Below, piece after piece: positions 1-64,000 of a stretch of DNA of 64,000 bases (positions are counted from its first letter, which is position 1; each line of letters begins with the position of its first letter). Below the pieces are notes generated by a model. That model was not told the origin of the DNA. It saw only the letters and a program-made list of their open reading frames with translations, and ran no database searches. Source of the DNA: Eledone cirrhosa (Eukaryota); contig OZ024740.1 of assembly GCA_964016885.1 (NCBI GenBank), positions 173,600,001-173,664,000 of the forward strand, given 5' to 3'. A program made the position numbers and the translations under genes.

Positions 1-287
1 ACTACCAATACAGTAGCAGTTGCAGCATTTCCTCGGTGTAAATTTCATTACTCAGTTCTTACATAGTCATCTGTAATGCAAACAACTAATATCTTCAATT
101 TCTAAACAATTCTAAAGGTTTTAAACAGAGTACTCATAAAATGTCACTGTCATCACCATCATCATTTTGACAGTTTTCCATGCTGACATGGGTTGGACAA
201 GACTTTTTGAAGCATTGTTTTACAGCCTGATACCTTTCTTGATAGCAACCCTTTTAGTCATTTCTTAAAACGCTCAGATACAGTGTC

Positions 288-1340
288 ATCATCATCATCA
301 CCGTTTTACGTCCGTTCTTCCACGCTAGCATGGGTTAGACGGGTTGTCCTGTTGTGGGCAGTGTCTGGTCGGCTGACCATGCCTTGCTCATACAGGAACT
401 GATTTGGCTTGATTTCTACAGCTGGATGCCCTTCCTAACACCAACCTCATTTACAGTGAGTGCTGGGTGCTTTTTCGTGGCGCCTACACATCCACTTTAC
501 AGTGTGGGCTGGGTGCTTTTTCGTGGCGCCTACACGTCCACTTTACAGTGGGGGGTGTGGGAGCATATTGTCTATATGCTTCAGCTTGTACCCATGGGAG
601 GTCGGGTACTCTGTATTACTGCGTGACGCCAGAAGTCACGGTCGTGTGTCATTGCCTTTGAGAGGTGTAATTGGGTAAGGTCGGCTTTTATCACCTCATC
701 CCAGGTCATCTTGGGTCTCCCCACTCCGCGGTTTCCATCAACTTCTAGTGCTCTGCACCTTTTTATGCAGCTGTCATCCTTCATACGCATCACATGTCCA
801 TACCAGTGCAACCGCCTCTCCTGCACACAGCATTTGATTCCTCTTATGCTCAGTATCTCTCTCAATTCATTTATGCTTTGTCGTTCACGTATATTACTGT
901 TACACATCCATCAGAGCATACAGGCTTCGTTTTTCTCTAATCCACGTAAGTCTTCCACCTTCAGCGCCCAGGTCTCACTACCATGCAACATTGCTGTTCG
1001 GATACACGCATCATACAGTCTGCCTTTCATTCTGAGGGAGAAGCCTTTTGCAGCTAGCAGTGGTAGTAGTTCCCTAAACTTCTTCGATCCCGTTCTTACC
1101 CTAGTTATTGTACTTTCTGAACACCCACCTCCGCTGCTAATTCGGTCACCTAGGTAGCAGAAGCTGTCTACTATTTCTACAGAGCCCTCCCAGAGATTGG
1201 TGGTACTTGTTTCCTGTGGCTGTTTGCTGCTTGCTGTCTCAGCACAGCTGCTGCATGTGAATCCTACATTCTTAATTAAGCTTCCTGAGATCCCGCTACA
1301 TCTCTTGTGTACCCATTGTTTGCATTTGGGGCAGTGTACC
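288..1340 (-). mobile_element. RTE-clade LINE, 5'-truncated copy
   Basis: RT C-terminal motifs (RRLHWYGHVMRM, GRPKMTW) and (GAT)n tail; homologous to the 42.4-45.9 kb element. Confidence 0.9.
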
Positions 1341-1752
1341 TATTCTAAACCAAAATGCACATTTATTTATCCAATTATAAGTTGAATTAATATTATTTTT
1401 ACAAACTCACATCAATGTCATTTGTTATGACATAAAACCACTACTTCATGCACAATTTGCAGTAAAACTATAAAAAGTTTTCAAAAGAATCTCACTTTCA
1501 TATATTTCATTATGTGATGGAAACAAATACCGAGAATATTTTTCACATAACATCCTAAAAGTTGCAGTAAACAATTCCATTATTATTATCCCCACCAGAG
1601 TACAGTCATATATTCATAAGGCTACAAAGGTCTTGATAAAATATTGTTCAACAAGACGAATGATAAAAATATTTATGGAAATTCATTAAGGTTAAAAAAA
1701 TTTTTTTTGAAAAATCAATATGCTGAAATCATTATTTGCTTTCTTGCTTTCG

Positions 1753-1942
1753 AGGGCAGTGGATTGGCAGTATCGGTAGAGGGTCGGACGCCATGCTTTC
1801 CAGCATAGTTACGTCCCTTTACGATCTGAGTTCAAATCCCGCCGAGGTTGACTTTGCTTTTCATCCTTACGGGGTCGATAAAATAAAGTACCAGTAATGC
1901 ACTATGTATTTGCTGGCCTTGTGCCTAAAGTAGAAACAATTA
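1753..1942 (+). mobile_element. tRNA-derived SINE with MetaSINE-like core
   Basis: A-box/B-box-like head (tggcagtatcggtag ... gagttcaaatccc) and core gactttgc(t/c)tttcatccttacggggtcgataaaataaagtacc; several copies in the window. Confidence 0.85.
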
Positions 1943-2073
1943 TTTGCTTTCTTGGTTAGTAAAGGTGGGACAGACGGATGTATGTACATACATACATACA
2001 TACATACAAAAAACTAAGACAAAATGGTTATTATAATGTCTATACGATAAATGAAAAAATAAAAAAAACTTAC

Positions 2074-2164
2074 TGATGCAGTTCCGATTTTACACTTGCA
2101 GATACTCTGGGATAGCACACCGAGAAGAGACCACAGGCTGAGGTTCGAGATGTGAACCAGTCAC
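2074..2164 (-). CDS. PPP2R1A: PP2A-A coding exon 5 ([31 protein letters not shown]); gene continues left of the window
   Basis: 91 nt, TTTTAG acceptor, CA|GTAAGT donor; contains the invariant [12 protein letters not shown] motif. Confidence 0.96.
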
Positions 2165-2446
2165 CTAAAAAAGTAAAAGCAAATTATGAGTCGATATACC
2201 TTAACCATTTTGATACTAACCTGCCCAAAACAGCCTCTGTTTCTATAAAACAAAACACCACCCAACATAAGAACTTTGTTAAATTATGTTATAAAATACC
2301 ATCTTAGTAATGAGTCGATTATTTTAGTAAATCCTTCTAAATTCTTTCTTAATTAATTCAAATACATTATTTCATCAGAAATATGGCCACAAAAGGCTGA
2401 AGGAAAATTTGATATATCAAATGAATATTATAATAATAATACTTAC

Positions 2447-2588
2447 CAGTCGACAATCGTTTAACAAGGGGCACAAAGTGGTTCTCCAAATCTGTTTGCG
2501 AATGTTGGGCAGCAATTGCCCTCAGGGAATCAACAGCTTTATCTCTAACTACAGTTTCTTCAACCGTAGCCAAACTTTCAAGAGGTTT
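2447..2588 (-). CDS. PPP2R1A: PP2A-A coding exon 4 ([47 protein letters not shown])
   Basis: 142 nt, TTCAG acceptor, G|GTAAGT donor; overlaps ORF 2367..2597. Confidence 0.96.
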
Positions 2589-3367
2589 CTGAAGCAAATA
2601 GAAAAGGCTGCATATTATACTGAAAAGTAAACTAAAATATTTTTTTTTTTAATCATCTTGAGACCCACACACACATACATATTTGTATTATAAGAAATAT
2701 AGCAGTTATAATAGATTAGCAAATCTGAAGATGAATTAAAAAAAAAATGTTTTGAAAAGCAACATAAAAGAGAAGGAAGCATGAATGTGTGTGGCAGTAT
2801 GTATACTATAACCCTTCTTTTTTAAAATATAATTGGAATTTCAAGCAAACATTTTTTATATTTTACAACCTTTTACCACAGAAGTAAATAGTGAACAAAA
2901 CATGCAAATGACACAACTAAAGAAGCATAATTAAATACCCTAATATTTATAAAACCATATAAATTAATAATTTGTAGCCAGTCAGCCAGACACCAAACTA
3001 GCTAGCCAAATGTCAACTTGATATCAGGAAGCACATCACGCAAGTATTTTCAGCAACTTATGTAGGTCAGGTCTCCAACTGAACACTAAGTTATATTTGA
3101 CTATTCCATTAAAATTAGTTTATCATGAAAACAACCTTAGCATATAAAGCCATTAATAAGACAATTAAGGTGTAAATTGAACTCAAACCTCTCAGTATTT
3201 CGAGAGAAAGAGCAAAAGATGTGTGTTGCATATATGTTCCTGCATTAGAAATAGTGAAATAAATGAAATGGTCATTCAGAAAATTTAAATTGAATGGCTG
3301 TGAAATTACATTTGTAAATATCAGAAGTAAAGCTTGCTGAATTTTAATATCTGATGCCCCAACTTAC

Positions 3368-3468
3368 CAATAGACAATAGACATATTCAGAGCCACCAAC
3401 TAGAGGAGTGAAGATTCCAAGTTGTTCTGCAAGCGCCAGCAACACCTCATCTTCATCATATATAGTAT
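3368..3468 (-). CDS. PPP2R1A: PP2A-A coding exon 3 ([34 protein letters not shown])
   Basis: 101 nt, TTTTAG acceptor, G|GTAAGT donor; HEAT-repeat sequence in frame. Not in the ORF track. Confidence 0.96.
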
Positions 3469-6400
3469 CTAAAAGTTGAAAGAAAAAAATAAAGAAAATA
3501 ATAAACAACAAGGAACTTCAGTTTAAATATTATATTAAAGCCAAACATATGCATAGATAATATCTCTTGAGTATGAACCTGTAAGCAATATTAAGAAACC
3601 ATTTGAAGTAAATAGTTGTTGAATGGAAAATTTCATCTTGTTCCAAATTACAGCACTTTCTGTTGCTAAAGTAAATTGGTGTTAATATCATGTTAATTAT
3701 GAAGGCCACAAGATGATAGTAATGGAGACAAGATGTGTAAAACAAGAATTGATGATAAAAGAGAAAATGTTTCATGAGAGGCAGAAATAACCAATTGTAA
3801 TAAATGAAGTGAAATTATCAAGATTAATACAAAAAGATAAATAACTTCATAGATGTTCAACAAGGTTGTATTATGGAAAAGCATATATAACTTAAACTCT
3901 TTCACCCACGTCCTCATCCCCTCCAAGAGTCTTGATAACTATTCCAACAATTTTACTGCCTTCAAATTATTTTAACTCTCAGTTAAGCATCATAACAAAC
4001 ATTGGTTTTATGGGCTGTCTTTCCATGTTGGCATGGATTGGACAGATTTCCAAGACAGCTTGCCATAGAAATTGATTTACAGCAATATGTGCTCAGTCAA
4101 TACAATTTGGCATTTCTTTTACAATTGGATATCCTTAATTGCAGCAGTGGCACAAAACTGATATGATTATGATACCGGTCCCATGATGCCTTTATGTATG
4201 CCAATTTGAGCTTTTGGTAGGAACATGGAGTGTGTTTATCACACAGAACTGTACAAATTCAAGGTACAGAATCAAGACAATATGCATATAAATATTGAAT
4301 TAAATTAGATAATATACTAATATGAATACTACTCTTTATATGTTTCTTGCTTCAAAGTCACCTTTAAAATGTTTAACATTGACTATATAATGAAAACAAC
4401 TCTACAAAAAAAAAAAAATGGCATCTATATATATTTCAAAATATGAGTAAAGAAACTACAGTAGAAATATATTTTTCACCTATAACACCTATAATCTATT
4501 TATTCAATCTATAACAAAGTAATTTTCTGTAGATTTATCACTAGTTGTTAGTAACATAAAACTACCAAATTATCAACATTTTCACATAAAAGTTATTCTA
4601 TACCAAGTTTATGACACGCATCATTTTCACATTCACTTTTCCTAACTGGCATGGGTTAGAATGCAGTGTTTCTATAATTTGCTAAATGAAGTCTTAATTA
4701 AACTGATAAAACAGATTAAATTTAAATAAATGATTTGTATATAGATATATCTTTTTTTTATAGCTAGATTTTAAAAAAATCAATACATAAGTAGGTTAAC
4801 TCTTAAACATTCTGTACCACATCAAAATATAGTAGCAAGAGGTATGAATATTGATGATTTAATTAAAGAATTAATAGCTGATAAAAACGTTTTGTATTTG
4901 AAGATGTTTGTGATGTATGTATGATAATGTCTGTTATTAATTGCATTTAATGGTCTATTCACAAGTAAAGATACTATTTGAATAAAAAGCCCATTTTTAG
5001 ACACTTTCTGCTAAATCATCATAGGATGTGAAGAGTTAACCCCCCACCCCCACACACCAGCTTTAATGTTGTAGTTTTTCAAAAATCATCCTGTAGAAAT
5101 TTCTTTATAAAACTGACATTTTCCTACTATTGAATAGACAAAAACATTCTGGCAATAAGTCAAGCTCTCATCAATGAGAAAAAAAATATATATATTCTTT
5201 CTATATTAAACCATTTCGGAATTTTAGACCAAATATATAATTGCCTAAATTATTTAAGTTTGGCATTACACTCAGGATAATTTCCAAGTACAAACTCACC
5301 ATTTAAAATATTAAAATTAATTATATATAAAAAAAAAAAATAGATATATTTTATATCATAATAATTAAAGCATTTAATTTACAGCCAACATCATATATAA
5401 CACATGGTCTTATCTTAATTCAGTATTAGCTTGTGATTAATATAATAATGTAATATTTCTAAGCAGTTGAAGCAGATAGTGTATGTGTCACATTTATGAC
5501 ACTTACACATACAAATTTTGCTACAGTCCACTTTCAAAAGGAACAAGACAATACTATCATGTCCCTGGTTAACTGTTTTCTAGCATGCAAAAAAACAATG
5601 TTACTTTACAATGTCAATGGGCAGTCACAGAGATTAGCATTTACTCATTAAACAATAACACTATCAATTTTTAAGGCTAATTTTTATACCACTTTTATTA
5701 ATTCCAGGAATGTGCTGAGCTCTTGCATGCAAACTCATTTAGTGTCAAGACAAGTCTGTTGGAAATAACAAGTGCTGTGTTATTTGGTAATGTGTTGAAA
5801 TTTGATTAAAATCAACACCAAGTTTCATACACGACATAATAGCTAAAGCAGTGACAGGTTAGTACAATCAACAAGTTCAATCTGTCTTTCAGAACTGAGG
5901 AAGAAATATCTTTCTGGTCAACGCAACAAAGAAACGGCAATGATCCAGGGATTACATAATTAACTTTCTAACATGTTCATCGTTTGTGAACATTACAAAG
6001 CAGCATGTTGAATAATAGCTTATGTTTGAGATAAAGGTTACAAGACAATGTGGTTACTGACTACACATACATGTGATTCATACAATAATATTGCTAGAAC
6101 AAGTGAATGGGAAAATATTTGATAATTCAGACAAGAGAAATTTAATGGTATTTAGCAGAAAATGTAAAACTTCTTTTCATAAACATGCAGACTAATAATG
6201 CTACAAATATGAGAATTAGAATTAATGTTTAAATAAAAGAAAAAGGAAATATATTTGCTACTTGTGAACCCACTAATTCTTGTTTGTAAAAAGATTTTCT
6301 TTCATTACGAAATCAAAGGACTCCTGTATCACTGAATGGATAATTATTTCCATTCCTAAAAATGAAATATAATTTGAAGACATGCTTTCACCTTATACTT

Positions 6401-9400
6401 ATAACTGGAATTTCACCAATACAACCCAAAATTGTAGCTATAAATTTTTATATAGCTAATAATAAGGTTAACTCTTCTAAAAGATTTTTTTTTAAGAATA
6501 AAAAAGTTATAAATCTCCTGAATAAATTTTATAAAAGAGCTTTAAAGAATGACAAGTTTTCTAAGAGTATAAAATGATGCTAAAATGCTCCAGGGAAGTG
6601 AGGTTGTGAAGAGGAATAGACAAATGAGACAAACAAAACAACACTGTTAATCAAGGCACAGTTATAGTTGGTTGTGGATTAAAAAACTTTCCTACCTGCG
6701 AGAAAATTTTTCTCTGATGCCAGTGCAGCATGAAAAAAAGGTACATGGTAATTGTATGAAGAGGATTTAAAACCATATATGAAGATGGCTACCACAGTAA
6801 TCACTAGTAAAAGTAGCCAATGTAATAAGAGAACAAAAAATAATGTCCACAATACTTAACACTAAAAAGAGATACAATTCTAAAATAAATGAAGAGGAGA
6901 AAGGAAAGAATTATCCTTAATGTTGCGTCATTTAGGCTAGGAAATAGCAAAAGCTCAGCACTTCTTTCACTATCATTGTCTGTTTTCCATGCTTTCATGG
7001 GTTTGACAATTTATGACAGTCTGAATCAGTTATTTAAAACTACCTCATAAACAGGTTCAAAGACCACCTCACCTTTCATCTAGTATGGTTTCTATAATGG
7101 GATGCCTTTCTTAATGTAAAAAACTTGACAATGTACTGGGTGTATCTTACTATATCCCTTGCATGACTAAAGAGTCCTCTCTGCTGTCTCTTGTCACCAT
7201 TTCTTCAAGACAAATGTGGCAATGGAATAGTAGAGGAAGTACCATATATACTCAAATATAAGTGAAGAATCTTTCAATCTTACTTCTGACTTGTCTTTTA
7301 TTTATTTCACTCCCCCCTTCTCTTGTCCTTGCCGTCTCGACTCTATGAAGTTCTCTTATTTGATCTCTTGCTTTCTAATACTTTCAGCATGTGAGTCACC
7401 GGAAGTAAACAAAAATTCAAGAAACTTGTGGAAATTTTATAAAATGGATGAAATGGTAAAAATGCATTACGTAATGGAGTTTTGAAATAAAAACTACATT
7501 CTAAACAGCATTTTAAACATCAAAATATTAAAACCACATAAATATATTCAGGAAAATTTCAAAACCATGCTGTCTAAACAATATGTTGACCAGCTGCTTC
7601 ACTTATAAATAAGGTTTGGATTTTTGCCCAGTTCTCAGACATAAAATAGGGGGTTGGTTTATATTCAAGGTGATGAAAGGAGGATTGAGTAGGAGACTGC
7701 TGAAAGTCAACAATGAATAATAGGCGAGTGGGGAGTAATGCACACTTGTGAAATAGAAAGCGAAGAGATGAATAGCAAAGAAAAGTGTTGGTAAAGGAGT
7801 ATTGTAACTTGTCACAGGCATCTAGATGGAAGAGAAGGGAAGATTAAATACTGACAGATCTAATGTCATTACTTGTTTACACACCTGACAAGGTATAGTG
7901 AATAGGAGAGAAATATATGATTTATTTCATGTGCAGATCACCTGTGATCTAACTACTTCTTCACAACTTCACCCCAGGTTTTCTTAGGTTTCCCTCTTCC
8001 ACAATTTCCATCTACAATGAACATTCAGCACTTTTTTTTTTTTCATATGCACCACATACCAATACCCACAGAAATCTTTCTTGAACAATACACCAGATTC
8101 CTCTTATATCAAACTTCTCTTTCAATTTATTCGGGCTCCATCGTCCATGTATTACACATCCAATAAAGCAGGTTTGTTAAATATGTGTTTGGCTATCGCA
8201 AATCTTCCAGTCCCTACTATACATACAGCACCACATTTTATACATAACCATCATACAATCTTCTCTTTATTGAAGCGGGAGAAAGAGGTCAATTATCAAC
8301 AGAGGTTATAGCTCCATGAACTTTCCCCCCCCCTGTTCTTACTGACTAATATGCTTTTGGAATACCAACCTCCTCTACAAATTAAATCATCAAGATAACA
8401 ACAGCTATCAACTACTAATGAGCTTTCTGAGCATTTGAAAGATTTATTCCATAGGTATTCTTGCTAACTACTGTGTATCTGCCATATTTAATATATATTC
8501 ATTGTCAGCTTGCCTGTGATCCCACTACCTATTGTGTGTCTAATAGTTTATATTGGGTACACCATATGGAATCTGTACCAACTCTTTTTCTGTATATCAA
8601 GAATGGTCATTTTCCTGACTGTAGTAGGGTCCTGTCTTTCTCACTAAAATTTTAACCATTGCAAAGTTTATTTAAAAGCTTCCATGTCTAGGGTTTCTTC
8701 TCTAAATCTTCTATAGATTAAGCTATAAAAACTAGGTCATCAGCATACAGGGATTCCCACAGACAGCCTTGATGCCTTCACATGTCTTAAATCTTCAATG
8801 CCTGCATCTTCCAACCTTGCAGCATCACACTTATTCCATGTTTTTTTTTGCAAAAAAAGAAAGGCCATTTGTTGCTAAGAGAACACATATCTTCCAACCT
8901 TCATTCTAGCACTGGTTATGTCAGATGACTATATGCATATCATTTTCCACTAGATCTTTATAATATAATAATAATAATGAAATTATCGTGTAAAGTGCTC
9001 AGTAATGAAAATTCTCATAATGGCATGTGAAAATCATAGTCTAAATATAACTTTAAATTATTCTACTAGATCTAGAGCATTAGAAGACAACAATGAAATT
9101 AAATTCACAACTATAAATCCAGCCTGCAGAGATGAAGGACAATTCAATGAAAACTGCTGAAAACTTTTTTCTACAACATAGGAAACAAGAATTTAAGACT
9201 CCAAAAATTTGACATTAAAAATACTTCTGCCCAGATCCCTAAAAGGATTTGAAGTTGCTCTTTCAAAAGTCCTGAAGAAGACTGGAATACCACCAAAGCT
9301 TAAGATTTCAAAAGTATGTATTACCTTTTGCTGACAAAACAAAGTACTAGAGTAATTATATAGAAGAAAAATTAGACTGACTGTATTGATAATTACAAGG

Positions 9401-9943
9401 AGCTAAAGAAAGGTGAACTCTTTCAGTACAAATCTGCCTAAAAATTTACATGTTCTTAGTCTACCAACCTATTCATATTTAAAAAGAGAATATTGGTATA
9501 AATCTCACTATGTTAGTGATAACACACGACTTTCCGATATAAAAACATATGCAGTATCTTGTCCAACACAGTATGATGCAAAATTTGTCCAACACCTTAA
9601 CCACTAGGAAATGCGCCTTTATATTCAAAGGATTTTCAAACAGTAAATTCCAGTAGCAAATAGAAAATATGAGTTTAACTATATGTTAGATGTAGATATT
9701 GAAAGCAAGAACAAATATATTTTATAAACACAAGGGAATGAACATATTAAAAATGTTTTTCAAAAATGTTCAGGAGAATCATCAACCCAATCACAGCCTT
9801 GTCAATGACTCATAACTAAATGTTTATTTCTTTTAATTTTTCCTATTGAAAAGCTTCAAACAATCACTACAGAAATACAACATTACATAGAACATAAAGA
9901 CAGACTTTGGTTTCACATATGCCTGGATCGAATTGGAGCATAT

Positions 9944-10128
9944 AATTGTTTCTACTTTTGGCACAAGGCCAGCAATTACTCCAATGTATTACTGGTACTT
10001 TATTTTATCGACCCCGCAAGGATGAAAGGCAAAGTTAACCTCGGCGAGATTTGAACTCAGATCATAAAGGGCCGTAACTATGCTGCAAAGCATGGTGTAC
10101 GATTCTCTACCGATTCTGCCAACTACTG
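9944..10128 (-). mobile_element. Same SINE family, reverse orientation
   Basis: Reverse complement of 1753-1942. Confidence 0.85.
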
Positions 10129-12411
10129 TAATAATAAACATTAGGAAATTGCCCAAGATTAACAACTAATGGAACCCCATTTCCAGTATCATGACCATGG
10201 TGCAGTTTTTTAAATTGCATCAGTATTTGTATGTACAAGACAAACAGTAGACCAATACATGGGGAAGAGTATTATGACCACTTATTTGAAATAAGACCCC
10301 CTACTGGACACAATAAAAGACACAAGTCCTTCAACAAACAAGGAAAAATAGTCCATTGGTGGGACATGAAGTCTGTATGCATTTTATGCAATTCTGCAAA
10401 CTATGGTATCAAAATATAGGAAATTTGTGGAAAAAAACAGAGTACTGTGGTTTTAATTTTTATAAGAAGGAAATCAACAGTTCTACCCAGCATTGTCTAA
10501 AATACAATATGGGAAGGAATTATCACCATAAACAAGGACATATATGTTTTGACTGGAATTTTTATTTGGTCAAATTTGTAGCAACATGTGATTGCTAACA
10601 GAAAGGACTACTGCTGGATATAAAAAAAAAGAAAATAAAGAATGAAATAATCCCATGACAGAAATAATGTAGTAGCCACTACATACAGAAACAAAAGGCA
10701 AATTTGTGTGCTTAATGAAATGTGGATGAAAATAACTTTTGTAAACCTAAATTACAAAGCTACTGCACAGTTTGTAGTCATGGTAATAAGTGGTGGGTGA
10801 TGCCTAATTTGCTATATAATAAATGAGCTTTACAAATGATTTTCTTATTTTTTTTTTATTATGAGGAAATATGATGCGATCATTTGCCCCTCCAAGCAAA
10901 TGTTGCTATACATTTGAGTGGAACCTATTCATTAAAAAAAAGTTTGGGAGGAAGGCAATAGCCTGTCAGATAGATACTTCTTTCAATTCATGTGCCAATA
11001 ATGCCAACACTAGAAAATGAAAGCTCTTAATGGTTGGTTAACTGAAACAACTTTCTAACATTTATGCAGAATGTGATGCTTCATTAAGGTCTAAGAAATA
11101 CAGTAACAAACGGTTTAATAATAATATAAGCTATCAAACATAGTGAAAAAAAAACCCCCATCTTTATGACGCCTCATACATACATCATCATTTTACGTCC
11201 TCTTTTCCCTGCTTGCAAGGGTGGGACGGGTCCTATTCAGCCCAGCATCTCTCCCTTCGTCACGGTCCTTTGTCATCTCCTCCGTGAGCTTCAGCTCAAG
11301 TTAATGTAATATGACTTGACATGAATAAACAGACCAAAAGTTTGGCAATTGTTAAAAGCAGAGAATGCTTCCTCATCACCACTACCAACAGTCACATCAC
11401 AATAAGCATAATATCCATCTCATGAGTAAAACTGCACATTTTTGTGTTCCATATAATATCAATAAATAATGTTCCACTACATATTCAGTTAAAATTGAAT
11501 TTTCTTTCTGATTTGTACCCTAGCCCTGGTTGAAAATTGCTTTCAAGACTTCTTTTTAGTTGACTCAATACTTATTTCAATTAGGTATTTACTTATGTTA
11601 ACATTTTGATCATAACAGCAGATTTGTTTTAACTGACAGGGTTGTGTCAAACACATACAAACACTCACAAGTTATATATTTTACACATATACGAAGGGTT
11701 TATGCAGTTTGCCATCATTGCCAACAGAAGGCATAGCTCCTTAAACTTTTTCTATTCTTATTCTTCTTATGCTTTCTAATGAGCCCCTCCACTTCAACTT
11801 GTTTCTTTTAACCAGCCTTGATACTATTCCACCTTTTATGTACCCATAGTTTACAATGAGTACACAAGTTTCTCTAGCATACTGAGCACAGCCGTATCCT
11901 TGAAGGCAATTTGACCCTGTCTTTTTCCTTCTTTACTAAATTTATTATTTTCTAGGTTCTGTTTCCAAGAATTTCTTCTTTAAATCTCCCCCAGATTCAG
12001 TTATAAGTACTAGTATATAATAGTTCCTACAGACAACCTATCTTAAATTCCTCTATTATAGCTTGAAAAAATAATGAACAGGAGCAGGTTGAAAACAAAC
12101 TTGAATGACAGTGACCTGCACATCTCTCACAAGCCATTCAGCTTCCACATTAGCAAGACATTCTTCAAAAATATAAAACATTACTATGACTGTATCACAT
12201 TAAGTTTTTATTCACAACAATTCACTGATAAAGATATACATGTTTGAATTAATACAGTCATTTTTAGGTATTTTCAACTAAATCATTACAAGTTGTTAAA
12301 AAGCCATCAAACTAGATTGTGGTTCTTTGTCAAAAGCCTTCTCCAGATCAACAAAAGCTAAATATAATGGCTTTCTTGTGAATAACAAACCATATATATA
12401 TAGCTCATATA

Positions 12412-12706
12412 CAGAAACATGGCATATCAAAACAGAGAAGGCAATTCTTGCCACTATGATTATGGATCAAGATTTGAAGAGGATACTTCATTACAGAAAA
12501 AAAAAGAAAAGAAAATCAAAGCCTAAAATTATGAATCGTTTAAATAAATTAAATATATGCAGAAACATGGCATATCAAAACAGAGAATGCAATTCTTGCC
12601 ACTATGATTATGGATCAAGATTTGAAGAGGATACTTCATTACAGAAAAAAAAAAAGAAAAGAAAATCAACGCCTAAAATTATGAATCGTTTAAATAAATT
12701 AAATAT
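12412..12706. repeat. Direct tandem duplication, ~148-bp unit x2
   Basis: cagaaacatggcatatcaaaacagag...aaataaattaaatat occurs at ~12412 and ~12560. Confidence 0.9.
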
Positions 12707-13262
12707 TCTATAATATTGATTTCTTACTTATGGAGGTAAGGGAAATGTAACATATATGCCATTCTGAAATATATTCATGATGTAATTGAAAGCTTCAACA
12801 AATGATGGATTTTCTATTAGTTTTGACCATGAGCATTCAGTAATTCAATCAATTGAATGTCTAACTTATGAATAAACAGGTTAAGTATTCAACAGACATA
12901 TACCCGTAACATAATTTTCATGCAGAATCAGTATGACAATATGTGATAAGGTTGGACATTAAAAACAGATACAATTTATCCAACAGGCTTCCGCAATATT
13001 TCACTTAGAAGGCTTTGGTTTACCTGAGGATATGGTAAAGTCACTTGCACAAGATGTTATGCAGTAGGATCAAACCAGACCCAGAACCTAATAATGACAA
13101 AGCAAACTTCTTAACCACTCAGTCAAGCCTGTGTCCACAAATAATTATAATACGATCACTGATATAGGTCACAAAAGGGTTGATTTTTGAAATACTGATA
13201 TAAAACTTTCTATGGAAAATTACAATACAGAACAAGAAAATAGAGGCTGTGAGCCAAAGTAA

Positions 13263-13576
13263 AATATGTAAAAAGGCTGGCTAAATAATACAAAATGGAC
13301 GGTAAGATGAAGGCAATGAAAAAGTTAGCTACCTGGTAATCTTTGTTGTTTCTTTCGTCCTAATATTTCCTTCATCGGAGTATAAGCAACTCTCAGAGAA
13401 AAAAAACTTTCAAAGCAAATCGACTGGAACGTTTTTTTCTCAGAGTTCCTTATACTCTGACAAAGGGAATAAGTCCAGAAATATTATGACAAAAAAAAAA
13501 AAAAAAAAGATTACCAGGTAACTAACTTTTTCATTGCCTTCCATCCATTTTGAATTGTTTAGCCTTCTTACATATA
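13263..13576. repeat. Fold-back (inverted repeat) element in intron 2
   Basis: gaaggcaatgaaaaagttagctacctggtaatcttt pairs with aaagattaccaggtaactaactttttcattgccttc; outer and inner arms also pair. Confidence 0.8.
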
Positions 13577-15672
13577 TCACTTTCCACATTATATATTATA
13601 TACAATGCTTCAAGCAAACTACAACATTTTATTAAATCTTCAATTGTTACTATTAAGTGATGACTAAAATTGGAGAGATTACGAGTAAATTTGTGACAGG
13701 CATCAAGCACTACTATAAAATCTTAATGTCTCAGTCACTCTTACTCCATTGTGCCTATTTGAAGGTTAATTCCTCAATTACCTCAAATGTACCATCATAC
13801 TGACACTTATCAACCTTAGTTAAAATAAACAGACCTTCATCAGTATCTACTATGAGTGTTTGAGTTGTTCAGTCAATGGAATGGCCTACTTTTAAGTTCA
13901 TGTGTAAATAGCTGAATTTGCAGGTATCAGTGTGGCCATAACATAATTCCCAAGGAAATTCAGTATGACAGTGTGAGACAAGGTTGGCCCTTTGAATTTC
14001 AAGTACAGTCCAAGGTAACGTACTTGCCCATCATGCCATGCAATGAGCCCGAACACAGAACCTTATAAATTGTAAAACAAACATCTTAATTGTTCAGCTA
14101 TGCTGTTTCCAGAAACAGGACTTTTGATACAAAACTGGCTGAACTGTCTCTGGTTTTATGATACAAATATTTGTCTAAAAATGTTCCACCATAATTTTAA
14201 GAACTTTTATTAAGTTTTCTCAAAATATCAGCTTAATAATGAGAAAGTTATATTACTAAATCCTTCTATTATGAGGAAAAGACCTGACAACTATTATTTA
14301 GTTGTGCCAAATCAGATTAAATGTAGGTCACATATGATACTGAAAAATGTTAAAAAAGGTGCGTATCAACACTCCTATTTTATCACTATTTCTATCATAT
14401 TCAATAAGAGAGCATAAATGTATAATACGATTGGTATTTTGTCATCATTGTCACTGCCACCACCATCATCATCATACATTGACTTTCCATGCTGGCATGA
14501 GTTGAGATGACTTATGGTTTGAGCCAGTTCTTATTTGGAGTTGCTGCTCTTCAAGATGAACCAGAGAACAATCTCACTTGTATTTTCCATTTTTTGGCAT
14601 AATTTCTTTGGATGCTCTTCCTAATGCCATCTAACTTACCAAGTGTGGTGGATGCATTGTGGCATCAACACTAGAGAGGTTGCCATTTACAATCAACAAA
14701 CACTTTACATAGTGTACTGGCTATAGAATATTATTAATACTTAGAAAAAAAAAAACAATATAAGGCAGGGGATTACTGTTGTGAAAGCAAGTGTGATATT
14801 TTTTAGATAGGACTAAACTTTCTGAAAAAAAACCCAAAATCTAGAAGATATTTTCCAGTTATGTAGACAGAGACAAATATTTAAACAAGAGAGAGCATTT
14901 TAACAATATTAAACAAAATCCTGCTGTAAATTTACTCTGAAGTATTTTCAATACAATTGAAATTAGGCTGTATTTTCCATTTGAACCTTTCACCATGCAT
15001 CATATTAGATAAAAACCCAATATTATGAAAGCATATGTTAAGAAATAAACTAGAGTAAATTTATATCTCAGACACTTTTAGACCTTAAATTCCAGACATG
15101 TAACTTAAAAACCTTTTTATACCAATTCATCCTTAATTCTAATAGAAAACTGTTTATCTGTATCTAAACACTTTCCATCATAGTTTTATATAAGAATCTT
15201 TAAGTTATGCACCAAATATCAGCTTAATAATAAGAAACTTAGTTACAATACATATCTCACCCACCATTATTTTCAAAATAATTTGAAAATCATAAGTAAT
15301 GTTTTTCATTAGAAATATGGTAATGAAAGGGTTAAAAAGCATTTGTGCAACCAGAAATACTTTGTAACAGTGTGCATAAGGTTCTGCTCCAAAGCCAAAG
15401 GACAAGACATGAAAATAGTCTAAAAGGATACAATAATATAATTCCTGTTTAAGTACTCTCATACACTTGGGTATCCCAAACTATCTTCACAGAAAGATTA
15501 AATATCTTTAATATTAACAAAAAATGACATACATAGAAATGGTGAACCTATTCAAAACCAGATACACACAGGAGTAGTTGTCTAATGAATGTAAAATGAA
15601 TACACAAAAAGGTGCAATGAAATCTCTGACAGACTGACAAAGAGATTAGAACTTCAGATGAAACTTATTTAA

Positions 15673-15880
15673 CCCATTAATGTTCAAACCGGCCAGAATT
15701 CTTTACCTCTTTCTGTTGAAACTGGCTATAACCAGTCGCTCAAACTGATGTTAAGGCATTGTTCTCAAAATAAATACTTTCAAAATCTCAGATTCGATAT
15801 TATGTGAGATAATTATGCGAGATAAAGCCTTTACCATGAAAATATAATAGTATATATAGAGTAATGTAAATGCTAAAGGG
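15673..15880. mobile_element. piggyBac-type MITE (degenerate)
   Basis: ttaa-CCCATTAATG ... AATGCTAAAGGG-tta termini; same family as 23113-23321. Confidence 0.6.
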
Positions 15881-16188
15881 TTATATTTGAATATACAGAG
15901 TAGAAAGAAAAAAAAGGCATGGAAACCATATATATTATTACATATTTCTGATAACATATCAAAAGGAAATAAGGTACAATTGAAAATAGTTTCCATTTAT
16001 AGTGGAAATAAGAGTTAATTGGTCAACTATATCCTCAAGCTAAGTCCTGAACATAATTAAATCTAAACAAATGTTAAACTTCAGTCAGTGGATATCAGAA
16101 AATATATATACTTTAGAGGAGATGGATAAAACCAGAAGAAACAAAAAAAATTTTTCAATCAAAAGAATGGAAAAAAAACCCAACTCAC

Positions 16189-16279
16189 CAGTCAAAAATG
16201 GTATAAGCTCAGTCCGGGTTCTTTCCACACCAAGAGCCAATGCTATTGTAGATAACTTCTTTATGCTATTCAAACGAAG
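16189..16279 (-). CDS. PPP2R1A: PP2A-A coding exon 2 ([30 protein letters not shown])
   Basis: 91 nt, polypyrimidine tract plus TAG acceptor, G|GTGAGT donor; continues exon 1 in frame. Confidence 0.96.
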
Positions 16280-17297
16280 CTAAAAGAAAAGAAAAAGAAA
16301 AAGATATTAAAAATGAACAAACTGGTGACATGCTTGATAATATCACAATTATGATTATGTCTAATTCCATTTTGAGCAATCTGTAAGACCCAATACCCAT
16401 TCGGCTTTAATTGCTTCTTCCTAAATCTTATCTAAATGAACAGAAATCTTCCTACAACTAATTGGTCTTATCCAAAACTAATATTTGAAGTATATTGCAA
16501 AACATTTATATAAAAAAAAAATCTACATTCAATATCAAGTAATTATTTCTTCAAATTAATTGACTAAACAATTTTTAAATATTTTCTAAGTCATTACAGG
16601 ATGTCAAGAGTTAAAGTCATCTAAAAAAAAGTGAGATTTAATTCTTAACCCAAGTAGTAAATAGTACAATGAGGCTTTTTGTAACCAACCCAGAGACAGC
16701 ACATATCTGTTGGTTGCATCTATGATTGAAGAGCAAACTAATTGATATAAAACTATCTTTTCAGTAGCAACTTATTACATTTGATTAAATTGGGTTTTTT
16801 TTAATACAGTAATGGATATTATATAAAAATTACTGCAAAAAGTATTTCCAATTGTTAGTTAAAAGAATGCATGTCCGTTGTTTTCAGCTCCATTTATCTG
16901 CACAAATTTGTGAAAAACTATTTAATATTATATAAAATATAGAGAGGCATGATTGGCTAAATTGTTACAACTAACTGTATTCTGCTATAGACACTCAATT
17001 CTCAATAACCAAATCCTTTAAGGTTAATATAGAGAAGTACAATAAGTAATCTTTTGGCAAGCAGTGATAAATTGTCTTGCAAGAAATGTTACTTACAAAA
17101 GATTAATGTTTTATCAATGATGAGATTATCTGTTTAATGCCACAGCAACAGACCATCTAACTACACACCAACCCCAGACCGCCAAGAATAGTATACATGA
17201 CAAAAAATATCACTTGTAATCACAAAACAAAGGATCTAACATTTCTCTAAATGACATACAATAAGAAAATTTTTAATATTATAAAACAATATTTCTT

Positions 17298-17565
17298 CTT
17301 CGCCCACTTATTCCTGAGAGGCTCGTGGGGGCACAGTCCTCAAACACTCCTAACAGGCCCTGTCAGAAGCAACCATCTCCAACTGATCCAGCTGGATTCC
17401 CAAGCATGACTAGCAAAGCTCATGGATGTTATCAACCATCTTGCTCGGAGTCTACCCCTGAGTCTCCTGTCAGTTGGTTTTGCCCGTAAATACTATCCAA
17501 CAATTCTTTCTTGAGACATTCTAACCACATGTTCATAGTATCGGAGCTGTGATCTCTCAATTCGT
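17298..17565 (-). mobile_element. 3' fragment of a second RTE-like LINE family (other copies ~23390-23550 +, 37752-38210 -, 39770-40063 +)
   Basis: Shared 3' end ...ccccacgaccctctcaggaataagtgggcgaagaag; the 39770 copy encodes PLLRIERSQLRY...GRPRARW. Confidence 0.75.
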
Positions 17566-19111
17566 GCAAGGTAAAATTCAAATGAAATATTTTAAGAGGA
17601 AACAAAGAAAAAAATAACAACCATAATGTCCACTTGGACAAGTACCAATTTAAACTATCAAACAAAGCAGAACTTCAGTAGCTTAAATATTGGTCACTTC
17701 ACATAAGAATTTTAAATTTATCTTTTACAACCTACTTTGAAAATCTGTTATTTAGCAAATAAGACAATTTTGTATGTTTGTGTAGTACATATGTATATAC
17801 ATACATAATTTTAACAGAATGTCATTTATAAAGAACCAATATTCAACACTCATTCCAGAAATATACCTATCTGTAGAATTAATAATCTATTTTGTTAAGA
17901 AAATACTCTTGATCAAACTTATAGAACAAGTCAAAAGTTGATTAAGGATATGAAGGCAGGGAAAAGTCAGACCATCAGAAATAGTTGCAGAAATGCTGAC
18001 CATAGTCAAATCAGGTCGAATAGGGAGGTGTCATTTTAAATAACTGGTATAGCATCAACTGTTACAATGGCAAAGATAATGCGATTGAAACATGCAACTA
18101 TAAAGGTATCAAAATTGATAGACCAAGTTATGAAGATAATTAAAAAGATAATTAAATGGGAAACAGTTTCAAGTCTGTGCAAAGAAGGCCTTTGCCAGGG
18201 TTCTATATAGTCTGGTGGCTGCTATAAAGTTTAGTGTAGATAATTTTTGCAAGCCATGTACAGAGACACTCTCAGTGAGGTAAAAGTTAGCACCAAGTGC
18301 TAACCAATTTAATGTGCAGGCTGGAAAATAATGAAGCAAGCATGCTTCACTGGACTTGTAAGGTATGAACAACCCAAACCAAATGAGCTAAGAGAAAATC
18401 TCACTATAAGAGGAATGAGATGTACTGCCTATACAAATAATATGTGATAAGAATTGAGTAAAAAAATCTTTCTGCAGCACAGGAAGACTAGAAAAGACTT
18501 GGGAAGAAATGGTAAAGGTCTCTGAAATCCAAACCTCCAGAAGGACCACAAGTAGCAAGAAACTATGCCAGAGAAGATGCATGCGAGCGTGGAAAAACAG
18601 ACCTTAAATAATTCAATTATAAAAGGTAGGAGGTAAACAACTATAGATAAGATACTTGGAAACTGGCTGTAAAAAAAAGTTAAAAACAAATGAATCCAAT
18701 AAATATATAATTCAAATATATGAAGAGCTATTTCCAATTTATTGGGAGATTATGATCATTTATTATCTAATCATTCCTTGTTTATTCATTCAAGATCATT
18801 GGCCATTTAGAACAAAAGCTAGTTTAGCCTTTGTTCAAACAAATAGCAATTGCTCTCAAACTATGTTATCAGTGAAATACATTGTGTTTTGACATTTAAG
18901 TTGAGCTAAAACTTGTCTAGTAAATATGAAATAGCCAACAATATTCATTTTCTGACAACAGCTGAAATATATACAAATGACCTATTCTTATTCAAATGCA
19001 CTAAGTATATCAGAAATTATATAAAAAGTCCAGGAGATGAGACGAATATGTGCAAATGAAGTGTTTGTAATACTTTCACGTATGCCCTCACTTTAAGCCA
19101 GATTTGATGTA

Positions 19112-19790
19112 CTGTATATACTCAAATATAAACCAACCTCCTATTTTATGCCTGAGAAATGGGCAAAAATCCAAACCCCATTTATAAACCTTGGTAGCTA
19201 ATCAACACATTTAGATGGCATGGTTTTGAAATTCTCATGAGTATGCAATATATTCATGAAGTTTTAATATTTCATGTCGTTTAGAGTATAGTTTTTGTTT
19301 CACGACTTCATTACATAATGCCTTTTTATCATTTTATAGTTTCAACTAGTTTCTCGAATTTTTGTTTAATTCCGGCCACTCACATGTTGGAAGTAGTTGA
19401 AAGCAAGAGATCAAATACAAGAACTTTGTAAAGGGATTCATAGATTAAAAGAGAGAGGGATAGTGAGAAGATTTTAATCTTACATAAAATTGAAAGAAAA
19501 ATAGTTGATCATGCGTGTATGTGTAGGGGATATTTATGTATTAAAATATTCAAATTATAAAAATTTGTTAGAAATATTTTCAAGGGAATGAATGCATAAA
19601 TAACACCAATGACAATGTATTAAATGTAGAAAAACAGTGTTTCATTGTAAAATAATCACTCCAGATATTTTAACACCTTACTTATGTAGAATTTGATGTA
19701 GGTGAAAATCAGCAAAATATTGACCTCAAATATAAGCAAACACCCATTTTTTGGTCACATATTTCTTGGCTTATATACGAGTATATACAA
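19112..19790. mobile_element. Tc1/mariner-superfamily non-autonomous element (partial opposite-orientation copy at ~7243-7550)
   Basis: TIRs ctgtatatactcaaatataaacc / ggcttatatacgagtatatacaa with TA flanks; internal homology to 7340-7550. Confidence 0.7.
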
Positions 19791-19859
19791 TAACTGTTCT
19801 AAGAAAAGAAAATTCAAAAATAAAACTGAGATAGTTCTTCCCTTTTTTTAATTACAAGA

Positions 19860-20650
19860 AACAGGTTAGATAAACTGACTTAATATTTCCATAATTCTGA
19901 TGTCAACCAGATTCCAGCCTGTCACAGACAAACTTGGATATGACAAACTTGCCCATTACTGGTATTTTATTGAACAGACACACCAAAATTTGAAGTCACA
20001 GTATAACCCACACTGAAATATCTATTGATGAGGCTGACTGCCTTCAAACAGTACATTCCATTGAAGCCTAAAAAAAACGTGGGATAAAAATGGATGCAGG
20101 CTGACCCTCACAATGGTTATGTGAACAACTTCCAAGTTTATATTGGGAAAGTTTCAAATCAACCTATGTCAGTCCGAATAACTTGACAAGTGTTTGACGA
20201 AAACTAAAGTCCAGGGAATACAATGTGCCATGTCCATGAGCAGTAAATATTATACTGAGCACATGAATAGTGTGGACCCACCTATTGCATTGGAAGGAAG
20301 TCCACCAAATGGTGGAAATATCGGTTTTATTTTGTTGAAATGGCTATATATTCATTGTTTGTGCTAATGAAAGAGTCACCAAATCACAAGTTCTTGTCAA
20401 AAAAAGGCAAGAACAAAAAATATACTCAGTTGGTTTTCAGAATGAATCGGGCCCATCAACTAATTAGTGACTATTCATAAAAGAAAAAGGTGTCTGGAAG
20501 AAGTTCCCCAGGAACAGGATGTCATGCACTGACCAGTAAACTTGGGAGGCAAAAACCTGTAAAATGTTCCAAACAGAACAAAAGGGAACCAAAAACAGCT
20601 GTTTCAAGCCATATCATCTTGAACATTTCCAGCAATTGAGATAAACAAAT
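19860..20650 (+). mobile_element. Decayed piggyBac transposase remnant
   Basis: Broken frames give ISIDEA, QYIPLKPKKRGIK, ADPHNGYVNNFQVYIGK, YTEHMNSVD and GRKSTKWWKY. Confidence 0.75.
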
Positions 20651-20663
20651 CCCCAGGTATGTC

Positions 20664-20696
<33 letters not shown>

Positions 20697-21610
20697 TGAG
20701 AGTTAAAATGTTTTTTCCTGTTTTTACTCATATTTTATGAGACTAAATTGTTTATTTTATTTAATGAAATGTAAATATAATGAACTTTTTTGCAATATCC
20801 TTAAAAAAAATTTAGTTTTGAACCTTCACTGAAAATTTCATGTTTTTATTTTCATTATTTACAAACTTAGCAATTTTTGAATGGGCATGTTAAATAACTA
20901 TTGATTTTCACTATTCAGCTTAGGGAACTAGTACCAAAATATAATTTTGTTCAAAGAGGTAATCAGGGAAGAAAGAGTTTCCATTTTAGCAGGGTTTCCA
21001 TTTTATAAATTATTTAAAAAAAGTTGCATAATCAAACATAATGATAGCTTTAAAAACAACTACTGAATATACTGTCACCAGTTGGATATATAATGTTAAT
21101 ATGCATAAACAACAAAGAAAAACTGAGTATAAAAGGAATTAGATGTAGTGTGCAAGAGATAAGATTGTGTTGGTTTGGACAAGTAATGCATATGGATGAT
21201 GTGAGCTGGGTGAAATAGTGAAATGTGGCTGTTCTGAACCCCACAAAGAAAAGAGACAAGTGGAGAGATGTTTTGCTAAAGAGTGCTAATCCAATCCATC
21301 CAAGCATGGAAAAACATATAACAATGATGAACAATAAACTCAGCAACTAGTTACAGTAAGAGTTAAAAAGCTAAGTTGACATATGTTCAAACAAAACATT
21401 TTAGTTATTTGAGGAAGGATTCATTTTTGCGTTGCTTTCCAATTGTTTGGTCTATATTTAAAACCAGGTCAAATCCAAACAATTTGGGCCTTAGGAAATA
21501 AGCCAGCACACATTTGTGATGCTTACTATGTAAAATAGGAAAAAGTCAAATATTTTTGCAAGAATAAAAACTAGAAAATATAAACATGACAGATACAAAG
21601 CTACATATTT

Positions 21611-22760
21611 ACGAGGGTCAGCTGACCAAGATACTCTCAAAGAATGTGACCAAATGAGGTTTATTTTTTAACATAAGCACCCCCTTGTGGTCTACACACT
21701 TCTTCCATCCTGTGGGTCAAAAATGTCATCAACAACAGATACGAGATCATCACTGTGATACTGGTTCCCAGCCAAGTGCTTTTTCATGTTGGAGAACAGA
21801 TGCTAGCCAGATGGGACCAAATCAGGAGAATAGGTAGGGTGATTATCCAGTTCAAAGCCACAGTCACGCATATCAGTAATTGAAACCAAGGACTTGTGTA
21901 TTGGAACATTGCCCAGATGAAACAAGACTCCTTTCGTCACTTTTCCAAGGCATTTGGTCTTGATAGCCTTTTGTAACATAACTGCCTCAGCAAGTTGGCA
22001 TAGTACTCTCTATTGATGGTGTGGCCTTTGGAAGATAGTCAATAAACACAATGCCTTTTGCATCTCCAAAACCCAAGGCCACCACCTTTCCTGCAGATGA
22101 AACGACCTTGGCCTTCTTTGTATTTCCACTGCATGGATTGTCTCTTATCTCTCGCTCAAAGTGATGAACCCAAACACTCATCTTGGATTAGGAAACACTA
22201 AAAAAACACCAACTGGATCTGCCTCAAACAATGTCAAATTTTCTCATGATGTAATTGGCTTGGAGCACTTTTGATCAAATGTCAAACCCACCAAGCAGAA
22301 ACTTTTCTGCCAGGTTCATTGCACAGAATATTCTTAACTATCTCACAGGATATGCTAGTAGCATTGGCTATTAGATTTATAGTCAATCACTTATCATCTA
22401 TCACCATGTGAACACAATCAATGCTTTCCTCAGTGGTGGTAGTTGCAGGACGTCCAACCGTAGGTCATTTTCAAGACTCTCCTTTCTCCTCAATCCAGCT
22501 GCCCACTTTTGCATTGATAAAGCTGGAGCATTATCCCCTAATGTAGAAACCATGTCAGTATCAATGTCCTTGGGGGCTAAATCCTTTTTCTGCAGGTACT
22601 TGATAAAACCACATGGTCAAATTTTGTCCATTTTCAAGAGAAGTCACTAATTACTTTTGAAGTCTTTGAACAGTCAGAAAGAAACAATGTAGTTATTAAT
22701 AAGAAGGGCTCAAATTAATGCAAGATTTCACAGCTCTAGCATCACTCCTTCATAGTCATC
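21611..22760 (-). mobile_element. Decayed mariner transposon
   Basis: WVHHF...KKAKVVSSAGKVVALGFGDAKGIVFIDYL mariner transposase motifs; ta-cgaggg terminus at 21610. Confidence 0.8.
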
Positions 22761-23112
22761 TTGTTGGCATGTCAAAGTAGTTGGTCTGAAATGAAACCAA
22801 TATTCAGTTGAGGTACAAAAAGAAGAATACCTTAACAATTGCTATTAGCAATCAGCGTCCAACGTCATTTCAATATGGTGTTCACGAGAAATAAAATATA
22901 TCCAAGTATTGTAAACTAAGAACCCGTAAACCACTCAGCCCAAATTTTTGTTTTTCCTTTGCATCCTGTTACATTTTTGAATTGAATAAAAATTTTAAAC
23001 AACAATGATAAAAAAAGATACTCTTCATTCAACTTTTATTTTATGATTGTCACCAAAATTTGAGGTCCTCCATTTATTTCATGGCGATGTATCTCTGTAC
23101 AACAATATTTAA

Positions 23113-23321
23113 CCCTTTAGCATTTACCTTATTCTATATTTACTATTGAATTTTCATAGTAAAGGCTTACTCTAACATAATATCAAATTTATGAGATTTT
23201 GATACAATTTATTTTGAGAAAAATACCTTAACATCAGTATGAGTAGCTGGTTATGGTCAGTTTCAACAGAAAGAGGTAAAAAAAGATCTGGCTGGATACA
23301 GCCAGTTTAAATGCTAAAGGG
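23113..23321. mobile_element. piggyBac-type MITE
   Basis: 14-bp TIRs CCCTTTAGCATTTA / TAAATGCTAAAGGG, with TTAA on both sides. Confidence 0.8.
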
Positions 23322-23931
23322 TTAAATTAACAACCTTTGATGTACTGAACACAAAATATTTTCTGTTTGAATTACCACTAAAACGTTGCCCCGAGTAAGA
23401 TGGTTAGATAACACCCATGAGATCAGCTGGTCTTGCTTGGACACCTAGTCGGATCAATTGGAGAGGGTTGCTGCTAACAGGACTCACAAGAAGGCATGCT
23501 TAAAAATTCTGTCCCAACAACCCTCTCAGGAATAAGTGGGCAAAGAAGTTGCCTTTTAAAACTTATTAACTGAAAATTATAAATTGGGACAAAAATCAAG
23601 GTATTGTTTGTTTATATTCCACAGCTTAAAAGTTTGACGGTGAAAGTCAACAGAATAAAGTACCATACTTCAAGTAAGAGTTGGTCTCAGAATGAGCATC
23701 CGGCTATGTAATACTGCCCCCAAAAGTTGTTAAACACAAGCCGTTGCTGAAATCAGGACATAAAAGCAATGATATATATACACACACACACAGTTTTAAG
23801 GTAGCTTGGAAGCCCTTCGCCTCCTGCTGTTTGCCCATGTTAATGGGCAATGTGTTTTCTAGAATAAGTAGCCAGGTGAAGGTTTTTATGGAGGAGGTTA
23901 GGATACTATTAATGTGGTATTATATTTTAAA

Positions 23932-24121
23932 GGGTGGTGGATTGGCAGTGTCGGTAGAGGGTCAGACGCCATGCTTTGACACAGAGTTACGACCCTTACC
24001 ATTCTGAGTTCAAATCCCGCCGAGGTTAACTTTGCCTTTCATCCTTACGGGATTGATAAAATAAAGTACTAGTAATGCATTGGGTAATTGCTGGCCTTGT
24101 GCCAAAAGTAGAAACAATTAT
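23932..24121 (+). mobile_element. Same SINE family
   Basis: Closely similar to 1753-1942. Confidence 0.85.
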
Positions 24122-25204
24122 ATTTCAATAGGCAACATTGGGTAAGTACACATTTCTGGGTAAATTGATATTAAGTAATAACTCTATGCTTGTCTATTGG
24201 TTATAAGATTTGAGTAGAGCTTCTGTGGCATGTTCACTTCAATCTATTATCTTTTCAATTACAGTTTATGCTTAAAAGTTTCTTTCATTCTGTGTTAACC
24301 TATGGACGACATACTTTATTAAGTAAAGTTTTATCATTGCATTTTATTTGCTTCTATCAGTTTTACAATTTCCTTAATTCATGTGCAGTTGTTTTGCTTG
24401 TGGTTGTATTCACTCAGCTATTTATTGGCTGGGCTTATGGATTCATTTCTTTCCTTCTTAGGTTTGTTGGTTCATTAAATGCATGAAGGTTTCGAATTAA
24501 ATGATGATTGAGTCAGTTCAATTCTGGTAGTTGAGCTTAGGGTTAGAGATGATGCATGTCCTGAATTTGCAGGAGTTCCATGCAATTATGTAATTGGGTT
24601 ATAGTCACTGCAGATAATTATTACATAAAAACTACGTAATATGATGACTGCAGTCTGATGATGCATGGCATCACCATACTAGTGATTAGTTTGCAGGGAG
24701 GTAGGGACATAGAAACACGTGCGTAATTTAGCTCTTCCTTGTGCGATATGGATCTGATGTTTGTGTATGGTTTATGTTTGCTTGGATTCATGGTTGGTTT
24801 TGATTTAATCAGGATATATTTGCTCAAGTTAAAGCAACTGAGTCTTAAATACATACATATATACACAGACACACTCAAGCGTGAACCTAATACCAACACT
24901 GTTCGTAACTGCACTTATTTTTGTTTTTGTTTTTTACTTTTCCAATATATATATATATACATACATAGATACATACATACATTAGAAAGCTCTGTGACCA
25001 CCCTCTTGAACAACAAAGAGAGATATATTGTTATATTCATATGGAAGATCCTGAAAGAGCATGTTCTGAACTTTGGCATTAAAGAAAACGTTAATGCATG
25101 AACTGGTAGAGACTGCTAGCTTCCAAATATACTTTTGAAATGGTGAGCAAAAACATGTATTAATCTAGAGGTCATCAAGTTTTCAACTGTCTTACCTGAA
25201 GAAA

Positions 25205-26016
25205 TCATCATCATTGTTTTACATCCATTTTCCACACTAGCATGGGTTAGACGAGTTGTCTCGATGTGAGACAGCCAGATCGGAGGACCTTGTTTTGCGC
25301 ACACAGAACTGATTTGGGTTTGGTTTCTACAACTGGATGCTGTTAACAACAACCACATTTACAGTGTGTACTGTGTGCTTTTTGTTGTGATACCTACACA
25401 ACCACTTTACAGTATGGACTGGGCGCTTTTTATCGTGACTCCTACATGACCACTTCATAATGTGAGCTGGGCACTTTTTGCGGTGTTACCAACGCGCCCA
25501 CTTTACAGTGTGGGCTGGGTGCTTTATGGTGCGGATTGGGGACTTGGGTGGGGGGATGCATGCGGAATATGGGAGCTTCATATAGGGATGGAGTGGATGT
25601 GATTTCAACGTAGGAGGTGTTGCATATTAGATGTATGCCTCAGATCCCGCATATGGGCGTTTTCTGTGTTACTGCATAGCGCCAGAGATCAGTCCTGTGC
25701 CATCGCCTTTGAGAAGTGTAATTGTGCAAGGTCAACTTTTATCTCTTCATCTCAAGTGTTCCTAGCCTGCCCACTCCATAGCTTCCATCGACTGAGCGCT
25801 CTGCACCTTTTTATACAGCTGTCATCCTTCATACACATCACATGTCCATACCAATTCAATCTCCTCCCCTGCACACTGCATCTGATCCCTGTTATGCCTA
25901 ATTTCTCTCACAGTTTATGCTTTGTCATTCGCATAATTACTATTGCACATCCATCGAAGCATGGAGGCTTCATTGCTTTCCAATCTTCACAGGTCCTCTG
26001 CACACAGTGCCCAGGT
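25205..26016 (-). mobile_element. RTE LINE 3' fragment
   Basis: Homologous to 288-1340; (GAT)n tail. Confidence 0.8.
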
Positions 26017-29000
26017 CTTAGAAACATAAAAGGGACCACTATTGAAATATTCCAATAGCATTGGATAAGCTCCTAACCAAAATACCAGACCAACCAATGA
26101 TTCAAGGATACACTCAAGGAAGATCAGCTGCTATAAAATCAATTATAAACCAACTTCCAGCAATAAAATTACAACAAAATATAATTCAGTCAGTGCTCCA
26201 GCACAGCAGCAGTTCAACAAGTGAAACCATTAAAAGAATAAAAGAATGTGTATCCATATCCTTGTGTCATAAGAAGCATGCGAGCAAAGTGTAGGCTAAC
26301 CGGTGCTAGCTGATGGAGGGAAGAGTGACCTTAAGAGAAGCGAGTCTGGCAGTATTGTGGGGTATACTTGGCCTTCCATGTTGGCATGGCCGGGTGAGGA
26401 AAGAGGAATTCAGGCAAAAATTTTGCTGAGCAAGTGGGAGTAAGTACCAAGTCATGTGGTGGTCTTAGAAAGAGAGGGTGAGTTTCATTTGGCAATACAG
26501 TGGAGATGCATCTGTCTTTCTATTCTGGCATGAGTTAGGGATGTGAAGGAGGGGAAGATCAAGTATGTGGGGGAATAAGACTAGGTGGGTGAGGGAAAGA
26601 ATAGTGGGTATGGAAGGGGGCAACCTAATGTTATTACATCTTTCTGACCATACACACACACATATATCATCATCATCACAGTTTAACATGCATTTTCCAC
26701 ACTAGCATGGGTTAGGCGAGTTGTCAGATGAGATGACTGTGTCTTGCTCATACAGAACTGTTTCTGGTTTGGTTTCTACTGCTGGATGCCCCCTCTAATG
26801 CCAACTACATTTAGTGTATGTTTATATACACACACACACACACATTCACACGTACCATCATCATACACACACAATCTCATTCCATGTCTGCTTTCCTAGT
26901 CAATTCTTATTTGAAGTTACTGCCCTCTTTGATGAGTCATTGGACCACATTGTGCTGTTTTCTGGCATGATTTCCACAGCTGGATGTCCAACCTAACCCC
27001 AACTACTCTACATGGCCGAGGTGGAAATTAGGTGTTGCGGTAGAGGGTTGATGGTAAGGGATAGAGAGATGCAATGGTAACTACATGTTAATGGTTAGTA
27101 GGGGAGAGATAGTGACAGATAGCAACAGGGAACAGTGATGATAAGTGAGAGTGGTGGATGACATGCTCGTCTTATGCAGATAAAGAATATCTATGAAGAG
27201 TCTCGCAGAACAGAGAGAGTAATGGTACTGAATTTGGAAGAAAAAAAACAATGCCATACCATATTATATAGACGTCATGATGTGAGTTAGGTGCAGTGGT
27301 AGAGAGTTGACGGTAAGAAAGAGATAGTGAGCAGTAGTGTAATGTTAGAAGGGGTGATAATGATAATGAGCATGATGATGATGATGATGGGCTAAGGTAG
27401 AAGGCTTGAATACGGATAGACTGAATGCCCTCTCTCATTAGTCAACATGGTACAGTAGAGTTGGGGAATAGATGGGAGGGTAACAAATAGAGCAGTAGGT
27501 GGAGATAAAACAGGAGTACAGTGAGTGAGAGGCCCAATGATGAATTACACATCCAAGCCACCATTAGTAGCACTTATTCACCTTGCATGCACAAAGGTGC
27601 ACATCCCCACCAGTGTATCACTACTCACAGTTCTTTTATGACATCTTAGTGCAGGACAACTTATTGCGGTCAGCTATCATTGGTTTCTGTCTTCTTCAAG
27701 TTTCACTGATTTTGAAGATGCTAAGTAGCATCTTTACACAACTGATATTCTTCATATACATCACATGCCCAAACCATCATTCTTCTTTCTTGCACACTTC
27801 TTCCATGGAACCTTCCTAGCATAATTTTACTGGTGCTCTGACTGCTGACTACTCCTGTACACAAAATCTACCTTCACTGTAAACCTGCCTGCAATCCAAC
27901 TACAAATATTGTTTATCCATATTTTACATTGACTATATCATATGGAATTCCATATTTCATTTTAGCATATCAAGTACATCTTTATATTTAGTAAGTATAT
28001 TTCTAAGTTTACTCAGTTCTTTTGATTCTAAATTTTGTTTCCAGCACTTTCTTCTTAGGTATAAGGAGTTCCCATGGACAATCAGCCTTCAAATCCTCCA
28101 TAATGAGCAAGAGAAGACTGATGACTGAACCTTGATGAACACCTGCATGCACACTAAATTCTCCAGTGAACTCCTTGCCCACACATTTTTTCAAATCCTT
28201 AATGGCCATTTCAACCATATAACTGTTAGCCTCACTAAATTATTCCCCTGAGCCTTCTTCAGGCCAGTGAAGTCATACCGAATACACTTTTAAGTAACAT
28301 TTTGATTGTCCGACACCCTGCTTTGCAATCTAGAAATACCTCAAGTATTTGATACACTTAATGCAGAACATTGGCAAGACTCTTGCTTTCACATTTTACC
28401 CAAACCACGTAAACAACTAACTTCTCAACTTGATATTGTACTTTACTGCCCCATTCCTCCTGTTTGCCTACTATCTTTCATTTGCGACTCAAAGTAGGTT
28501 GACTCATAGAAACTTTTAATTGTCCTCTATGTCTAAGGCTCTATCTCTTCCATCTTCTCGTGATATGCATTACCTAGAACCTTCCTAAACTTGTATCTTG
28601 TGTGCGTATATGTATATACATACATCCTTACATTGTCTTTTTTTCATTCTTACATGGGTTGGATAGGTGTCCTCCAATACAGCTTTACTCAAATTGTTGT
28701 ATTACTTCTTTCATCTTTGTGAGGTTTAGCATTTCGAGATCAGCTTTCACCACTTATGCTCAGTCATTCTCTTCTGCAGCTTCCTTCCATTGGCAATTCA
28801 CTGATGCACACTAATGCTTCATGTCCAACAGAACATGCTCAATTCCTTTCTTGCAAACTTTTGCTAATCCTCTGCATTCACAGCCCACGTCTCACTACCA
28901 TGCAACAATGCATTTTGCATGGAGGCATCATACAATCAAGTTAAAAAAAGAAAATTTCTCTCTTGTCAATAGCTCCCTGAACTTTTTCCAGCCTGTTCTT

Positions 29001-30861
29001 ATACTTTCAATCCAACCTGCTCCACTGCTAATTATGTCAGAGATAAAAGCTACCTACAATTTTAGGGAACCTTCCCAGGACTGGAAAAAGTATTTCACTG
29101 GTGCTCTTACTAACAGCTATACCTATGCACCTGCTACATACAAAGTCAAGTTTTTATGTTGCTTGCCTACAATTCTAGATCTAATATATATACACACACA
29201 CACTATATATGAGTATACTAATTACACATATACAAACTACATTATTATGTGTGTGTATATTATATATACACATACCTACACACACACATATTACATATAT
29301 CTAGCTATATATATTAGCTACCTATCTATATTCATCTACTGAATTTGAAGGCATTTAAAATATGGAGTATTAAGAAAGAAAAAAAAACTGCCGACCAAAT
29401 ACCTTAACTTCGTATTAAACCCGGGTTATATTATTTAGCTACTTTTTAGAAGGGGGTTTATATATCATCAAATACGGTATATTTATTCATTAAAATTTAT
29501 ATCTATATACATTACATAACTGTTTATATATATAGAGAGAGATACATACACTATCTGCCTATATATATATATATATGCAGTATATCATATAATATATATG
29601 CACCAACACTATTAAAAAAAAACCTATGATGTAACATTAAAAATATGACGCGATAAACTTTAATGGCAAATGACGTCTATAAATATTTCTTGTTCAGAAA
29701 ATAAAGCGGTTAGCGAAACTAAAATAGAGAATTAATGAGAAAGTCATAAGATATTGATTAATATGAGCTCTATATGACCAAGACGTAGTTCGCCTTTCTT
29801 CAAAATTCGCTGTCATTAAAAAAGAAAACAAACAAATAAAAAAACATAAAAGACCGAAGTAGTAGTATATCCTTTCTTCACATTACAACAACCTAGATAT
29901 AGCTAATAAATTAAAATTTAAAAGGAATTTGAGTTAACGAATCTAACGCCTTTTTAAAGTTCCTTAACACCGAGTTTGTAAAGATTTCGTTAGAGAAAAA
30001 GGACAGAATGACACTTTCAAATACCAATTTCATATATTTCGAAATCATTTTGCTATAAATTATTTTTAAAAGTATTAATAGTTTTCAGAAAGTCTGGCAA
30101 TGACGTTATCTTACATCGGTTATATCGTAATAGTGATGGAAATTTGACACTTCACTATGATCAATCATCGTAAAAAGATAACATAAAAATATAACAGATG
30201 TTAAATGATGGTACAATCCCAAAGAATAAGCCAAAGAGAGAACCATAGTATTAAGGACCGTTCTTCGATTTTTTTATGGAAGCGGCTAAACAGAAAGTTA
30301 AAAAAATAAATAGTATCCTTACTTAAGATTATAATCTACATTGACGAAGAATACCACAAGATGTCTCACTTTCAATCAACATTAATCATGTTAGGGTTAG
30401 CAAAATGGAATTAGAATCTATTTAGAAATTAATTGAATTAGCTATTGGGATGAGTACTACAAGAAAATGGATAGAAGCAATCAGCAACTATCGACAAGGA
30501 AATACATAAATATACATGCATATATACACACACACCATTATATATATATATATATATATAAATCAAGTCTTGTAACCCACAACCGTATAGAATAAAACTT
30601 TATATTAGAATGATTTTGTGGTCCAATATTATATTGTTTAGGTAAAACTATAAGCCAAATTGTTTGCTGGAATGAAAGTAAAGGATGTATTTCAAAATGT
30701 TAAAGAAGACAAATTGTGGACGGTACCATAGAAAAGAGAAACATAAGAGACGGGCGGCAAAAGGAACGATAGTGACCGGTTCTTACAAAACAGCGATCAA
30801 ATGTGAAATGTTGCTTGTTTTAAATATAAAACCATTTGTAAAGATGATTAAAAATAAATAC

Positions 30862-30942
30862 CTGAACATCTTCATTTCTTAATTCATCAATTAAAACAGC
30901 AATCGGGTACAAGGATTCATCACTCTGTTCACTGGTCGCCAT
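30862..30942 (-). CDS. PPP2R1A: PP2A 65 kDa scaffold (A) subunit, coding exon 1 (MATSEQSDESLYPIAVLIDELRNEDVQ)
   Basis: Matches the conserved PP2A-A N-terminus (SLYPIAVLIDELRNEDVQ). AAAATGGCG start context, 81 nt, phase-0 donor CAG|GTATTT. Confidence 0.96.
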
Positions 30943-31450
30943 TTTCTTCAGTTCTGGTTGATACCCATGCATTTTTATGCAAACGAGATTTAATTTTGCT
31001 GTCGGCAATTTCGTAAAAATAACTCATTAAAATAGCAATAGACTATTTTTGAAAAATAATATCCTAATCATATTTTTATTTTTTGTTGAAATAAATATTT
31101 GGTATTCATAAGACATTTAAAAATAAAACAACTTTGTATACGAGAGTATCTATTTCTATGTTAATGAATGACTGAATAATATTTTTTCTCTCTCTTCACC
31201 GTATTTTCTATTCTCTGTTACAATGTAATATTTTCTTAATATAATTCGTGAAAACTACATTAAATTTGACCTACAATGGATCGGATATCTTTTTAATGAT
31301 TATGAAATTAATAGACTTGAGTTAGAGATTAATTTTATTAGTTTATGCTAATGGCAGATGACGTCATTTTGAAATTGTCTAAGCTGTCACGTTACATTCA
31401 AAATATTTGTGTATAACTTAGGAATAATTTTCGCAGTGGTTAGCAAATCA
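30943..31450 (-). promoter_or_regulatory. Probable 5'UTR/promoter of the PP2A-A gene with a palindromic CRE/ATF site (TGACGTCA, 31359-31366)
   Basis: Immediately upstream of the start codon; CpG retained locally; ATGACGTCAT palindrome about 420 nt upstream of the ATG. Confidence 0.45.
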
Positions 31451-32689
31451 ATTTTTAAGTGTATTAACTAACTATTTTTAATTAATTTTAAATGTATTAT
31501 TATTACTGATTTTATATATACATACACACACATATGTGTTTGTGGTGCAAACTTTGCCATATCTAAGGAACATTAATTTATGATTCTTTTTTAACCACAA
31601 ACTACCGCTTTAAAATTATTAATAAAATCTAGTAGATAAAACAATATATAAACCTGCGTTGTTAAAGAATTTACCTATACAATTGAGAAATGAAGTGTAT
31701 ACGAGAAAACCACTATTTTCTTTTTTTTATTTATATTTTAAGATCGAAGGCTTAACGTGTTTTTTTTTTTTTTGTTGGGAGACTAGAAATATTGATATTT
31801 TACTCTGGTCAAAACATCGTGTTTATAATTGTAAATTATAGTGTGATGTTCATACCTTTTTCGTGAACAATAACTGTTAAAATTGTTAAAACTTTAAATC
31901 GAAACCGCAGCACCGACTTGACCTGCCGGTAACTTATCGACAGTTACCAGAAACTGGGAAAATTGATTTATTAAGACTGAAAGCTATAAGTTTATAAATT
32001 GAAAGATTAAGGCAGTGTTACGTCCATGTCGTTCACAAGTGTATTAATGATTTAGGCAATGTGAATTACTGTAACTTACACTAAGAATCTAAACCGGTAC
32101 ACGAATTCACTTTCTCCGGAAGCATACCTCTGTTAAAGTCGATATTTGTTAGGAAATCCTTTTGTAAACGATGCTGCTGCAAGAAAATACCTTTTTTAAA
32201 AACCTAAAATAAAAACAATAGTTGCAATAAAAAAACCCTCTCCAATAATGACATTTTTTATTGTGTTCAGATTGCTATGGACCAGGCTTAAACTTACAAT
32301 AAAAATAAATTGATGCGGAAAACACATTTCTGCTAGATCGCATGCCAGTTTCAATTCCTACATGGACCTATTTTATTTAAGTTTATGTTTATTTAATACT
32401 CTTGTAAAGAGCAAACGTCACAACAAAATATTTCAGGTTTGATGTCTATACAAAAATTAATTTCATTATTTTTTTCATAGGCATATAGAATGGTGAAACG
32501 AATTCTCAATTAGCATTTCGTTTCGCTACTATTTGGGGTTGACATAAACGCTAGAAACCCGAATTTTTTTTTTATCATTATCGTAACTATTCTTGGTCGA
32601 GAGATGCGCGCGTGTGTAATCTTCTAAATTCAAATCGAGTTCAATAGCTATTGCCAAACTTTCAATTTAGTGCAGTTCAACCTTCATAC

Positions 32690-33420
32690 GGATTGAGTTT
32701 TCCCTGGACCGTCTTGCCTGCCGCTGTTCTACCTCGCAGACAAACAGCAGTGCATGGTTCAATTCAGTGCTTTCCTCATCAACTGGTACAGTTTATGATG
32801 ATGAATGCACCCGCAACAGTGGCCTACTGCCATGATCTCCGCGTGTGTAAGTCACATAAATGCTGGTTGTGGAACCATGGTCGATGAGTTTTGACTACAT
32901 CCGTCATTGCTGTCACACTGCTGGTCGGTGCCCTTGGCATGCCGCTTTAAACGACGTCATCAGAAAGTCTTGACGCAGGCGGTTTCCCATTACAATTGGA
33001 GCCAGCAGGCATCGACCGTATTTATGGTAAGCTCAAACGAGATAACTCTCTTTACATTCGGGGGAGGTAAATCTCTAAACTGGCACAACACGTTCTCCGC
33101 TTCCAACCTTGTCGTGTCCTTCACAATTCCGGACACTTCCACCCGTAATGCGGAGGGGAGGCAGTTAACCAAATACGGGAATATGACTGACCACTTCTTT
33201 TTCATGCCGGTCGCCTCGCCGTCGAGACCTCTGTTGTCCTCGGTCCCGAATTGCCGCTTTCGGAGGAGTGCATCCCGCCCGAGGAAGAAGCCCCGTGAGG
33301 AGGAGTGGTTGGTGCAGCGGATGTCACTGGCTGTGCTCCACGGCAATGTTACCGCCATGTTGTTCGTGGGGCGCAAGACAGAAGACAGCGGTGTAGAGCC
33401 AGCTCACCCCCCCCCCCCCC
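32690..33420 (-). mobile_element. Possible degenerate Ty3/Gypsy gag remnant (GC-rich island)
   Basis: FPYLVNCLPSALRVEVSGIV resembles Gypsy gag N-terminal motifs; bounded by a C-run. Weak similarity only. Confidence 0.3.
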
Positions 33421-35017
33421 ATGTTATTACAAATACTATATAATCCAACTGAAATACCACCTTAGTAAGCTCTGATAATAGACATTTAGATTAGCTACTC
33501 ATGTCGCTGATTAACCAGTAAGTTGATTGTATTGCTAGGTAAAATTCAGAGATATATTATCTTTACAATGTCAATTCTCGGTGTTAGACAATAATTTGAT
33601 AGCTTGCTCTCAATTTAACTTTAGTAACTGTATAAACATTAAACTCTTCCCTATGTTGCAAAATGTTTAATTATTTTCTTTCGATATATTCTATTTATTT
33701 ACTATCTAAGGAAAAAGAACTACACTAGTTAATTTTGGCCAACACTTTACGTTCTTTGTTCTTTCATGCAAACCTGTTGAATACCATTAAACCTACTGGC
33801 GACATCCGTTCCACTGCAGAGCTTGTCAATAGTCTTCTGTCGCCTATCTTCAGAATTCGCCCCAGTCCAGCTAGAGGTTAATATTAAATTAGGGCATGAA
33901 GTAGCTGCCCAGGCAACGGGAATATTCTGAGGCCTTCAAAATGATTATCAAACTTCCCCTAAACAGCGCTTTAAACCCTTTTGATAATCAACCCGCCATT
34001 TTAAAGAATATTTCGTCATGTTACACATACAATACTGAAGCAATAATTATGTTAGTGAATCCCTCCTAATTTTTCATTAATTAATTCGGATTCAGTGTAT
34101 TTCATTAGAAATATGGTAATGACAAGGTTAATTCAATTAGGCGCGATGTAACCCACATTTCAGCGAGAGAGATGCCTCCAGTGCATTTAACACTTCGCTT
34201 GACACACATATTGGGATTCCTCTCAGTTCTTTAGTAAACAGCGCAGCTTTTCTACTTCAGGACGACCATTTTCGTCCTGCGTTCGTATTACTGATATTGC
34301 TTAGAGGGGGACTGATTTGATGATAGTCAGGCTCCTCGATACAACGAAGTTAGTGACTGGGAAATTTAATCGTAGATGTTACAAGTTGACGGTTCTGAAT
34401 GTGACGGACCAATTTGTAGGAAGTATTAAACTTACTTTGGAATCACTTGAACAGGTTGCATTGTCCAAACGATTTGGAGGTGTGTATTTACGTAAATGTT
34501 CTATCTCACCCATGTTTCTTTTCTATTCAGGCTTGCTTCTCTTTGGAGTAATGACACAGACTAATATAAACAGGGGAGTGGATGAAACTCTATTACTGTG
34601 AAGGAGGCTTAGTTTGTTAGTTACAGAGCAGGGTAACATGACTCAGAGAGTTTGGGACAATTTACAGTCGAAATATATTTCGGCTCTCTTTTTATTCAAT
34701 CTAATCAATATTCGGGGTATCACTAAATTTTCACCGAACTGGGTTGCCACCTTGCCTTAGAGCGAACATTCGTCGCTTACTTAGACCGGATGATCTCTGC
34801 ATCTCAATCGTTCTTAAAGTCAGAGCAGATATACGTGAGGAAATGAGTTGTCTTAGCTAAATGAGTCATGGTCTATCACTTACAGAATAATTTCTCCCGG
34901 TTTAAATGCATGCACGTTATCTGTTTGTTTGGTTTTCTTCTCTTTACTGGCGGTCATATATATGCTTGCACACACTTGACTCTGCAACGCATTATTCCAT
35001 TTACTTTGCAAAATTGT

Positions 35018-35460
35018 TGTATAAATTTACAGTAGAATAACGTTACAAATATGTTTAAAATATATACATAAATAGCATAACAAATGCGTAAATAACACCA
35101 AATATTACTCGCAATTCGTTCAGACAAATATGTCTAAACTGTATAATAACACTAATATAAATACATGAACAAAAATGATAAAGGAAAGAAAAAAGGAAGG
35201 GGGGTGCAATTCACCACCAAGCGTGACAATCTGCAACACCTCATTTGAGGGTTAACTGCACACTTTCTGGCAAGCCAACACGCTCGCAGCATTACCACGG
35301 GTGATGGCGAGGCTAAGGCGCTGAAATAACCAGGTACCCTCACGGGCAGCACCTGACACCTCAGTAAGGCGAGCCGCCAGTGATGACAAGAACTTCGCTG
35401 TCAGAGGCCGAACGTCTCGAACGCCACAGGCTGGAAAAAATAATTGTTTGATAAGTCCAT
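35018..35460 (-). mobile_element. Shorter copy of the same CRE-like element (AT-rich segment also inverted at ~40863-41003)
   Basis: Shares cgggtgatggcgaggctaaggcgctg, acgtctcgaa..ccacaggctg and the AT-rich tail with the 36 kb copy. Confidence 0.7.
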
Positions 35461-36057
35461 GTTTATTTCTACGACATATTCAACTGATTTTGTAAAACAA
35501 AAATTAATATGAACATTGTCATTAACATTAAAAGAAATTTGCCTTGATTGATATTGTAAATTAAGATGTTATACTCCATGCGGAATTCTAAAATTTATAT
35601 TCACGAACCACATCATGTGTAATTATCATCATATTATTATATCAACAATATTGGAAGAGGTCTATTTTTGTTGGTGTGTAGGAAATTATATATAGAAGGA
35701 TAAATTACAAATAATTCATCATCATTGTTAACTCTACGCATAAAATAACTTCCTACTATTAATTACCTGACGTTCGAACAAACCTACAATTAGTGACCTG
35801 AAAACATTCGAACAAACATTTTTCTGATTAGACAAATGTTTGTTTTTACGACATAGCACATATTTACATGTTTTAAGTGATTGGGTAGCATGTTTGTTTA
35901 CAATCTTATAAACATTTTTCTACAGCTTTGATTAAGACTTCAAACTTTTTAATCTGTGTTCAAATTTTCTGTTATCACTATGATAACTACGTCATTTTTT
36001 AATCAGTTGTAAACTTTATATATATATATAGGGTCGGAAATTTATCATACAAAGCAT

Positions 36058-36900
36058 ATAAATAAATTTACAGTAGAATAACATAACAAACATGTTTTAA
36101 ATATATACATAAATAACATTACAAATGCTTAGATAACATTATAAATTGCTCGCGATTCTTTCAGAAGGATATATTCTTTTAATGTTGCAATATTAAAGAA
36201 AATGTAAAGGAAGGGGTGAACAACCGAGCCAACACCAGAGCAAAAGACAGCAGCGTCGCGAGGAGTACCGGGCAACCTTTCTAATGATTTTTTTAGGCAA
36301 GCCAGCACACTCGTAGCGTTGCCTCGGGTGATGGCGAGGCTAAGGCGCTGGAACAACCAAGCGCCCTTGCGAGATTCGCCAGTGAAGAGAGGAATCTCGC
36401 AGTCAGCGGCCCGACTTTCCCAAACGTCTCGAAAGCCACAGGCTGAAAAATGTAGCTGGCCGACAGATCACAGTATTTGAGGGTCTTACTCCGCTCGGCT
36501 GTGGCTCTCGCCCTAACCGCAGCATCCAGGATGTGGGAAGAAGCAAGAGTCACTAACAGTGACGTCCCAGACAAGGTACCTGCCTCTCGACCAGGGGCAC
36601 AGGGTAAGGCCGTCAGGTCTTTTGCCGTCACTTCTGGACAACCCAGATGGTTCTAAGATTGAGAGGATGTTCGCCCGGGCCAAAGTTCTCTTGAGAATGA
36701 GGTTTAGCTCCGTGTGACGCGCGAAGCGGCCGGCATTCAGGCGGCAAGAAAGACCGTGGAGTCGAGGAGTTTGCCGCATCGGCACCTCAAACCCATACAG
36801 ACGTCAGCTCCCACTCTGAGGGCGATGGAGACACGAAGTTTGTTCAGGCTGAGTAGGCCACCAACGTTGGCCACGGGTAGGGCATCAACCCAGTCGCCTA
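36058..36900 (-). mobile_element. CRE-like non-LTR retrotransposon 3' part with restriction-like endonuclease
   Basis: HGLSC...GRFARHTELN, DGKRPDGLTLCPWSRG, FQPVAFETFG and FQRLSLAITRGNA across frameshifted ORFs; AT-rich downstream segment repeated elsewhere. Confidence 0.75.
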
Positions 36901-37751
36901 AACTAAAATCTATTTTCCTCCTTTCTGTTTTCCCCGTTAACTTCAGAGGCTAAACTTATACCTCTGTTACAATTTTGTTTCAATCAATAATAACAGTATC
37001 CAACAACCATGCAGAAATTATCAGTCATAAGGAACATTAACCAATTTAACAACCACATAGCTTTACGAGCATTTCAACTGTTAATATGATTTATTGCCTG
37101 TCCAATTTTAGTCTGTTTCATATAACACACACATTAACATAGGTACTGGCGCAATGTACGCGGCTACTTAGTTATGCTGCCGAACAGCAGAACTTTTGCA
37201 ATCTGCAGTTTTTACCTTTAGAAAGCCAAACAATAAACAAAAAGTCACGCGTGTACTGTCTTGTCACGGTGTTTTTTTTATCACTAACAGTATATGAAGG
37301 TTAAATTATCAATTCAAATAAAAGTAGTATACTTAATGTAATATGCCAAGAATTTTAATTAATTAAAATTACACTTGTAATGAAGAGTTTAATAGTTACT
37401 TCTGATCAAGAAAGACCGGGGAATCAGCTTAGAATTTAAATTAATTAAAACAAAATTGCTGCGGAGAGTGAGTCTTATAATGGGCAATACGGTGACAACT
37501 TTGGTTATATTTCAGTCTTATTAGATTTTATCAGTGAAGCATAATTTAACTGGTACTGCCTGACCTAATATAACTAGAGTGGTATTCATTAAAAAAGAAA
37601 AATCACAACGCTACTCAATGTTTATTCTCTAAAATTCTATGCACCTCTTTAGTATTCTTAGGTCTGACAACGGCAGCAAAGGTCTAATAAGACCGAAGCA
37701 TGTTCAGAATTGTCACCGCACTGCCAAACCAGACCCACTCCCCACTACATT

Positions 37752-38210
37752 TCTTCTTTGCCCACTTGTTCTTGAGAGGGTCGTGGGGGTATATACCTCA
37801 AACACTCCCTCCTGCGGGTCCTATCAGAAGCAACCACTCCAACTGATCCGGCTGGATCCCCAAGTATGACCAGCCAAGATCATGGATGTTATTCTATCAT
37901 CTTGCTCTGGGCCTCTTGCCAGAGGGTTTTGCCAGTAAAAATCTGTCCAGCGATTTTTCACTGAGATATTCTAATCACATGTCCATAGTATCGGAGCTGT
38001 GATCTCTCAATTCGGAAAAGTAGCGGCTCTACCTGGAGTGACTCTCTGATCTCCGAGCTACGCACTTTATGGCGTAACGTTACTCCAAAGATTCTTCAGA
38101 GGAATCCCATTTCGGCCGCTTGTATTCTTTCGGTCATTACCCAAGATCCATGACCATAGGTAATGTTTGGCATGAATACTGAAGTGAAGATAGCGAGTTT
38201 GGCTTTTATG
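37752..38210 (-). mobile_element. Second RTE-like LINE family, 3' fragment
   Basis: Reverse complement of 39770-40063, extending into LTYGHGSW...RIQAAEM-type RT C-terminal coding. Confidence 0.75.
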
Positions 38211-39160
38211 CCCCCCCCCCCCCCCTTCTTCTGATTACTGAAGCATTACTACACCAGCTTTTACAATTCATTTTATCAATTTAAATTCCAAAATTATAAA
38301 ATTAAAAATCAATAATTTAAATTCTGGGATTGTCCCCCACACCTTTCTTGACCCTTATCATTAAGCTAATAGTTTTTTTGTTTCCTCAGTATGTGTGTAA
38401 CTTTAATCAATTATAGTTTTTGGGTTCCTGACATTAAATTCGTTAGCACCCACTTCAGCCAGGCTAGAGTAGAGTCACAAGTCAGTATATGAGATTATAT
38501 GTAGCTACCAGCTTGCAGACACATCAGCAAAATCTTCAAGAAACAAACAGGCTTAAATTTCCAAATCATTGAACAATAGTTTTTCAGCTAGTCAAGGGGT
38601 TAATTGAGGGTTCGGCTACGGTCAAGAGGTAAAAAATCCTGTACTTTTCCATAAAAAAAGAAAGAAACTATTAAACTCGTTGTTGATGTATGTTCTCGAT
38701 AACAGGATAGGGACAAAAATATATTTAAAAAATCCACATAGTAAAAAATAAAACAGTAAAAAACAAAACAAAATCTATTTACAGTTTTTAATAGCTAACA
38801 TTATTAAATGTAATTTACCTGATAAAGAATAATCTAAAACTATATAAGCATCAACATTTACCTTAGGTTATATGAAAAAAGAAGACTATTTACTATGTGA
38901 GGGATTGTCTTGCAGGGTGGGAATTTTGTCCTGAGCCTTAAGATAACTAAGTCTTACTCTCAGTTCCAAATTCCCTTCAATTATGTTACTAACTTACTTT
39001 ATAAAAGACCTGAAAATCACATCTTTTATTTCATCTTTTATTCCATATTTAGTTGTATATATTGCCCAGAGACTTAATTTGAGATGGAGTCTTAAAATAG
39101 AAGTAACTAATTCGTGGATGGGTGGTTGAAATTAATCTTCCACCATGTAATTGTTTCAGA

Positions 39161-39505
39161 TTAATTGTTTCTACTTTTGGCACAAGGCCACCAAATACCC
39201 AGTGCATTACTGGTACTTTATTTTATCGACCCCGTAAGGATGAAAGGCAAAGTCAACCTCGGCGGGATTTGAACTCAGATCGTAAAGGGACGTAACTATG
39301 CTGGAAAGCATGGCGTCCGACCCTCTACCGATACTAATGTTGGAAAATATGGCTTGTAGTTTTACATACTGAGTTCAAATCCCGCCAAGGTTAACTTTGC
39401 CTTTCATCCTTACAGGGATCGATAAAATAAAGTACCAATAATGCACTGAGGTCGATTTAATCGACTTTCCCCTTCCCCCAAATTGTTCTAAATCAGAAAC
39501 AATTA
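39161..39505. mobile_element. Two head-to-head copies of the same SINE (39161-39335 minus; ~39369-39505 plus)
   Basis: Both match the 1753-1942 family, in opposite orientations. Confidence 0.8.
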
Positions 39506-39769
39506 TTTGTAGTGATATATTTTGAGTGAAACAGTAGGATAGTTTATGCTTGCCACGGATGTTGTCCCACGAATGTCAATTCAAATCCGAATTGACTTTG
39601 TTTAAGCTTGACAAAATAAATACAACAAAGACGCTAGAAGTATTTTTACAGACTTCTATGGGGAAAAACGCCGTTGAGGGTTAAAAAACAACAACAACAA
39701 AAAAACTGAAAAAAGCTTTCAAGTAAATGTGTTTTTAGTTTCGTTCCTCTACTTTTGACTTATCGTTTC

Positions 39770-40063
39770 ACTCCAGGTAGAGCCACTACTCCGAATTGAG
39801 AGATCACAGCTCCGATACTATGCGCATGTGATTAGAATGTCACAGGAAAGAATTGCTGGACAGATATTATGGGCAAAACCAACTGACAGGAGAGCCTGGG
39901 GTAGACCCCGAGCAAGATGGTTGAATAACATCCATGAGCTTGGCTGGTCTCGCTAGGGAATCCAGTCGGATCAGTTGGAATTGGTTGCTTCTGACAGGAC
40001 CCGCTGGAAGAAGTGTTTGACGACTCTACCCCCACGACCCTCTCAGGAATAAGTGGGCGAAGA
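39770..40063 (+). mobile_element. Second RTE-like LINE family, 3' fragment
   Basis: RIERSQLRYYAHVIRM...GRPRARW coding followed by the shared 3' UTR. Confidence 0.75.
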
Positions 40064-40264
40064 AGGTAGATAGAACAAAATCATTATAATTTAGTGCATA
40101 TGTTTGACGATGATAAAAGAAAATATAGAAGAAAATTATTGTAATTGATTTAAATGAATGTTAAATGAAATACAGCGTTGGCCGGAGTGACAAGAGAGAG
40201 AAGTTCAAGTAAAAATAAAGTAGTCAAGCATCTTTACATAGAAGATTGTAATGACAGAATTATT

Positions 40265-40432
40265 GACACTACAACGCTATTAGCAGTCAGTCGAAAGCAG
40301 CCGATGAAAGCAAAACATCGTTTATTTCCGTATTACTACCACGCGTAAGTGGAGTTACTTGGTGGTAGTAATACGGAAATAAACGATGACGAATGACGTC
40401 ACCTTCGCCTGCTTTCACGACTGACAGCTATA
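40265..40432. mobile_element. Fold-back mini-element matching the Merlin right terminus
   Basis: 27-bp perfect inverted repeat (40316-40342 / 40362-40388); matches 60204-60313. Confidence 0.7.
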
Positions 40433-41657
40433 TATCACGTGAACACAATCACATTATTCTTTCAAAGGGAAAAGTTTGGCGCCATTTTTCTCCAGGGAAT
40501 AACGCAAATGTAAACAAACGCAGGAGATAAGTAGAAACAATAAAAGCAAAAGATAAGAAAATGTAAGTAATATCAAATAATTATTAAATTTTATTGTTTT
40601 ATATATTAAACTAAGATTTTATTGTTTTATATTTTGTATCTCGGCTCTGTAATACATTTGAAAATTTACATTGTAAGTACCAGTAATACACTGGATAATT
40701 GATGGCCTTGTGCCAAAGTAGAAACAATTATTATAATAAAACTCCGGATAAACATAAACTGTTGAATGTTTGTCAGCTCTTATGAAAGAGTCGGCAAATT
40801 TTCAATCAACCAACTTTCCTTAGTTGAATAAATATATGTATGAATATATATATATACGTATATTTTCTTTAATATTGCAACATTAAAGGAATATATCCTT
40901 CTGAAAGAATCGCGAGCAATTTATAATGTTATTTAAGCATTGGTAATGATATTTATGTATATATTTAAAACATATTTGCTATGTTATTCTACTATGCTTT
41001 GTATATATTATATATACATTTAGCAGGGTAGTTGAATGAAGGTCGTTAGTTGACAGTGTGGTAAAGTGATAGTATCCTCATTGGATTGTCTTGTCGACAT
41101 AGACGTGAGGGAAGGTCCCTCAATCTATTTACCATCTTTGTATTTACAATATTCCTTTCGTCAGGTCGCCAATTCCAGCAGCATGGATTATAGATGTTAT
41201 TGAGACACGAGTAACATAATAATGATTTCAACAGCAGAAATTAGAGATGAAATGTATGTTTATTTTTGATGTAGCACAAACAATGTTTGTTAATTTATAT
41301 GGTTGAAGTTACATATAAAAAGAGGTTACAAAAGGGAATGTGCCATTGCGCCGGAAAGCTGGCGAGGCTAGGGTGCAAAATCTCACCGTTACATTATGCG
41401 TGTTGCTGGTTCGAAGTTCCCGGTACAAGAGAGAGATTCTTCAAATCTTCGCGGGGAATTTCTTCCTCAGGGCGCGTAGGGATACATCCTCTTCTACTGG
41501 CGCTGATTGGCTGAACTGAGCCAAATCACGCACAGAGAATGTATGTGAGCCCGCGGAATGTAGGTCACTACATACACAAATAATGAATCTGTATATTAAA
41601 ACATCGTTTGTATTATTCAATCAATTTATTGAACAACTAGAATGCTCATGGTAAAGT

Positions 41658-41661
<4 letters not shown>

Positions 41662-41721
<60 letters not shown>

Positions 41722-41902
41722 AACCAGTAAGACCCCGACGGCTGAGCTCAAGCCGTTTCGACGGCTAATTCTGAATTAGCCGTCGAAACGGCTTGAGCTC
41801 AGCCGTCGGGGTCTTACTGGTTCCTATTACCCACTCTACTACCCTAAGTATTGAGTACTTTGGTGCGTTATGGTCCACCTGGTTCCTTACCACATTTCCT
41901 TC

Positions 41903-41967
<65 letters not shown>

Positions 41968-42365
41968 ATGTATGTAAGAATCTATATATATGTATATATA
42001 TATATGTATGTATATCTATAAATATGTGTGTGAGTATGTATATATGTGTGTATGTATATATATGTGTGTGTATGCATATGTGTGTGTATGCAGTGTGTGT
42101 GTGTATGTATATATATATATATGTGTGTGTATGCATATATGTGTGTGTGTGTGTATGTATATATATATGTATATATATATATGAAGATAAATTAACGGAG
42201 CCATAGAGTCGCGTTATTCCCTGTAAATTATGTGCTCAAAGGGAAAGGAATCCTATACCTATTGTATATGTATATATATATATGCATGTATATATATGTA
42301 TATGTGTATATATATGCATGTATATGTGTATTTGTATATATGTATATGTTTGTATGTATGTATAT
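41662..42365. repeat. (TA)n/(TG)n microsatellite block containing a perfect 111-bp palindrome (41717-41827)
   Basis: Direct reading of the sequence. Confidence 0.95.
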
Positions 42366-45300
42366 CATCATCATCGTTTAACGCCCATCTTCCAAGCTTG
42401 CATGGGTTTGGACGGGAGTTTTCCCACTTGAGGCAAGAGTGGTTGTCTTGCTCGCATAGGACTGTCTGGCGGGTTTTCTACGGCTGGATGCCCTTCCTAA
42501 CACCAACCACGTTTACAGTGTGGACTGGGAGTTTTTTTTTGTCGTGATACCTACACGACCTCATTTGTTTCGGACTGGATGTTATGGTACTAACATAACT
42601 TTACATCGAATAGGGTGGTGTGGATGGGGTGGGGGTAGTGGGACGGGGGTGTATCTTTGTTAGAGGTGCCTACTGACTGTGGTAGGTTTCACTTTGTACT
42701 TAGGTAAGGTAGTTCTTCTGTATTACTGTGTAGCGCCAAAGATCTTGGTCCAGTGACATTGTCTTGGAGAGGTGTAAGTGTGTGAGGTCGGAATTTATCA
42801 AGTCGTCCCAGGTTTTTCTGGATCTGCCTACTCCGTGGCTACCGTCTATTTTTATCGCCCTGCACTTTTTTATACAGCTGTCGTCTTTCATGTGCATCAC
42901 GTGGCCGTACCAACGTAGTTTTCTCACGAGTAAACAGCATCTAATCCCTCTTATTTCTAATTTTTCCCTTAGTTCGTTTATGCTTTGCCGTTCGCGTATA
43001 TTACTATTACACATCCAGCGGAGCATGCAAGCTTCGTTCCTCTCTAGTCTGCGTATATCCTCTGCACACAATGCCCAGGTCTCACTGCCATGCAACATTG
43101 CTGTTCGTATGCAGGCATCATACAGCCTGCCTTTCATTTTTAGGGAGAACCTTTTAGCGGCTAATAGTGGTATAAGCTCTCTGAACTTTTTCCATCCAGT
43201 TCTGACTCTAGCTACTGTACTTTCAGAGCACCCTCCCCCACTGCTGATTTTGTCACCCAAGTAACGGAAAGTGTCCACTATTTCTATAGAACCATCTGTG
43301 CAATGGAATGAGCTAGTATTCTGTGGGCACTTGCTGCTACTTATTGCACCAGAGCACCGGCCACATAAAATCTATATTCTTAGTTAGCTTACCTGTGATC
43401 CCACTACATCTTTTATGCACCCATACTTTGCATTTGGGACATAAAATGGAGTTTCTGCCTACTCCTTTCCTACACACTGAGCATGGCCATTTCCCGGATG
43501 GGACCGGTGCCCTATTTTCCTTCCTACAAACTAGAACTTTAGTCTTAGACAGGTTAATTTTAAGGCCTTTTGATTCTAGGCCATGCTTCCATGTTTGGAA
43601 TTTCTTCTCTAGTTCAGCCATTGATTCAGCTATGAACATTAGATCATCTGCGTATAGGAGTTCCCATGGGCAGCCGGTCTTGAACTCCACTGTTATAGCC
43701 TGAAGGGCAATAATAAATAGTAGGGGGCTAAGAACGCCAATGAACACCAACTTTTACGCTAAACTCTTCACTATATTCATTGTTAATTCTAACCTTGCTG
43801 ACTGTTTCTTTATACATGGCTTGTATAGCTCTCACAAGCCATTCATCAACACCTAGTTTTCTAAGAGCCCACCAGATAATGGAACGAGGGACTCTGTCAA
43901 AGGCTTTCTCTAAGTCGACAAAAGCTAAGTATAGGGGTTTACTTTTAGCTAGGTACTTCTCCTGTAGTTGTCGTACAATGAAAAGAGCATCTGTAGTACT
44001 TTTACCTGACACAAACCCGAGCTGCATTTCATCTCGATCAATTCGCTCTCTGATTAGTTGCGCTATTACTTTTTCTGTGACCTTCATGGCCTGGTCGATT
44101 AATTTAATGCCTCTATAGTTACCCATATCTAGGGCATCTCCTTTACCCTTGTAGCAGTTAATGATGATGCTGCTACGCCAGTCCTTCGGAACAACCCCAT
44201 TCTGTATGACTTGGTTTACTATCCGGGTGACCATAGTGTGTCCTACCGTTCCAGATGCTTTCAGCATTTCAGCAACTATTTCCGAAGGCCCAGCCGCCTT
44301 ACCCGTCTTCATATATTTGATTGCCTTACTTATTATACTAGAGACTGTCTTTCTCCCATTTATTCTCCTCATTTAGTAGCTTTTCGTAGTGACACTTCCA
44401 AGCTACTTTCTTATCAGTATCAGTGATGGCAAGTACACCATCATCATTAAGGACACACTTCTCCCCGACAATATCACGGTTTTCCTTGACACATTGCCTA
44501 GCAATCCTGAACACCTCACGTTTTTGGTCCTCGCGTTGTAGAACATGCTTGAACTTTCTTTCCTCTGCTTCCCTTCTTGCGAAGTACACTTGTCTCCTAG
44601 CTTCCCTCCTGGCCACTTGATAGTCTTCTCTATTTCCCCCATCCCTCCATACTTTCCAAGCCTGCTTTTTGGCCTTAATTGACTCCTCCACCTTACTGTT
44701 CCACCACCACGTTACTCTCCTGCCTATAGGCCTGCTCCAGCTGCAGACTTCATCTGTCGCCATCAGCAGGTTTGCTTTCAGGAATTCCCACTGTTCCTCT
44801 ATATTGTACGACTCTAATTGCTCTTCCTTATTGTCGAAAGCATCAAGTAATATGCTTTTAAATTTATTACTGGCTGTGGGGTCCTTTAGCTTCCATATTT
44901 TTCTCCTGAGGATAGTCCTCTTCTGTTGTCAAGAACGTCTCGTCCTGACTATGAGGTCGCTAATTATGAGTCTATGTTGAGAGGTGCATTCTTCATGGGG
45001 GAGGGATTTAGTGTTTACAACAGACACTCTGTCACGTCTTCTGGTAAGGATATAATCTACCTGGCTGGTATGTTCCCCTGATCTGTAGGTGATCAAGTGA
45101 TTGTCTCGCTTTTTGAAGTTAGTGTTACAGATAGTTAGGTTATTTGCGTCACAGAATTCCAGGATTCTGGAGCCTTCCTCATTTCTAGTACCAAACCCAT
45201 AGCCTCCATGGATTCCGTCATAGCCGTCACAATGTTGTCCAACGTGACCATTTAGGTCGCCAGCAATAATTATATAGTCACTGTCGGTTATTTGGGAGGT

Positions 45301-45960
45301 AGTGAGCATCAGTGTCTCATAGAATCTGTCTTTTATAGCGCCAGGCAGTCTGGATTGGGGTGCGTACGCAGATATTACTGTCACAGTAGTTCTATTTAGA
45401 ACAAGTCTTATTTTAATTATTCTGTCATTCACTCTATTTACGTCTATTATCTTATCCACCCATTTTTCTGCTAACATGATTCCTACCCCACCCAGCCCAT
45501 TGTCATTTCCCACCCAGAAAAGCTTATAGCATCGTTTTTTACCCACAATGAATCTAGCAGACCCGCTCCTCCACCTGGTCTCTTGGATACAGCAAACATC
45601 AACCTCCTTACGTTCAAGCATTTCTACAACCTCGTTAGAGCAACCTTTTAAGGTGCCTACATTCATGGAACCAACTCTGAAGTTTTGGATTGCGTTTGGT
45701 GGGTGGGCCGCGGGGAGGGGTGAGGGGGATGGGGTTGGGGTTATGTTGACCATCCGCGGCCGAAACAAAGAGGAGGAGTCCTTGCCCTTTCGTCCGGCCG
45801 CATGAGGTGAATTTGTCGTTATCTTTGGCATTGACTCTGAGTGTCCAGATTCTTCAGACTCTCCAGAATTCCTTAGTCCATCCATCATATTGAAAAGCAA
45901 CCAGAAGTGATAGCATAGGCCACTGACTTATGATTGGTCCAAATAATAATGGTGGAGAGT
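42366..45960 (-). mobile_element. Near full-length RTE-clade LINE (APE endonuclease + RT), frameshifted
   Basis: APE motifs (SMNVGTL, CIQETRW, SAYAPQ, AGDLNGHVG, VDYIL) at 44929-45900. RT motifs (NYRGIKL, AFVDLEKAFDRV, LLYADDL, FRYLGD) at 42700-44372. (GAT)n tail. ORF split into five pieces. Confidence 0.95.
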
Positions 45961-45999
45961 GGGGCGGGCGGGAGGGGTATGGCGCAGTTAGCGAGCGAG

Positions 46000-46296
46000 G
46001 AGAAGGTTTTAAATAAAGCATATAACAGTAACAAGCGATATACTGGGATTTTAAAATACACAAGATTATTTAGAACAGCCAGACAGAATTATAGAATAGC
46101 ATTGAGAAAGTAGGATTGGATCCTGGGCGATTATACAGATATATGGATGAATGAACCGAAGGGTGGGGAGACAAGAAGAAAATAGTATTTTTACATTACA
46201 TTTCGTAGAAGTGGACTGACTATTAATAAGAGTTGACAAATTCTGAGATTCGTACCTCGTAACAGGTTAATTTATATTTGGTGCGAGTAGGGAATG

Positions 46297-46343
<47 letters not shown>

Positions 46344-46669
46344 AACAGGCACGTATGTGATAAAGAGGGGGGGGGGGTGACAGAGATTTAGAGGGACTAG
46401 GGAGGCCATTTTTATGAATCCTGGAAAATTTCGGCCAAAATTAAGATTAAGCGAAGAGAAGGTTTTAAATAAAGCATATAACAGTAACAAGCGATATACT
46501 GGGATTTTAAAATACACAAGATTATTTAGAACAGCCAGACAGAATTATAGAATAGCATTGAGAAAGTAGGATTGGATTCTAGGCGATTATACAGATATAT
46601 GGATGAATGAACCGAAGGGTGGGGAGACAAGAAGAAAATGGTATTTTTACATTACATTTCGTAGAAGTG
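46000..46669. repeat. 214-bp direct repeat (46000-46213 and 46456-46669) flanking a (GA)n tract
   Basis: gagaaggttttaaataaagc...tttcgtagaagtg occurs twice with only a few mismatches. Confidence 0.9.
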
Positions 46670-46748
46670 TATATATGAATGTATATATATATATATATAT
46701 GTATGTGTATATATATAGATGTAATCTGAATTTTATAGATGTAATCTG

Positions 46749-47816
46749 AATAGTATGGTAGAATATTAAGTTTTAAATGTTAATTGAACAAGTAATTTCA
46801 TGCTTTCGCAATCTTCAGGTTCATATTCTGTGGTGACCGTCAAGTTTGCAATTTTCAACTGTAATGAGATGGGTAAATTTTGTGCCTTATATACAGTGAA
46901 AAGCGGCTACAGAATGCTAAATTTTGCAAACTGTATTTCGACCAATTGGTGTGTAGTTTCACTGGATTACTGAAGCTGATTGGTTTAGGCGTCATGGTTG
47001 GTTGAGCATGTCTAACAACTTCTATTTGGCTCTATCCAAAGCATCAATTGTTTTGCTATTTTTAGAAATGATGTAAATAGCATTTTCTAGGGTTTTTATA
47101 CCCATAAGAATTATTATTGTTCATTTAGCTTGGGTTGGAATTTATGAATAACATTCTTTTCTTTGATTTTTCTCTTGATTTCACTTGGCCTGTGTAATTT
47201 GTAGAATGGAAATATTATAAATATTTTCTGACCACATGTTGCTAGATGGTTACTCAGGGGTATCTGACGGACATTTGGGTCACTGATTTGCTGTCGGTGC
47301 ACCCGTGCACGTTCCGATAGTGCATTTCCAGTTTGACCGACATATAGTTCTTCACAATTCGGGCATTTGATGCAGTAAATTAGATTTCTGCTTTTTCAGT
47401 TCATATTTGCATTTGGGAATATTTTTAAAAATTCCAACCCAAGCTAAATGAACAATAATAATTCTTAAGGGTATAAAAACCCTAGAAAATGCTATTTTCA
47501 TCATTTCTAAAAATAGCAAAACAATTGATGCTTTGAATAGGGCCAAATAGAAGTCGTTAGACATGCCCAACCAACCATGATGCCTAAACCAATCAGCTTC
47601 AGTAATCCAGTGAAACTACACACCGATTGGTCGAAATACAGTTTGCAAAATTTAGCATTCTGTAGCCGCTTTTCACTGTATATAAGGCACAAAATTTACC
47701 CATCTCATTACAGTTGAAAATTGTAAACTTGACTGTCACCACAGAATATGAACCTGAAGATTGCGAAAGCATGAAATTACTTGTTCAATTAACACTTAAT
47801 ATTCTACCATGCTATT
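46749..47816 (-). mobile_element. Penelope-like element (Neptune-type) 3' fragment with inverted pseudo-LTRs
   Basis: ~390-bp inverted repeats (46749-47143 / 47429-47816). The minus strand encodes GIY-YIG SRNLIYCIKCPNCEELYVGQTGNALSERARVHRQQI...FQPKLN. Confidence 0.88.
46785..46823 (-). ncRNA. Minimal hammerhead-like motif in the Penelope pLTR (second copy 47749-47787 +)
   Basis: UGAAC-CUGAAGA-U-UGC(GAAA)GCA-U-GAAA-UUAC-UU-GUUCA; sense to the GIY-YIG ORF. Confidence 0.65.
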
Positions 47817-48142
47817 TCATTCTAATACCATTATAATTTTAAAGGATTGTAAATAAAATGAGTAAATCAGACAAAGTTGGAATTCCTTTTACTAATATAA
47901 TCTTCTATACACAATCATACACACCTGTGTATATTTATTTATATATATATATAGCTTTTAAGCTATTTTGTAGTATCTCTGTTCAGGAACACACCACTTA
48001 TATTAAATTTATCTCCTTGGAGCTTTGTAAAAGTCTGAGAGATTGGCTACATATATGTTTTATATATTTTTTTTTGTTTAGATGGAAGACAAAACAAAGA
48101 AGATGAATACAAAGATGAAGAAGAGAAAGATAAAGATGAAGA

Positions 48143-49855
48143 ACCGCACTGCACAACACCACACTGCACCGCACTGCACCACACCACATCGCAGTGCACC
48201 GCACCACATCACACCACACTTCACCACATAAAAACATACAACACTACACCACATAACACCACAACACAACACACCACTCCTCACTACAACACAACACACC
48301 ACTCCTCACTACAGCACACCACACTACTCCACATAAAAACACACCACACTACTCCACACCACATAACACCACACCACAACACACCACACCTCACTACATC
48401 ACACCACACTACTCCACACCACACAACACCCAACATTTTTTCCTCATCTTTTTTCATGTGTTATCAACTAATCTGAACTCCAAGATGTTTGTTATTGACT
48501 CTCTCTTCATGGAAAACTTAGGTGGATGTACTTCTCTCATTTAACCCCAGAGTTTTCTCTGAGATTTTTTGTATGTTATCAACGAATATGACCTCCAAAC
48601 CAGTTGGAAATGATTAGTTGTTCTAGGAAAAAGGAGGGGTAAAGCAGGTGGAAAAACCATTGTCGTTTTGTAGATATATACCCTAATGATTTTTCTTCGG
48701 TCTCCTTTTGAGTGCTATCAACTAATCTGACCTTTTAGTTGCTCTGAATCAATTTTTTTTCTGGGATTTGGAAACTAAAACTAAATTAAACATAAAATTA
48801 AATCTAGCCCCAACTCTAAACTCTAAATCTAAACCAAACCAAGCTAAATCTAAATATAAACATTACCCCAACCCTTAAACTATACCCCAACCATAAAACA
48901 AAACCCTAAACATTACCCCAACCCTAAAACTAGACCCTAAACAATACTCCAACCAACCCTAAACTTTACCCCAAACCTAAAACTAAACCCTAAACTTTAC
49001 CCCAACCCTAAAACTAGACCCTAAACATTACCCTAAAACTAAACCCTAAACATTACCCCAACCCTAAACCCTACCCAGGGAAATAAGTTGGTTGGAAGCA
49101 TCTAGGAGGTCAGATTAATTAATAGCACAGGAAATAGCACAGGAAATTAATAGTACAGGAAATATACCGAAAATGATTAAGTCCCACAACATGTGAGTGG
49201 GGTGTAGATCTGCAAAACCCTTCCCCTCTCCCTCCTCTTTCTCCAAAGCTAGTTGTTTTTGACTGGTTTGGAAGTCATATTCACTGATAACGCATGAAAA
49301 TAGAATCAAAGAGAAAATTCCGAGTAAGCAGGGGTTATCCGGGTGAAGGGGGAACGACCTCACCCCACCGTTTTCCTGGGGGGAAAAAGTCAGTTTCAAG
49401 CATCTTGGTGATTGATAGCACATGAAAAATAGGATGAAAAAATTTCACATCACATCACACCACATCACACCACATCACACCATATCTCACCACATCACAC
49501 CACACCACATCACACCATATCACATCACGTCTCGCCTCGCCTCATTTCACCACACCACGCCACATTTCATCACATCACATTACATTTCACCACGCCACAT
49601 TTCATCACATCACATTTCACCATGCCATGCCACATCACATCACATCACATGCCATCACACCACATGCTACCACACTACATCCCACCACACTCCACTACAC
49701 CATATCCCCCACCCTACATTGAACCACACTCCACTCCACCACACTCCACTACACCACACCACTGTCCACTACACTAAACCACACTCCACTACACTACACC
49801 ACACCACTGTCCACTACACTAAACCACACTACACTACACTACACCACACCACAGT
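48143..49855. repeat. (CACCA/CATCA)n tracts flanking an inverted-ended element (~48440-49440) with a degenerate CCCTAA(A) array (~48770-49075)
   Basis: tttttcatgtgttatcaac..ccaagatg versus catcttgg..ttgatagcacatgaaaaa; related sequence at 52480-53820 and 61480-61910. Confidence 0.75.
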
Positions 49856-50421
49856 CTATTCGACTGTTTTCTATTTCGTAGGTATGTCCAGTTACAGTAA
49901 GAGAAAGAAAGTTATTTCAAAGGATCTGAGTAAGTAAACACTTCATTCATTGACCATCATTTTAAGCAGAATCTCAGTGTAGTTTTAAATTGACCTTTTC
50001 ATATGATTACACCTCAGTCTTAACTTAATCACCTGTAGATGGATGCTACATGTAATGTTAAAATTAGTTAAACACTGTTTCCCCCTTCTCATCACATGTG
50101 GATGCTACATGTGTATTGTTAACATTAATCTAACGTTGTCCCCCCTCCTCTGCCTCACCATATCATACCACACCACATCACACCATGTTGTACCACACCA
50201 GACCACATAACACCATGCTATACCATATATATATATATATAGAGAGAGAGAGAATTAGTACATCTACCAACATATGTGTACAGATGTACACTCATGCTAG
50301 CAAATATATAAGTTATGTCTTAGTACCTATGTGGTTCTATGCAGGTGAATGCAGAACAATTATATGAAAGACGTAAAATAAGAAAATTTTAAAAATTAAG
50401 AATCAACTTACTAAAATTTTC

Positions 50422-50507
50422 ACTCCAACTAATTAGTTTCTGTAATGGGATAAATATAGTTACATAATATATATAACTATAGAGAATTCATTACGTCATC
50501 AGGGAGT
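50422..50507 (-). ncRNA. Type I hammerhead ribozyme (identical inverted copy)
   Basis: Reverse complement of 50968-51053. Confidence 0.8.
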
Positions 50508-50967
50508 CTATTCTCAGCTAAGTTCCCAGGCAATGCGCGGACACTAGGAACCCATATAAAAATAATAATTCAGTAGATGGAATGAAGCTAGCGAGGACTA
50601 AATTCCGGAGCACTGAAAAAATTTCACTGCCTCTGGTCAGTGGCAGATTCTAAAGAATCAATCACGTGACACCGAGGTTAATCAGTTAGGAGCGGGGTGG
50701 TATTATGACAAGAGCCTACTACTACTATGAAACAGCAGTAAATTTTGGCAAGTTTTGCTCAACAAATAATTTGGAGATAAATATAGAGAATTAGTACATC
50801 TACCAACATATGTGTACAGATGTACACTCATGCTAGCAAATATATAAGTTATGTCTTAGTACCTATGTGGTTCTATGCAGGTGAATGCAGAACAATTATA
50901 TGAAAGACGTAAAATAAGAAAATTTAAAAAATTAAAAATCAACTTACTTACTAAAAGCTGAGAATAG

Positions 50968-51053
50968 ACTCCCTGATGACGTAATGAATTCTCTATAGTT
51001 ATATATATTATGTAACTATATTTATCCCATTACAGAAACTAATTAGTTGGAGT
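50968..51053 (+). ncRNA. Type I hammerhead ribozyme
   Basis: Stem I ACUCC/GGAGU, CUGAUGA (50973-79), stem II GUAAUG/CAUUAC with an extended AU hairpin, GAAA (51035-38), palindromic stem III CUAAUUAG, GUU cleavage triplet. Confidence 0.8.
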
Positions 51054-51074
51054 GAAAATTTTAGTAATTACGTC

Positions 51075-51119
<45 letters not shown>

Positions 51120-51191
51120 CTCTCCACTCGTTATATTAACTGTATCTCCTCGGTGTTTCGTGAAAGTCTGAGAGATCAGCTATATATTTGT

Positions 51192-51628
51192 GTGGGCCCC
51201 GTTTGTGAGACGAACCTTTCCCAGACTCGTCTCACTCACCGAGCTGCAATCCTAGGTCAAGCAAAGACCAAGAAAACTGGGTGCCTGGCACACTGAGTGT
51301 GCCCAGGCGCTCACGGCCCTCTGGCAGGTGGACCCTGTTATCAGTGGAGACTCCACCGCGACATTCTATAGATGGGCCTTCTCTCTACATCAGCCTGTAG
51401 GTGGAAAAAAGGAAGGAACGAGGGAGCACCCTCTCTCTGTGCTCCTGAGGAGAAGGGGTTGCACACTTTTTCAGGGGTGTGTGCGACCCCCCCAAACGCC
51501 CCCTCCCTATTGAGGACTTTATTGTTAATTTTATATTTGTTATTTGTTTTCTTTACTCGCCTTTTTGTGTAAACTCCCCCCTTGTATTTGTCCCCTTCTT
51601 TTGCGCCCTAGTGGCAATAAATAGAAAT
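51192..51628 (+). mobile_element. 437-bp insertion with a 12-bp target-site duplication (probable truncated LINE 3' end)
   Basis: ctatatatttgt at 51180-51191 and 51629-51640; AATAAA near the 3' end; empty-site paralogue at ~48020-48110. Confidence 0.7.
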
Positions 51629-52019
51629 CTATATATTTGTTTACAATTTTTTTTTATATTTAGATGGAAAAGAAGAAAAAGACGACGAAGCAGACAACTA
51701 AAATGAAAAGGACAACAAAGACAAAGAAGACACGGGAAACGAAGATGACGAAAAGAAGAAGAAAGTATGATCTCAGTTCAGTCTAAACCTAATGATTTAT
51801 AGATATGATCTTAGTTCAGCCTTAACCTAATGACCTGTAGATACGATCTATTTAGGTTTAACTTAAACATTCAAAGATATTTGTATATACTTTTGTTGAT
51901 GTTTGACATTGTTTTTTAGTTATGAAATAGCTTATAAGCTACATTATAGCATCACAGTGCATGAGCACACTGCTCTTTAAATTAATTTTATATCTGATGC
52001 AGACAGTATTTTATATCTG

Positions 52020-52175
52020 ATGCAGACAGTAACGCAAACAGTAACTGTAAGAGTAACAGTTACAGTAACACTAACAGTGACAGTAATGCTAACAGTAACA
52101 CAGTCCCTAACAATAAACTTACCATTAACAGTAAAACTTACCCTAACACTAACCTTAAATTTAACATTAACCCAG
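52020..52175. repeat. Degenerate (TAACAG)n hexamer repeat
   Basis: Direct reading; produces the spurious TVTV ORFs. Confidence 0.85.
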
Positions 52176-52479
52176 AGAAAAAAGTCATTTGCAATCACAT
52201 TTAAGGTCACTCTTTAAGATATAGAAGATAGGCATTACATTTTAATGATTTTAATTTAAAGAGAATCACGCTATACGATGCAACACAATAACACACCACA
52301 CCACACTAACCTACACTACACCAAACCAGATTATACCATACCTTGGTAAATTCATGATAAGTTTCCATGTTATAACTACACCAAACTAAACCATACCAAA
52401 CTACACCAAACCAAACCACACCATAACAAACTACACCATACTACATCACACCATACTATTAAACTATTAATCTCAGTGA

Positions 52480-53820
52480 GAACATTTTTCTTCCTGTTTT
52501 TTTTTTTCTCTGTGTGTGTGTGTGTGTGTGCTTACCACCCAATCTGATATCAAAGGTGCTCACAAATGACTATTTTTTTTACACATTATCAATGTATATA
52601 ACATGGAAATATATCATTTGCAATAGGTTCCCATGTCATAACTACAACAATCCAAACAACACCATTCTACATCACACCATGCTTTTGATCTCAGTGTGAA
52701 AAATTTTCATCCTGTTTCTTTTTTTTTTTTTGTGTGTGATCTTACCACCCAATCTGACATCAAAGGTACTGCAATTGACTAGTTTTCGCACATATCAATA
52801 ATTATGACATGGAAAACTGTCGAAAATGACTAGCTTTGTAGAAAAAAGAGGGAGGATGTGGGTGGAAATACCATTTACAAAGCTAGTCATTTTTTATTGC
52901 AGCGGAAGTCATATTTTTTGTTAATATGCTAAAAGCATAGTCCACTGCGAGCATCTTGGAAGTTGTATTAGTTGATAGCACATGCAAAAGTGAAGGAAAA
53001 ATTTTTTTTCTTACATAAATCAAAGTGGAAATTTAATTCCTTACTTATAACAAAGCACACCAGACCACATTAATCTACCCCAAACCACACCATATCAAAC
53101 AGCACCATATTATGGTAAATTTATGACAGAACACCTACTCCTATTTTTTTTGTGCTTACCACCCAATTTGACATAAATGGTGCTTGCAAATTACTATTTT
53201 ATGCACATATTATCAATGGTTACGACATGGAAACCTGATGAAAATGACTAGCTTTGTAGAAAAAAAGAGAGAGGATGTGGGTGGAAATACCATTTACAAA
53301 GCTAGCCATTTTTCATTGCAGCGGAAGTCATATTTTTTGTTAATATGCTAAAAGCATAGTCCACTGCGAGCTTCTTGGAAGTTGATAGCACATGCAAAAA
53401 TGAATGAAAAATTTTTTTTCTAACATAAATCAAAGTGGAAATTTAAATCCTCACTTATAACAAAGCACACCACAGCACATTAATCTGCCCCAATCCACAC
53501 CATAACCATACTTCACCATATGGTAAATTTATTACAGAACACCTACTCCTACCATTTACATCACACCAATGCTCGCAGTTGACTATTTTTTTCACATATT
53601 ATGAATGAATATAACTTTGAAACCTATCGTCAATGATTAGCTTTGTAGAAAAATGAAGGCAGAAAGTGGGTGGAAAAACCATTCACAAAGTTAGTCATTT
53701 TTAATTGCAGTGGAAATCATATTTGTTGTTAATATGCTAAAAAAATAGTCAATTGCAAGCATTTTGGAGGTCGGATTAGTTGATAGGACATAAAAAAACA
53801 AAGGAAAACAAATATTGTCT
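52480..53820. repeat. Complex tandem array (~420-bp units) of the 48.4-49.4 kb element family
   Basis: tagctttgtagaaaa...gggtggaaa..ccatt.acaaag repeated at ~52830, 53250 and 53640. Confidence 0.75.
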
Positions 53821-53886
53821 ATATGTTCCTGTGGAAAGTCGGGTCTTCTGTATTACTGTGTGACCCAATTGGGAAAGGTCGGCTTA

Positions 53887-54445
53887 GAAATATTTACTTC
53901 TGCGTTCACAGATTGATTTTTTTTTTTATTTCAGAAGATCCCATTAAGGGTGAAAGCAGTCGATTCTTTGCTTAAACTTTAATCTGTTATTTTAATAAAT
54001 ATTTGCTCTACGGTTCTTATATATTTGATATATATTTATCCTTATCGAGCCCTCTTTGGATGTTAGTCTTCAAATTTATTATTATTACTATTTGGCTCCC
54101 TTGACTGAGTACTCTATTGACTTATATTCATCATGCAGAAACATCTGAATATTTCTACAAAGAACATACCCGTACCAAGCAGGAAGAAATACCTAAAACT
54201 ACGTCTCCACGAACCAAAGTATCGCCTTCCTGTCTTCCTTCGGTTGCAACGTTTTTCGAAATATTTACTTCTGCGTTCACAGATTGATTTTTTTTTTTTT
54301 ATTTCAGAAGATCCCATTAAGGGTGAAAGCAGCCGATTCTTTGCTTAAACTTTAATCTGTTATTTTAATAAATATTTGCTCTACGGTTCTTATATAATTG
54401 ATATATATTTATCCCTATCGAGTCCTCTTTGGATTTTAGTCTTCA
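53887..54445. repeat. Partial tandem duplication, period ~371 bp
   Basis: gaaatatttacttctgcgttcacag... begins at 53887 and 54258; followed by (TA)n. Confidence 0.9.
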
Positions 54446-54458
54446 TATGTATTATTAT

Positions 54459-54514
<56 letters not shown>

Positions 54515-54567
54515 ATATATTAGTTTATATATATGTGTGAGTATATATATATATATATATACACACA

Positions 54568-54838
54568 TATTGAGAGCATTGGCCTTGCAATCGAAAGGTT
54601 GTGAGTTCAATTCTCACACTGGGTGATGTGTGGTTTCCTTGAGCAAGACACTTTATTTCACATTGCTCCAGTTTACTCAGCTGTAGAAATGAGATGATCG
54701 GACTGGGGTCTCTATCATTCCACTGCAAAGTGGTCGTGGAGGTGCCACAGCAAAAAAGCACCCAGCCCACACTGTAAAGTGGATGTGGAGGTGCCACGGG
54801 AAAAAAGCACCCAGCACTCACTGTAAATGAGGTTGGTG
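54568..54838 (+). mobile_element. CORE-like tRNA SINE with an RTE-derived 3' part
   Basis: B-box gagttcaattctc, core ccttgagcaagacactt, and a tail matching the RTE 3'UTR (reverse complement of ~430-540). Confidence 0.7.
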
Positions 54839-56559
54839 TGTGTGGTACCAAAGGTCCCGGCTTCCACATCTGAAATCAGGAGCAGCTATTGCAATAGCCT
54901 GGGGTTCAAAGGCCCTCAACTTGGTTTTCAAAATTTAAATTTGTGTTTCCTATTCATCAATGCTTCAAGCAAGCTATAAAACTCTGTTATATTTCATCAT
55001 CATCATTTTATGTCAGTTCTTCTACGCTAGCATGGGTTGTCCTGTTGTGGGCAGTGTCTGGTCGGCTGACCTTGTCTTGCTCAATTCTCACACTGGGTGA
55101 TGTGTTTCCTTGAGCAAGACACTTTATTTCACATTGCTTCAGTTTACTCAGCTGTAGAAATGAGATGATAGGACTGGGGTCCCCATCTTTCCACTGCAAA
55201 GTGCTCGTGGAGGTGCCACGGGGAAAAAAGCACCCAGCACTCACTGTAAATGAGGTTGGTGTTAGGAAGGGCATCCAGCTGTAGAAATCAAGCCAGAATC
55301 AGTTCCCGTCCCACCCTTGCAAGCAGGGAAAAAGTGGACGTAAAAGGAAATGATGAATGCTCCCAGCTGTGGTCACCCCCATAGTATGAAACTACCTATG
55401 GAGCTTGAAGCAATCCAAAGAAGCTACACCAAGAAGGTTGCCACGATGGAGATAAACTACTGGGAGAGTCTAAAAGAACTGAAACTCTACTCCTCCGAAT
55501 GAAGACGGGAGAGATATGCAATGATATACATATGGAACGCATTGAGAGCTGGACCAATTCTCAAACAGGACGTCACTGTGTGGTACCAAAGGTCCCGTCT
55601 TCCACATCTGAAATCAGGAGCAGCTATTGCAATAGCCTGGGGTTCAAAGGCCCTCAACTTGGTTTTCAAAATTTAAATTTGTGTTTCCTATTCATCAATG
55701 CTTCAAGCAAGCTATAAAACTCTGTTATATTTCATCATCATCATTTTATGTCAGTTCTTCTACGCTAGCATGGGTTGTCCTGTTGTGGGCAGTGTCTGGT
55801 CGGCTGACCTTGTCTTGCTCAATTCTCACACTGGGTGATGTGTTTCCTTGAGCAAGACACTTTATTTCACATTGCTTCAGTTTACTCAGCTGTAGAAATG
55901 AGATGATAGGACTGGGGTCCCCATCTTTCCACTGCAAAGTGCTCGTGGAGGTGCCACGGGGAAAAAAGCACCCAGCACTCACTGTAAATGAGGTTGGTGT
56001 TAGGAAGGGCATCCAGCTGTAGAAATCAAGCCAGAATCAGTTCCCGTCCCACCCTTGCAAGCAGGGAAAAAGTGGACGTAAAAGGAAATGATGAATGCTC
56101 CCAGCTGTGGTCACCCCCATAGTATGAAACTACCTATGGAGCTTGAAGCAATCCAAAGAAGCTACACCAAGAAGGTTGCCACGATGGAGATAAACTACTG
56201 GGAGAGTCTAAAAGAACTGAAACTCTACTCCTCCGAATGAAGACGGGAGAGATATGCAATGATATACATATGGAACGCATTGAGAGCTGGACCAATTCTC
56301 AAACAGGACGTCACTGTGTGGTACCAAAGGTCCCGTCTTCCACATCTAAAATCAGGAGCAGCTATTGCAATAGCCTGGGGTTCAAAGGCCCTCAACTTGG
56401 TTTTCAAAATTTAAATTTGTGTTTCCTATTCATCAATGCTTCAAGCAAGCTATAAAACTCTGTTATATTTCATCATCATCATTTTATGTCAGTTCTTCTA
56501 CGCTAGCATGGGTTGTCCTCTTGTGGGCAGTGTCCGGTCGGCTGACCTTGTCTTGCTCA
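54839..56559. repeat. Near-identical 738-bp tandem duplication (~2.3 copies) of SINE/LINE fragments
   Basis: Identical ORFs offset by 738 nt (55008/55746, 55487/56225). Confidence 0.95.
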
Positions 56560-57505
56560 TACGGGAACTGATTCTGTCTTGATTTCTACTGCTGGATGCC
56601 CTTCCTAATGCTAAGCTCATTTACAATGAGTACTGGATGTTTTTTGTTGTGATTCCTCCACGACTACTTTACAGTGTGGACTGGGTGTTTTTTACGGTGT
56701 CACCATCACGACCACTTTACAGTGTTTTAGCCTATTCTCATGAAAGATATATTGGCGGGTGGGATGGAGTGGTGCATACTGTATGTATGTTTCAGCCTTC
56801 GCCTGGGCTCATGGGAAGTTGGGGTTTCTGTATTACCTCATAATGCCAGAGATCTTGGTCCTGTGTCATTGCCTTTCAGAGGTGCAATTGGGCAAGGTCG
56901 GCTTTTATCACTTCATCTCAAGTCTTTCTGGGACTTTATGTAGCTGTCATCCTTCATACGAATCACATGTCCATACCAACATAATCTCCTCTCCTGCACA
57001 CAACATTTGATTCCTCTTATGCCTAGTTTCTCTTTCAGTTTGTTTATGCTTTGCTGTTCACATATATTACTATTACACATCCATCGGAGCATACAAGCTT
57101 CATTCCTTTCTAATCTACGCAAGTCTTCTACACAGCGCCCAGCTCTCACTACCATGCAACATTGCCGTTCATATGCACGCATCATACAGACTACCTTTTA
57201 TTCTGAGGGAAAAGCCTTTTGTATCCAGCTGTGGCAGTAGCTCCCTCAACTTCTTCCATCCCGTTCTTTCAGAACCCCCCCCCCCCCACCCTGATGCTAA
57301 TTAGGTATTGTTTTTACCAAGTCCTCCCAGACTTTGATGTCACTTGTTTTCAGTGATTGTTTGCTGCTTACTGTCCTGGTGCAACTGCTACATGTAAAGC
57401 CTACATTCTTAACTAAACTTCCTGAGATCCCACTACATCTCTTGTGTACCCATAGTTTGCATATGGGGAAGAGGATGGAGTTTCTACCTACCCCTCTCCT
57501 ACATA
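56470..57505 (-). mobile_element. RTE LINE 3' fragment
   Basis: LRRLERNEACMLRWMC...WYGHV and Cys-rich insert; (GAT)n tail. Confidence 0.88.
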
Positions 57506-57552
57506 ATGAGCACACACACACACATATATATATACACACACTCACATATATA

Positions 57553-58570
57553 CTAGCTGAATTATCAGCGCCTTGCTGCGTTTCACACATTTTTTTTGTA
57601 AGAAAATGATGATTGATTTTAAATCAGTGATATAATTTATGGAGAAAAACTCAATATTACTCAATGTAAAATATAATGCATGAAAAATTGGAAAACATCA
57701 TTTTTTGTAATATATCAAATCAAAATTGCATTATTAAATCTTATTCTTATTTTGTTTCTTGCAAATAATTTTTTTCAAAATATCAATTGAAAACTTTTGT
57801 GAATAGGCATCATATCTTCTCATTTACCTATGATTTAAGTTTCATATAAATCGAAAGGGAAAAGTTTTCAGCGGGGGTTTGTACCTCCGGGGAACCCTAA
57901 TAGGGGGTTTAACCACCATTAAGGTGTCTTATAGTATTGAAATTTTGTGAATAGGCATCATATCTCTTCATTTATCTATGGTTTAAATTGCATATAAATC
58001 GAACCGAAAAAATTTTCAGCGGGGATTTTGTGCCTCCTGGTGAACCCTAATAGGGGGGTTTAACCCCCATTAGGGTATTGTAATTTTATTGAAATTTGCT
58101 GAAAGGATGTGAATAGGCATCATATCTTGTCGTTTACCTATGGTTTAAATTGCATATAAATCGAAGGGAAAACATTTTCAGCAAGGGTTTGTGCCACTGG
58201 TGAACCCTAATAGGGGGTTTAACCCCCATTAGGGTATTTTAATTTTATTGAAATTTGCTGAAATTTTGTGAATAGGCATCATATCTTGTCATTTACCTAT
58301 GGTTTAAATTTCATATAAATCGAAAGTAAAGTTTCAGCGGCGGTTTTCTGCCCCCCGGTGAACCCTTTGATTAAAATGAAATATACTTATACAAGTACCC
58401 TGGGCAATGTAGTTTCAGAATATATATGGTTATGGGGGTCTATCTCCCAAACTATAGGAGGAGTTCGTAAAATCTTGTTCCATTTATTGGCCAAACTTTT
58501 CACTATAGGGCGTTTAACCCCCATTAGGGTGTCTTAATATTATTGAAATTTGCACACACACACACACACA
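57553..58570 (-). mobile_element. Non-autonomous Helitron-like element with internal ~125-135-bp tandem repeats
   Basis: Minus-strand 3' end with hairpin cagc-aaggc-gctg about 10 nt before CTAG|T; four gaataggcatcatatc units; (CA)n at the far end. Confidence 0.6.
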
Positions 58571-60313
58571 TGAAAATATGTGACGTCATTCGTCAACCTT
58601 CCCTACTTTCATTTCTGACAGCTAATACCATGAACTGTATTTTTACAGTTCATGGTATTATTAGCTGTCAGAAGTGAAAGTAGGGGAAGGTTGACGAATG
58701 ACGTCACATATTTTCATAGTTATGGTTATCAATATAAAAAAAACAAGTCATTTTCACCAATAGTGGTAGTTAACTTAAATGAAAATATAGGTGGCCCTTA
58801 AAAGGGCCAAATTATGGTTATCAAATTTTTTTGCACCAACCCTATATATTTATGAAGAAATGTTTAGAAAACAAATTATTTTCACCAACCTTATTCAAAA
58901 GCATGGATACAGTGCCCATGGAGACAAGCGACAATCCCCACCAATCAGCAACAATCATCACCAACACCACGTGTAAATAAATAAACTTTAATCTTCACTT
59001 TGTGATAATACACGCATCTGCAAGTTGAAAAATGAGTTCTATAATATATCCAAGTGTTAAGGGAATTAACCATCGCTACCGCTACTATAGCAGATACCGT
59101 CAATTGGTTGAAAATTCAAGGACTTCTGAATACACAAAAGGTCTGCCCTTCATGTGGTCAACGTATGTTGGAAGTAGCGAAACAAAATGTGTCAGATGGG
59201 ATTATCTGGTCATGTAGAAAACAGGTTTCTATTAGAAAAGGCACATTTTTAGAAAATAGCAATTTGAAGTGTGAACAAATAGTTGATATATAATATTTTT
59301 GGGCAAAAGAAGATTTCAGAGGTATGTCGTATCGCGAATGTGTCCGTAGCAGATTGGCGAAATTTTTGCCGTGATGTAGGTGCAGAGTACTATGTGGCAC
59401 AAAACATTAAGCTTGGCGGGCCAAACCGAATTGTCGAGATTGATGAAAGCGCATTCGTGAGAAGGAAATACCATCGTTGCCATTCTGTGAAACACTGGGT
59501 TTTTGGTGTTTTGGAAAGAAGTACCAGAAGATGTATTTTAGTAGCAGTAGAAGACAGGACAGCGGAAACACTTTCAACCATTATACAGGATCGTATACTG
59601 CCAGGGACAACATAAATATCTGATCTATGGCGTTCCTATAATACGATCGATCAGCTAGGCTATCAACATTTGACGGTGAACCATTCGATCAATTTTGTTG
59701 ATTCAGTAACATTTGCCACAACGAATCACATAGAATGCTTGTGGAAACACGTAAAAAATAGGAATAAAAGGTAAAACGGGACAGCCAGAAATTTGCTTCA
59801 AACCTATCTCATTGAATTCATGTGGCGGTATGAATTTAAAGGAGAAATTTTCAAAAAGTTATTAGAACATATCCGTCATCTGATTCCATGCATTTGAATA
59901 AGGTTGGTGAAAAAAATGTTTCTAAACATGCTTTTGAATAAGGTTGTTGAATAATGAAAATATAAATGAATAAATCAAATTTATTTGATAACCATGACTT
60001 GTTTTCTAATTAACTTTAATTTGTTTTCTAATTTGGCCCTTTTAAGGGCCACCTATATTTTCATTTAAGTAACTCCACTTACATCGATATGCTTTATAAC
60101 CATGACTTGTTTTCTAATTTGGCCCTTTTATGTCTTCCCTCTCTCTCCTCTTCCCCTCTAACTCCCCTCCGCCTCTCTCTCTCTCCAAACAACGCGTGAA
60201 AACTCCACTTACGCGTGGTAGTAATACGGAAATAAACGATGTTTGACGAGTGACGCCACCTTCGCCTGTTTCCATCGGCTGCTTGGACTGACAGCTAATA
60301 GCGTTGTAGTGCC
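58570..60313 (+). mobile_element. Merlin (IS1595/ISXO2-like) DNA transposon with long imperfect inverted repeats
   Basis: Transposase remnant flanked by inverted blocks (58770-58815 / 60028-60073 and 58880-58908 / 59886-59912). Confidence 0.8.
59032..59898 (+). pseudogene. Merlin/ISXO2-like DDE transposase with stops and frameshifts
   Basis: CPSC zinc-ribbon, GGPNRIVEIDES, WVFG..ER, ILPGT..SD.WRSY, HLTVNHS.NFVD, TNHIE.LW, YLIEFMWR. Confidence 0.9.
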
Positions 60314-61314
60314 GAATTATTAAATTAAATATTTTTTACTATACGTCCCATAATTTTTTCTGTGTACACACACACATATATATATTACTGAATCGCAATC
60401 TCGTATGTTTCAAAATAAGTAATTTCGAAAAAAGTTAAAAATGAAAAAGTTACGGACATGGAGTGGGGCTGAAAATTGGAAAAGAAAAAAAATTAGAAAG
60501 TTTCTTTAGCAGAATCTTAACCTCGTAAAACAGTTATGCCAAGAAATTTTCCGGGGGGGGGGGGGTTTACGTATGTGCGTAGCTTATTCCTAAACTCAGC
60601 TACTTTTCAGCAAGATGTGATTTTAAAGGAAATTTGGCAGCTATTTTAGGCGGTCAGAGTGTCTGACTACGTCTGCCTTTGTTGCCACAGTGCACGTCCG
60701 TTTCCTCGTTATGACGTCTCTAATAAATTTAAATTCTTTATACTAAAACTTAAATTTACATGGTATGGGAGCTAAATTTTCGCATTAATGAAATTCGCAT
60801 TGCATTTTCGTTTGGAATTCTGTCGGTTTCAATTAAATGCTACAATTTTCTTTATATTTTACCAATAGTCTAGCGAAATTATGCAAACTGTATAGACATA
60901 GTGTTGTCCGGAAGTAGAATGTTGAAATATCCAAGACAACATTTTAAAAACAATTTCAACCAATCACAAGCCGAGATGTAATGTTTTCATTCTGTTTAAA
61001 TAACGAAGTTTGTTGTGGCAACCTATCGAAAGAACATTTTAACAACAGTAATCATAATGGTTTCTGATTTAGGTACAAGGCCAACAATTTTAGGGGAGGG
61101 GAAAGTCGATTAAATCGACCACATTTTTCCTTTTAAGCAGAATAAACGAATGATGAATTATGAATTTTCCAGGAGGTTTACACCTGCTTCTATTAATACT
61201 CGAGCAATCAGATCGACATGTGAATCAAAGTCCGGTTGGGTGAGTGTGAAAGTTAAATGAGTTCATTTTAAATCAGGTGATCTCCCAGCAACTACTAGAT
61301 AAAGTGTATATTTG

Positions 61315-61356
<42 letters not shown>

Positions 61357-62711
61357 CAGAAACGTATTTTATAAAGCGTGTAAGCTAAACAAATATACAT
61401 CTCACTGATTACTAATACTTTGGATGCTAGTTAGTCAAACTGGTTGTTGCCCAATTGCTACCGAATCTTTAAACACATTGAAAACTATGGTATTATTATA
61501 AAAGGATACTCGCTTCGACTTCGTTTTTTTATTTTTTTGTGTGCTATCAACTAATCTGACTCCCACGATGCTCGCAATCGACTTTTTTCCCCCCAGGAAA
61601 ACGGAGGAGTACGGTGTTGTGTTCCCAACTCGATCCCTTTTCCTCGGAGTTTTCTCCACGATTTTTCTTTTTGCGTATTATTAACGAATATGACATCCAA
61701 ACCAGTCGGAAACGAGTAGCTTTGTAGAAAAAAAGGGGCGGGGGAGCGGGCGAAAGACCATCCGAGTTGGGAAATAATTATTTTTCTTTTCTTTTTTTGT
61801 TTAGGGTTTTCGTTTTCCTTTGAAAAAAGTTGATTGCGAGCATCTTGGAGGTTGAATTAGTTAATAGCACACGAAAAAGAGGAAAATATTTTCCCCACTG
61901 AAATCGAAACGGCTGTTCTAAAAATTTACCAAAACTACCATGAAGCATTTCTAATAAATAGTTTCTATATTTTATTGGATATATTAGATTATTAGTAGTT
62001 ACTTTATATTCATTTCTTCCCTATTATCGTTTCGTCGCATCCGTCGTATTTTACTTTCACATTTTTTAGCCTGTGAATCTAGTTCACGACCCGCGTATAT
62101 TTTAAAGCGTGTGTGAATAAATGTGCAACGTATAAAGAAAGGATTGGAGTTCTTTTGTTTTAAAGTAGGCACGGCACATTATTGAATTTCAGCAATCTCC
62201 GTATCCTTATATGTAATCAGGAAAACGTAATCAGGAAAACTCTGATCTCGTAGAACTAGTTTGTAATACGTTTTTTTTTCATGTAAATCATTCTTTTGAC
62301 CACTCTTTGTTATTATCCTAGTATAAACAGGATATTTCAAACTACAAGCCTTATTTATTTGTTTTAGTTATTTCGCTCGTTTTCATTAAATAATGTCGCA
62401 CTAAGACAAGTATTATGGCCAGTATTTCCTTTATTTCAATAGTATCTCTGTATGTAATTGTGTAATGAAATGAATGAAAAGAACGAAATCAATAGGGAGT
62501 CATCATCATCATCGTCACCATTATCACTATTTTCGTCATCACCATCATATAACGCCTGTTTTCCTTCCTAGTTAGGGTTGGACGGGTCATTACAAAATAC
62601 GTTGGTACTTAATCGGAGTCACTGATCTTGCTCACATACATTCCTACACTCCACAGAGTGCGCCATACATTCTATTGTGATACCAGCACTGGAAAGGTCG
62701 TCATATAGGTA

Positions 62712-64000
62712 AAAATAATAATAATGAAATTATTGTGTACAGTGCTCAGGTGCACTACAACTCATTAAAGGTGCATGTATAGTACATAGAATAATGCACA
62801 AATGTCAGGAAAGTGAACAGTGTATGAGTCCTGATGGAGATGTGTATGGTGGGGGGGATATCAGGTGTAGTGTTGGCGAATTTCAGGAAGCATGGAGGCT
62901 TTAAAGGATGCCGTGTCTCGGCAGTTAACAACTGATGCAGGTAGTTCCATGCTTCAGCAACTCTGAGTGTGAAAATATGTTTCCGAAAGTCATGAGAGCT
63001 GTGTTGTTTTCTGACTTTGTAGGCATGCCCACGTGTGTTAGACACATGGAATTCAAAAGGTGCTCAGGGTTGTTGTTGGAAAGATGGTTAATAATTTTGT
63101 GGGTGTTTACCAAGTCCATTGCCAGACGTCGGAGCTTCAATGTATCCATGCCCAGGAAGCAAGGCGCTCAGAGTATGGTAGAAGCCTGATGGAGGGTATT
63201 CGCTTGGTTGCACGTCTCTGAACAGTTTCCAGGAGGTCAATTTTCTGAGCAAGATAGGGGTTCTAGACTGGTGATGCAAATTCTAAGTGTGGCTGCACCA
63301 TAGCTATATACAGCTTTAAATAGATCGCTGGAGAGCGGCTGACAAAGGTCTTGCTGAGTGATGCCAAGACACCCTCGGCCGTCTTGACAATTTTAGAGAG
63401 GTGCTTTGTCCAATGCAAATCGCTGCTGACAGTAATACCCAGGTCACGTTCACAAAAAGACTTCTTGATATTAGTGTTGTGGAGGGGATATGTGGCCGCT
63501 TGGTTTTTCCTCCCAAATTGCATGGTGGTACACTTGTCAGCTTGAGTTGCCAGTCCGTGATCCATTGCTACATTGTGCCCAGGTCTGATTACAGGAAAGA
63601 TCTATAGTGTTCAGGATCTGTTCTTTTTATCTCAAGGTACAGCTTGATGTCATCTGCATATTTCAGTACTGTGGCATTCTTTAAGTTGGCATCTATGTCA
63701 TTAATATATGCAACAAACAAAAGGGTCCAAGAACAGATCCCTATGGTACACCAAATGACATCTCATATGGTGAAGAATGCTGTCCTAGAACTGTGACAAC
63801 TTCTCTTCGACTGAGAATAAAGGACTTCAACCAGTTAAAAAGATCAGCCTTCACACCCATTGCAGAGAGTTTTGCCATAAGTCTTTTGTGTGGCGCAGAA
63901 TTAAAAGCTTTAGCAAAGTTAAGGTAAACAACATCCACTCATGAGCCGCCATCAGTGATCCGGGTGATCTTTTCAAGAAACTTGATAAGTTGATCACAGC
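62712..64000 (-). mobile_element. CR1-clade LINE 3' portion (decayed RT)
   Basis: DVVYLNFAKAFN.APH.RL, YADD, ERDLGITV, LYIAMVQPHLEFASPV, NTRGH; (ATT)n tail. Confidence 0.9.

What the first reader, a model, noticed from the sequence alone, without database searches (positions are those of the whole stretch)
50249..51080. Structurally complete hammerhead ribozyme in a non-coding ~536-bp retrozyme-like element
Seen: ACUCC-CUGAUGA-C-GUAAUG[long AU hairpin]CAUUAC-A-GAAA-CUAAUUAG-UU-GGAGU at 50968-51053 (+), with an identical copy at 50422-50507 (-). The element has a 536-bp-offset direct repeat plus a terminal inversion, sits between (TA)n tracts and has no recognisable ORF. Established: Penelope-like elements and animal non-LTR retrozymes carry type I HHRs with short palindromic stem III; PLEs integrate as partial tandems with inverted 5' segments. 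Inference: a non-autonomous, self-cleaving, possibly circRNA-forming mobile family mobilised by PLE enzymes. The ~50-nt branched stem II and the C.A mismatch closing stem II are atypical. The identical copies suggest a young insertion.
Basis: partly seen in the sequence, partly recalled or inferred. Interest (0 to 1): 0.85.

Follow-up and report, generated by a model that had tools for sequence, protein, structure and literature searches.

The report
Long-armed hammerhead in Penelope-type mobile repeat
A 536-base non-coding repeat with many diverged copies in a likely animal genome carries a hammerhead self-cutting RNA motif with an unusually long arm and lies here between TA runs in the tandem-plus-inverted layout of Penelope-like retrotransposons, whose enzymes likely copy it, perhaps through a circular RNA; cutting and circles are untested.

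Summary
The motif is real. A complete type I hammerhead fold lies at 50507-50422(-), with an identical copy at 50968-51053(+); a strict descriptor gave 0 hits in 200 shuffled windows. The element's sense is the minus strand: a 536-nt ORF-free unit (50784-50249), 164 nt of a second round, and a head-to-head inverted fragment, which is the + copy. TA runs lie on both sides. Public reads show many diverged copies, and one contig from another organism label crosses the same unit boundary. This fits a non-autonomous Penelope-like element (PLE) working like an animal non-LTR retrozyme, a described class. Unusual features: a long interrupted stem II that Rfam misses, a split duplicate of the unit's boundary inside that stem, and an upstream 15-nt strand predicted to pair across the cleavage site. 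That strand could block the ribozyme and splint the cut ends. Limits: this locus has one hammerhead per strand, so it cannot excise a monomer itself. Cleavage, circles and the partner element are untested, and covariation evidence is thin. Verdict: new variant of a known kind.

The parts
50249..50784 (-). 536-nt unit (sense = minus strand): 5' region M, hammerhead H, 3' region A; 34% GC; no ORF
   Evidence: period; frames; fold z -6.4 sense vs -1.9 antisense
50422..50507 (-). Type I hammerhead fold in its natural context; predicted cut between U50427 and G50426
50448..50488 (-). 41-nt stem II insert: 7x7 internal loop plus AU hairpin; its two ends are 11-nt exact copies of the two halves of the unit boundary
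   Evidence: 0 of 20000 shuffles give such a split pair
50679..50693 (-). 15-nt strand predicted to pair with stem III and the 3' strand of stem I, with one unpaired U (50688) opposite the scissile bond: candidate blocker and ligation splint
   Evidence: (-15.6 kcal/mol; 10 of 2000 shuffles as strong)
50253..50306 (-). Long hairpin just inside the 3' end of the unit
   Evidence: the 4 listed family substitutions in it all keep pairing, each by a one-sided change
50785..50948 (-). Second, partial round of the unit (region A): pseudo-LTR-like direct repeat
50956..51067 (+). Head-to-head inverted fragment holding the second hammerhead (50968-51053), 100% identical to 50519-50408
51068..51083 (+). 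End of the inverted copy: 16 nt matching 50376-50361 after a 31-nt gap, ending in a TA-like motif that runs into the microsatellite
   Evidence: and sequence
50226..50253 (.). Left boundary (TA)8(GA)6; the internal boundary copy has only two TA and two GA steps
51079..51116 (.). Right boundary (AT)19

Best explanation
This is one fairly recent insertion of a multi-copy, non-coding 536-nt repeat with a hammerhead fold, likely mobilised in trans by Penelope-like (possibly Neptune-type) enzymes from an RNA that is predicted to self-cleave and circularise. Shown: the fold, the 1.3-unit partial tandem, the head-to-head inverted fragment, TA boundaries, many diverged copies, and the same unit boundary in another copy. 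Inferred cycle: (1) a source locus with two or more same-strand units is transcribed on the minus strand. (2) The hammerhead folds locally during synthesis and cuts after GUU. (3) The upstream 15-nt strand then pairs across both cut ends, holding them together for a ligase and keeping the circle from recutting. (4) A GIY-YIG endonuclease nicks (TA)n, the RT starts at the UA-rich boundary motif about 178 nt 3' of the cut, and copies more than once round, giving the partial tandem. (5) A second priming or fold-back adds the inverted fragment. My odds: non-autonomous and PLE-mobilised about 0.85; hammerhead active in the family about 0.7; circular intermediate about 0.55; blocker/splint role about 0.4.
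For: Fold and chance test. Layout matches PLE descriptions: partial tandem, adjacent inverted 5'-truncated copy, microsatellite targets. No ORF. Family: in the organism-A RAD run X13, 10,320 of 12,467,656 reads were laid on 49950-51350, only 165 at 99% or more; element bins 50279-50936 have depth 38-1256 against 0.7-37 in the left flank. Contig record 17 (run X6, organism C, depth 2.4) reads M-end, A, H, M-start across the unit boundary with 69 and 159 letters either side; it has 20 differences in 226 letters over M-end/A but 1 in 159 over H and the adjoining M hairpin. Overlapping contigs tile M, and a divergent variant replaces 95 letters by 94, keeping length. Loose ends show stem II arms GCAAUG (X1) and CAUUGC (X6), which would be a compensatory pair, and both extra nucleotides kept. 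Strand-asymmetric folding. Blocker: active fold costs 3.0 kcal/mol alone, 6.6 in the unit, 3.1 when the strand is barred from pairing; stem I forms when pair span is limited to 250 nt or less. [quoted passage not shown]
Against: One hammerhead per strand here, and no full dimer was seen in any listed contig. No Rfam match. Of 22 listed family substitutions, 5 break a predicted pair against 8.3 +/- 2.0 expected (P about 0.08, not significant); the breaks include a common change in stem II (50446) whose partner change is not among the rows shown (295 rows were not displayed). The two 'compensatory' arms come from different contigs. 3 of 21 control windows fold at z -4.6 or lower. The proposed loop I-loop II pseudoknot is not significant (2713 of 20000 shuffles). 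No sequence similarity to the neighbouring PLE's 3' region. In the one purified PLE system, hammerhead cleavage was not needed for insertion and RT start sites were not homologous to the target. Only 1 of 9 Xenopus retrozyme dimers cleaved in vitro. In eggplant latent viroid, distorting the duplex round the ligation site did not impair ligation (abstract). The inversion junction of this locus was not bridged by any listed contig.
Confidence: 0.62

Rival explanations
1. Same non-autonomous PLE derivative, but copied from linear, uncleaved RNA. The partial tandem comes from RT re-priming on linear templates, and the hammerhead is slow, protein-dependent or a structured cis signal with no circle involved.
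For: PAc inserts without hammerhead cleavage. 8 of 9 Xenopus dimers did not cleave. The active fold is penalised in the full unit. Extra A before GAAA; GUU triplet (slower than GUC, recalled); no canonical loop contacts.
Against: Complete core with a 3-bp stem III, unlike minimal PLE hammerheads. A fixed unit boundary shared between copies. A strand whose unpaired base falls exactly at the scissile bond makes most sense if the bond is cut and rejoined.
Confidence: 0.25
2. The unit is only the pseudo-LTR / 3' end of an autonomous PLE, and this locus is a truncated insertion of it.
For: Retrozyme families are homologous to PLE pLTRs (24 of 57 Xenopus families). PLE copies are mostly 5'-truncated. 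No genome was available to exclude it.
Against: No coding remnant in the unit. The M|A boundary is crossed by other copies, including organism C, and M is tiled without a break or inserted ORF. No likeness to the neighbouring PLE's 3' region or, by eye, to the Octopus Naiad 3' ends in the Craig supplement.
Confidence: 0.1
3. Chance motif, or an assembly fold-back artefact.
For: The inverted arm is 100% identical, and this locus's inversion junction is not bridged.
Against: 0 hits in 200 shuffled windows. The family exists in independent runs. The inverted copy has its own 31-nt gap and TA end. A neighbouring PLE has the same layout with 94.6% identical arms.
Confidence: 0.03

Closest known systems
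Animal non-LTR retrozymes (Cervera and de la Pena 2020, PMC7229834; Li, Clavereau and Pollet 2026, bioRxiv 10.64898/2026.07.22.740005)
   Same: Non-coding, under 50% GC, type I hammerhead, strongly self-paired, multi-copy, co-occurring with PLEs; 536 nt lies within the 51-972 bp range of Li et al.
   Different: Longer than the 150-450 bp of Cervera; not an array at this locus; stem II carries a 41-nt insert instead of a small loop; ribozyme predicted to be self-blocked, which Cervera reports for plant retrozymes and viroids but not for most metazoan circles (some mussel ones excepted).
Penelope-like elements, Neptune/Penelope type (PMC8557442, PMC3846280, PMC11167929) and their minimal hammerheads (PMC4209133)
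   Same: Partial tandem, head-to-head inverted 5' copy overlapping the direct repeat, two different 3' ends, microsatellite target, extra nucleotide after A9 with G10.1-C11.1, palindromic stem III.
   Different: No RT or GIY-YIG; full 3-bp stem III; the two 3' ends differ by 112 nt rather than a 30-40-bp tail; an additional A before GAAA.
Hammerhead viroids and plant LTR retrozymes (as summarised in PMC7229834; PMC5895719 abstract)
   Same: Ribozyme strand sequestered by a complementary strand, with the ligation site in an interrupted duplex (here predicted).
   Different: Genomic, type I, one polarity only, no LTR layout; no evidence of RNA-to-RNA replication.
Type I hammerheads with longer helix II (mycoviruses, PMC13725137)
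   Same: 6-bp helix II, no canonical loop-loop contacts.
   Different: Those are capped by a tetraloop; here a 7x7 internal loop and a further 11-12-bp hairpin follow.

Membership tests
Type I hammerhead ribozyme | Core CUGANGA, GAAA and UH in order | tested here: met
Type I hammerhead ribozyme | Three helices round the core, stem I open | tested here: met
   5, 6 and 3 bp; stems I and II at P about 0.99 in isolation, stem III about 0.11
Type I hammerhead ribozyme | Covariation of stems across copies | tested here: inconclusive
   one apparent compensatory pair from two different contigs; one uncompensated stem II change among rows shown
Type I hammerhead ribozyme | Site-specific self-cleavage | not testable with these tools
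   needs in vitro assay
Canonical metazoan type I hammerhead (6-bp helix I, 4-bp helix II, loop 1-loop 2 contacts) | Canonical helix sizes and small loop 2; match to Rfam models | tested here: not met
   41-nt insert; no Rfam match; substitute pseudoknot not significant. Filed as a variant, not as canonical.
Animal non-LTR retrozyme | Short non-coding, low-GC unit with a type I hammerhead | tested here: met
   536 nt, 34% GC, longest open frame 50 codons
Animal non-LTR retrozyme | Many genomic copies | tested here: met
   no copy number can be given
Animal non-LTR retrozyme | Two or more consecutive same-strand units, each with a hammerhead, at this locus | tested here: not met
   1.3 units, one hammerhead per strand. 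This copy is not filed as an active retrozyme.
Animal non-LTR retrozyme | Such multimers elsewhere in the family | tested here: inconclusive
   unit boundary crossed by other copies, but no listed contig spans two hammerheads; no genome
Animal non-LTR retrozyme | Highly self-paired RNA | tested here: met
   circle z -5.8, antisense -1.5; 3 of 21 control windows also at -4.6 or lower
Animal non-LTR retrozyme | Expressed as linear and circular monomers | not testable with these tools
   needs RNA data or northern blot
Penelope-like element insertion | Partial tandem forming a pseudo-LTR | tested here: met
Penelope-like element insertion | Adjacent head-to-head inverted 5'-truncated copy | tested here: met
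   layout as
Penelope-like element insertion | Microsatellite target bias | tested here: inconclusive
   TA on both sides at this one locus; one search skipped the repeat ends, so other copies' flanks and the empty site were not seen
Penelope-like element insertion | 30-40-bp optional tail | tested here: inconclusive
   the two 3' ends differ by 112 nt
Autonomous PLE | RT plus GIY-YIG ORF | tested here: not met
Non-autonomous derivative of a named PLE family | Terminal homology to an autonomous partner | tested here: inconclusive
   none with the single neighbouring PLE; genome-wide test not possible

The most novel reading that the evidence does not exclude
An animal retrozyme with a built-in three-state switch. 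The hammerhead cuts only during synthesis; an internal strand then splints the cut ends with one unpaired base at the nick and locks the circle; and the long stem II displays a second copy of the reverse-transcription start motif, so the Penelope enzyme would bind the ribozyme itself and couple cleavage to copying. Long-armed hammerheads of this sort would be a layer that Rfam and short-stem descriptors miss.
Probability: 0.2. Interest if true: 0.78.

Novelty: new variant of a known kind. Interest (0 to 1): 0.5.

Why it matters
How circles of animal retrozymes avoid recutting, and how PLE enzymes recognise them, are stated open questions (PMC7229834, PMC7761336). This unit offers two small, mutable candidates in one 536-nt RNA: a strand pairing across the cleavage site, and a duplicated start motif inside stem II. 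One locus also shows a retrozyme-like unit with the full PLE insertion signature, which fits the PLE-mobilisation model otherwise resting on co-occurrence and pLTR homology. Rfam misses the motif, so censuses may undercount such ribozymes. The class itself is known.

Tried and rejected
No whole genome is held, so no copy count, arrays or partner search. Run search: no RNA holder listed; this says nothing about expression. 12 of 15 listed rows hold part of the stretch; I laid 4 of the 15 (X1, X13, X5, X6), and the unlaid small shares are not used. Read starts and ends at 50485, 50647 and 50789 in X13 fall at or near AATT and are taken as restriction ends (enzyme identity recalled), not biology. 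Summed contig depth was not used as copy number; the 3,346 X1 contigs include the flanking repeat at 51172-51350. Metagenome pattern scan: 6 loci, none similar to the unit and none with stem I, so chance hits, all 6 dropped. Viral and prokaryote pattern scans: 0 hits. Rfam: no hammerhead; mir-297/mir-1277 hits are TA runs. No tRNA in the window. Stem I-stem II pseudoknot: not significant. The 9-bp inverted repeat round the + hammerhead arises from the overlap of the two copies and is not part of the natural stem I. Octopus Naiad consensus 3' ends did not resemble the unit by eye, and one 12-letter motif search of that supplement gave 0. No covariance model was built: only two identical copies were in hand. 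No earlier finding matched by sequence or place. The supplement of PMC7229834 could not be read and bioRxiv supplements are closed; either could list a similar hammerhead.

Full report
OBSERVATION. A structure scan of both strands of the 64-kb window returns the same hammerhead at 50968-51053(+) and 50507-50422(-): stem I 5 bp, CUGAUGA, 55 nt, GAAA, stem III 3 bp, GUU. The relaxed scan gave one further weak hit near 45857. The strict descriptor gave 0 hits in 200 block-shuffled windows. The 55 nt are an extra C, a 6-bp helix, a 7x7 internal loop, an 11-12-bp AU hairpin and an extra A; this is a long interrupted helix, not a branch. Stem III lies in a 10-nt palindrome. Rfam finds no hammerhead, on 6 kb at E<=5 or on 141 nt at E<=10.

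ANATOMY. The direct repeat (50249-50412 / 50785-50948, offset 536, 2 substitutions) and the inverted arms (50408-50519 / 50956-51067, identical) resolve on the minus strand. Read 5' to 3': (TA)n, an inverted fragment, 164 nt of region A, then one whole unit M-H-A (50784-50249), then (CT)6(AT)8. The inverted fragment is the + hammerhead followed, after a 31-nt gap, by 16 nt of A that end in a TA-like motif and run into (AT)19. Both sense 3' ends therefore stop at UA-rich motifs that resemble the target. The unit has no ORF (longest open frame 50 codons) and 34% GC. It folds at z -6.4 in sense and -1.9 in antisense; as a circle -5.8 and -1.5. 3 of 21 control windows reach -4.6 or lower, so the strand asymmetry carries more weight than the score. 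There is one hammerhead per strand. This copy cannot release a monomer by two cuts, and a read-through transcript would likely pair its 112-nt arms (inference).

FAMILY. No genome is held. Of 15 listed runs, 12 hold part of the stretch; I laid four. In RAD run X13 of organism A, 10,320 of 12,467,656 reads were laid: 165 at 99% or more, 941 at 95-99, 3,613 at 90-95, 5,601 below 90. Depth in element bins 50279-50936 is 38-1256 against 0.7-37 in the left flank; RAD depth depends on cut sites, and the total includes a flanking repeat. At many sites most reads differ from the window, so this copy belongs to a minority subfamily of an older family. Runs labelled organisms B and C hold it too. Record 17 (X6, one contig, depth 2.4) reads M-end, A, H, M-start across the unit boundary, with 20 differences in 226 letters over M-end/A and 1 in 159 over H and the adjoining hairpin. 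Overlapping contigs tile M, and a divergent variant swaps 95 letters for 94. So the 536-nt unit is a stable entity, not a one-off truncation of a coding element. Whether B and C are related species or mixed samples cannot be told. No listed contig spans two hammerheads, the empty site or this locus's inversion junction.

COVARIATION. Thin. Loose ends show stem II arms GCAAUG (X1) and CAUUGC (X6), which would pair, with both extra nucleotides kept, but they come from different contigs. Length variation falls in the TA hairpin (4-nt deletions at 50467-50469). Of the 22 distinct substitutions listed inside the element, 9 are at unpaired sites, 8 keep the pair and 5 break it, against 8.3 +/- 2.0 breaks expected (P about 0.08). 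One break is in stem II (50446). 295 rows were not displayed, so partner changes may be hidden.

First, a 15-nt strand at 50693-50679 is predicted to pair with stem III and the 3' strand of stem I, leaving one U unpaired exactly opposite the scissile bond (-15.6 kcal/mol; 10 of 2000 shuffles of M as strong; a post hoc test). It raises the cost of the active fold from about 3.0 to 6.6 kcal/mol, and barring it restores 3.1. Stem I forms if pairing is limited to 250 nt or less, which suggests a window for cutting during synthesis. In the cut monomer it holds both ends at P 0.55-0.87. The common variants there either improve an outer pair (50693) or widen the gap at the nick (50687; loose ends at 50686). 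Cervera and de la Pena say most metazoan retrozyme circles are not self-blocked, unlike plant retrozymes and viroids. Against a ligation role, distorting the equivalent duplex in eggplant latent viroid did not impair ligation. Second, the two ends of the stem II insert are 11-nt exact copies of the two halves of the unit boundary; 406 of 20,000 shuffles share one 11-mer and 0 share such a split pair. It may be a second binding or start site for the RT, or a fossil of how the arm arose. In the X6 variant the pyrimidine loop is kept while the adjoining helix letters differ. A 6-bp pairing between that loop and the strand 5' of stem I is possible but not significant (2,713 of 20,000).

MOBILISER. 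Partial tandems, an adjacent head-to-head inverted 5' copy overlapping the direct repeat, and microsatellite targets are described PLE traits. Three kb away, 46714-47929 has the same layout round a GIY-YIG remnant (Pfam E 9e-7). Its 3 longer relatives carry RT, and 2 of them a C-terminal GIY-YIG; P0002 has a CX4CxxC linker, the motif linked to Neptune microsatellite targeting. A suitable enzyme class is thus present in this genome, but its 3' region shows no similarity to the unit, so the partner is not identified. The host is likely an animal, from the RTE and C-terminal GIY-YIG PLE content (inference).

MECHANISM. Most likely: a multimeric source is transcribed, cut during synthesis, splinted and ligated; a PLE enzyme nicks (TA)n, starts at the boundary motif, copies more than once round, and a second priming or fold-back adds the inverted piece (0.62). 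More-than-unit copying from a circle is the published model. Rival: linear uncleaved templates (0.25), since PAc inserts without cleavage and 8 of 9 Xenopus dimers were inactive. Rival: merely the end of an autonomous PLE (0.10). Artefact (0.03).

COMPARISON AND NOVELTY. It works like an animal non-LTR retrozyme and has the insertion signature of a non-autonomous PLE. This copy fails the two-unit criterion of Li et al., so membership of the family rests on multimers and circles not yet seen. Mismatches at the base of stem II have precedents, as do 6-8-bp helices II, and Craig et al. noted core halves 35-50 nt apart in some Naiads. I found no description of this family or of this stem II in searches of an open-access library; subscription papers, Repbase/Dfam and two supplements were not seen. 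Verdict: new variant of a known kind, interest 0.5.

PAPERS SEEN. bioRxiv 10.64898/2026.07.22.740005: parts 1-3 of 5. PMC8557442: passages, supplement searches, supplement part 24 of 59. PMC11167929: parts 1-2 of 4. PMC7229834: parts 2-4 of 6, supplement unreadable. PMC4209133: parts 1-2 of 4. PMC3088659, PMC7761336, PMC13725137, PMC3846280: passages. PMC5895719: abstract. Recalled, from no call: GUU cleaving slower than GUC; an AATT-cutting RAD enzyme; the Merlin/IS1595 label under Noticed in passing.

Noticed in passing
window 46714-47929: TA-flanked PLE remnant: 408-bp inverted arms (94.6%) round a GIY-YIG C-terminal frame (47114-47395, minus; Pfam E 9e-7), likely Neptune-type. A minimal hammerhead-like core (CUGAAGA, 4 nt, GAAA) lies near 47754-47768(+); fold not significant, no Rfam match.
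   Followed up: partly
window 53884-54464: Another non-coding partial tandem (period 371, 95%) ending in (TA)n. Both copies have a hammerhead-like three-helix layout near 53909-53985(+) but with core CAGAAGA (U4 to A). No Rfam match. It shares an 11-nt AT-rich word with the stem II insert, possibly by chance.
   Followed up: partly
window 45994-46669: Partial tandem (period 456, 220-bp repeat, 98%) ending in a TA array and holding (GA)21; no hammerhead found by the scan.
   Followed up: no
window 58768-58813 and 60030-60074: The two Rfam Histone3 hits face each other as inverted ends round a decayed transposase-like stretch; likely a Merlin/IS1595-type DNA transposon remnant (label recalled, not tested), not histone genes.
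   Followed up: no
window 42700-45927 (minus): Near full-length, broken RTE-type LINE: endonuclease (Pfam E 3.5e-10) and RT (E 5e-13) frames; further fragments near 300-1340, 25200-26000 and 56470-57500.
   Followed up: partly
window 51117-51191 and 47993-48058: The right flank of the element and that of the PLE remnant are two copies of the same host repeat (81%), each preceded by a TA run: two insertions beside the same kind of site.
   Followed up: partly
window 50520-50563 (run X1): One contig joins 50563 to 50955, which reads as another copy folding back at the hairpin 5' of the hammerhead, with its inverted piece starting where this locus's does; a possible RT stop hotspot. Single contig, weak.
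   Followed up: no
window 51172-51350: A separate multi-copy repeat, covered in all four laid runs; not identified.
   Followed up: no
window 54839-56559: Tandem duplication with period 738, 99.6% identical.
   Followed up: no
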